Assembly: GCA_951406725.2 (NCBI GenBank)
Contig: OX597814.1
Location: 129,952,001-130,016,000 of the forward strand
Source: Octopus vulgaris
Taxonomy: Eukaryota
Direction: 5' to 3'
Length of the DNA stretch: 64,000 bases
Below are positions 1 through 64,000 of this stretch, one piece after another. Both the position numbers and the translations under genes were made by a program. A model generated the notes under the pieces. That model was not told the origin of the DNA, searched no databases, and was given only the letters and a program-made list of their open reading frames with translations. How positions within the stretch are numbered: the stretch's first letter is position 1; every line of letters begins with the position of its first letter.

Positions 1-1112
1 GACTCTTAAACGTTATATATTTTTGATTCTGTATTATTCTATTGTTTGCCTTTCCTCCACATTTATCATTCTTTCTGAAAACGAGCTACAATACATAAAA
101 GAAGATAATTGAACATAAGTCTTGTAAGAGAATTTAGCTTCGTTTTATTAACTTCTTAACGAAGCTAACTAAATTGAATTAGTTTTTATCAAATTTATTG
201 ATACGGGTATTTACAAAATGCAGCTGAAATAATATAAATAATTTTGAATAGCCGGCTTTAATGATTTCATAATTCTTCAAAAACAGACTTTTCTGTTGTA
301 ATTTCGCTACCAATATAACTGAGAATAACTACAGCATTTATATTGCTTTCCCAACAGAATAATATAAATATAAAGTGATACGTAAGCTTAGTAATTATCC
401 TTCATATATTCTATTAAAAATGACACATCTATCCTCCTTTATCACAGGTGTTTGCTTCCCCTCCTTGCAAAAGAAACGAATGTTATATTCGTGGACACCA
501 AAAAGTTTGGGCGATAGCACCGTCGCTTCGACGTCACGTATTTCCCAATCATTTATACCTTCCCTTGTCGAGAACACACTTGTCTACGTCTTTTCTTAGG
601 ATCAGATGCTATCGTATTTTTTTCTGTTCACTGGTCCCGTGTTGATGTATACAACTTCATAAAGCCGTATAAAAAAAAGCATGCGGCTTCGCATTTTGGG
701 CAGTTGAGCAATGAGAGTAGTAGCTGGGATGGGCTTATGCAGTTCAAGCAGAATCTTCAATTGATCTCTGGCACGTGTTATCACAGATCAATCCATATTA
801 GACGTGTTATGTCTCACAATGGGGCGTAACGTGTTATTTATACATGATCAGTGCTGAATGAATTAGTTATAAATGAGACTACATGTATTATGAATATAGG
901 TTACATATACTGAGCTAAACTTTTAATCAAATACAAAATTCCATCGCACCCTATTGATTGATTCGTTGAACCAGTTACTTCTTTCTTTTAGATTAAATAA
1001 TTACAGATTCCAAAACTGAAATAGTTTCTTATAACGTAAAAATATTAACTTATTCCTTACTCTTGCAGAAGTTTCTTGCGAGCAATAATTTTTATATTTA
1101 ATTTTTTCAACA

Positions 1113-1366
<254 letters not shown>

Positions 1367-1367
<1 letters not shown>

Positions 1368-1752
1368 CACAAAATGAGACAAGAACGCAAAACATCCGGA
1401 CAGCCAGGTGATACAAAAAGGGACAACAAAACATCCAGATAGACGCTACAAAGAAAACAAGGCGGGTCATTCGAAGCCCTCTTTCCTTAGTCAAGCACCA
1501 GATAATCCTCGCAATTTTGGCTGATTATTCTTGAGATTGCTCCGATCTAGCCAGCCCCAAGGAAAAACTAAGCTAAGAGCATTAGATTCCAGGAAGAAAG
1601 CAGCGAATGTATACAAAAACAAGGACGGAAAAAACGGACAAGTTACACAAATATAAATACAATAATAAATACAGTAAAAGTGATAACAGGACATAACAAC
1701 AAGTGTCTTTCGACTAAAGACGAATCGAATTAAGCTGGCGCGCTTGGGAATG
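1367..1752 (-). mobile_element. Non-coding insertion in (TA)n, probable Penelope-like pLTR/3' fragment
   Basis: Complex sequence bounded on both sides by (TA)n; contains HHR-like strands; organisation resembles elements at 51.0 and 57.0 kb. Confidence 0.55.
1475..1540 (-). ncRNA. Permuted hammerhead-like motif, degenerate core
   Basis: Minus strand GCAAT-C-TCAAG...AGCC-AAA-ATTGC...CTTGA-CTAAGGA; stem III ATTGC/GCAAT and stem I CTTGA/TCAAG are perfect; G5 and G12 read as A. Confidence 0.4.
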
Positions 1753-1761
1753 TATATATAT

Positions 1762-2052
1762 AGGAACAGGAGTGTGTGGTAAGTAGCTTGCTTACTAACC
1801 ACATGGTTCCGGGTTCAGTCCCACTGCGTGGCACTTTGGTCACGTGTCTTCTACTATAGACTCGGGCCGACCAAAGCCTTGTGAGTGGATTTGGTAAACA
1901 GAAACTGAAAAGAAGTCCAACGTATATGTGTGTATGTATATATATATATGTGTTTGTCCCCCAACATCGCTTGACAACCGATGCTGGTGTGTTTACGTCC
2001 CCGTCACATAGCGGATCGGCAAAAGAGACCGATAGAATAAGTACTAGGCTTT
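1762..2052 (+). mobile_element. tRNA-derived SINE, family A (3' truncated)
   Basis: A/B-box-like head (GTGTGGTAAG...GGGTTCAGTCCC), internal TA/TG tract, body matches copies at 4196, 25072, 31851. Confidence 0.9.
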
Positions 2053-2704
2053 TTGAGAAAAAACAGGCATCGATTAAACGAGATTGAAAAATACAGTTTA
2101 TGTACAGTTGAAGAAACGTCCGTAATTCTACAAACTGCTTAAACGTACGGTCTGATATTTCGTCGCTTCGATAAGTATTTACTAAAACACGGGCATATAT
2201 TGATACTGCCGGAGTGAGGAATTTCAACTTAAGTTTCACCCAGTTTTTTATCACACCAATTGCATTTAAGGTTACATTGCGGTTTTACCTACGCCTATCA
2301 TTGAAATCTTCCATATATAATATATTTATTAGCAGGCATATATGCACATTCAAAGCACCTGCTTATAAATACATACATACATACATACATACATACATAC
2401 ATACATACATACATTCACACATACACGCAAACATACAAACACACACACATAAACAGCAGTTTGCAATGTCATATTTAGTCACACACACACACATACATAT
2501 ATATACTAAAATTTTGAGGATGTAATTATGTAATTTCCTCGTAAGATGACAGTTGGTTTTTTATCAAATATATTGAAAGAAAGTTCCTCAATATATATGT
2601 ATAAACAGTCTAATAAATTATAAAGTTAATAAAAGAAAATGGAGAAGAAAATATATAATGGATATTTGGCTTATTTTATTTGTATCACAAAGAAAAAGTA
2701 ATGC

Positions 2705-2898
2705 AATTGTCAAGCGATGTTGGGAGGACAAACACCGACACACACACACAAATATATATATACATATATATATATGACGGGCTTCTTTCAGTTTCCGTCT
2801 ACCAAATCCACCCACCAGGCTTTGGTCGACCCGAGGCTATAGTAGAAGATACTTTCCCAAGGTGCCACGCAGTGGGACTGAACCCGGAACCATGTGGT
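2705..2898 (-). mobile_element. SINE family A, partial
   Basis: Reverse complement of family A head and body. Confidence 0.85.
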
Positions 2899-3599
2899 CT
2901 CTCCAAGTTTCTGTAATTAGCATCTTAGTATGGATGCTTTTGCTTATATATACTCTATATACCAGAGCCATTTTATTTAGAACTGAACTACAAAGATTAT
3001 ATTCCCTTGTTTCCTTTTTTTATTTTAGATTTCTTCTTATTGTTGTCATTTCTAGTAATTTTTTGGTATCTCACGATTCTCTTCTATTAACTACCTGTTC
3101 TCCGTTCACATTCCCTTTCTGCATTTCTTTTCTTCCCTGATTTAACCTTTTTCACTTCGTATATATTTCTTTAGTCATATTTTCGACGAACTCTATGAGA
3201 AAAAAAAATCTCATATCTCGTTGGTCCATATATTCTGTAGATATCTCTGGATATTCTAACATTGTCAGCCAACTCATTGCTCGAAGACAGACTAATTGAT
3301 TAATACAACTTCAAGCTCTGAATATTAATACAACTTCTGTTTACAAAAAAAAAAAAGAGCCCCTCCAAAACACACACACAGAGTCACACACACACACACT
3401 CACATACACACACACGACACATATGGAGAAATACATACACAGTATACACGTATGAATATGTATCTGTATCTTTCCATGTGTCTATTAATTTCTTAGGATG
3501 CATATGTATGTTTGTATGTATGTATGTATGTATGTGTGCATGTGTTTATTTCTCTGTATGTATATATATATATATATGTATATGTATGTATACATATAC

Positions 3600-3654
<55 letters not shown>

Positions 3655-3952
3655 TACATACACACATACATGCAGACACGTTGTATCGTTAGTAGGTCAG
3701 ATAAATATATGGCAATGGTCACGACCGGATAGGTATAACACAAAGTCGTGATTTTAACGAACATTTACAAAGAAAATACATATATATTTAATAGTCTTTT
3801 TACGATCACGGATATTGAAACTGTAGAATATTTTCTTTGTTTCCATTTAAAGTTGTGCTTTTGAAGCATCATTTGAGGCTATGATTAGAAAGTATACATT
3901 AATACACTCACACACACATATATAGATATATTGTTTTTGTTGTTGTTGTGAA

Positions 3953-4160
3953 GGCGACGAGCCGGCAGAATCGTTAGCATGTCGGACAAAATGGCTAGCG
4001 GTATATCGTCCGTCTTTATGTAATGGGTTCAAATTCTGCTGATGTCGCGTTTGCCTTTCAAACTTTCAGATTCGATATATTAAATACTAGTAAAATACTG
4101 GGTTAGATTTATCACGTCACCCAACACTTCAGACCTTGTGCCTATTGTAGAAAGGATTAT
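3953..4160 (+). mobile_element. SINE family B
   Basis: GGCGACGAGCCGGCAGAATCGTTAGC head, GGTTCAAATTC B box, ends AGAAAGG-(ATT)n; matches copies at 16.8, 32.7, 41.5, 43.4 kb. Confidence 0.85.
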
Positions 4161-4195
4161 TATTATTATTTTCATTTAAAAATAATATATATATA

Positions 4196-4604
4196 GGCGC
4201 AGGAGTGGCTGTGTGGTAAGTAGCTTGCTAACCAACCACATGGTTCCGGGTTCAGTCCCACTGCGTGGCATCTTGGGCAAGTGTCTTCTGCTATAGCCCC
4301 GGGCCGACCAATGCCTTGTGAGTGGATTTGGTAGACGGAAACTGAAAGAAGCCTGTCGTATATATGTATATATATATAAGTGTGTGTGTATATGTTTGTG
4401 TGTGTGTGTTTGTCCCCCTAGCATTGCTTGACAACCGATGCTGGTGTGTTTACGTCCACGTCACTTAGCGGTTCGGCAAAAGAGACCGATAGAATAAGTA
4501 CTGGGCTTACAAAGAACAAGTCCCGGGGTCGATTTTCTCGACTAAAGGCGGTGTTCCAGCATGGCCGCAGTCAAATGACTGAAACAAGTAAAAGAGTAAA
4601 AGAG
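4196..4604 (+). mobile_element. SINE family A, full length
   Basis: GGCGCAGGAGTGGCTGTGTGG start to GACTGAAACAAGTAAAAGAG end, flanked by (TA)n. Confidence 0.93.
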
Positions 4605-4801
4605 TATATATATATATATATATGTTTTAATTCAAGAAAGTTAGAGGTTGTGAATCCAACCAACTGAGGGATAATAACTATCCAATATAGCGCTGGTAGA
4701 ATACCCAATCATTAATATACAAGTGTTTTTATTGCATTGCAATTACATTACTGAGTGTACTAAATGGGTGAGGGTAAAGAGTTATTTTACCATCAAATTG
4801 T

Positions 4802-5063
4802 AGAGCAATAAGAAAATTGAGGAGATCAATAGGTGGTTCATCAACTTTTAGACATTATATTATGGCAATTTATTTATTTATTTACTAAAATGACAATTAT
4901 AACAATATACATACATGTATAACATATTATATAAAGCATATGTTATATAAGTATGTATATTCTTGTAATTGTCAGTTTAGTAAATAATTAAATAAGTTGA
5001 CATAATATAATGTCTAAAAGTTGATGAACCACCTATTGATCCCTCCATTTTCTTATTGCTCTC
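4802..5063. repeat. Imperfect fold-back palindrome, ~130-bp arms
   Basis: GATCAATAGGTGGTTCATCAACTTTTAGACATTATATTATG recurs as its reverse complement at ~5001-5041. Confidence 0.9.
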
Positions 5064-5072
5064 TCTCTCTCC

Positions 5073-5152
<80 letters not shown>

Positions 5153-5185
5153 GTATCTATGCTTAAATTTATATACTCGGTATCG

Positions 5186-5665
5186 AAAAGGTCAAAATCC
5201 CTAGTGCGTACTATATACGAGGTTACAAATGAAAAATATTTTCTAAGCAATGTCTGAGTCACAATTTTCTGTCCGGCAATGTTTATTCAGACGCATTTTG
5301 TGATGTCGGGCGCGAAAATAACTTAAGCTAAGCATGAAAGCAATGAAATCATAAAAGAATCATCCATAACTTGCAGTAAGCAACATTTATTAAAGTAAAA
5401 GTATTCAGAACACAGAATAACATATAACAAAAACAATTTACAAACATATTTACATTCCCATATAATAGTTAAGAACATCACCATTATTGTATTGCGCATG
5501 CACGGAAGTGTTTGTTCGACTAGGTGCTGCTGGCTTAATTACGCACGACTCGAGTTAGAGAAGGGGTGCGTTTTATACACAAGGCTTAGGTTTTTCAGAG
5601 GTACAGCCCCCTAAAAATCCCCTGCGTATTATACTCAAAGGCGGACTATACTCGAGGATTTGCGG
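5186..5665. mobile_element. pogo/Tc2-type MITE, left end lost
   Basis: Homologous to the complete copy at 27425-27837; right TIR TATACTCGAGGATTTGCGG followed by TA. Confidence 0.8.
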
Positions 5666-5689
5666 TATATACATACATACGTACGTAAT

Positions 5690-6806
5690 TATTCAATTTT
5701 ATTTTAAGATTTCTTGCTAAGAGAGAAAGAGCCGGTTTCTAACCTGGATCTCAGGTTCCTTCATTGAAATTTCAACAATATCAACAGGGTATTTTTGTAT
5801 GTATGTATATGTGCAGATTTGTATGTTTTGTTTTCTGCATGCATTCTCATGCATATAGTTGCATGTCTAGACATGCTCATATATACTTAATGGAGAAACT
5901 GTTGGAAAGTTTTACAAATTTTCACAATTCCACTGATGACTTGGATCTGTAGTCTTTAAATCAGCTTTCTCCTTTCTGGTTCTGAGGAGTCTAATTTCTC
6001 AAGTTTGGCATTTAGGCAGGGCCCAAATAATTACAGGTATGAATTTGAACTTGTAATCTGAGCAGGGTAACCGTAGATTTCTCAGTAATTCAGCTAAGGT
6101 ATTTTCTTTTACTCTGATGTACATATCTGCTGGGCAACTGATTTCTTCAGCAGTACAGAATTTCTCTTCTCTATCCCAAATAACCATGTCAGGTCTAATA
6201 TATTTACATTTTATTGAAGTTATCACTTGGACATTCCACCAGCATTCCTTTTTATTATGAGTGACTATGGCTTCTACCATACTGTGAGTTCTTATTTCTT
6301 TGTCCTTGGTATTATCCTTCCGATGGATTTCATTATACAATGTCCAAGCAACAATATCATGTTTCATCGGTAGATAATACCCTGATGACATTTTCGGACA
6401 ACTGCTTATGCTGCGGTTGATATCTTCAGTTTGAACACCACAAAGTTTGCATCGGTTATCACATTTTGCTGTTTTTCTTGCATCTCTCTCCCTTCTTTTG
6501 CATCTGGTACTTGGTTGATATTTCCTGTCCCTAGATTGCAAACGCATACCCTTCAAAATGGGAGGTAGTAATCCGGTTGTTGGTCCATGATAGATTGCTT
6601 TGATAATCAATGTTACTATGATTCCGGTGCTTTTTATTAAGATATCTATGCCTAGTCTTCTGCTGTTATGCGCTCATGTTTACACCTGATGAGATGTTGC
6701 GGTAGAATGGTACGACTTCTTTGGGCATGTACTTAGGATTTTCAGACAAGGAATGCTGCTCAATGAACTGCTTTTCAATTGTTATGTTGTTACCAACCTC
6801 ATGTAG
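5690..6806 (-). mobile_element. R4/Dong-type (RLE) non-LTR retrotransposon, 3' part
   Basis: ORF 5999-6610 has a CCHC-like knuckle (CKLC...SSC), KHD and RPDMVIWD...EISCP endonuclease motifs; frameshifted. Confidence 0.85.
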
Positions 6807-6833
6807 GCAAATTATATGTATGTATATATGTAT

Positions 6834-6966
6834 GCTGGCCAGTTCGCTTAGCCAGCGGGGTGGCGTCATTTGAAGGCTAAAACAATGCGAAGCTCATTGT
6901 GACCAGCGATGTGTAGCAACATCTGATAGCCTGGTCGGTGACGGTGATCACGGTAATCACGGTGAT
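6834..6966 (+). mobile_element. Probable SINE/LINE 3' tail ending in (CACGGTGAT)n
   Basis: GC-richer segment ending in 9-bp repeats, embedded in TATG tract. Confidence 0.45.
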
Positions 6967-7049
6967 GTATGTATGTATGTATGTATGTATGTATGTATGT
7001 ATGTATGTATGTATGTATGTATGTATGTATGTGTGTGCATGCGTGTGTT

Positions 7050-10000
7050 TTATTTCAAGATTTTTTGCCAATAGAGAAAGTTCATGTAAGTTCATTGCAA
7101 TTGCACGCGAATAACGTTGGTTTTGGTTTTGATCGTAACGTCTGACAATGCTTATAAACATTATATACACTTATAAACATTTTCGTATTTTTTCCTTGCT
7201 GCGGTTTCTCTCCTTGCTGCATCGTTTACTTTCTTGTTAGAAAGAGATTCTTCATTTCTCAAGACACTGAGAAATGACCTTTCTCAAATTTAAACGACCT
7301 TTCTGATATTAAATCTTCATTTCAGCAATTACCGAAAAGGTCTGTTGTAAATGCTATTCCTTTGCCTACCTTATTTAATTAACGACAAAATTTCAAATTT
7401 CTAAGCTTTACAGCAAAATGTCCTTGCACTGTAATATCCGTACGGCGATGTTGTCTTACGGCGAATAGTCCTACGGATAATTATCCTACGGCGAATTTGC
7501 TTGCAGCAGGTTGTCCGATCACCAATTTCAACATCAACAACAGGGTATTTTTGCTTGCATGTATTTATGTATGTATGTATGCGTGCATGTATGTATGTAT
7601 GTATGTATGTATGTATGTATGTATGTATGTATGTATGTATGTATGTATGTATGTATGTATGTATATGTGCAGATTTGTATGTTTTGCTTTATATATGAAT
7701 TCTCAAGCACATACTTACATATCTAGACATGCTCATATATATTTACATGATAAACTTATGGGAACTTTTAGAGATTTTTACAGTTCCAGTGAGGGATTGG
7801 AGCTGTAGTCTTCGAATTAGCTTTCTCCTCTCTGGGTTTGAGAAGCCTAATTTCTCAAGATTGGTATTTAGGCAGTGTCCCAGCGCCCCAATAATTACAG
7901 GTATAAACCTGAACTTGTAATCTGGATATTGTAACTACAGACTTCTCAATAGTTCAGCATAGGTCTTCTCTTTTTTACTGATCTTCAGTTATTATGTTAA
8001 CATCCGCTGGGCAGTTAATTTCCACAACTGTACACAGTTTCACTTCTCATACCAAATCATTATATTAGGTCTGTTGTACTTATATTTTATTGAGGTCTTC
8101 ACTGGGACATTCCTCCAGTATTCCTTTTTATTATGAATAGCTATGGCTTCTACCATATTGTTGGGTCTTATCTCTTTGTCCTCGGTATTATCCTTCCGAC
8201 GGATTTCATTACAGTGTATCCTAGCTACAATATCATGTCTCATCGATAGATAATACCGCGATGACATTTTCGAACAACTGCTTATGATGTGGCTGATATC
8301 TTCAGTGTGAACTCCACAAAGTTTGCATCATTTGTTACATTTTACTGCTTTTCCTGCATCTCTGTCCCTTTTGTACATCAGGTACTTGGTTGATATTTCC
8401 TGTTCCTGGGTTGCAAACGCATACCTTTTAAAGTGGGAGGTAATAATCCGGCTATTGGTCCATGATAAACTGTTTTGATGATCGATGTTACCATCATCAC
8501 GGACCTTTCTACTAACATATCCATGCATAGTCTTCTGCTGTTATACGCTCATACTTTCATCTGATGGTATGTTACGGTAGGATCATGCGACTTCTTTCGG
8601 CATGTGTTCCAGGATATCAGACAAAGAATAGTGCTCAAGGAGCTGCCTTCCAAGTCTTATGGTGTTATCAGCCTCTTGTATGCAAACTTGGTCAAGGGAT
8701 GCACTTGGTGGTTAGAAGATGTTGCCGAAGGTATATGATACGACATTCAAAGTACTGACACTGCAAACACATTGTGGGCTACTGTTTTATTGAAAGCAGA
8801 GTGTTCTGGGGTCCAAATTTTCTTTATTCGGCTGTAACATTCTTCAATGATACGTGTTTTGCTACAGCTGCCATTGTAAAATACGTTTTTATCCACCCTA
8901 GATACGTGTAACATTCTTCGGCAAACAACGAAATCATTGATGGAAATGTTACTATTCTAGTTTATAGTTTTTCCCCCTTTTCACAATCATATAACAACAC
9001 TTATCCTGACCAAACTCCAACCCTACATCTTTTGAGAATATTGTAACTAGGTCAACGCTCTTTTTCATCTCATGCATATTCTTTGCATAATGTTTTAAAT
9101 CATTCACAAAGAAACAGTGTAACTTTGTTATTTCTGCTTCCTTGTGAACAGGTGAGATATCCTTCAGACTTCCTTAACATGAATTACAAGGGGTTTACAG
9201 ACAGTACAAAAAACATTACAGAGATACTATCCTCTTGGAATATGTCTTTGCGATATTGTATTCTATCAGTGATAATACAGTCACCCTTTGTGTTGAATTT
9301 CAAGATGGTGGTCTACGATGAAATCAGGGCAGCTATGGCTTTAATTATGCTTACTGGAACTTTAGAAAGTTGAATGGTTTCTAGCATCTATGAGTGGGGA
9401 ATAGAGTCGAAGGCTTTCTTGAGTCTAGCCACATTGGAACTAGGTTCCTCCTATGCTCTCACACCTCTGACATCTCAGTTTTGTTGATTAACAATTGCAC
9501 GGCACATTTACAGACTCCCTTCTTCCCAACTGCTTCTTCTGCTGTGATAATATTATTGGTTTCACAATGGTTCTTGAGGAAGAGATTTAAACATGCTGTA
9601 ATGTATCTTATACATTAACTTCTGACATGCAATTAACCGGTAGCTTTTGCAATGCGGGTGGTTCTGCATTTGGAGATCAATTTTGTCTCTGCCAAAGCTA
9701 ACCAGTGTCGTATGCTACTGTTTCCAATGAGAACTTGATGGTACAGATTGATGAGATATGGTCGGTAGAATTTTAGCTTCTTGTACCAATATCCAACCAT
9801 CTAGTCTCTTCCAGGTACTCTTCTACCCTGGAGCTTCTGGATCACAGCTGAAACAGTTTCACCATCAATGTTGTATGTCTTGGATGTAACGCAGGAGCAA
9901 TATCTTCTTCGGATTTCTTCTATCCACAGAGCATCCTGGTTAAACACCTCTTCACTCCAGATTTTCCTCAAGAAAGAGTCTATGTCTTCTCGTGAAGGAG

Positions 10001-10055
10001 CTTCTGTGATATTCACTGCCTCTCCTGTCATGTCTCTGCATACTGCTCCCTGCAA
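7050..10055 (-). mobile_element. R4/Dong-type LINE, ~3 kb, 5' truncated, degraded RT plus RLE
   Basis: PGRD...GYWYKKL RT N-terminal region near 9.8 kb, RHD and RPNIMIW motifs at 8040-8267, 3' UTR homologous to 5700-5950. Confidence 0.85.
7081..7523. mobile_element. Insertion in the LINE 3' UTR; DNA transposon end with 15-bp subterminal repeats
   Basis: Interrupts homology with the 5.7-kb copy; 5-7 units like TACGGCGAATAGTCC ending GATCACC. Confidence 0.55.
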
Positions 10056-10136
10056 ATACACGCACGCATTCACACAAACACATACTCACACATATAAACT
10101 CATTCATACTTACACACACAGACATATGTATGCATT

Positions 10137-10230
<94 letters not shown>

Positions 10231-10234
<4 letters not shown>

Positions 10235-10335
10235 TTTGAAGGAATAAAATCCAAACTTACAACGAAAAAAATTTCACCTTTTATTCAATTACTAATTTGA
10301 ATTTTTTCCTTGTAAATTTGGATTTTATTCCCTCA

Positions 10336-10340
<5 letters not shown>
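10231..10340. repeat. Hairpin with ~42-bp arms between (TA)n and (AAT)n
   Basis: TTGAAGGAATAAAATCCAAACTTACAA versus TTGTAAATTTGGATTTTATTCCCTCAA. Confidence 0.85.
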
Positions 10341-10400
<60 letters not shown>

Positions 10401-10401
<1 letters not shown>

Positions 10402-10671
10402 CTAAAATCTAAAAACAGAAACAATTCCTATCATAGTAGGTGCATTAGGCATGATAAAAAAATATTCAGACAAATACATAACAAAAACACCAGGACTTAC
10501 AAACCCATATAACATACAGAAAATTGCACTACTAGTCACTGCACACATCCTACGCAGAACACTTTCCATACAATAACCATCAGAGCATCACAACAAATCA
10601 CAGCACATACCCAAGGCACACAGAGCTGCGCTCGGTAGTGAAGTGAAAGCACGCTATAAAAAATAAAACTA

Positions 10672-10675
<4 letters not shown>
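10401..10675 (+). mobile_element. Dong/R4 LINE 3' end inserted in (AAT)n
   Basis: Translates LKTETIPIIVGALGMIKK...QKIALL.TAHILRRTL, then 3' UTR; (AAT)n on both sides. Confidence 0.88.
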
Positions 10676-10718
<43 letters not shown>

Positions 10719-10819
10719 TAATAATAATAATAATAATAATAAATGATAAATTCTGCCCTAGGTGTATGGAAAACACTCGGCGAGAAACGGAAGAAAATTT
10801 GAAGAAAGAAGGAAAAAAC

Positions 10820-10897
<78 letters not shown>

Positions 10898-10904
10898 GTA
10901 GTAT

Positions 10905-11285
10905 ATATATGAGGAAAATAAGACAAGGTAGAAAATGCTAAAATAATTTTATCATGAAGTACATTTTATTACCGGTTTCCGTCTTTTGGACTTTTTCGAC
11001 TAGGAGTAAAATATAAAAAAACCCAATTAAATTGGAGAAAAATATTAAGAGAAATGTTTTGTAAATATTTCCATAGTTAGGGAGAGAGAGAGAGAGAAAT
11101 AGACTACTTAAAGACTAATGGAAATATTTACAAAACATTTCACTTAAGTAGTTTCTCCAATTTAATTGTTTTTCTTATTCTACATTTGGTCGAAAATGTT
11201 TAAAAGACGGAAACCGGTACTAAATTGAATTAGATGATAAAATTATTTTAGCATTTTCTCCCTTGTCTTATTTTCTTTGTACATA
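10905..11285. mobile_element. Fold-back element (~165-bp arms) with an HHR in each arm; PLE pLTR-like
   Basis: GAAAATAAGACAAGG..GAAAATGCTAAAATAATTTTATCAT inverted at ~11234-11276; GAAACCGGTA in both arms. Confidence 0.75.
11184..11225 (+). ncRNA. Minimal type I hammerhead, U3-A8 core variant
   Basis: ATTTGG-TCGAAAA-TGTT taaaa GACG-GAA-ACCGGT-A-CTAAAT; stems I and II pair, palindromic stem III. Confidence 0.55.
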
Positions 11286-11310
11286 TCAACTCGTGTGTTA
11301 CTTTCCTACC

Positions 11311-11376
<66 letters not shown>

Positions 11377-11556
11377 GTACACATATATGTATACATATAT
11401 ACATGCATAAAAAAATATAAGTTACAGGTTATGCAACCGTCTAAGTGATAAATATATCCGTAAGTACTATTGGTGTATTACCTCACTATGAATAGGCCTT
11501 GCTGTAAGGTTAATTGTAGTTGGTAATTTAAATGGTAAACTGTGGATTAATATATT

Positions 11557-11768
11557 CAGATAAAAAAATAAATGGAGCAACAATTAACAATTATAATTTG
11601 ATCGTTGGTATTAAAAGGTCATAGTTTAATTGTGGTTCAAGAACATTTACAGCTGTTTCAAAATAGCAAACTGAAACAGCTGTAAATGTAATTGAATTAC
11701 TATTAAGCTATGACCTTTTAATACCAATGATCAAATTATAATCGTTGCTCCATTTGTTTTCTTATCTA
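11557..11768. repeat. Fold-back palindrome centred ~11665 carrying HHR 3' halves
   Basis: ACATTTACAGCTGTTTCA / TGAAACAGCTGTAAATGT at the centre; arms extend ~100 bp. Confidence 0.85.
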
Positions 11769-11857
11769 TATATATACAAATGCATACCATATATACATAC
11801 ATATATATATGTGTACATATATATATATATGTATACGCATATATATATATATGTGCA

Positions 11858-11904
<47 letters not shown>

Positions 11905-11954
11905 ATACACATGTATAATACATACACACATGCATATGTATGTACGTATGCATG

Positions 11955-11988
<34 letters not shown>

Positions 11989-12472
11989 TGTATGTATGTA
12001 TGTATGTATGTATGTATGTATGTATGTATAGATCAACAGCGTACACTATCCATTGGGAGATAAATATTTAAAACATGAGTATTTAATGAACACATGATGC
12101 TTGTAATTGGGAAAATCGACTGGAGTCGATTGGTGGAGTTCTTAGATTATGAAAGAATTTGAGTTCGCTGAAGGAAGTCATATTCTCTTTAAATGTAAGA
12201 AATATACCAAACTCGTAATCAGAAATTTTGACAAGATGCATGCATCTTGACAAGTTTCTACTATTGTAGTGGAGAACACTACCTTTCTCCGGATTAAGCA
12301 AACTTTAATCTTTCCCGAATGATTAGCCTACAACAACCATTGTTAATTTAATTTCCTAAGAACCAAAGGGTCACAAATCATATCTCCCTTCGCTCGAAGC
12401 TTTCCGTTTCTCGTTTTTCTCTTCTTTCATTTCTCATTCTTTCTCATTTTTTGTTTTCTGTGAGGGTAGCCA

Positions 12473-12903
12473 TGTTCCTGTAGAGATAAAAATTTGTGTC
12501 CGCTAAATGGAGCTTGTATGACCGAGGCCATCATTTATGAAGCTACAGTGGGCTCTACAACCACTAAGGACATAGTTTCATGAAAGAAATAAGTGGCTCT
12601 CACAGGGGGAAATTTTAAAGCCAGGTTCAACAATCACACCTTAAGCTTCAGACACTGGGATAAAAGAAAACAAGCAAATTATCCATATGCTCCTTCAAAG
12701 AAAAAGGTGTCAGCTATAGGATTCACTGGAAGATCTTAGCCAAGACTAAACCTTAAACCAACGGCAGTGGAAAGTGCGGTCTTTGCGATATGGAAAAATG
12801 GCTAATCTGGAAAAGTTCTTTAGACCCCACTACATGTTTAAATTCAAGAACGGAACTTTTGGGGTCATGTCCACATGTAGCAAAACATTTGCTATGTTTT
12901 TGA
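12473..12903 (+). mobile_element. Penelope-like element C-terminal GIY-YIG endonuclease pseudogene
   Basis: Manual translation CSCRDKNLCPLNGACMTEAIIYEATV...FKARFNNHTLSFRH...IHWKILAK...CGLCDMEK...LNSRTELLGSCPH with stops and a frameshift; not in the ORF track. Confidence 0.8.
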
Positions 12904-13079
12904 ACCACCTAAGATGACAGATAAAACCTGCTTTTTATATTATGTCCACGTATAAACCTTTCATATGTCTTAAAATCTCTTATATATTTCTTACATATAT
13001 TTTATTGCTTTATAGATTTTTTCTGCATATTATTTTTCAGCCTTTATAATTGTGTAACTTATATACGTGTAGTATATAT

Positions 13080-14160
<1,081 letters not shown>

Positions 14161-14239
14161 CTGCAAGGGAAAGGGTGACTATGGCTTTGTACTAGAAACT
14201 TGAAAATAGGAATTTAATATTGATATAAGCTCTACAAAT

Positions 14240-15230
14240 GCCAAACAATATTTAGAGGAGAAGGAGATCATATTTCAAAATATACAAGTGCGGTTTGAAA
14301 GTATATTTCATTCCATTTTCGTACGATTGCTAATAAACAAAAATAAAAACGAAAATTTTATCGGAGTCTTAGAATGGTATTATAACTAAATAAATTTGCA
14401 TCGGTAGACGATTATTGCAATAATAGAATGTAAATGGCAAAATTTATTCAGTATATAAAATTCTTGAATGAATAAATTTCAAACATTCTCAGACGTAAAG
14501 GAGATCCGATTTCAAAATGCATAGTGGGAGATGGTCGGTTGAAATTATATTAGATATTCTCTTTTCGTGTGGTAGTTAATAAACGAAAACAATCTCAATC
14601 GTAGAAAGGCCTTATAAATAAACAAATTTGCCTGGACAGACAATGATTACAAGCGTATATTTTCATGATTGGTATACGTAAGGGAGCTAAATGTACGAAA
14701 TTAGAGAATATTAAATATATTTATGTATATAATGCATTTAAATATAAACAGTGTGTATGTTGAATATAAATTATATATTATATTTAACAAAGGGTAAGTT
14801 CTTAATGTAACACGGAAAAGAATAAACATTTCCTCTTTGACAAAAAGAGTCAGTGAACAAATATAATACAATAAAAGACAAAAACATCTTGGACGATGTT
14901 GGTTTCATATTTCAAGAATCATTAACGGGAAACAGATCGATAATCAAAGGCAGACGGCAAAATTATTCAGTATATAAAATTCCTTGAATGCATAGAAATT
15001 CAAAGTTTTCCAAACACGAACAATTTTAGATTCCCAATTATTCTGATAAGTGTTTAAGACACCTTGTTCCTTTTGACGTGAACAATAAGCAAATTTGCAT
15101 CGAAAAGTGGTTAATGCGATTATCTAAGACAGACGGTAAAAAATTCAATATACAAGTTTCTTGAAATTTCAAACTTGGAGAAATCCGATTTTAAAACATA
15201 TTGGTGATATTGAAGGTATATTTAATTCTT
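14240..15230. repeat. Old diverged tandem array, 4-5 partial units of ~180-260 bp
   Basis: Recurring GGAGATCCGATTTCAAAAT, AAATTTGCATCG and GGCAAAATTATTCAGTATATAAAATTC blocks. Confidence 0.7.
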
Positions 15231-15417
15231 TTTATGAATATTTTGTATACCTATATTTTGTATATCTTTGACACAAATAAAATAATTATTTTCTATTTTA
15301 TTGCACTGAGACCTACCATTTTTAAATATATAATTTTCAATATATATGCAATATAAGTGTCACCAATATTTCGATGTTCGATGTATCATATATGAATGCA
15401 CATATAGACATATGTAT

Positions 15418-15590
15418 GTAGGAGGTACGTTCAAAAAGTAACCGAGTTTATTTTTTCCCCGCCAAACTAATGCCACGTGGACAAAATCCTCCAGATGGGA
15501 TGTGATGCCACATGCTTGAAAATTTTCACGCCGATAGGCTGCATCATTCCCCGGCTGATACGGCTAGAGTACAGACATATAACACATTTG
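15418..15590. mobile_element. Possible mariner-type terminal fragment
   Basis: TA-GGAGGTACGTTCAAAAAGTAACCGAG resembles mariner TIR starts; no partner TIR seen. Confidence 0.4.
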
Positions 15591-15636
15591 TGTATTGTCA
15601 AATATGTTATATGAATTTATAATAAATGTATATTGG

Positions 15637-15810
15637 TTTCGAATGTTGGCACAAGGCCAGTAATTTCAAGGGCGGGGTTAAAACAATTACACTGACCCCA
15701 GGGTTAAACTGGTACATATTTTATCGACCCCGAAATGTAAGGTAAAGTTGACCTCGGCGGAATTTGAACTCAGAATGTAAAGACGGAACGAAATGCTGCT
15801 AAGCATTTCT
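15637..15810 (-). mobile_element. SINE family B, partial
   Basis: GACCTCGGCGGAATTTGAACTCAGAA block. Confidence 0.8.
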
Positions 15811-16317
15811 TGAAATATAAACCATCATTCTTCTACAAATATAATCTATATTTCTAAGAATAGAACAAAGCTACAGTTTTGTGTAGAAGTTATTGTCAAC
15901 CTCATTATTTGACAGGAATACATTTTATCGCCCCCTGAACAGTGAAAGGCAATGATAGCTTCAGTCCGATTGAAAGACAATATGTAAGCAACCGGTGCTT
16001 TAACGATTCTACGAATCCACAATAATATCCAACGAATAACATATTTCTTATCTGCAGTCTAATACGACATCCGTTGTGAGGTTTAAATGTACAATTTAGA
16101 AGGATGGAGTATGTTACTTTACTGAGATCTGCCATGAGCCCTAGGATACCAAAAACCCGACTTGAAACGCTTTCTGTATCATGTAAGATCACAAAACTGA
16201 GATCACAAGACTCCCCTATGAATGAGACGCCGGTAAGTTGCAAAGGTACCTTCCCAGGTACTACTGGAACTCATATTCAGTTCAGCTGACTGAAGAAGTA
16301 GCGGGGCTACAGTATTC

Positions 16318-16705
16318 TTTTATTCTTTTACTTGTTTCAGTCATTAAACGGCGATCATGCTGGGGCACCGCATTGAAGAATTTTTAGTAGGATGAATTGA
16401 CCCCAGCACTTACATTTATTTATTTATTTATTTTTAAAGCCCGGTACTTATTCTATCGGCCTCTTTGCCGAACCACTGTATTCCGGGGACATAAACAACC
16501 TAATATCGGTTGTCAAGCGGCGGTAAGGGACGAACACACACACATACACACACACAAATACATATATATATATATGCAGTGTATAACTACACACAACTGG
16601 CCTCTTTCCGTCTACCAAATCCCGAGGTTATAGTAGAAGACACTTGTGCAAGGTGCCAAGCAGTGGTACTGAACCCGGAACCATATGTTTGGGAAGCAAG
16701 CTTCT
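16318..16705 (-). mobile_element. SINE family A variant
   Basis: Reverse complement of tail, body and head. Confidence 0.8.
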
Positions 16706-17072
16706 TTTCTACTCTAGGCACAAGGCCCGAAATTTTTAGGGAGGGGTCCAGTCGATTAGATAGATCCCACTACACAAATGGCACTTAATTTATCGACCCG
16801 AAAGGATGAAAGGCATAATCGACCTCGGCGGAATTTGAAATACCTGTATCTTTACTGCCCACAAGGGGCTAAACACAGAGAGGACAAACAAGGACAGACA
16901 AACGGATTAGGTCGATTACATCGACCCCAGTGTGTAAGTGGTATTTATTTAATCGACCCCGAAAGGATGAAAGGCAAAGTCGACCTCGGCGGAATTTGAA
17001 CTCAGAACGTAAGGCAGACGAAATACCTCTAAGCATTTCGCTTGGCGTGCTAACGTTTCTGCCAGCTCGCCT
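16706..17072 (-). mobile_element. Two adjacent SINE family B copies with different 3' tails
   Basis: Body repeated at ~16780-16838 and ~16910-17072. Confidence 0.85.
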
Positions 17073-17585
17073 ACTTACCACACAGCCATTCTTGTGCCAA
17101 TACGAGGAAGACATTTGCCCAAGATGCCATGCAGTTAGACTTGAACCAGAAACCACTTGGCTTGAAATCGAACTTTTTACCCTTGAAGCTGTGCATGCAT
17201 TGTCGCACACTAATACGTAGGATTCCTTCTTTTAGCTTCGGTTATATTCTCATTTGTTGGTTTCCAATGATATGTTGCTACACTGTATGCACCGGGAATT
17301 CAATAGACAGCTTGCATCATCGATGTACTTTTAGTTAGTTCATCACTCTTGTATTTCCGGTATCACGTAGACCACTTATTTCGGTAGACAGTTTCCAACC
17401 CAAAAGCTAATTGGAACTATGATTTTCAGTCGGTTACAGACACGAATTATATACGTATGTATGTACATACTTGCATAAATTCATAAACACATATAAAATT
17501 ATAGATATACATACTGAAATGCACGTATGCATGCATACATAAATTCATACATACATACATACATTTATACATACTGATATACATA

Positions 17586-18010
17586 TTGGGCTGTACGGAA
17601 AGTTCGTGCCGATTTTTAAAGGAAAGAAAATGGTCAATAAATACTTGCCATTACAATTTTAATCAACCAAATATGAACCATTTTGTTGCCCGATGCGTCT
17701 CCATCTTCCCTTTATCTTGAAAATACTCTCTTCCCAGAATTGAGGTGGTTACATGGCAAATAATTCATCAAGGTATCTTTTTACGTCATCCAAGGAATTG
17801 AAATTTTTACCATTAAGACTATTCTGTAGAGACCTGAATAAGCGGAAATCGGAAGAAGAAATATCTAGTGAATATGGAGGGAGGGGTAACACAGCCCAGC
17901 CGAGCTGCAGCAATTTTTGTCTGGTTCACAAAGCATCAAGTGCCGAAAATGAACTTTCTTATCTTCCATTTTAACGGGTTACAGAATTATATATAATTTA
18001 AACATGAATT
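17586..18010 (-). mobile_element. mariner transposon, internally deleted
   Basis: TA-TTGGGCTGTACGGAAAGTTCG TIR; minus strand encodes MEDKKVHFRHLML joined to LGWAVLPLPPYSLDISSSDFRLFRSLQNSL (YSPDLAPSD motif). Confidence 0.85.
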
Positions 18011-18661
18011 TTCTTCTTACATTTCACATTCACTAGACATATCTTTTTCCAAGTCTATATGGTTTTATTTAAATTACATATCGTTATATACTTCTCATTT
18101 ATATGGTTTTTTTTCTTTCCTTTACCCCTCCTCATTCTATAGGCTACCTTTGACATTATATCCTCCAACGTTTTTTTAAAAAAACTTAATAGCGTTCAGT
18201 TCATCGCTTTACATTTCCATCATATTCTGTTAAAATGTCTTATTGACAAGTTTTATTTCTTCATTTCCTTGAAGAGAAGATTACATTGTTTTACACCATT
18301 TTATTCCTTTGGAATGATACCAGTGATATCTTCGAAACATGTGTCGGAAGTAAAATAATTTGAATAAAACCTGCGTTTAACTCCATTTATTCCTTTATAT
18401 GCATATGTATATATGTATGCATGCAAACGTATTAGTGTGCGCGTGCACATGCATACTCTCGCACTTGCATGAGTATACATGCGTATAACAAGCATTAAAG
18501 ATCGGTAATCGATGGTCCTGCTCATGGGGTTGGTTAGTGACGGTGACCTTGTGCAGGCAGTGCAGAGTAGCGGCTGGTATTAATGTGGTATACCCGGGTT
18601 GTCGGCAGCCAGTGGCTTGAAATTTACTACAAGTCAGCAATAAGGTAAATCGTATTTTTTG

Positions 18662-18704
<43 letters not shown>

Positions 18705-19444
18705 TCTGTATATACACGAACGAATGCATTCAGTTTTGTCCCCCAAATGACTGAATAACGAAAAGTATTGAATGTTTGTTAAATGCTCTGCTTGTATTTC
18801 ATGGATACTAACATGAAGTGCCTGCGTGCTTCATATTGTACCAGAAAGTGTGTGATCGGGGAAATATCATTAATGAATAGTTTTGGAAATTACACAAGCT
18901 GCCCAAGAGACCTCATTAACTCTGGCTTATGCTGAAATTCCATCACTAATAAATCATATTATAGATGCTGTACACAAAATTGACAGTAGTTATCTCGTTA
19001 TTCTACGGCTGTTTATTCCTCTTGGATGCATTTGACATAGAAGTATATAAATATATAAATGCATATACATACATACATGCATAAATACATATATGCTTAA
19101 GCCCATTCTAAGGAAAAACGTAACTAAACTATTCTTAACTAACATACATACACACAACGTTTACATACGTAACTTGCGTGAAATGGACCTCCGTCAGTTT
19201 CGACGATTAGCTTCTAATTGATCGTAGATGTAAATTTATTTACAGGTATATTCGACGCACGCCGACTTCAGTAGCGCATATTTAGTGGGGAATTGTTTTA
19301 GTGCATTAAATCAAGTATTATAGGCCCAACGTCGCCTACAGGACTCGGAGAGTGGATTTTTGGAACATTTTGGGGAAGAAGAGTTTGGTACTCACTGAGT
19401 TAGCGTATTAGTGTCACAGATATTATGTCAGATCACTTGTAAGG

Positions 19445-19585
19445 TATCTCATGGTAACTTGGATTTCCGTACGACCTGTTGCATGATAGGGTCGTCGGGG
19501 AATAAAGCGACACATCCACTAGACTTACCTAGTGATAAGATTTGCTAGAAACCTAGCAGAACTAAAAGCAAGACTTGTGAAAGCA
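19445..19585 (+). mobile_element. Degenerate RTE 5' UTR-like repeat
   Basis: Homologous to 57872-58010 and to 61180-61320 (minus): CCTGTTGCATG..GGGTCGTCGG...GCTAGAAACC.AGCAG. Confidence 0.55.
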
Positions 19586-20438
19586 ACTGGTGAACCTAGC
19601 GTAGGTTCAGTGACTATTTAGCAACAGTATGGGCCCTCAGATATTTTGGGTTGGAATCCAGCGTGCTGGAAGATCGCTGAGTGCGAGACATCCTTTTGTT
19701 TTCGTTAAAGCATATCTCTAGAATCAGACTGAAACCCAGGTTACGCTTGTTCCAATGATCTGCTGTGACTTGGTGAGCGATTCGTCTGCGACCGTCGACC
19801 ATCGATGGCAAGATGAAGTGCTATTGATCACGCTATCCCAAAGTGTGTACGCATGTAATTGGGGATCACATGTGAACTTGTGTTCCCACTGAAATTCCGA
19901 ACATTGACTCAACACTCCAGCATTCGTGAGGGAAGAGGTGAGTTCTTTGATCGGAGCCAGTTTAATTCATTCCGGGTGAATGCCGCCGTAACAAGTACAA
20001 ATAGAATATTGTGTACCCTTAACGTAATAATTTCCATACAGAATCAGTGTGATTCGGCGTGTAACGATGCTGGACACTTAAATTATCTCCATCTGACGAG
20101 CTTCTATGCAGTTTCCGAATACCCAGTTTAATTCATGAGGCTTGATTCAACTCAAATTTATCGTAAAAGTCTCTTGCTCAAGATCGACAGGTAAACTTCT
20201 TAACCATTCGGTCATACTGCGTCTGTGTATTCATGGAGACACTAAGTTCATCAGCTGTTCACGTGATACAACAATGATTCCAGTATCTTTACCTAGTTTT
20301 ATCCTGCAATATTAGTGTTATTAACGAATAACCTGCTTTATTTTTTGTCCCCAACCCCCACCAAATGAAAGAAAATTGAATTGTGAAGGTTAAAAGTATG
20401 TTGCTATTTATTATTATTTAGCTCTGTTAAAGCAGATG

Positions 20439-22982
20439 CGTAATTGAAAAACGGACTGAGAAAGAGTTGATAATGGCTATGGGTGATTTTAACGCAAAAC
20501 TCGGAAACATTAATTTAGGATATGAAGCCATTATGGGAAAACATGGTTTAGGAAGCATGAATGCAAATGGCCAGTTATTTGCCGATTTTTGCGCAAATAA
20601 CCAGTTGGTTATTGGAGGATCTTTATTTCCGCACAAAGACCTTCACAAAGCTACATGGATATCGCCAGATCTGAAAACGCAAAATCAGATCGATCATATC
20701 TGTGTAAGCTGCAAGTTCAGGAGATCACTGTTAGATGTTAGGGTAAAAAGAGGGGCTGACGCAGCCTCCGACCACCACCTACTATTTGGCAAACTGCAAC
20801 TGAAGTTAAGGGTTTTAAAAGAGGAATGTAAGGTTCAACGAAAATACAATGTTGATTTACTAAAAAACGAAGACACCCAAATAAAATACAGAAAAGCATT
20901 ATCATGCAAATTAATGCAAGTAAAAAGGATGCAAGGCAACACAATAGAACACACTTGGTTGAAAATTAAGGATGCTTCTATTTCATTATTAGAAGAATGT
21001 CTAGGGTGTGTAAACAAAAAGAATAAGACGTGGATATCACAAGAGACACTAACAGCCATAGGAGTACGAAAAAAGTTAAAGGAAAAATTATCGGCAAGCT
21101 TAGAAGTAGAGATAAATAGATGTCAGGGAAATTACAACCAATAAAATAAGAAAGTAAAAAAAATAATTGAGAAGAGACAAGCGAAAATATTTCGAAAATT
21201 TATCAACAACAACAGAAAGTGCAGCTCAGCGCCAGAACATGAAAGAGCTGTACAAAACAACTAAATTATTATCGGAGAAGAGAGTAAGAGTAGAAATGGC
21301 AGTAAAAGGGAAGGTTGACCGGATGCTAACATCAATTCTAGAACAAAAAAAAATCGATGGAAGAAGCATTTTAAAGATTTGCTTAATAGACTACCTCCAG
21401 ACACAATAGCCAACATTGTGCCAAGAAATTTAGATCTTAACATCAACCTTGACCCACCGTCTAAGTTTGAAATAAGAAAGGCTATATAAATCCCTCAAGA
21501 ATGGGAAAGCGGGAGTTGTAGACAACATTCCAGCTGAAGCAATGAAATCAGCTATAGAAATAGCGGTAGAAATGTTTCATCCATTATTTTCTAAGATATG
21601 GCAGGAAGAAAATGTGTCTAATGATTGGAAAGAGGGACTCATCGTAAAATTGCCAAAAAAAAGGTGATTTAAGCATTTGCGGAAATTATAGAGGGATTTT
21701 GCTAATATCGACTCCCGGAAAAGTTTTTAACAGGATACTTTTAGAGCGGATGAGGACAACAGTTGACAAATTGTTGCGTAAAGAACAAGCCGGATTTAAG
21801 AAGAACCGTTCATGTGTAGATCAAATCGCCACTCTTCACATCATCTTAGAGCAAAGCGCAGAGTGGAATGCGCCGCTTTATATTAACTTGGATTTCGAAA
21901 AAGCATTTGATAGTGTAGATAGGGAAGGCTAATGGAAAATTATGCAGCACTACGGCTTACCAGACAAGTACATACCTATAATAAGAGCAACTTACCAAGG
22001 AATGTCATGCCGAGTCTTGCATGGAAAAATATACGGATAAATTCGAAGTAAAAACAGGAGTTCGACAGGGCTGTATACTTTCTCCTTTTTTTTTTATTTC
22101 TACTACTTATAGATTGGATTATGAAGGAAACTACGATTGAAAGCCAAACAGGCATTGAATGGACGGGTGCAGAAGCTCTAGAAGATCCCGTCTTTGCAGA
22201 TGGTATAGTGCTCCTTTCACAAACATATAGCCAAATGCAAAATAAAACGTCAAAATTAGAAGCAATAGCTGCCAAATTAGGATTGAAAGTCAACCGCGAC
22301 AAATCAAAAATTATGCGCGTTAATCAAGAAAACAGCGAACGTATTAAACTAGAAACCGGCGAACTAGAGGATGTAGCCGAGTTTACGTATTTAGGTAGTA
22401 AGATAACGTTTTCAGATGGTACCGACGAAGATATTAAGATGAGAATAAGTAAGGCAAGGACCGCTTTTCACCTGTTAAAAAAAAGTATGGAGCGCAAGTG
22501 TAATTTCAATAAAGAACAAAATAAAATTTTTTAACACTAACGTAAAAGCGGTGTTATTGTATGGGGCTGAGACATGGTGAATAACAGTTAAGTCAAATAA
22601 GCAAATACAATCATTCATCAACAGATGCTTGCGTAGTATACTTAAAATTAGATGGCCTGAACACATAAGCAATATGGAGCTATGGCAAAGAACAAATCAA
22701 GTTTCGATTAGGGAGCAAATATTTAAGAAAAATTGGAAGTGGATTGGTAGCACAATTAGAAAAGTCACACCAAATGTAGCGAAAAGTACTTTACAGTAGA
22801 ATCCGGATGAATATAGAAAGAAAGGTAGGCCTAAGAACTCGTGGTGTAGATCAACACAAAAGGAACTAGAGAAAGGGGGACATTCATGGAAGAGTATAAG
22901 TACAGAAGCGAAAAATTATGCGACATGGAATTCAACTATAAGTGGGCTATACTCCACGTTGGAGGGTTAAAGGCAGAAAAAA
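20439..22982 (+). mobile_element. RTE-clade LINE, 5' truncated, APE endonuclease plus RT pseudogene
   Basis: IMAMGDFNAK, QIDHI and SDHHLL (APE); NYRGI, EQAGF, LDFEKAFDSV, GVRQGC and FADG (RT); multiple frameshifts; A-rich tail; probable TSD AAG(G)CAGATG. Confidence 0.93.
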
Positions 22983-23244
22983 AGGCAGATGACGATCAAA
23001 TGATTTTATGACGCGATTATCTCATCCGTTTGTATAGCAAAGAAAACACGGTCTAATATATAGTTATTTAAAAGTGTATGTTGTGAAATGAAGCTGCTTT
23101 GGCAGCTGCTTCTAGCAGGGTGAACGACTACGTTGAGACTTCTTCGCTGGTCTGTAATGAGGCACCTATGATATGAAGCTGTATGAAGAGCACTTACTGA
23201 GGCAGTTCTATGCAATGATTTTTTAAGTATTATTTTGTATTTAT

Positions 23245-23540
23245 TTATGCGCCCTATTCATGCTCATGGGCCCGGTTTCCCGGTTTCTGTGGCGTATGTG
23301 TTCCCCCCCAGCTGGACGGGACGCCAGTCCATCGCAGCGTTACCCAAGAAACAGGAAGAAAGAGCGAGAAAAAGTTGGGGCGAAAGAGTACAACAGGGGT
23401 CAACACCACCCCAAACCGGAGCCTCGTGGAGCTTTTAGGTGTTTTCGCTCAATAAACACACAACACCCAGTGTTGAGAATCGAAACCGCGATCCTCCGAC
23501 CGCGAGTCCACTGCCCTAACCACTAGGTCATTGCGCCTCC
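23245..23540 (-). mobile_element. tRNA-derived SINE, family C
   Basis: Minus strand GGAGGCGCAATGACCTAGTGGTTAGG...GGTTTCGATTC head, and GATGGACTGGCGTCCCGTCCAG...GAAACCGGG central/3' domain. Confidence 0.85.
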
Positions 23541-24067
23541 GATTTTTCAGATAGACCCACGATACTCTACCTGGCTGTTATTGGAAGTAAGAAACATAAC
23601 AGAACAAAAATAGATTAGAACTGAAATGCGGAAAAACATGTGTATGCACTTCAGTCAGCTGTAAAACGAATTATACGCTTACGATTGATGTAGCAACTCT
23701 TATTGTAGCATCGAGTCTTCTTAGACAACAGAGTGACATAAACAATAAAGTTCTTATTGTTTTGACCATATTGCATTGATACTTTTAAACAATAGCAAGG
23801 ATGTATTTGTTTAGACCACAAAGAACATGTTTTCGGAATATGCTTCAACAATACATACCTTCCACTCCTGAAGCAGATACAGTGTCACATTCTATCGTTT
23901 AAGGTTGAATGGTGATGTAGTTGCGTCATATACCGAAATCGGATGTTCTTCATTAGCTGTCCTTGTTGGGTAACAGACTTAATCCGTCGCCTGGCCTAAC
24001 ACCACCGCCAAGTTATTAAGTTCCTTAACGGGGTCCATTAAGGTCGGCATCATCGGTCTGAGGATAC

Positions 24068-24172
24068 CTTCCTTCCTTCCTTCCTTCCTTCCTTCCTTCC
24101 TTCCTTCCTTCCTTCCTTCCTTCCTTCCTTCCTTCCTTCCTTTCCTTCCTTCCTTCCTTCATTCCTTCCTTC

Positions 24173-24255
<83 letters not shown>

Positions 24256-24286
24256 TTATACATACATACATACATACATACATACA

Positions 24287-24353
<67 letters not shown>
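24068..24353. repeat. Compound (CCTT)n(CT)n(TA)n(TACA)n(TA)n
   Basis: Directly visible. Confidence 0.97.
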
Positions 24354-24357
<4 letters not shown>

Positions 24358-25071
24358 AACCAATTTCAGAAGCTCGGCAAAGGTTCGCAAACACTGCCCT
24401 TTCCTCCCGACAAGAAACACCAGAAATAAATTTGTGTCACTTTTCAGCTACATCCAACCATCTTTTCTACTCATTCCTAGAAATGTCATTATGGTAGAGT
24501 CCTTAGGCACCTCCGTAGGTTCTTAACAGAAGTAACCATCATTACAATTTCCTACTGGATTCAAAAGCTTGACCAACCGAGACTATAGACATTCTTGGTC
24601 TATTCTTAGGTCTTCTGCCGGTCGGCTCAGAATGAAGAATTCGTCTTGCGATTCTTTCCGGCGACATACTAATCACATCGGAAGCTGTAACTCGTTAGTG
24701 CGGAGAAGTAGTGGCTCGACCTGGAGAGAGTGACTCCTTTGTGTTTGAACTACGCTCCTTGTCTTGTAACGTTACACCAGAGATTCATCGGTGGAACACC
24801 ATTTCGGCCGCAGCTATTACTCAGCATTAACGACCACTTTGAACTGATTATACTTATTACTTACACGATCTGACCGTCACTAATTTCCTCATTTTTTACT
24901 ATTTGCTCAAGGACAACGTTGATGGCAATGATGTTATGTTGGTAATCAATATTGTTAGTTTCATATGTAGAGCGAATTAAAACTTCTTTGATGTTTAAAC
25001 CGGTTTTGGATTCGGCTGACTGCAGCCCTCGTGAAGCAAACAATGTTATTTTTAATGTAAAAACAGCAGCC

Positions 25072-25252
25072 ACAGGAGTGGCTGTGTGGTAAGTAACTTG
25101 CATAACAACCACATGGTTCCGGGTTCAGTCCCACTGCGTGGCACCTTGGGCAAGTGTCTTCTACTATAGCCTCGGATCGACCAAAGCTTTGTGAGTGGAT
25201 TTGGTAGACGGAAACTGAAAGAAGCCCGTCGTATATATATGTGTGTGTACAC

Positions 25253-25286
<34 letters not shown>

Positions 25287-25463
25287 TTGTATCTGTGCTT
25301 GTCCCCGCAACATCGCTTGACAACCGATGCTGGTGTGTTTACGTCCCCGTAACTTAGCGGTTCGGCAAAAAGAGACCGGTAGATTAAGTACTAGGCTTTC
25401 AAAGAATAAGTCCTGGGGTGCTCCAGCATGGCCGCAGTCAAATGACTGAAACAAGTAAAAGAG
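25072..25463 (+). mobile_element. SINE family A, near full length
   Basis: High identity to the 4196 and 31851 copies. Confidence 0.92.
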
Positions 25464-25779
25464 TGTATGCAAGGAATAACTGTGACACACTTGAAAGTTT
25501 ACTACATAACGAGTAGGGAAGTATCGGAACGTTAAATGTCCTCTTTTTTATGTTTGAATGATTAAAAAACAAAAATGAAATATCGAGGCAGCCTCTATCT
25601 GGTCGCTTGGTTTGTTAGAAATAACAGCGAAATCTACCACAAATTGCACATTACTGTCTTCATAAAATAACGACACATTAAATACTGTAAGCCTAGATAT
25701 ACAACGTCTCAGAAAAAACACGATGATTGTCATAGCATGAATGTCACTTTTGATAGTTGAACGGCTCGATCAGTGCTAG

Positions 25780-26213
25780 GCCACCACCACCACCACCACC
25801 ACCACCACTCTACAGTAAGTGAAGTGATGACGACGACGACGACGGTGTTAATGTTGATGATGATGGGTGGGATACTGTTTTTGTTTGTAGGGATGAGAAC
25901 GATGACGATGGTTATGGTGGTGGCGGTTATGATTATATTGACGACGACAACGATGACGATGACAGCGACCATGATAGCGATGATCAGCAATATCATCTTC
26001 ATCCGCTTCATCCTCTTCATCGTCATAAACACCATCACCAACACTACCACGACCACAACCAGCACTAGCACCACCACCACCACCACCACCGTTATCGTCG
26101 TCGTCGTCGTCGTGTTCGTCGTCGTCGTGTTCGTCGTCGTCGTGTTCGTCGTCGTCGTGTTCGTCGTCGTCGTCGTCGTCGTCGTCGTCATCATCATCAT
26201 CATCATCATCATC
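25780..26213. repeat. Degenerate compound trinucleotide tract
   Basis: (CAC)n, (GAC/GAT)n, then (CAC)n(GTC)n(ATC)n. Confidence 0.9.
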
Positions 26214-27424
26214 AACTGTGTAGCGAATTATGCAGAGCAGAATGTTAAATGTTTACAAAATAAAAGTAAAAACGATTAGACAATAATAGACGAAACCGCT
26301 CCTTTTCAATTTCCCCAATCCGAACATGGATATATCCATGGTATGTATTATGGCTTTCCTTTTGAGGATCCTGTCTCAACATGCCCAAGCAATTATACGA
26401 ATATTCAATTCGTGTTCATTTAATCAATAGAATCGAATAAGAGAATAAATACATGCTTTGATAAACAGCTAAACATGAGAAAGGTCTGCCAGATTTGTTG
26501 TTTATGTTTATTGAGAAAAGAGAAAAGGAATGAACAGAAACAATAGAAAAATATAAGAGTATATACCCATTTTCTTAATAACTACAACAATACAAAGTAT
26601 GGAATTGAATGGAAATTCTAATAACATTCTAATAGAAGCCATTATTGTCGGGAAATTACAAAAGATAAGAAATAAATATTGTAAAAAGCAAAACTTTAAA
26701 TCAACTCAGAACCATAGATATTCAATTTGGCTTTTCATCTTAGCTGTTTCCTGTTTTCTTTTTATTTTATTTGTGTAAAAGAAAAAGGTATTAACGATAA
26801 TTAATTTTCAGTAAGTTATTATTTTTTTTTCCGTTAGAGATAATTTAAAAAAAAAATTTTCATCTATTAATATTTTATCTTGATTACTTTTTTTTTCTTC
26901 CTGAGAGACAGATAAACAAATACCGTTAGATTAACCAACATATTCGTCTGGATAGCTATGAGCAGAAGAGGAGTACAAAGGTATGAAGCAGGCGGCTAAT
27001 GTGTAGGGCCAATAAAAACAATAAAAATTTTCATATTGAATTATGATTAGAGCAAGATAATGTAGAATGTGTACCCAAATATGATTCTCACTCTCTCTTT
27101 CTCTCTCAATCTTTCTCTCTTTCTCTCCCTTGCTCTTTCTCTTTCCTTGTGTTTCGTTATGAAAGTGTATGTTTGAATATCGAAAATATTGATTAATGTA
27201 ATACGCAACAGCAAATCAATTATTTGAGAAAATTTCTACGGATAATTTGCTGACTACAATGATTGAATTAAAACAATAACAAAACACGTCAAAATACAGT
27301 TGTTTCTTTAATTAATTAGTACGATGGGAGCATCTCCCATAACTTTTGTTGTCCTCAACTTGTGGAATCGATGATTTTGATACTCAATATGGTATTTTCT
27401 AGGTCGTCATTATTAGGACAATTA

Positions 27425-27837
27425 CCGTAAATCCTCGAGTATAATCCGCATTTTCCCCCAAAATTTAAAGGTCAAAATCTCTAGTGCGTATTATACACGA
27501 GGTTAAAAATGAAAATTATTTTCTAAGCAATGTGCGAGTGTCTATTTGCTGTCCGGCAATGTTTATTCTGATGCATTTTGTGATGTCGGGCGCGAAAATA
27601 CCTTAAGCTAAGCGTGAAAGCAATGAAGTCACGTTTGCATCATGTTATATATACAATAGTAATAAAGGACGTTACCGTATACAGTTTTACAAACCAAGGA
27701 CGTTATATAGACCTCCTTGACTCAAGTTAGAGAAGGGGTGCGTATTATACACAAGGTTTAGGTTTTTCAGAGGTACAGCCCCCTAAAAATCCCCTGCGTA
27801 TTATACTCAAGGGCGGACTATACTCGAGGATTTACGG
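27425..27837. mobile_element. Complete pogo/Tc2-type MITE
   Basis: TIRs CCGTAAATCCTCGAGTATAATCCGC / GCGGACTATACTCGAGGATTTACGG, TA target duplication, internal TGCGTATTATAC repeats. Confidence 0.9.
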
Positions 27838-28754
27838 TATTGACTTGTGGTGGGGAGTTTCTAAATGGTTAACATCTTGTTTTGCACAAGATCTGCAAGA
27901 AGAAATATTTTAGGCGACGAGAGAAGTAAAGGCAGGCACTGCATAGGCGGAATTGTTAGTTCAGAGGAACAAAGATGAGGCCGCTTACGGCAGCCAGCGC
28001 GTTTATGAGTCAACGGTTTTTGCTACACGTCAACAGCAAATGATAACCACGACCACGGCGTCCGCGCTATCCTACGTGCTTGTTCTCTCACGCACTTGCT
28101 CTCCCACGCGCCAGCGCGTTTGCTCTCCCAGTGGGGCATTTGACAAATTCGTCGTATGTGGCCAGCATACGTGAGGGTCGTGGTGAACTCGATGGTCGGA
28201 GCCGGCTGAACCTCCACCCCGGGCGAATACCGCTACAGGTATGAGTAAGTAGTTGTATAATAGAGATTTTATAATCGATCGACCGATAGCATGTAGGTGA
28301 GAATGCTGTGTGTATAACAATCTCAGATAAGTAATTAATACACCAATGATTGCCTTCATCTAGCTTTCTATAGGATCAGCAACTGACTGAGCCGAAGTAT
28401 TCCCAGGTTTTGAATAAGCGGTCATCGGTGTCAGAAACGATCGTCATAGTGAGACATGGTGTCTATAATGAGGAGATAAGTTTAATCGTATGCTGATCAT
28501 AGATATTAAGATGGAGGACAAGATTGTTGTGATGTTGTATTGGTACTGTTGAATAATATTAGGTTGTTATATTTCCACTGGTATATGGTTTTGAGATGCT
28601 GGAAGTGAGGCTGAACGAGCAGTAGTTTGCATGGTCCATGCTCTAACAGGTTGCATTACTTTGGAATGGGACACACTGTTTCATGTGCAAATAGACTGAG
28701 ATAGATTCTTGGGGGAAAAGAATGGGAAATAACGAAAAGGATAGAGATATAGAG

Positions 28755-28792
<38 letters not shown>

Positions 28793-28878
28793 ATAGGGAG
28801 AGAGAAATAGAGTGAAAGAGAGAGAGAGAAAAATGGAATGGGGAACATTTTTTTGAGGATAACTGCATGTTGTGGTAT

Positions 28879-28925
28879 ACCGTATTTTTTCGCATAAAAG
28901 ACGTCCATAAAAGACGCACAATAAA
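28879..28925. mobile_element. Solo pogo/Tc2-like terminal sequence
   Basis: TA-CCGTATTTTTTCGCATAAAAGACG start; no partner found. Confidence 0.4.
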
Positions 28926-29346
28926 TGGAGCAACATATAACCAGGAAAAAAGACTTTACTTCCTTAAAGCACGTATCTAGGCCCAACAGCCTATATAGGA
29001 CCTGGGATGAATTTTGGGGAATTTTTTTCTTCTGTGTTATCAAATAAGGTACCTTATTGTCTTCTGTGTTATCAAATAAGGTACCTTATTTGAGGGCAAT
29101 AGAAAGGGCATACGTGCGATTGTTGCGTTGGAACGATTAGTGAAGCTTTCTCACGTGGTGCTGAGATAGATGTAGAAGTAGAGTTTAAAAGGTCCCATCT
29201 TTTGTGCATGTGTGTGTAAAGTATAACAAGAAACACACACACGCGCACACACATACACGCGTATGCATGATATCTGTATACCTACCTACCTACCTACCTA
29301 CCTACCTACCTACCTACCTACATACATACATACATACATACATACA

Positions 29347-29378
<32 letters not shown>

Positions 29379-29380
<2 letters not shown>

Positions 29381-30032
29381 GGCTATGTCATGTTTCTGTG
29401 GAAGACATCACGCATATAACTAGCAGCTGTCCTAAAATGTCGTCATGGTACTACCTCCCTGTGCGGCACGATGTTGTTGCTAAAATAATTTACAATGCCA
29501 TGTGCAAAAAAGACCGTCCTGAAATAAACTTAAAAAATCCCCTATTATAGAATACATTCATAAACACCAACTCAAGGAATATTGGTGGAATATTCCCATC
29601 AAAACCTCTGTCAAAACTAAAAATAACAGGTCGAATATTGTTGTTTGGGACAGAGGGCAAAAGTATGTACCGTCATAGACGTCAGCTGGCCTGCGGATAT
29701 AAATGACTCTTTGAAAATCAAAGAAAAAGATATCTATGGACAACTGCTTCGAAACCTCCAGACTATTATTCATATTCATACTAATAATAATTAGAGCACT
29801 TGGTTTTGTTAGTAAATGCTTAAAGGAGAATCTGGATAAAGTGGGATTCTCAGAAAGAGGAAATCGACCGGCTAATTCGTACATTACAAGTGGAACAGTA
29901 AAAAATATGCAAGACTTTTCTGAAGTCCCAAATGTGAATCTGTCTGTGTTAACTACATCCTAAAAGAGGGAGCCTTGTGTCTTTGTTGGAAACCGGCTCC
30001 CTTCTCAGTGGAAGAGCTATAATAATTCAAAA
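29379..30032 (+). mobile_element. R4/Dong-type LINE 3' fragment flanked by (ATAC)n
   Basis: RLCHVSVEDITHITSSCPKMSSWYYLPVRHD; related to the 5.7-10 kb copies; shared GAAACCGGCTC 3' UTR motif. Confidence 0.85.
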
Positions 30033-30291
30033 TTAGCAGAGACATACATACATACATACATACATACATACATACATACATACATACATACATACATACA
30101 TGCATACATACTTACTCATACTCAGAGAGAGATTTAGGGAGAGACTTACAAAACAACTTGTACTAAAATTGAACAGTAGACGAGAAATTGCTAGTATTAC
30201 AATTTCCGTTGTAGATATGAAATTTGAGACATAAAGCAACGGATACATCACCTCCACCTTCTCCACCCAGCACACAAATATGTCTTTTACC

Positions 30292-30835
30292 TTTTATCTT
30301 TCATTTGTTTCTGTCTTTAGACTGCCGCCATGCGGATGTACCAGTATCTCTTGTTTTTAAGCCTGGTATTTATTCTATCATTCTCTCTTTGCCGATCTAC
30401 TAATTTACAGGGACGTAAACACACTAATACCAATTGTCAGGCAGTGGTGGAAGGACAAACAGAGGCACAAAGACACAGACACACATACACACGTACACAC
30501 ATACACATGTGCACACATACACATGCACACAATACGCTCACACACACACACATACACAGGTACACACGCACACATGCATACACAATACGCTCACACACAT
30601 ACACACGTACACACACACATGCACACACAATACGCTCACACACACACACACAAACACACACACACGCACGCACACATATGATAGGCTTCTTTTAGTTTCT
30701 CTCTACCAAATCCATTCACAAGACTTTGGCTGGTTCGAGGCTACACTAAAAGACCCTTGCTCAAGTTGCCGCACTATGGGACTAAACCCGGAAGAATGTG
30801 TCTGGGAAACAAACTTCTTACCATACCTGCGCCTG
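30292..30835 (-). mobile_element. Old SINE family A with expanded internal (CA)n
   Basis: Diverged tail, body and head in reverse complement. Confidence 0.75.
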
Positions 30836-30970
30836 TATGCAGTGATTATCCGAAGACACAGTTGTGAATGTTCGCAACGTTTCAAAATTTAGAGTGATAA
30901 AATTCTTTCTAATGAAATATTTGTATGTCCTCATCCACAAACGAAGCATCAGTTGAAGAAGTCTACAGAA

Positions 30971-31263
30971 TTTTTTTTCCTGCCTTTAACCCTCCAACGC
31001 GGATTTTAGGCCACTTATAGTTGAATTCCATGTCGCATAATTTTTCGCTTCTGTACTTATACTCTGCCATCAATGTCCCCCTTTCTCTAGTTCCTTTTGT
31101 GTTGATCTACGCTACGAGTTCTTAGGCCAACCTTTTTTTTCTATTTGTGCTACCAATCCACTTCCATTTTTTCTAAAATATTTGCTCCCTAATCGAAACT
31201 TGATTTGTTCCTTGCCATAGCTCCATATTACTTATGTGTTGGGGCCATCTAATTTTAAGTATT
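30971..31263 (-). mobile_element. RTE LINE 3' end, same family as 20439-22982
   Basis: Reverse complement of ~22640-22982 with a small internal deletion. Confidence 0.9.
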
Positions 31264-31850
31264 AAGTAAACTTTAATCAAGAAAGTGTATTCAAACAGGC
31301 TAATAAACCAAGCAAAGAGGATGATAGAAAAAGAAATAATATATCGCATCAAATACATAGGATTGCAGATCTTTTAAAATTACACAATCACGCTTAAAGC
31401 TTATTATATGAAACCACAGATTACAAGCTATAAAATATGCGAACATCTAAGAGACACCTCGTAAAAAAGACATCAAAATGCATTACATCAAACGATAAAT
31501 TAACGCTAATAATATACAGCCGATACATTAAAATTAAAATCTTTTTCATCAACAATAAACCACAAGCATGTAACTACCAAACAAGCATCTAATAATCGGT
31601 GGAATTTATATATTAAACTGCAAACGAGAACGTTGTGAACGTAATGACTCCAATTGTTGTATTAGCCATACAAGTGCGACATTCTCCCGCGTTTCGCTAC
31701 ACTCTCACAAGAAGGAACAATTGCAATTCATTATACCACGCAACCGGAAACAAAACTAGATATGGAAACATTAGTGGAAACTATATATATTTTCTACTGA
31801 ATACCCTACAAAAATAGTCAATGTCGGAAAATATACTTATAATATACTTA

Positions 31851-31995
31851 GGCGCAGGAGTGGCTGTGTGGTATGTAGCTTGCTTACCAACCACATGGTT
31901 CCGGGTTCAGTCCCACTGCGTGACACCTACTATAGACTTGGGCCGACCAAAGCCTTGTCAGTGGATTTGGTAGGCGGAAACTGAAAGAAGCCCGT

Positions 31996-32065
<70 letters not shown>

Positions 32066-32310
32066 TGTATGTATGTATGTATGTATGTATGTATGTATGT
32101 ATGTGTATATGTTTGTGTGTGAGTGTGTCCTCACCATCGCTTGACAACCGATGCTGGTGTGTTTACGTCCCCGTAACTTAGCGGTTCGGCAAAATACATC
32201 GATAGAATAAGTACTAGGCTTACAAAGAATAAGTCCTGGGGTCGATTTGCTCGACTAAAGGCGGTACTCCAGCATGGCCGCAGTCAAATGACTGAAACAA
32301 GTAAAAGCGT
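31851..32310 (+). mobile_element. SINE family A, full length
   Basis: Complete head, body and tail. Confidence 0.92.
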
Positions 32311-32677
32311 AAAAAGTAACGAGTATAATAAAGTCTAATATTGTAGTAAAGACACGGAAAAATGCACATCGATTAGAAAAACAAAACAACAAAAACAAAA
32401 CCAAAACAAAACAAAGTGAAAACTTGACGACTGATGTTAGTATATCTAATAATTAAAATTTATATTCCCACAGTAACTTCACCACTGAACGTAATGTTAA
32501 TCCACTCTAACAAAAGGGTTGAAAATTACATGCCGACATCATTTTCATCCCGACGATGAGTTTAATAAGTTATAGAGACCTTGATGATAGATCTGGAACT
32601 GTACTGTTCAAAACAACTTCAAGGATTTGATATGGATGTGTGAGAAACACTTTCTAGAAAAGCAAATTTTGATACAG

Positions 32678-32876
32678 AAGCGTTAGCACACCGGGAGAAA
32701 TGCTTAGTGGTGTTTCGTCTGTCTTTATGTTCTGAGTTCAAATTCCGCCGAGGTCGACTTTGCCTTTCATCCTTTCGGGTCGATAAAATTAAGTACTAGT
32801 TGCGTACTGGGGTCGATCTAATCAACTGGCTTCTCCCCTAAAAATTTTGGGCCTAGTACCTAGAGTAGAAAAGATT
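32678..32876 (+). mobile_element. SINE family B
   Basis: GAGTTCAAATTCCGCCGAGGTCGACTTTGCCTTTCATCCTTTCGGG. Confidence 0.88.
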
Positions 32877-33094
32877 ATATAAATTGATCTTGTGTTGAAA
32901 TACATCTCCTAGGTTTCCCTTTCGTAAACACTATATAAAATGTTGTTTGCTTTTCTAAAGTTCTTCTACACATACACTTTGCTGCAATTCACCATTTCCG
33001 TGACCGATTAAATAAATGCGGATCATGTGCAGAAGATGATTCAAGCTTGCTGTGTCAATTCCGTCCCTGATAATGGAAGATATTGTACATTTCC

Positions 33095-33440
33095 CTTTCT
33101 TTCCTCCTCTTACGCCCCTTCCTCCCGTCTTACTCCTCTTCCTCCCGTCTTACTCCTCTTCCTCCCGTCTTACTCCTCTTCCTCCCCTCTTCCTCTCCTC
33201 TTCCTCACCTTTTACTCCTCTTCCTCCCCTCTTACCCCTCTTCCTCCCCTTTTACCCCTCTTCCTCCTCTCTTCCGCCCCTCTTCCTCCTCTCTTCCTCC
33301 CCATTTACTCCTCTTCCTCCCGTCTTACTCCTCTTCCTTCTCTCTTCCCCCTCTCTCCCTCCCCTCCTACTCCTCTTCATCTCCTCTTCCTCCTCTTCTT
33401 CCCCTTTTACTCCTTTTCATCCTCTTCCTCCCCTCTTGCT
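33095..33440. repeat. Polypyrimidine minisatellite, 20-bp unit CCTCCCGTCTTACTCCTCTT
   Basis: Three perfect units at 33121-33180 plus degenerate copies. Confidence 0.9.
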
Positions 33441-35671
33441 CTTTATAATGCTGATACTGTTTTTTTCCGTCTGGCATGAAGGCAGAAAGTTTAAGTGGAG
33501 GTAGTTAGCTTACACCATCGACTTCAGTGTTTGATACTTTATTTCACCAGCCTCGGAAGAGATGAAAGGTAAAGTTGACTTCCAAGGGATTTTGACTGAG
33601 GAGGTATATTATTGTCGTCTATAAGGTCAGTTATCAAAATATTCCTGAGTGTCACTCTCCCAAGTGTCCAGAGCGCAAAGTAGTCGGCAACTGGGGAGTA
33701 ACTTGTTTCCCCGTAGAGATTCCTATCCCAGTATGGGTAACTTTGTTTTCTCTTTTTATATATTTTTTATCCATTTGTTTACGTTTTTGTTCATCCTTAT
33801 TCTTTGTTTGTCTATTAACAATTTCACTACATGTTTGGTATTTTAGTTAACGAGCCCCTGTGGCGAAAAATGAAACCGCTAATAGCTGTGGCCAATAATC
33901 AAACCGCTAATAGCTGTAGTTTTAGTGATGAAATTAGAATCAGTGTCATTAATGACGATACCAAAGTAGCAGCAGCAGTAGTAATAATAGTAGTAGTAGC
34001 AGCAGCAGCAATAGTAGTAGTAGCAGCAGCAATAGCAATAAAAGAATTACAGCAACGGCAGCCGTTCAAGAATTTGGACCTGGAGATCTCCATATCCAGC
34101 GGCTTCGAGGCCTACCTCCCAGTGGTGTCGGGCGTCAAGGAAGAGCCCTCTACTACAACAAGACAACCAAAGTTTTTTTTTCCAAGGTCTGGGGTTTCCC
34201 GCTCCTAAGCTCTAGACCATCACCTAATCACCCTTACCCGTCTTGCTGCTTAACAACAACAACAACAATAGCAACAGCAGTTGTAGTAGTAATAGTAATA
34301 ATAGCAACAGTAGGAAGCAGTTGCAGTCCTACCTTTCCGTCGTCGGCGATAACTCGCAGCCAGTGATTGAGCCTCTTCATCTTGATGGTTGCGAAGGGTG
34401 CCGGTGCCTGGGGTGGCTGTTCAGGCCAAGGGCGATAAAGAAGAACGGAGGGCATTTATCGCAGGGGAGAGTTGTTGGGGAACGAGAGGAGCGCCAGCGG
34501 TATCTTTCAAGGAACCAGTAAAACTCCAGTACTGCAGTTTCTGGACGCCAGTTTTTTCATGTCGTTTTCAAGATCCCGAATGCATTTAATGTGGAGAATA
34601 GTATCGAAATGATAACTGTTATTTTGAAAATTCCAGTATGTACGAGAGACAACTCTCGATATATTCTTATTAATAACTATTTGTCGAATTATATAGATAA
34701 GGAAATCGCTAAATAAGATTAGAGTAAAGTAAGCTGAGTAGGCATAAACATTTATCAGTATACTTGTATTAAATAAATAAACGAGGTTAAGTCTTCAGAG
34801 ATACTGAAATTATACCTCGATTTCATTGTCACTTTGCAAGCGTATAGCATTTCGTCTTACTGTTTAGTTTTAATTGACTTAACTCTCCAACTATAAAATA
34901 TACACAAATGTTTGTAAGGAAAATCCTATTTGACTGATAATTCGATTAATCGAATTTCATCTTGTTCCAGTAATCCACGTGTACAAGCATGTCGATAATT
35001 CAAAATGTCTGTCTTTCGATAATTATAAAAGATAAGATCTCAAAAAGCTTAACATTCGATATTTTGTGAAATTACTGTGTCCCTTCTTACCGTGATGCTC
35101 TAGCTCAATATATTTGCATAGTTCAAAGTTTTCTTTCTCGCAGTAATAATCATCTTTTTTCATTCAAATAGAGTGACGAAAGAAAATTGATATTCGTAAA
35201 TTCTCTTAAATATTAAAAAACGATGAATTCATATCCGAAGTCATAAAATGATTCCCTGATGAAAAATATTTTAGTCTGAGAAAGGCGTATCTATACTGGA
35301 TGCAGACTGTGAAACTGTGATGAAGAAAACAAACTAAAGCAAGTGAAGAACATATAAACGGAAATGACCCAATTTGTTAAGAACAACCACATATTCTGAT
35401 AATGCTTAGCGGCATTTTGTCTGTCTTTTTACGTTCTGAGTTCAAATCCCGCCGAGGCCTACTTTCTCTTTTATCCTCTCGGGGCCGGTTAAAAAGAATC
35501 AGTTAAAACTTTAATGACTTACTTCCCTCAAAATTTCTGGCCTCGTACCAAAAATTTGAAACCTAAATTAATGTTCTTTCTTTCAGAAACCCAGAATTTC
35601 AATATATTTGCAAAGTTCGAAGTTACGCTCAAGAGCTACAACATATCTTCTTTTATTCTTTTATTGTTTCT

Positions 35672-35851
35672 TTTTTTGCTTCAGTCATTTGACTGTGGCA
35701 ATGCTGGAGCACCGCCTTTAGTCGAATAAGCTTATTCTGTCGGTCTCTTTTGCCGAACCGCTATGTTACAGGGAATATAAACACATCAACATTGGGTTGT
35801 CAAACGATGAGGGGGCAAACACAGACAGACAGACAGACACACACACACACA

Positions 35852-35898
<47 letters not shown>

Positions 35899-36000
35899 CT
35901 TTCCGTCTACCAAATCCACTCACAATGCTTTGGTCGGCCCGAGGCTATAGTAGAAAACACTTACCCAAGGTACCACGCAGTGGGACTGAACCCAGAACCA
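35672..36000 (-). mobile_element. SINE family A
   Basis: Reverse-complement match. Confidence 0.82.
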
Positions 36001-36357
36001 TATAAATCAGGGCATACATGACTGTAAGGTTAAGAAGCTCACACCTCGTGGTTTCAGGTTCAGTCTCACTGCGTGACACCTTAGACAAGTGTATTCTGCT
36101 GAAACCCAATATCATCTCAGGAGCAGGGCATATAGCTTTGAGTGCCGCGGTTTTGGAATGTAAATCATTAACGAAGTATAAATATTATAAATATTTTTTT
36201 ATAGGTTTCAGACATTAGACTGTGTTATAAGTATGTCATCAATTTCAATGGTTTTAGTCCATAGCATCGGCCCCAGAAATTTGTCCGGTCTACATACAGA
36301 CACGCAATTATATGTTTATATGGAGTTATGTACGCATATAGTTATATTTTGTTCTTA

Positions 36358-36426
<69 letters not shown>

Positions 36427-36437
36427 CTATCTATCTA

Positions 36438-36520
<83 letters not shown>

Positions 36521-36524
<4 letters not shown>

Positions 36525-36865
36525 ATGAATATGGTGCTTACGTTGAGGCACCAGAAATTAGTGCGGTATTATCCATACAATTTCAAAGTAAGGTGATTAA
36601 AATCAAAATAAGCAACAAGGATATCCAGAGGTAATGCAGTACGATCGTTTCATGCGACTCCATTTAATTGAACAATGCAGCCATTACATCAATTTAAAAT
36701 ACAGAGCAATCTTCAGCTGCACAAATACATATAATTTATTTAAATTAGAACCGATGTTTAAATTGAAGTAATTTTAAATGGATGTAATGATTGAATTGTT
36801 CTTTTAAATGTAATTGCATGAAACGATCGCACTGCATTATCTCTGGATATCCTTGTTGCTTATCT

Positions 36866-36869
<4 letters not shown>
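36521..36869. mobile_element. (TA)n-embedded fold-back element, PLE pLTR-like
   Basis: ATAAGCAACAAGGATATCCAGAG..GATCGTTTCATGC inverted at ~36815-36863; second copy at 56650-56836 in opposite orientation. Confidence 0.75.
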
Positions 36870-36944
<75 letters not shown>

Positions 36945-36994
36945 ATCGTTAGCCACTACACACATTTTTTTCTCTCCTTGTTTTTTCTGTGTAC

Positions 36995-37030
36995 CTTTCT
37001 GTAGAAGAGCGTAGGCTCGAAACGTAAAAG
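36995..37030 (+). ncRNA. Minimal type I hammerhead (A6 to T) in a 180-bp (TA)n insertion (36943-37122)
   Basis: CTTT-CTGTAGA-A-GAGC gtag GCTC-GAA-ACGT-A-AAAG. Confidence 0.55.
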
Positions 37031-37143
37031 ACTTTTTTCTATTCCTGAACGTTATACTAATACATCTGTTTGTTTTGTACACCACCTGTCTTTGTCTTTT
37101 GTTTTCTTCGTAAACTTTCCCTATATATATATATATATATATA

Positions 37144-37415
37144 GTTAATCCAAACATGAACAAAGAGAAAACACAACGCGAGAACGTGGAACAAGTATAG
37201 TGTTATTGGACGCCCAGGAAAGGAAAGAAAGAAGGAGGATTTAACGTTTCGAGCGGAGCTCTTCGTCAGAAACATAGAAAAAGGAAATGTCCAAGGAACG
37301 GAAGACAGAGAAAGAAAATCGCCAACGATACACACGCAGTCAATCCAAACATGGACAAAGAGAAAACACAACAACGCGAGGACGTGAAACAAGTATAGTG
37401 TTACTTCACGCTCAG
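37144..37415 (-). mobile_element. Retrozyme/pLTR-like unit (~195 bp) with ~70-bp terminal redundancy
   Basis: Direct repeats 37144-37216 and 37339-37415 surround an HHR. Confidence 0.7.
37239..37273 (-). ncRNA. Minimal type I hammerhead, intact core
   Basis: GTTT-CTGACGA-A-GAGC tcc GCTC-GAA-ACGT-T-AAAT. Confidence 0.7.
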
Positions 37416-38353
37416 TTTTATATTTTATATTTTCAGTTATTGGACTGCATCCATCCTGGGGCTCTCCATTGATAGGTTAAGTCGATCAAATAAACCTCGG
37501 TACTTTGTCATCTTTGTCTGGTAATGTTCTATGGTGCTATTTTGCCGAACAGCTAAGTTAAATGAACGTGGACAAAAACAGGTTGCTAATGGCGAAGTAC
37601 AAGCATTAACGAAATGATAAACAGTCGCGCACGCGCCTCAGACACATAATTTCTGATTTCTCGTTATTTTCTCCCTACCTGTTTGAAATCATTACATTGT
37701 AAGTATTGTATCATCTTTTCGAACTGCTGCATCATCTTTGGGAGAAAAAATTGTATAGTTATTGTTGTTGAAGCTGAGACAGTTTGAAACATAACCAGAT
37801 GACAAGTACTTTGCTCTTCAAGAAATGTTTCCTCAATTTTTACTTGACTCTAACTGAGTTTGCTAATAAAATATCTGGATAATTTTTTGTATTTGACAAT
37901 CAATATTCTTTTCTTTGTTCGGTTCCAAGTCATTTTTTTCACCCAGGCTAATATCTAATTTGATAATTTTCAATTTTCAAAACTGATGTCTGAACAGGGA
38001 CAAAATGTGTGATAACTAATTTCAGTAATATATTTTCTTTAACTGCATGGTGCGTCAATATATCACGAAGCGAGCCACTCCAGGAGATCGTGAAAAAAAT
38101 ATAGAAATTATATTATGTTGAATATTTAGATTTAGTTGAGTTCCATTAATTTCATATCATGTGCCAGTTTTTCATGATCCTCTTTCAATTTAACCAAGAT
38201 AATTAATTTTTTTGTTTTACATTTCTGATTTTTCTAATGTCTGAGGATGAATATTGCTGTGTATGCGTCTCTTCCCAAATGCAATTCTGGAGAATGGAAG
38301 AAGCAAATTTACCTTATTTTGTCTTACTTATTTTGGTCCACTTTTACTATTTT

Positions 38354-38547
38354 ACTCTTTTACTTGTTTCAGCCATTTGATTGTGGCCATGCTGGAGCAC
38401 CGCCTTTAGTCGAGCAAATCGACCCCAGGACATATTCTATAGGTTTCTTTTGCCGAACCGGTAAGTTACGGGGATGTAAACACACCGGCATCGGTTGTCA
38501 AGCGATGTTGGGGGGGACAAACACAGAAACATAAACATATACACACA

Positions 38548-38615
<68 letters not shown>

Positions 38616-38690
38616 CTTTATTTAAAGCACCAGAAAATTCAACAAAATCTGTTACTCTGAGTTTCTCGTTGCCGTTCACCAGACAGTTTT

Positions 38691-38748
<58 letters not shown>

Positions 38749-39003
38749 TACACATATATATATATATACATTTCGTTTTTCGTTTTTCTTGTTTCAGCTC
38801 AGAGCTGGGCCATGCCGTTAAATACATATATATATATACATATATACGACGGGCTGCTTTCAGTTTCCGTCTACCAAATCCACTCACAAGGTTTTGGTTG
38901 GCCCGAGGCTATAGCAGAAGACACTTCCCCAAGGTGCCACGCAGTGGGACTGAACCCGGCACCATGTGGTTCGTAAGCAAGCTACTTACCACACAGCCAC
39001 TCC
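38354..39003 (-). mobile_element. SINE family A with two nested insertions in its internal microsatellite
   Basis: Tail and body 38354-38530, head 38845-39003. Confidence 0.88.
38645..38690 (-). ncRNA. Minimal type I hammerhead (A6 to G) in an 80-bp insertion
   Basis: CTGT-CTGGTGA-A-CG gcaa CG-A-GAA-ACTCAGAGT-A-ACAG. Confidence 0.55.
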
Positions 39004-39849
39004 TAAGCCTGCTAAGTTTGTCTTTTATATACTAAAACAGAATGGAGATATTTTCTGAAATAGTGTTCGGATTATGTGTTAGTATTTTAAATATATTTAG
39101 AGAATGTCATTTGCTTAGCTATTATGATAGTGAGCATTTAAATAAAATCTCACTCGTTGTACTTCCCACTATATGTGCGCGCGAGTGTGTGTGTGTCTTT
39201 GTGTCTGTGTTTGTTGCTTATTGTTTGTCAATTATCGTCCAAAACATCTTTACATTTTCACTCTTTTAACGATGATACTGTTCATCTTCTTGACGTCAAC
39301 AATGAGCTGCCGGGAATGGCGAGCGAACATTGGGGACAGTGACAGAAACAAACACGGCATAAATATGAATATACTAACAAAATGAAATACAATATACAAT
39401 ATGGAAACGGAATAAAGGCGTGATTCTCTAAGGCGACACGGATAGGTTGGTAATGCAGCAAAAGAAAGGAAAATGTTTTATAGAACTGGAAACAAATAAG
39501 GGAACAGATGGAAAAAAAAACACAGAACGAAAGATGAAAAAAAAAACGAACGGTGAAAAAAACAAAACAATGTTGAACGTAGAGAAGGAAGCGAAAGAAA
39601 CATGACTGATCGAGTCAGCGGTTAGGCGAAAATGGAAGAGATTTGAATGGTCAAGGATTACCATGGTAGTGGTAGGAGAAAGAAAAGGTGGTGGATGATA
39701 GAGAGACAGAAAGCAACAAAGTGATAGGTTGGAGAGAGAGGGAAGGAGAGAAAGAGGAAGGCAAAATTGAAAGAAAAAGAGACGGAAATAAAGTTCGCCC
39801 CCTAAATTTGCATACACGTTATTTATATGTCCATACTTTTTTTATATTT

Positions 39850-40165
<316 letters not shown>

Positions 40166-41116
40166 CGTTTTGCATGAGCATAGTGATACTAATAACTTGG
40201 TGTTAAATCGCAATGTACGTCTGCTTCAGAGAAAATGATCAGACGAGTATATTTTGTAACAATCGATTCTATAAATGACAAAGGAAAATGCACTTCATTA
40301 GTTTACAGTAGTTACTGCAATACGAGGTGGCTCACTTATTGTTGAGTGCATGTATCTCACCTTATAGCTTCTTCGGAACTTCAAAAATGAAGTACAATGA
40401 TATTTGGTAAAGTATTTATAAATATGCAACGCATCACTAAAACGAAGAATCCCTTCAAATTCCATTCGAGCATTCAACTATGAGATCGTTGCGTCTTATT
40501 CCAGAAACAGCTGTTAGCTAATGAAGTTATTTACATGATTTCTTGTTCCTTTGCCATCCATATGATCTCTTATTTACACACACACACACACAGATGAACA
40601 CACGCACACGCACATACATATTAACATATATGCGACACGAAGAGCTGGGAAGGTAGAAAGAATGAGAGAGTCGAGTGGGGGTGTTGGCGAAAGACAGAAA
40701 GAGACAAAACAGATGCTGCGATTGGTCACATAGTGCAGACAGTACACCGTCTTATTTGATTAAATGAAACTATGAGACAACATATCACGTAACAAAAACA
40801 GCCAAACGAAGATAACACAATACGTCTGTTGCTTTTATTTTAAATGTCATAACCGTAATTTCAAATTAATATTAGTATATTACCGAAATCTAAGAGGAAA
40901 TATTGAGGAACGAGAAAAAATATCATTGGTTCTTTGTAATGACCCAATGATCTTACTACGAAGAAAATATGAAATAATTTGATTGGCATATGTAAAATAA
41001 CTGCTTCTTCTCATACGAACAGTGACCAGTTACTTAATTCTGTTCCATTTAATTCTTGACATTTCAATATTCCAGATTCTGTCATTTGGTTTATATGTTC
41101 CATATAACTACATCAC

Positions 41117-41173
41117 TGTTTCTGTCCTTGTCTCGTCTATTTTCTCTCTCTCGCTTTCTCTCTCCCTCTCTCT

Positions 41174-41209
<36 letters not shown>

Positions 41210-41395
41210 CTACTTATGTTGCTTGTAGACCGAACGAAAACGAGAATCTCCAGGTAGTCTCAGTCGTCAACAAACTCTCTCTCGCGCACGCACACACACA
41301 CACACACATACACACACACACATACACACATATATATATAAACGTATTTGTATTTACGAGCTTAAGTAGCTTTTACAATTTGTGTGCTGCAGGTA
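41117..41395 (+). repeat. Unclassified repeat; inverted partner at 48462-48740
   Basis: CCGAACGAAAACGAGAATCTCCAGGTAGTCTCAG and TAAGTAGCTTTTACAATTTGTGTGCTG match the reverse complement at 48.5-48.6 kb. Confidence 0.8.
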
Positions 41396-41464
41396 GCAAG
41401 CCCGCTGCACATATAAGACTCCAAGAGCTCCAACTAAACCTGTGATAAAGAGAAATAATAATAA

Positions 41465-41682
41465 AAATCCTTTCTACTAAAGGTACAAAGCCTGAAATTG
41501 TGGGGAAGGGGGTTAGTCGATTACATCGACACAGGGCATAAGTGGTGCTTATTTCATCGATCCCGGAAGGATGAACGGTAAAGTCGACCTCGGTGGAATT
41601 TGAACTAAAAACGCAAGGGCAGAGGAAATGACGCTAATAATTTTGCCCGGCGTGCTAAAGATTCTGCCAGCTCACCGCCACG
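41465..41682 (-). mobile_element. SINE family B flanked by (AAT)n
   Basis: Full head-to-tail reverse-complement match. Confidence 0.85.
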
Positions 41683-41709
41683 ATATTAATAATAATAATA
41701 ATAATAATG

Positions 41710-41783
<74 letters not shown>

Positions 41784-41784
<1 letters not shown>

Positions 41785-41894
41785 TTCCATACAATAACCA
41801 TCAGAGCATCACAACAAATCACAGCACATACCCAAGGCACACAGAGCTGTGCTCAGTAGTGAAGTGAAAGCACGCTATAAAAATAAAACTACTG
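41784..41894 (+). mobile_element. Dong/R4 3' UTR in (AAT)n
   Basis: Near-identical to 10564-10675. Confidence 0.88.
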
Positions 41895-42044
41895 AATAAT
41901 AATAATAATAATAATAGAGTCAAAATTAAAAGAAGAGTGTCATTGTCATCTACTGAACGATATTTCGACATCTTGTGTGCCTTCAACAGGTTCAAAAAAT
42001 AAATTTGGCAATCTACTTCATTTTGGTTAATATATAAAAGATTG

Positions 42045-42545
42045 AGGTAACTTCTCCAGAAGATATAGAGTAAAAAAAATTAAAAGAAGGAAGAATTTTT
42101 GATTGCAGCACAAGACTAAAGCCTCTTCACCAGAAATTACCAAAAACATATAATGGACAGAGAGATAACAAGTAACTGCACAATATGTGGGGATAGACAA
42201 GAACCATTAAACATATTGTCTCTGGCTGCCCTGTCCTGGCTAAGAAGGAATATATTCACAGACACGACAGAATTGGGATCTATATACACTGGAAGCTATG
42301 CCAACATTATGGAATAACAACAGAAAAAAGATGGTATAGGCACACGCCAGAAAAGGTTACAGAAAATGAGAAAGCAACCATATTATGGGATATGCCAATA
42401 AGCACAGATAGAGAAATTAAGGCCAATAGGCAGGATATAGTTGTCAGAAACCATCTAGAAAAAATGCCTTCTAATCGATGCATCAATACCAACAGATGTC
42501 AACGTTTCTCATAGAAATGAAGTAACTATCAAAATACAAAGACCT
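42045..42545 (+). mobile_element. Dong/R4 LINE fragment (CCHC plus RLE)
   Basis: CTICG...HIVSGCPVLAKKEYIHRHD...ILWDMPISTDREIKANRQDIVV, frameshifted. Confidence 0.85.
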
Positions 42546-42679
42546 GTCTAGGTATGTGTTTGTATATGTGTGTGGGAAGGGGGTCAGTTGATTACATCGA
42601 CCCTAGTACACAACTGGTACTTAATTTATCGACTACGAAAGGATGAAAATGCAAAGTCAACCTCATCAGAATTTGTACT

Positions 42680-42920
42680 ACGGTGTCAGCTGTTCAGTAC
42701 CAGTGAACTAAGGTAAAACCTCTTATTCTTCGAGCACCTTCCGGAGTATTCGAGTGGTTCCAAGCAGTGCTATTTTCTGTAAGTGCTCTACCCTTATTGC
42801 AGCCCCTTTTTGTTCCATGTACTTCTCAAGATTTTTACTCACTGTTCCCAGGGCTTCGACAATTATTGGTACTACTACCACCTTCTTCAGCGTCCACAAC
42901 TGCTTAACCTCCCAAGCAAT
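42680..42920 (-). mobile_element. Dong/R4 LINE C-terminus
   Basis: WEVKQLWTLKKVVVVPIIVEALGTV...LQKIALLGTTRILRKVL. Confidence 0.82.
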
Positions 42921-43228
42921 ATTTGCTGTGTGTATGTATCTATGTATGAACTTTTCTTTGTATTTATGTATCTACTGTATCTCTCAGTTTCTCCATTTCT
43001 CTTTCACTTCTTTGTGTCCCTCTTCTCTCCGGCTTTTGATTTATTGTGTATATGTATCTATGTATCTACTTCTCTTGTGATGAACGCCGTTATACACTCA
43101 CTGTCTCTTTCACTCACTCTCTTTCTCTCTCACCTGTTCTCTCTCTCTCACTCTCTTTCTTTCTCTCTTACGTTCTCTCTGAAACATTTAAAAAGACAAA
43201 ACGAACGCTGTCACCACTCACTGTATCT

Positions 43229-43291
<63 letters not shown>

Positions 43292-43392
43292 ACTTTCTTT
43301 CTGTCCTCCTTTCTCTCGCTTTGCTTCTTTTTGAAGTAAGTGTGACGCACACAACAGGTACAAACACAAAAGCGTATTAATATTATTGATAA

Positions 43393-43790
43393 CCTTTTCT
43401 ACTCTTGGCACAAGGCTCGAAATTTATGGTGGTCAGTCGATTAGATCGACCCCAGTACGCACGTGGTACTTAATCTATCGATCCCGAAAGGATGAGAGTT
43501 GACCCCGGCAGTATTTGAACTCAGAACGTAGTGGTAGATGAAATACTGTTAAGCATTTCGCCCGGTGTGCTAACGATTCATCCAGCGCGCCGTTGGCTGA
43601 AAGTTTTGCTTTGGGGAGGTGAATTAAGTCGATTACATCTACCCTAGTGCGTAACTGGTATTTATTTAATCGACCCCAAAAGGATGAAAAGCAAGTCGAC
43701 CTCAGCGGAATTTGAACTTAGAACGTAACAGCAGACGAAATATCGCTAAGCATTTTGCCCGGCGTGCTAACTATTCTGCCAGCTCCCCGC
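43393..43790 (-). mobile_element. Two tandem SINE family B copies
   Basis: Bodies at 43393-43592 and 43605-43790. Confidence 0.85.
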
Positions 43791-43792
43791 TT

Positions 43793-44325
<533 letters not shown>

Positions 44326-44715
44326 ATCTAGATTGATATTCACCTCCCATCTCTTTATTCTGATTTGTTTTCGGATTTTTCTGCTATAACTTTTTTTTTA
44401 TGTATTTGAACATTCATTTACAAAGTTGTATTTTGTCTTCACTTTTTTTTTCTCCATTAAACATTATAAACGAAGAATGTATAACAAGTCTGAGCTTAAA
44501 TGTTACCAGTAAAGTACATTACATCTTTTCTTTCACAACTCTGACCGTTTGCTAGAAAGACGTACACTGCAAGACAAGCAGCAGCTACATACATATTCAC
44601 ATACGCACCTGCATATTCATACGTATTATCTTATGTGTATGTAGGTATGGAAATACTGTATAATTTATGCACATATATAAGTATATATGTATGTAGTTGT
44701 GAATGCATATATATG

Positions 44716-44748
<33 letters not shown>

Positions 44749-44759
44749 GTATGTATGTA

Positions 44760-44801
<42 letters not shown>

Positions 44802-44819
44802 CGAGAAGTAATATTTATC

Positions 44820-45048
44820 GACATACCGAAATGGTAGTGGCGCCGTTCGGCGTTACTATAATTTTAATCATCTCAGGTAGATCCTCCGCTAGCCGGTTAC
44901 CTGTGCAGCCTGCACCATGTACATATTACAAACAGGGGAGTGAAACCCTACCCTCCTTCAGCAGGCGACCGGATCACGAGGCCGAACAGTTTCCGGCTAC
45001 TTGTGCCCATCTTCACTTGTGAAGAAAATAGCAGGGATTCGCTATAAC

Positions 45049-45097
<49 letters not shown>

Positions 45098-45512
45098 AAA
45101 ATAAGCGACCATCGGTCACTAATTTTGCTGCAACAACATGACCGTTCGGCGTTACTACCGTTTTAACCCCAGAAAGATCCTCCGCCAGCAAATTACCGGT
45201 GCAATCAGCACCCAGGATATGCTGCACAATCAGTGACCAATGGTCACTTACTTTTCTATATATAGGGAATTGTAGCGAATGCCTGTTATTTCTAGCAGTC
45301 AGGTGTTCACGACTGGGGATGGGCATAAGTAGCCGGAAACCGTTCGGTCTCGTGATCCCATCTTCTGCTGGAGGATGTTAGGGTTTTTGTCCCCTGCTTG
45401 CAATATACATATTGGGTGTAGATTGCACTGGTAACCAGCTGGCAGTGAAGCAGCCTGGGGTTAAAAGGGTAGTAACGTCGCAGAGCCATATTGATTGTGG
45501 CGACAAATATTA
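44820..45512. mobile_element. Three copies of an HHR-bearing repeat forming an inverted pair around (TA)n
   Basis: 44830-45055 and 45264-45510 are reverse complements; partial third copy 45094-45258 has its own ~27-bp inverted ends. Confidence 0.75.
45308..45354 (+). ncRNA. Type I hammerhead (A6 to G); partner on minus strand at 44975-45021 (C3 to G)
   Basis: CACGA-CTGGGGA-TGGGC ataagta GCCG-GAA-ACCG tt CGGT-C-TCGTG; the partner core reads GTGAAGA, so the consensus is canonical CTGARGA. Confidence 0.65.
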
Positions 45513-45584
45513 ATTCTTAGTACTGTTACTACTTTCATCTCTTATTGAGATCTTCTTAGCTGGTTACTTTCTTGTTATATATAT

Positions 45585-45634
<50 letters not shown>

Positions 45635-45826
45635 TATATTAAATTAGAGATAAAACCACTATTAGGCAAATCAAACAATGAAAAACTTAAGCCAATACAT
45701 AAGATTAATTAATTTATATTATTTTAAATATCTATCAAAATTATTAAAAAAAGATAATGAGTATATATATAGGAAAATGTGTTGTTGAAAATGCACCTAA
45801 ATTTCAAAAACTCGTAAATGTTTATA

Positions 45827-45867
45827 TACCAGACTAGTTTCAAATTTTTTTTTGTTTATCAATAGTA
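45827..45867 (-). ncRNA. Minimal type I hammerhead, U3-A8 core variant
   Basis: TACTA-TTGATAA-(weak stem II)-GAA-ACTAGT-C-TGGTA. Confidence 0.45.
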
Positions 45868-45901
45868 AAAGTTTAAAATTATGAATTAGAAAAACAGCTT
45901 T

Positions 45902-45996
45902 AAATGTTTCAATGTTGACAGATCGGAATATTTCAATGTTGACAAATTAAAATGTTTCAATGTTGATAAATTAGCATGTTCAAAACGGATAAATTT
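45902..45996. repeat. 24-bp tandem repeat x3-4
   Basis: AATGTTTCAATGTTGACAAATTAA-like units. Confidence 0.8.
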
Positions 45997-46754
45997 AGCC
46001 ACTCCACACACACTAGCACTGACCACTTCTCAACACCCATACCACACACCACCATCCACTCACCAAATCTTCAATAGTTTCACCACTCATACACTATATA
46101 TGAGCAGCCACACACACACACTGTTTAACTCAGAGCACAAACCACACACAATCATGCACACTTCCACACCCACACAAGCACATAACACTTTAACACAGAC
46201 AATATATACATACACATGCAACACACATTAACACACGCAACATACATAGACGAAGATAACTTTCGCCCAACACATGAACACTGCTTGGTCACAAACACAC
46301 ACAAACATGTGCGCACACCACGTGAAAAAGTACACATCAACTGCTACACAGACACACATGTTACACACGCACACACTCACACATGTCAGAGTCCCCTCGC
46401 CTCTATTCATACATACACACTCACACGCACCATTCTCACATACACACACAAGCATGCGCACCTTATCTTATTGGGATTTCTAGTACTTTATTATCTTCCT
46501 TTCATTCAACCTCTTTTTTTATCATCTCCCTTTCATTCAACCTCTTTTTTTACCATCTCCTTTTCTGACGAAAATTTGTCAGTGAACAGGTCATGGTTTC
46601 AAAGCGACGAAAATACTTTGGCAAATTAAATTTAAATGTTGATGTGAATCTGACGGTTTTTGTGTTTTCAAATGGCTTATAAATACCTTCCACGCTGCAG
46701 TTATATATATATTCAGAGGGAGAGAGATAGAGAGGGGGGAGAGAAAGGGTGATA

Positions 46755-47050
46755 TTTACGGGGCTTAACGGTTGGGCTATTCGATTCACGATCGTAATGG
46801 TGAGTTCGATTCTTGCCGGCATTTTGTGTCCTTCAGTAAGACATTTCTTTGATGCTGCTCCTGTCCACTCAGCTGGCAAAACTGAGTTGTACCCGCAATT
46901 CAAAGGCGCTGCCTAATCGCATTCTTTGCCTCACGCTGAATCTCCCTGATGACTAAACTAAGGGTACGCGTGTCCGTCGGGTGCTCAGCCATTTACACCT
47001 TGATCTCACGAACAGGGTGTTGTCATGACTGAATCAACTAGAACATTCGT
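46755..47050 (+). mobile_element. Old tRNA-derived SINE with CORE-like centre
   Basis: GAGTTCGATTC B box followed by TTGTGTCCTTCAGTAAGACA...GTCCACTCAGCTG. Confidence 0.6.
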
Positions 47051-47121
47051 CGATAGGCCATATATATATAGTCTTTTACTTGTTTCAGTCATTTGACTGT
47101 GGCCATGCTGGAGCACCGCCT

Positions 47122-47199
<78 letters not shown>

Positions 47200-47222
47200 G
47201 TCTATATATCTATCTGTCTCTC

Positions 47223-47302
<80 letters not shown>

Positions 47303-48461
47303 TGTATATATATATATATACATACGCATATATATACTCACAAATATGTGTGTTAGTCGATAGGATATGGAATCTTTCTTTTAAAAGAATACTATAAAGA
47401 TATAGATTACTTTAAGTTCCGAGTGCTGAAATAGTGGTAATCTCTAAAGATCTCAGGTGAGCGAAGCGCACACGACTGGATTTCATAACGTAAATTCGTT
47501 AATCTCTTAACTGCAAGTTACGCCTGAAGTCAAGGGTCGTCGCTTATCAGCATTGATCTTTCTCAATTAACCAATCTGGGCTCTTTTGATTTCTGTTTTC
47601 GTGCATACGGTAGATTTATTGGCACTATGAGCTTGCAGGAATTGATTTCCCTTGTTGCATAAAAAAAATTAAATAAATAAAAACAAACAAAAATTCTGGG
47701 TTATGCCATTTGCACTCCACCATAAATTCGTTATAAACATTTTGGGAAATGCAGCGGTGGCTTTGGGAAATATTTTGGCTTCTCATCTGCATCTAACTTT
47801 TGCCGAGGTCGTTTGTTATTGTCAAACAATATCCCTTTCTCATCAGTCGTAACGATGCAGTGTCAAAGGTGTTAATTTTTACTGTGAATTAGCAGCGCTA
47901 CGCATACCGCTAAATACTAAAATGTATGCTGTCCTGTAAACAGCAATGGAATCCATTTAACATGACATCATCATTAACATCATTTTTCTGATATCACACA
48001 AACGATAGGAAATTGTCAAAGGAGATACTGTCACGTCTACAATAATTTGATTAACTGTTGTTTAAGAATTGCTTTTCACCAATTCTCTCAATTGGTCTTC
48101 ATCTATAAGAGATTTGAAGGAGTTGTTTAGAAAGATCCCCGATAATAGTGTGCCGTAACATTTAGAGAAGCCCTGCGGACATTAGTTGTACACTGTTCAT
48201 GTGAAAGTAGAACGTGGTGCGACGTTGTTTCTTTGATATGGATTGAATTGTGATTGTGAATTTTGATCACAAGATTGGAGTGTGGGTGGTGCATAGCTAA
48301 GAAATGTTATTGGGGAATGAAGGTAGGAATCTCTTGAATAAGAATGAGTATTACTGGACATGACGGTAAGTGGATCATGAGAATTTTTAGAAACTGAAGG
48401 AACAATGCGTGTATCATAAATTAGGCAGTACCTTGGGGCGCAAAATACATGATTAACTATC

Positions 48462-48740
48462 GATCTCAGCACACAGATTATAAAAGCTACTTACACACAC
48501 ACACAAACACACAAGCATGTATGTGTGTGTGTGTGTGTGTGTGTGTAAGAAGAGAGTAACAGATACTGCGCGCGCAGATGCGAGTTTGTTAAAGGCTGAG
48601 ACTACCTGGAGTTTCTCGTTTTCATTCGGTATACACACAACAGAATAGAAGCAGGAATGAGAGAGAGAGAGCGGGCGGAGGGGGAAGAGAGGGAGAAAGA
48701 AAGCGAATGAGAGGAAATAGACAAGGTAAGAACAGAAACG
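48462..48740 (-). repeat. Inverted partner of 41117-41395
   Basis: ORF track gives near-identical pseudo-peptides PNENE.LQVVS..NKL...SSFYNLCA for both. Confidence 0.8.
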
Positions 48741-48835
48741 TAAATAGTTGTACTCTATTCCAATAGCTCACTCTATTTCAATTTTCTTTATATTCCCCTT
48801 GATGCCTTTTGATAATGTTCCCAAGGATAATACAG

Positions 48836-48959
48836 TTCTATATTTAAGAGATGAGGAATTATGTACATTATTTACATTCAACGGATATTTGTCCTCATCT
48901 TGTTGGTAGTTAACACTTTTCGGCTTGGGGAAATTTCGAACCTGAATTCTCATTATTAT

Positions 48960-48990
<31 letters not shown>

Positions 48991-49605
48991 GTTGTTGTTC
49001 AGGTCACTGCTCGGAATCGAACTCGGAATCTTGGGGTTAGTAGCCCGCGCTCTTAACCACTAGGCCATACGCATAGTGAATTTTAGGGCTTATAAATTTA
49101 ATATTTTTCTATCCTTCCTTAATACCGGTTCCCATATGCTGCTCATATCTGCACTCGGTCTGCTTAGGAGGTTATTGTGTCCTAGCATATGTGCTGCTTA
49201 TTTTAGTTTTCGTATTTTCCAGTGGTGTTCTCTGTCAATTATTTTAACTTCATCTCTATTTTTCCATACATGATCAGCTATACCCGATTTATCAATATCT
49301 CCTCGTGTCACAGCTTTGCGATGTTCGTCGACCCTCATTTTGAGGGGGTGGCATGTTTCGCCTTTGTATAACCTTCACAGCTGCATGGGATGGAGTACAT
49401 GCAGTCTTTGGCCATATTTTCTTTTATTGGTGGTTTTACTCGAAGGAGATATTTGCGAAGTGTTGTATTACTCTTGAATACTGTCCTGATGTCATATGGG
49501 CCGCATAGCTTCTGTATCTTTTCGGAGAGGCCTTTCACATAGGGTAGGCGGACTGCGGACAAACAAGATGAGGACAAATATCCGTCGAATGTAAATAATG
49601 TAAAT
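48836..49605 (-). mobile_element. Penelope (Poseidon-like) 5' truncated copy with inverted pLTR
   Basis: LPYVKGLSEKI...YSIPCSC...ADHVWK...KIIDREHHWKIRKLK GIY-YIG region; 48864-48904 inverted at 49562-49602. Confidence 0.88.
49002..49074 (-). pseudogene. tRNA-like sequence (anticodon loop CT-ACT-AA) inside the Penelope 3' UTR
   Basis: A box TGGCCTAGTGG, B box GAGTTCGATTCC, GGG/CCC anticodon stem; T and acceptor stems pair poorly. Confidence 0.7.
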
Positions 49606-49607
49606 TA

Positions 49608-50460
49608 TGTTTCTAAGGACTCAACAATATTTGGCACTATCTTCACCTTTATTTTCCAAAGCCAAGCTATTTCGTATTTAAGGGGCTCTATCTTTTCGCC
49701 TTCCTTCTTGACTATTTGTGGGTCAAAGGGACATGCAATATCAATTATATAGCATATGTGGTGCATGTTGTCCACTACCACTAGATCCGGTTTGTTATGC
49801 TCTAGATCCTGGTCTGTTTGGATTTGGAAATTCCAGAGGATTTTGCTAGTCTCCGACTCCGCCACTCACGGCGGTTTGTCCTCATACCACCTTTTACTTC
49901 TCTTTAGCCCCACTTTTCGCACAATTTCCAATGTAGCACTTTCACTACCTGATCGTTTTGGGCAAGTCTAAGATATACGTATGTGTTATGAACAATGATT
50001 TCATCCACTCTATTGCAGATGCAGCACAGCAGAGACGCTTGCTCATTCCTAAGGTTGACTTCCAGTTCGTGGCCAAAGCTTGGTCTTGCGCTGCCAGTAT
50101 AGTGCTCTCGGTCTCTTTTTCTGTTTTGATGTTTCTTTCATCAGCCAATCCCACCTATTTTTTCCTGCAATTTCTGGTGTGCCTGCATAGAATTCATTTT
50201 GTAGTCACTTCTTGCGTAATTCGTCTTAGCTTTTTATTCACTTCTTCCTTTATTTTCCTTCTCTGCTTTCAATACTCCCTCGTTCCTAACTGTCACTAGC
50301 AGGGCTTCCTTACTTTGAGCTAGGTATCTCATTAAGCTCTCGAGTTCTATTCGTAAGCAGTCGTCCACACTTATCAGTCGCCTTCCTCTATTTGCTCTTG
50401 TCATGTATCGGCGACCAGTGTCCGCACGTGAATGATGGACATCAGACATCGTTAGAAGCT
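49608..50460 (-). mobile_element. Dong/R4 LINE fragment
   Basis: ETESTILAAQDQAL; KILWNFQIQTD..HNKPDLVVVD...IIDIACPFD. Confidence 0.87.
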
Positions 50461-50463
50461 TTA

Positions 50464-50498
<35 letters not shown>

Positions 50499-50532
50499 TA
50501 AGAAAGTTTGTTTGGTAAAGCACGTGGGTGAG

Positions 50533-50946
50533 TATATAAGAAAATAGTAAAGTGTGAAAAAACGACAGAAGGCTTAAATGTTAAAAAATATATATATTTG
50601 TGTCAAAATGTCTGGAGAATATTGGAAAAAAATTTTTCCCCTTTCCTTAAAATGACATAATTTTAAAATTTTTAAAGAAATTACCAGTTTCACGTGTAGC
50701 TTTTCAAATTTCTTGTGACGTTATGTTTATATTGCATTTCCATGCAATATAAACATAACGTCACAAGAAATTTGAAAAGCTACACGCGAAACCGGTAATT
50801 TCTTTAAAAATTTTAAAATTATGTCATTTTAAGGAAAGGGGAAAAAAAATTTTTCCAATATTCTCCAGACATTTTGACACAAATATATATATTTTTTAAC
50901 ATTTAAGCCTTCTGTCGTTTTTTCACACTTTATATTTTCTTATATA
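50533..50946. repeat. Near-perfect palindrome, ~205-bp arms, ~4-nt loop, ending in (TA)n
   Basis: Centre ATTGCAT-TTCC-ATGCAAT at ~50739; only a few mismatches between arms. Confidence 0.95.
50765..50804 (+). ncRNA. Minimal type I hammerhead, U3-A8 core variant
   Basis: AAGAAAT-TTGAAAA-GC tacac GC-GAA-ACCGGT-A-ATTTCTT; 7-bp stem I. Confidence 0.6.
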
Positions 50947-50991
50947 TATATATATATATATAGATATATGCATGCATATATAAGTACATAC

Positions 50992-51625
50992 GTCACCAAC
51001 AGTAAACAACATGAAATACGAAAACAAATGAGTTCAATACGCAAACAACGAGAGAAAGAATGGAAAACAGGACAAGTGATATAAAGAACAACCCTTCATC
51101 AGTTGTCCGCTGTCTATGTACTCCTTATTTCGAGCATTGAACGACAATATGAATCTTCGAAGACAGTTGCTCCCATAAGTACCAAAATAAAATTTTGGAT
51201 TTATAGAGGACCACACTTGGGAACAAAAACAGGACAGTGGGGACATACATGGAGGGTCATTAGAACAAAACCTGGGTAAAATACCGAACACTGGAGAAAT
51301 ATTTTCTTTGAAAAGAGAAAAGGTAGAAGAGAGGGTTAGAATACATCCAGTTCTTAGGACATTTCAGAAGGAAAAGAAAGATGATCACGTGTGACAAAGA
51401 AAGATGGACAATGGTCATGCATGGGTAACGAGAGAGGGAAATGGGAAAGGGAGAGGGAAAAGGGAAAGGGAGAGAGAAAAGGGAAAGGGAGAGGGACAGA
51501 GACAGATAGAAAACGGTGAAGAGGAGAAAAGGTGAGGGAGAAAACAGTATAAAGTTGCGTGAAAAAGATTATGATACACTTACTTGGAAGTGGATGCGTG
51601 GCGTTCAATCAAATAATAATATGAA
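50992..51625 (-). mobile_element. PLE-like non-coding 3' region/pLTR between TA-rich tracts
   Basis: Organisation resembles 57003-57290; contains HHR strands. Confidence 0.55.
51088..51154 (-). ncRNA. Permuted hammerhead-like motif, intact core
   Basis: TTCAT-A-TTGTCGTT caat GCTC-GAA-ATAAG gagtacatagac AGCGGACAA-CTGATGA-A-GGGT. Confidence 0.5.
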
Positions 51626-51627
51626 TA

Positions 51628-51662
<35 letters not shown>

Positions 51663-51765
51663 CACACACATATACATATATTATATATACACACACATAT
51701 GCATATATGGGTACTCATTTGTTTTCGTATCCCGCGTTGTTTACTGTTGGTGACGTCCTGTACCC

Positions 51766-51817
<52 letters not shown>

Positions 51818-51868
51818 TATATACATATGTATATATATACATATATATTTATGTAAATATATATATAT

Positions 51869-51921
<53 letters not shown>

Positions 51922-51930
51922 ATATATATA

Positions 51931-52004
<74 letters not shown>

Positions 52005-53009
52005 TGTGTGTCTGTACACACATATGCACACAGACCCATACACACACATGCGTATGTATATGTATGAACCAAGGTGTAATTAGTATCTATTCATAGACAC
52101 CAAATAATCAAAGTTAGCGAGGCATGGCAAACCATATGATTACTCATTAGGAAATAGATTAAGGAGTTTTAAGGAGAGTTATTAAGGAAGATATACATTG
52201 CACCAATCCTAAGCATAATAAAGAATTAATTACTTTCTCTATAAACTTTATAAATATTGCAGCTTTTTGCCTGGTAAGTTCGTTTTATGGTTATTAGCTT
52301 ACCTGCGAGTGTCTTCTGTTGGCGTTTACCACAGATTACCATAGACTATTAGGAAGAAGCAACGGGTGGTTATGTGAAATCGTTATTTGCTTTGAATCTG
52401 ATGATAATATCTAGTTGTTCGCTCTTTTAGTGTAGTATTTCAATGACTTTTTTATGGATGGGGCAGAAGGAGACAGAGTAAGATAGATAGATAGAGATAG
52501 AGAGAGAGAAAGAGAGAGAGAAAGAAAGAGAGAGGCGATAATTTCGCCCGTGGAGACCTATCATTTAGGTTGATAATGGTCACTCCTAACTTTTGCCGAA
52601 TGGTAATTGCAATACATTACAATAAGATATTAAGTGTCCAGCAAAATGGGAGCGTCAATTTGTGGTAGGTAATCTTTAGTAGCCAGCTGATCGATCTTTC
52701 ATAACATCATCACGTGAGCAGGTCTTCCATCGGCTTGTGTTGCAATCGTTTCTTGTTTCATATAGTGGTTTCTCGATGTATACAGTGAATTTTTTAATGA
52801 TTTTGCTATCAGCCAAGTTTAGGACTATACATCTTTAATTCATTTCTTTTTGCTTGCATGTATACACACGCCCTTCTATTTTTTGAAGTTATCCTATAAG
52901 CATGACTTCAAATATACCCAGCTCTATTGTTGACATGTAGGTTAAAATACCCAGCTCTCATGTAGATTAAAATCACTACTGACATTGAGTAAATTCTTGC
53001 ATATGTTTA

Positions 53010-53742
53010 CTATTCCGTTTACGGATTGCATTTGTAACGTGCTGGCTGACGTTTTTTACCCCCTGGAAACACTTAGTTTTTCTATATTGTCACTCATTAA
53101 CAAAACCAAGTTCACTTAGAGAACTAGGAGAATGCCCAGCTGATGATACGCTTCTCCTTTTCACAGGCCATCTCAAGAGCATTGAAACTGACATGAAACT
53201 GTGTTTTCAGGATTTGTCAGATTTGGAAATCCCACCTTGAAGCGGGTCCATTGAGAGAGAACTTATTGACTTGCAAAATAGGTTTGAATTGAAGCCTTTT
53301 TTAAACGGCACGCTTACCAAGAATTTTGGCTGCAGCCCACTACTCCAGAAAAATTTCCCGCATTGTGGGGAAAAGTCAAAGTTGTTTTTTATTGCTTTTC
53401 CAACCTCGTATTTAGTTGAAAGAGGTTTCAGTGTGGTGTCCCAGTTTCTCAACAAGTCGAGAAATTGCCTGGATATTGTGCAGAGAGGAGACCTGCGACT
53501 TCGCCTTACCACCATGAAGGCCTATAGTGATGAACTCTTGACCAAACACGAAATTCGTCCTTCACATTAACTACATGTATGTCCATGTTTACTGAAAATA
53601 AAAATAAATGGCTATAAAGAACTTCGGTTCTAAAAACGTTACTAAGATGGTGTCGAACAATTTTTAGGGTGGAGGCGGGGATGATGGATGGGCGAAAGTG
53701 CTGAAAAAGGGGCGATAGCTTTAACAAATTTAGGAACCACTG
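53010..53742 (+). mobile_element. hAT Buster/Charlie transposon 3' part
   Basis: FIAFPTSYLVERGFSVV...RNCLDI..RGDLRLRLT...H..PSH dimerisation domain; TIR TTTAGGAACCACTG followed by TTCTAGAG (Buster-type target). Confidence 0.88.
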
Positions 53743-54542
53743 TTCTAGAGAATGAAGTATCTCTCAGCTTCAAAGAGAGGACCTAGAGGATCTCGTTTGA
53801 CTTCTAGGCTAAAGAATTTCTATGCGCAAATAAGCGTGGCGTCAACTTTCTACATAATGAAAAACTGGCTCAGGGATTTTTTCGAAATTAAATCATTATC
53901 AAGTGTTGTTAATGATCTAAATTTCTATAGTCGAAACAAGTATTGAATTAAAAATATGAAACAGCACTTGTACATCCATTGAGTACTACATTTGAAAGTA
54001 GGCTTCCTTTGAAGTAATTTCAACAGCGATGATACTGCGCAATTGCAAACACACGCGCACGTATGTATTGGTTAAAACATAAACATGTGTGTGATGGATG
54101 TGAGAACGTATGTGTGCATCTAATTATATTTACGAGCGTGTGTGTTTATAGATATTCCCCACATACACACCCATCCATACATATATATACATATATATAC
54201 ATATATATATATAAACACACACACTCATAACTATATATGTGTGTATGTTTTTACCCATGTGGATGGAAATATACGTGTATGAATTTAAGCTGAAGCATGT
54301 AACGTTAGATTATAATGTATTGTATAGTTATTTATTGAGCAACAATATAATACAACATAGATGATCTAAAAACATTTTCTAAATTGTTAAACAACCAGTT
54401 CTCTACACAAAAATAGAACAGCTGTATGCATTATTAAAACACAAGTTTAAATATTTGAAGCATTCAAAATAATTAACAATAATCTTTTATAGATTTTTCT
54501 GATAGAAACCGTATTTCGACAATTTTACAAAAGCACTCAAAA

Positions 54543-54696
54543 GAATACAAATACAATGTATACATACATGCATGCATACATACATACATACATACATACA
54601 TACATACATACATACATACATACATACATACATACATACATGCATACATAAATACATACATACATACATACATACATACATACATACATACATACA

Positions 54697-54730
<34 letters not shown>

Positions 54731-55109
54731 CATAAGAATACACACACACACATATATATATATATATGGATAGATGGATGTATTGACTGTTACACATGTA
54801 GTAATGTATTAACAATTAATATAATAAATTATAAAATACACCAAAAACATCATATTACAGAAAGTAGAATATTGAAGTTTGGAAAACAAAAATACATATT
54901 TAAAGTAACCGATTAATGATGTAAAGATATATATTGTACATGGAAAATAAAATGAACAAAATTGATAAATTTTGTATGAATCGTTTGAACGTGTGTGCAT
55001 GTATGTATATATGTGTATGTATATATGTGTATGTATATATGTGTATGTATATATATATACATACATACATATATATATATACATATATGAATATGTATGC
55101 ATGTATATA

Positions 55110-55182
<73 letters not shown>

Positions 55183-55559
55183 CTGTGTGTGTGCACGTGT
55201 GTGCATGTATGTACTCTCTCACGTTCACACAAGCTCTTTCGTTCGCATACATTTCTGAAGTATGTGTGTGTGTGTATACACATACACACACGCGGTTTAT
55301 TTTCACTGATATACATGCAATAGTGTTGTTTTTCCTCCTCAAATTTGCTGTTTACGGATAAGAAAACCATTTTCCATGAAAGGAATCAATTTGTATGTAA
55401 GAAAGTTTATAGAACTTTATATATTATTAATAGCACCAATTTTAATGAATACAAATACAATGTATACATACATGCATGCATACATACATACATACATACA
55501 TACATACATACATACATGCATACATAAATACATACATACATAATACATACATACATACG

Positions 55560-55593
<34 letters not shown>

Positions 55594-55602
55594 CATAAGG
55601 AT

Positions 55603-55634
<32 letters not shown>

Positions 55635-55975
55635 GGATAGATGGATGTATTGACTGTTACACATGTAGTAATGTATTAACAATTAATATAATAAATTATA
55701 AAATACACCAAAAACATCATATTACAGAAAGTAGAATATTGAAGTTTGGAAAACAAAAATACATATTTAAAGTAACCGATTAATGATGTAAAGATATATA
55801 TTGTACATGGAAAATAAAATGAACAAAATTGATAAATTTTGTATGAATCGTTTGAACGTGTGTGCATGTATGTATATATGTGTATGTATATATGTGTATG
55901 TATATATGTGTATGTATATATATATATACATACATATATATATATACATATATGAATATGTATGCATGTATATAT

Positions 55976-56052
<77 letters not shown>

Positions 56053-56318
56053 CTGTGTGTGTGCACGTGTGTGCATGTATGTACTCTCTCACGTTCACAC
56101 AAGCTCTTTCGTTCGCATACATTTCTGAAGTATGTGTGTGTGTGTATACACATACACACACGCGGTTTATTTTCACTGATATACATGCAATATTATGTTG
56201 TTTTTCCTCCTCAAATTTGCTGTTTACGGATAAGAAAACCATTTTCCATGAAAGGAATCAATTTGTATGTAAGCAGTTTATAGAACTTTATATATTATTA
56301 ATAGCACCAATTTTAATG
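54543..56318 (+). repeat. Tandem duplication, two ~0.87-0.9 kb units (junction ~55447); third partial copy 58137-58288
   Basis: Unique parts near-identical; microsatellite lengths differ. Confidence 0.93.
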
Positions 56319-56403
56319 TTTTGCACTCTCTCCAATATCTAAACTTATATTTATAGTGGGATCTAATTTGATTTGAGCTGTGAGGGGCTATGTATCTACC
56401 AAC

Positions 56404-56456
<53 letters not shown>

Positions 56457-56582
56457 ACTTTTCCTTTTTCGCGTTATAAATACGTATATAGACTTGTATA
56501 CATATACATATATATATATATGTAGATATATGTATGTGAATATATATGTGCATGTACATATATATATTTCCACACACACATA

Positions 56583-56649
<67 letters not shown>

Positions 56650-56650
<1 letters not shown>

Positions 56651-56836
56651 TCAAAATAAGCAACAAGGATATCCAGAGGTAATGCACCACGATCGTTTCA
56701 TGCAACTCCAATTAATTGCATTACATCTGGATATCCTTGTTGCTTATATTGATTTTTATCACCTTACTTTGAAATTGTATAGATAATGCCGTACAAAATT
56801 CTGGTGCCACAACTTAAGTACCATATTTATCTGAAT
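56650..56836. mobile_element. Second copy of the 36.5-kb fold-back family, in (TA)n
   Basis: Reverse complement of 36521-36640 plus a shorter inverted arm. Confidence 0.8.
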
Positions 56837-56843
56837 CTCTCTC

Positions 56844-56893
<50 letters not shown>

Positions 56894-56957
56894 TGTGTGT
56901 GTGTGCATGTATATATCTAGCTGTGTGTATTTTCCCTTGTTAACAACAAGTAACTCC

Positions 56958-57002
<45 letters not shown>

Positions 57003-57005
<3 letters not shown>

Positions 57006-57290
57006 TAATAAATAAATAAAACATATGCATATATACATACATATATGTACGTACCTACCTCTACATGTATATATACATGCATATATGGGTACAGGACATC
57101 AAAAAAACGTCGAATACATTGAGAAACGAAAACATAAACACAAAACCAAGGAAATGGACATTTTTTTAAAACAACGAAAAAATAGAGTACAGGACAAACA
57201 AAACAAGGAAAATTCCCCTTCTTCAGTCGCCTTAATTTCATCTACTCCACGTTTCAAAGGTCAAGGCGATACATGAATTCAATGAAAAAA
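57003..57290 (-). mobile_element. PLE-like pLTR fragment in (TA)n
   Basis: Complex ~290 bp flanked by (TA)n on both sides; contains HHR strands. Confidence 0.55.
57215..57277 (-). ncRNA. Permuted hammerhead-like motif, intact core, best copy
   Basis: TTCATGT-A-TCGCCTTGA-CCTTT-GAA-ACGTGGA-gtagatgaaa-TTAAGGCGA-CTGAAGA-AGGGG; stem I 9 bp, II 5 bp, III 7 bp including wobbles. Confidence 0.55.
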
Positions 57291-57332
57291 AAAAAAATAT
57301 ATATATGTATAAGTATATGACTATATATATAC

Positions 57333-57431
<99 letters not shown>

Positions 57432-57683
57432 ATGAACACTTCTCTGAACTTATTATATATATGAAAGAGATGATGGTGTCATTGAGACCTAAAGGTATCA
57501 GGTAATGCTGAATAAGTGCTATACACAGACCATAGTTAAGTTCCAGGTTCGGTAATTATACCTAAAAAATGGATTTACAATTTCAATACCCACACCTATT
57601 CTGCATCTGTTTTCTTTCCTCCACCTCACTCTCTATTTTGTATCACATCTAAACTATCTATGACTTAACTATCCTCTCACACC

Positions 57684-57735
57684 GTCTCCGATGAAGGGAT
57701 GTAATAAATAAATATCCTAGAAACAGCTGTAAGAT
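57684..57735 (+). ncRNA. Minimal type I hammerhead (U4 to C) in a (TA)n-flanked pLTR-like segment
   Basis: GTCT-CCGATGA-A-GGGATGT..ATATCCT-A-GAA-ACAGCTGT-A-AGAT. Confidence 0.6.
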
Positions 57736-57871
57736 CTTCTATTTATAAATGCTCTAATATCTACACAGCCTTGTTTTTTTTTTTTATCTTATTACGCAAA
57801 AAATTCTTATATATATATATATATGTATGTATGTATGTATACATACGTATAGTCACTCATAAGGCTTTCAT

Positions 57872-59075
57872 AAGTGCCAATGGAAACATGGTATCCAGTA
57901 CAAGCTGTTGCATGGTCGGGTTGTGGGCGGCTAAACCGGCAACCCCACCAGGCTACCCTGGTGAGGAGAGTTGCTAGAAACCCAGCAGGATTTAAACGAA
58001 GACATCTTAAAAGATCGAATGACCTTAGTGCAAGCTGATGCAAATGACAAGACGCTTTACCATCTTATGAAGCAAGCTTATGGGCCTAAGAGCTTTTACT
58101 CTATTTGCTAAATCAACAGAAACCACAGATTGTTGAACAATTAATATGATAAATTATAAAATACGCCAGAAACATCATATTACAGAAAGTAGAATATTGA
58201 AGTTTGGAAACAAAAATACATATTTAAAGTAACCGATTAATGATGTAAAGTTATATATTGTATATGAAAATAATTGATAAATTTTGTAGTGAACACTTCT
58301 CTGAAATTAATAAAACATCAAGATGATCCGATGATACCGGAAGGATCCATACATTTAATACACCATTACATAGGAAAAGGCAATATAGAATAATGAAATG
58401 AGATAACTACAGTAATAGTAAAGTAAAAAGATGGCAAGAGATATAAGTAAATATTACAAATACCCGCCTGAATATGCAAATAAATGTCCAAAACTGGATC
58501 CCAATGTGGCTTCCGATCTGGTAGTGGAACAATAGTCATATCATTTCATAGCATAAAAGCAAGACAGATGAGGCATTAACAAAGATGCTATCAGAGAATT
58601 AAATGTAAATCTTGTCCTGAGTATTGGAGCATAGTGAAAAATATTATATAATCATATACATATAAATATAAAAATATAAAAAAGTAAAATATAAAAACTT
58701 ATACATCATAATGCTACACTTGTATAATATAATACACATTTGTACAAAAAGGAAGGTAACCAGAACAAAATAAAACAAAACCTGTCATCTCCACAGATGG
58801 AGGAAGTAGGTTAAGGAGGATGTCGACACCTTTGAAAAAGCTCGTATTTAAAAGAGCAAGAATTTAAGCCTGCCTGAAAGCACACTGCTAGCGTAGTGGA
58901 TGGGGAAAACTTGGTAATTGCAATGTTTGCAGTCATGTATGCTTGTCAAGCTAGCAAGGTTTATTTGCTACCAACAAGTCGCAAATGCAAAATATAAGTT
59001 AGTCCTAGAGCGCACAATATTCCTAAAGGTCAGCACTGGTCTTCCTCGGTGACGAGTAGACGGCCATCATACACA
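57872..59075 (+). mobile_element. Fragmented RTE (BovB-like) element: 5' UTR, linker fragment, C-terminus and 3' tail
   Basis: LYHLMKQAYGPK near 58050; RWRK.VKEDVDTFEKARI and CNVCSHVCLS near 58.8-58.95 kb; interrupted by unrelated sequence. Confidence 0.55.
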
Positions 59076-59101
59076 CGCGCGCGCACACACACATATATAT
59101 G

Positions 59102-59151
<50 letters not shown>

Positions 59152-59261
59152 AAGTTACTTACCACATATACATACATGTATATGTTGACATATCTATAAG
59201 TGTGTGAATGTGTTTATATGTATATATGTATGTATACATATACACACACATGTATATATAT

Positions 59262-59647
59262 GTCTGACGAAGTGACACTCTCATGTCTACAACCACAAAC
59301 AAATTTTTGCATAAACTGGCGTTGCAAGCTGAGTTAGTACAGAAACGTTTGTAGGGTATCACTAAAGATGTGTTAAAGAATTTCTTTTTCTTTTTATCTG
59401 GGCTATATATGAGTGCAAGTAAGTACATAATTGTATATATATATATGTATATATATGTATATATATATATATATACAATTATGTACTTACTTGCACTCAT
59501 ATATAGCCCAGATAAAAAGAAAAAGAAATTCTTTAACACATCTTTAGTGATACCCTACAAACGTTTCTGTACTAACTCAGCTTGCAACGCCAGTTTATGC
59601 AAAACCTTGTTTGTGGTTGTAGACATGAGAATGTCACTTCGTCAGAC
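59262..59647. repeat. Palindrome with ~172-bp arms and a (TA)n centre
   Basis: ORF track gives the same peptide on both strands; arms begin GTCTGACGAAGTGAC. Confidence 0.95.
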
Positions 59648-59749
59648 TTGCATCAAGGGTAGACTATCGTCAGACTTGCATCAAAGGTAGATTTCCAGAC
59701 ATTGATGTTTGCCATATTTCGGGAGGAAACAAAAAGTAAATAAAAGTGC

Positions 59750-60165
59750 AGTTAGGGGATGAGTATTTACCAGAGACTTCATGTAGGAAGGACTTAGAAG
59801 AAGGATACTTAATCCCCAGATCACGCATTACACATAAATCTGGATTGCCGCTTTTTTGCTTCTAAGTATATCTTTGCGTAATGTTAGCAAAAGCTAGCTG
59901 ATAGCATAGATTTTTCCTCCGTTAAAGTGCATGTCATTTTCTTCAGCCCATTTATACGTGACATCAAGTTATTTCTGTAGAAGATTAACGTCGGAAGGTT
60001 ACTAGACTGCTTGTGTGATACTTTTGCGTCATTGGCATAGATACTAAATGAAATTGTCTATGTAAATGCTGGCGTGTCCGAATGAGTGACGATAAAAAGC
60101 AGCGGCTCCCCAAGACAGTCACTTGAGGAACTCCACCCACTATAACTGTTACCTTGGAGACTGCA
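59750..60165 (-). mobile_element. CR1/L2-like RT fragment
   Basis: [23 protein letters not shown] and YKWAEENDMHFN across frameshifts. Confidence 0.75.
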
Positions 60166-60173
60166 ATATATAT

Positions 60174-60231
<58 letters not shown>

Positions 60232-60255
60232 TTGTGTGTGTATATATATATCAGC

Positions 60256-60286
<31 letters not shown>

Positions 60287-60336
60287 AATATAAACATACA
60301 TACATACATACATACATACATACATACATACATACA

Positions 60337-60765
<429 letters not shown>

Positions 60766-60784
60766 TATATACATAAATATATAT

Positions 60785-61325
60785 GGTGGCTGCCCCCTCG
60801 TTATCGAGGTATGGCCATTGCACGAAGCTTAATCAATGTTGTTATCGTGCAATGCCTGTGCAAGATTTTTTTTAAAGTGAGGAAAGGCTGTGCACTGAGT
60901 CACTCCCACTCACTAAGCAACACCAGCCATAATCCGAAAAGAAGAACAAGTCAACATCATCGGTAGCCACTGAGCCGCAGGTTTTATGTCGGAGTTATCT
61001 CAGTTACCTGAGTTACCTTCTCCTAGAAGGATGCTCTAACAAATGCTAGGAGTCCTTCACTCCCAATGGTTTATCTGCACGATCGAGTATTCAGTCCGAT
61101 TATTTCTATGTCCCCGCACATGATACAGCCTTAGGACATTTATTGGATGGCCGTTGACTCTCAAGAGTTCCTCCGCCCTTTGACGGGTTTTGCTTTTTAT
61201 CCCGCTGGGTGTCCAATAAACACCCTCCTCACCAAGCAAGCTTGGTGGAGTTGCCGGTTTAGTCGCCGACGACCCAACCATGCAACAGGTTGTACTGGGT
61301 TACATGTTACCAGTGGCACTCGAAA
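60785..61325 (-). mobile_element. Non-autonomous RTE-derived element (5' UTR plus 3' tail-like end)
   Basis: 5' part homologous to 57872-58010; 3' end CCTCGATAACGAGGGGGCAGCCACC resembles CCTCGGTGACGAGTAGACGGCCATC at 59044-59068. Confidence 0.6.
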
Positions 61326-61368
61326 GTGACCTGACATAAATACACACATATATACATATACATTACAA

Positions 61369-61399
<31 letters not shown>

Positions 61400-61402
61400 T
61401 AC

Positions 61403-63449
61403 CAGTGATTCCCAAACTTTTCATGCCAAATTGTAATATCGCCCACCTATCGGCCAAAAAATGCTCCATTGCCCACCTGTGTATAAAACTCCCTGATGCA
61501 ACCTCCCCATCACAAAATCCCCTATGGCCCCAACTTGTATAATTTGACACATACACAATATCGTAGACTCGTAGCCCTGTTAGTGCCATTTTAACTAAAT
61601 ATACGGTTGTTTACAAATCCTTCATTTTGGGTTTAGTTTTGCCATTAGTGTGAATAAAATTCTAACGTTAAGTCTATATTATGCAGACATATTATCTTCT
61701 GGAAACTTGCGCTTTCTTTAACACTGATTTTCATTTTCCCCAAATGAACCATTAATCAGAACTACCGATGCAAAAATAATTAATGATTGTACTCATAGGG
61801 AAAAGAATAAAACTTTTTAATGAGAACTGTGTATCTGGTGCGATGCAGCTAGTGCAGATACATTCGCTTTCAAACTTGCCAACTTTAGCCGCAAGTCTTC
61901 TCGTTGTATCATATCCAGTCCAATACTTTTATAGGAAAATAAAGTTTCAACATGGCTAAAACCAGATTCAACCAGGTATGAGGCAGGGAAGGCAAGCAAA
62001 AGTAATTTAAGATGTTTCCACGGATTGTGGTAGGAATTCAATATACTCTGATGGCACCACAAACCTTCTTTGCCAATATGGCGATATCGCACTGTGGCGT
62101 CATTGTCATTTTGTAATTCTATCAATTCCTCCTGAACATCATCCACGCAATCGACTGTATCGACCTCAAACGGATTCCTATACCAATTTGGAATATTCTG
62201 CGCAATAACATCTTGAAATCGCTCCACCATGTTATCGTGCAATGATTGTAAATAGTTGCGATATGTAGTTAAATCCTCATCCATCAATTCATCTTTCAAA
62301 GAATCTGGCTGAGGAAATTGGTAGAATTGACGTTTTGAAGTGTTAGTCTTAAACAACAATTTGGAAATGGAGGTTGTGATAAATGATTTACAATCAACGA
62401 GAGTTTTTCTGTTTCCTTGCAATAACTTGTTCAAATCATTTAATTTTGTGAATATATCACTAAGAAAAAAGATATCGCACCATGCAACCATCAATGACGC
62501 GGATAGTGGAATATCTTCAAAGAAAAAGATATTATATAAAAGAGTCCAACATAACGTAAAACACAGTTTCTTTTCGACAGCCACCGCACTTTGGTATGGA
62601 ATAAGAGTTTAGTATGGTCCTCATCATTTCTCAGACAGAGTTGACGGAAAACTCGATCAAAGGACTAGACTTGAATTTGTTCACAGCCTTGATAACTAAC
62701 TTTAGCGCATCATTCAATCTACTGCTCATATTTTTTGCCACTAAATGCTGCCGGTGTGCCAAGCAATGGGCGGTTAGTATCTGGTGGGAAATTTCACATT
62801 ATCCTTGAAGGGGCTCCATCAGACGCACAGGCAAGAATATTACTGAGTGAGATATGTTCAAAAAGACTTGAGAGTGTGAAAAATAGTTGCACCTTTTGAA
62901 TCAAGCGGCAATTTCTCTGTGAACAGCATTTCCTCACAAGGTTGAAGGCCTTTGCTGAAATACCGAACATAGACCATCATCAAACATCGATTGACCACAA
63001 TAGTTAAATCATCTACTTGTATAGAAAATTCAGAACACTGGAGAATATAACTTATTTATTTTTTGGAGTTTTCAGAAAATGTTTGCGAATTTGAATTCTA
63101 TACGTGAGGCTTCATACAATAATCTACCCCACCCACCAAAAATAAATTTGTAGTGGAGTGTGATTTAAGGCCTAGGCCTATTTGGTTGCTATTTTTAGCA
63201 CGCATGACAACCATCTCAATGACTACGACAAAAATATTCGATCGATAAACAAGTCCGCTTTTTTAATATGCGAGTAGTCACATCGATAAAAGTGCATCAT
63301 TATTCTAGGCATGCCTAGATATCAGTAAATGCAGACTTAATTTTTAAAAATTCATTGTCACCCACAAAATGTTCATATCGCCCACCATTTTTTAGAAATT
63401 CGTCCATTGCCCACCTGTAAGTTGAAATGGCCCACTTTGAGAAGCCATG
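61403..63449 (-). mobile_element. hAT Buster/Charlie (ZBED8/SCAND3-like) transposon, degraded
   Basis: FSIQVD..YVRY, SDGA, HCLAHRQHL, FLSDIFTKLNDLNKLLQG and LLAFPASYLVESGFS; imperfect TIRs CAGTGATTCCCAAA / TTTGAGAAGCCATG; GCCCACC subterminal repeats at both ends. Confidence 0.88.
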
Positions 63450-63599
63450 GTATATACATCTATATATTATTCTATACACATTCACAAAAATTTAGAACAA
63501 TATATATATATTTACATACATAGAGAGTGTGGTGAATATATTGTCGTCTAAATTACGCAAAAATGAAGATAACACTGACATCTCATTTCAACAGATATA

Positions 63600-64000
63600 T
63601 TTACCAAAATTACTTAAAAATCTTGAAATACTAAAGAGTAAATTTAATCAATGAAATCACCATTGGCTCCAAACACGACCTCCAGACGACTCCAGAATCT
63701 CCTGCAACTCTTCTGGACGAACTCCTTGTTTATGTTGTTGGATACTGCCATAAACCTCGCCTTCAGTTCATCTTTGGTGTTATAAGGAATTTTGCTGGTC
63801 TCTTGGTCAACTGCGCCCTACATATTATAACCAAGGGGTTTGCAGTCTGGGGAGTTAGGTATGTAGCTAGATGTTAGGGGTGATGCGGTCGCAAAAATTG
63901 TCAGACAACCATGACTTAGTGCTCCTGCTTGTGTGGCTTGGCACAGAGTCCTGTTGGCAGCCACTCTCTTGACTCAGGGCAACACTACCTCCTCCGGATA
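63600..64000 (-). mobile_element. Tc1/mariner (maT DD37D-like) transposase C-terminal fragment, runs off window
   Basis: QQDSVPSHTSRST.SWL...PNSPDCKPLGYNM.GAV...CRRFWSRLEVVFGANGDFID. Confidence 0.82.

Follow-up and report, generated by a model that had tools for sequence, protein, structure and literature searches.

The window, by which we mean the whole stretch of Octopus vulgaris DNA analysed here (64,000 nt), carries on its minus strand copies of three repeat families, F1, F2 and F3, at 57.2, 51.1 and 1.5 kb, each with a hammerhead-like motif (Table 1), and all three copies are damaged, as judged from family alignments. The F1 copy, flanked on both sides by TA runs, starts at 57288 as a result of a 5' truncation 19 nt before the predicted cut; it has lost a strand that we call W, and its C11.1 is changed to U. 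The F3 copy is mutated at two core positions, G12A (1518) and G5A (1488), and is predicted to be dead. The same window also holds a near-perfect inverted repeat (59262-59647; arms of 193 nt, 97% complementary, no spacer), a second long palindromic stretch that adjoins the F2 copy (50620-50870, centre near 50741), open frames that by eye resemble fragments of a LINE-type endonuclease/reverse transcriptase (20431-22531 and 6002-6673), and an abundant short interspersed repeat in both orientations (1770-2050, 2728-2898, 4195-4405, 25065-25274 and 38824-39013).

Table 1. Repeat copies on the minus strand of the window and the parts of their hammerhead-like motifs.
Feature	Position	Strand	Details	Basis
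3' remnant of family F1 (Penelope-like element without ORF)	56998-57288	-	95.5% over 291 nt	blastn of F1 unit against window
P3ext 5' strand (helix extending stem III)	57281-57287	-	W would adjoin on the 5' side, deleted here	
Block X, F1 copy	57263-57275	-	stem III' CAUGU; U16.1 = 57271; A17 = 57270; predicted scissile bond 57270/57269; stem I' 57269-57263	sequence, three-block descriptor, covariation (parts: sequence)
Block Y, F1 copy	57248-57260	-	stem II' 57260-57256; G12-A13-A14 57255-57253; stem III 57252-57248	sequence, family alignment
AGUA half of bulged-G-like internal loop and P3ext 3' strand	57236-57247	-	P3ext 3' strand 57241-57236	sequence, alignment
Block Z, F1 copy	57220-57233	-	stem I strand 57233-57227; core CUGAAGA 57226-57220	sequence, descriptor
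G-rich tail after A9	57215-57219	-	taken as stem II in the first-pass annotation	W-versus-tail tests
Older F2 copy	50975-51653	-	ribozyme 51172-51096, stem III mismatch; W GAGCA 51172-51168; H17 51148; core 51102-51096	
F3 copy (kink-turn class)	1345-1752	-	ribozyme 1556-1484; W GGCUG 1556-1552	

The first-pass annotation had read positions 57277-57215 as a hammerhead whose three blocks follow the order XYZ, which is none of the circular permutations known as types I, II and III. The blocks are there as it described them, the core is complete, and the stems have 9, 5 and 7 pairs, of which 8, 3 and 5 are Watson-Crick; a three-block descriptor, applied to both strands of the 64-kb window with the blocks in each of the six orders, gave a single match, XYZ at this place. 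The sites for which the same order had been claimed at 51.1 and 1.5 kb do belong to related families, though both copies are damaged. Over the family motif itself, the orders of types I to III (CGS, GSC and SCG) give no match, two ZYX matches with a Watson-Crick stem II being accounted for by a palindrome at one locus (L045), and the F1 unit map and the family descriptor run are without a canonical downstream GAAA strand. The topology has been described: Eckert 2023 (PMC10085705) treats hammerheads as blocks S, G and C in six possible orders, XYZ is its type SGC, and both SGC and CSG were shown there to cleave. In that scheme block C (stem I-CUGANGA-stem II) is assumed to be uninterruptible, and a helix bridging stems I and II is required in the SGC ribozymes. 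The SGC RNAs came from metatranscriptomes, and none was assigned there to the genome of a known organism.

What did not survive is the annotated stem II, AGGGG:CCUUU, which is peculiar to the mutated window copy (II' reads CCUUC in family F1 and CCUUU here) and is not a conserved helix. From 150 unique copies with an exact core, block X was located through stems I and III only, 107 copies passing, and 11 registers upstream and 11 downstream were then searched for a perfect helix of five Watson-Crick pairs with II'. Such a helix is formed with the upstream strand W in 76 of the 107 copies and with the bases downstream of A9 in none. Since the first search range for W (17-23 nt) was too narrow for class A (29/107) and was widened to 18-28 nt after looking, the blind test of W is the held-out set of 78 copies only, taken in genome order, of which 52 retain X: here the W helix is present in 35/52 and the downstream helix in 0/52. 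Strand W lies about 20-28 nt upstream of U16.1 and is complementary to II' in eight types of pairing (GAAGG:CCUUC, GGCUG:CAGCC, GAGCA:UGCUC, GACAC:GUGUC and four rarer ones). When partners were swapped among 17 II' classes in 3000 shuffles, the score of W was reached 0 times and that of the downstream strand 2933 times. In a MAFFT alignment of 18 sequences of the kink-turn class, the W helix is 80% paired and the downstream helix 23.6%, which is below shuffles.

Two classes of the motif, which we call A and K, differ in what follows A9. In class K, the largest, these bases cannot pair with II' (a mean of 1.4 of 5 pairs for the CAGCC class). In class A, to which the F1 copy of the window belongs, AGG after A9 is kept in 34 of 39 held-out copies, the tail never gives a perfect helix with II', and the alternative stem II of the SGC kind has four pairs and is rich in wobbles (54 matches with fewer than four Watson-Crick pairs, one with four or more). 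This AGG may be left over from an SGC ancestor, serve as a fallback stem II or make a tertiary contact. For F3, two readings of the bases after CUGANGA, one in which they make up stem II and one in which they enlarge position 7, were ruled out once W was found. We conclude that the conserved stem II is very probably built by the upstream strand W, which leaves the backbone open from A9 to G10.1, and that W-X-Y-Z is the real order, because the conserved helix uses a strand that is absent from the window copy. The original proposal, a three-block SGC pseudoknot with the G-rich tail as stem II, and with W as an accessory or anti-misfolding strand, draws on the fit of the window copy to SGC, on the retention of AGG in class A, with an extra A at position 9.1 as in other Penelope hammerheads (PMC4209133), and on the demonstrated cleavage of type SGC; given that the downstream helix is never perfect in either set, that its pairing score falls under the partner-swapped controls and that class K could not form it at all, we consider this proposal quite improbable.

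The layout of the motif is 5'-W-(0-4 nt)-P3ext-loop-III'-H17-I'-(1-6 nt)-II'-GAA-III-loop-P3ext-(0-2 nt)-I-CUGANGA-3'. The backbone exits the core after A9 and re-enters at G10.1, W bringing both G10.1 and the 5' strand of stem II. Blocks X and Y pair into a long stem III hairpin that shows covariation; the cut site, I' and II' lie in its loop, and the hairpin runs through an internal loop into the helix P3ext. The far end of P3ext is joined 5' to W and 3' to Z (stem I and CUGANGA), the shorter of the two gaps being 0-2 nt. The internal loop distinguishes the classes. In class A it has an AGUA/GAA signature, and in class K there is a 3-nt bulge with tandem G-A pairs between stem III and P3ext; we take these to be a bulged-G-like and a kink-turn-like loop, respectively, the names being given from established knowledge. 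In the class K alignment G57, A58 and T59 are invariant. A class-A subfamily (L072, L074, L084 and L086) has an extra A between A14 and A15.1, which is seen in 3 of the 107 scored copies and in more of the listed pattern matches, and the same family also occurs without it.

The hammerhead core (C3UGANGA9, G12AAA and U16.1-H17) is seen in the window copy as well as in copies collected purely by DNA similarity; in the pattern searches CUGANGA, CGAAA and the UH rule were imposed, and C11.1 was fixed by the pattern. The triplets at the cleavage site among the 107 copies are GUA (51), AUC (23), AUA (18) and GUC (15). There are 40 types in which the three core helices are intact, and among these stems I, II and III have each changed on both sides, with little stem sequence shared between families, while U16.1-A15.1 is found in 40/40, H17 is always A or C, and G10.1 is supplied by W in 40/40; in class K there is no G at 10.1 after A9. 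The covariation that had been proposed as a check is thus found for all three core helices, with W as the partner in stem II. P3ext scores at least 5.5 of 6 in 66/107 copies and, in the alignment of the 18 kink-turn-class sequences, has changes on both sides at 5 of 7 pairs. In that alignment 76% of the cells of the four-helix structure are paired, changes on both sides occur at 16 of its 23 pairs, and the covariation score of the whole structure was reached by 0 of 500 shuffles. Related sequences inflate such counts, and the weight is placed on what changes from one family to another; for class A, the MAFFT alignment misregisters W and was left out of the pair counts, and of the two alignments A1 and A2, whose representatives were picked by eye, A2 shifts the Naiad-type rows and undercounts. 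Nested folding and cofolding were set aside, as pseudoknots cannot be represented in them.

The motif is also frequent. The F1 stretch is a high-copy repeat with 3037 first-look candidates (40 full-length matches listed are 94-100% identical), and F2 and F3 have 4520 and 4914 first-look candidates. Genome-wide, exact patterns for the Y to Z core return 12,200 matches for class K and 6,216 plus 376 for class A, compared with 66, 9 and 0 for the reversed control patterns in the same genome, or about 18,800 versus 75 in total, so that the expected enrichment over controls is borne out. These matches sit in Penelope-like elements without ORFs and in old Naiad-type copies. A four-strand descriptor finds 55 W-X-Y-Z matches in 125 loci (412 kb) chosen by DNA similarity, and five shuffles of these loci give no match; the 64-kb window and 30 shuffles of it likewise give none. 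From the held-out fraction of 35/78, which comes wholly from the start of one contig (C1), copies with all four strands would number, very roughly, 8,000. An Rfam scan gave no hammerhead among 150 matches listed of 340 (E<=10), only look-alikes in microsatellites. It could be argued that we are dealing with chance complementarity multiplied by the copying of one repeat, as copies within a family are not independent and the search patterns imposed part of the core. However, the eight W:II' types and the 40 combinations of helix types changed on both sides, the lack of any match in shuffles, and the recurrence of this layout, judged by eye, in published Naiads from other phyla leave this explanation with a vanishingly small probability, and we regard it as already refuted by the covariation between families.

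As to the host elements, the F1 unit is about 810 nt long and without any ORF, let alone one for a reverse transcriptase with a GIY-YIG domain, and is hence non-autonomous. Its copies (60 loci, L001-L030 and L101-L130) form partial head-to-tail tandems, include inverted truncated copies, have a tail of about 40 nt and lie in TA targets, an anatomy given for Penelope-like elements by Craig et al., 2021 (PMC8557442, Fig. 2 legend). The annotated context of TA-embedded elements with pseudo-LTRs is in accord with this Penelope-like, TA-targeting anatomy, inside which the non-circular hammerhead order is found. In F1, F2 and F5 a splice-donor-like AAGUAA directly follows the start of the unit, and a CACGUG box lies deeper inside (L102:1580-1600, L094 and L047), possibly the retained intron and the promoter of Penelope-like elements. 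The upstream flank of L120 holds an inverted copy of a further class-A family (W GAAGG, different stems) that adjoins an F1 unit, and more families must therefore exist than were sampled.

One locus with a link to a reverse transcriptase is L247, where a match to RVT_1 (E 1.3e-5) and a W-form motif share a strand, the former ending about 900 nt upstream of the latter; no endonuclease follows the reverse transcriptase there. The Naiad arrangement has GIY-YIG at the N-terminus and the reverse transcriptase at the C-terminus; in L247 the reverse transcriptase is C-terminal and the 5' part is truncated. In the family of L247, a reverse transcriptase match lies upstream on the same strand in at least 5 of the 43 matches listed, as judged by coordinates only. 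An autonomous parent of F1-F3 was searched for and not found: the Naiad-type reverse transcriptase copies are decayed (at most 83% identical to the query over the full length, many with stops, again by coordinates only), and the young element has a type I hammerhead. This young autonomous Penelope-like family (L219 minus strand; L189-L221) has an open frame of 842 residues, with many copies 99% identical, 19,436 first-look candidates and a 3' UTR of more than 1.5 kb. By eye the frame has a reverse transcriptase followed by a C-terminal GIY-YIG motif, and Pfam gives only a weak unrelated match; the minimal hammerhead in its pseudo-LTR is of type I, helix II being long and helix III loop-less. 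As a parent of F1 the element was rejected, its matches to the collected loci being short and of low complexity.

A further connection is with the Naiad elements (Craig et al., 2021; PMC8557442), for which the original description reports no canonical hammerhead and gives no fold, with 18 entries flagged HHR_core or HHR_half_core. Naiads share with F1 the (TA)n targets, partial tandems, inverted truncated copies and the tail; they differ in that F1-F3 have no ORF, and the link between them is the shared ribozyme architecture. By eye, the published 3' ends of Naiad_Obim and Naiad_Ovul match the family of L222-L247 and carry the W form. In the Naiad supplement, of which 58 of 62 CUGAUGA places and ten each of 43, 23 and 25 places for the other N7 variants were read, the W form fits by eye at ten places, one with a stem I of only 2 bp, and type CSG at six, three of them at record ends beside nematode entries; among the same places, neither form could be fitted to several other 3'-end cores. 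The six CSG hammerheads are clean (beside Naiad_Hcon, Naiad-2_Nbra, Naiad-3_Nbra and at three other places), several having a long helix that bridges stems I and II. Eckert 2023 (PMC10085705) had only two CSG sequences, both metagenomic, compared with these six Naiad consensuses read by eye.

Does the W-X-Y-Z RNA cut? With the anchor placed about 135 nt downstream of the predicted cut, 50 class-A copies give 38 5' ends within the range +135 to -200, and 14 of these lie at +2 to +12, where 1.7 are expected (p 4e-10, or 1e-8 after scanning), compared with 0/38 at -1 to -59. In a core-anchored sample of both classes, which shares some loci with the former, 21 of 78 ends fall within the 1-16 nt on the 5' side of G12, compared with six in the next 20 nt. 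A 3'-anchored sample of class K shows no significant pile-up (3/27, p 0.15). The class-A ends begin at +2 rather than +1, and the pile-up suggests reverse transcription of a cut template with the loss of a few bases at the junction, the alternative being stalling at the fold.

That alternative can be taken further, to a conserved fold that does not cleave at all, a hammerhead-derived signal for protein binding or reverse transcription at which the polymerase stalls. The ends are off the exact scissile bond, and a stable RNA fold could stall a reverse transcriptase; kink-turn and bulged-G loops are, moreover, common protein-binding sites, and a break next to A9 has no published test as far as our literature searches reached. 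Such a signal appears unlikely, however, as all the catalytic positions are kept across families that have little stem sequence in common, and as the ends stop abruptly 5' of the predicted bond, with none in 59 nt, whereas stalling should start at the 3' edge of the fold. Judging by sequence evidence of these two kinds, the W-X-Y-Z RNA probably cleaves in vivo.

How the four strands would come together is a separate question. We infer that P3ext corresponds to the bridging helix between stems I and II of SGC and CSG ribozymes. A straight hairpin could not bring W and Z to its own loop, because the other end of P3ext is continuous with stem III of the same copy. By rough arithmetic, a straight rod leaves 62-70 Å to span and the linkers reach 13-20 Å, so that all four helices would be most easily formed by docking of two copies; an equally rough estimate for the kink-turn geometry gives a gap of 28-34 Å between helix axes, which might be closed by a monomer, or else the monomer might fold with P3ext open. 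In the mechanism that we propose, the base (W and Z) of one hairpin in a tandem (pseudo-LTR) transcript would dock on the X/Y loop of another, the docked copies would cut after H17 by the usual G12/G8 chemistry, and the cut would yield the 5' end of the template for reverse transcription. The two-copy assembly suggested in the first-pass annotation is thus plausible in this arrangement, but not as the X1-Z1-Y2 dimer that it specified, which is unfit because X and Y of one copy are locked by the long covarying stem III hairpin. There is a precedent in the Penelope minimal hammerheads, whose cleavage requires dimers or trimers (PMC4209133). Of 29 strand matches in 30 loci with full F1 units, only 4 have a second copy's X, Y and Z upstream; docking partners could come from read-through or from separate transcripts.

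The same four strands might be assembled within one copy, either with the internal loop bending P3ext beside stems I and II, or with P3ext opening, as an off-switch would. The kink-turn-like loop of class K sits exactly between stem III and P3ext, most genomic units have a single complete ribozyme, and SGC ribozymes, with a link of 0 nt between distant helices, cleave during transcription (PMC10085705). Against this, the covariation of P3ext is as strong as that of the core helices, an indication that the active fold includes it, and one Naiad 3' end in the supplement (place 37) has, by eye, a nearly continuous stem III/P3ext of 15 bp with 2-nt linkers. The loop type of class A keeps the helices roughly straight, leaving 67-70 Å versus a linker reach of 13-20 Å. 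A monomer is possible, above all in class K, and as a general account we hold the one-copy assembly to be rather doubtful. If cleavage is taken as given, we lean towards two copies per active site, with one copy a lesser but serious contender. On balance, the preferred reading, for which we have a fair degree of confidence, is of a four-strand hammerhead of Penelope-like retroelements that likely cuts the transcript, most likely with two copies per active site.

How does this form relate to the known hammerheads? The closest is type SGC (PMC10085705), one of the non-circular permutations together with CSG and GCS, with which it shares the order of site, GAAA and CUGANGA, the short I'-II' linker, the bridging helix and the core nucleotides, W-X-Y-Z being a circular permutation of that class. 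Both the S-G-C order and a bridging helix (P3ext, after W and before the stem I strand) are found here, and the differences are that block C, which in type SGC is uninterrupted, with the stem II strand after CUGANGA at an insert of 0-2 nt, is cut here between A9 and G10.1, and that both strands of the bridging helix run on into stem III. The descriptors of Eckert 2023 required CUGAUGAG or CUGAUGAUG, and the W-form elements match neither CUGAUGAG nor CUGAUGAUG.

The type I minimal hammerheads of Penelope elements likewise lie in the pseudo-LTR near the 3' end, keep G10.1-C11.1, and are proposed to act across copies in tandem and in precursor RNA processing (Cervera and de la Pena, 2014; PMC4209133); however, they have a palindromic, loop-less helix III that is swapped between copies, whereas helix III of the W form is a long intramolecular hairpin, and the swapped strands would be W and Z. 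The highly active PK hammerhead (Zhan et al., 2024; PMC11300833) also takes most of helix II from a remote upstream strand, but its A9 and G10.1 are linked, its G10.1-C11.1 is local and its order is otherwise conventional; neither this link nor the local pair, nor a loop II pseudoknot with helix IV, is seen in the W form. A further parallel is presented by the non-LTR retrozymes (bioRxiv 10.64898/2026.07.22.740005), Penelope-derived tandem units that are free of ORFs and carry a hammerhead; these are defined by type I hammerheads, and the units described here have the W form instead of a type I hammerhead per tandem unit. Searches of an open-access library turned up no description of the W form, and passages of Perreault 2011 show none.

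In conclusion, the XYZ order alone is not new, and what lies outside the six published permutations is the W-X-Y-Z connectivity, which is strongly supported by covariation and for whose activity the 5' ends give indirect support. A more ambitious view, which we put forward tentatively, sees here a seventh natural connectivity, open between A9 and G10.1, that is an obligate two-copy enzyme, a hairpin whose head (the X/Y loop) is the substrate and whose base (W and Z) is the enzyme, and which would cut only another copy; this would be the missing ribozyme of the Naiads in several phyla (CSG in nematode Naiads), with thousands of intact copies in this genome and with its cuts fossilised in the 5' ends of insertions.

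The conserved break inside the catalytic block extends the hammerhead permutation scheme past the six orders thought possible, and it moves the non-circular permutations from anonymous metatranscriptome contigs to high-copy retroelements of animals. The W form also offers an answer to a puzzle of the Naiad paper, that of core nucleotides present and no fold found, and accounts, in a way that can be tested, for the failure of Rfam and of standard descriptors to detect such motifs. As in vivo evidence on the role of Penelope hammerheads, the accumulation of insertion 5' ends behind the predicted cut would be a rarity, and a ribozyme assembled head to base from two copies would, if true, be a natural sensor of tandem copies and a compact scaffold for cleavage in trans.
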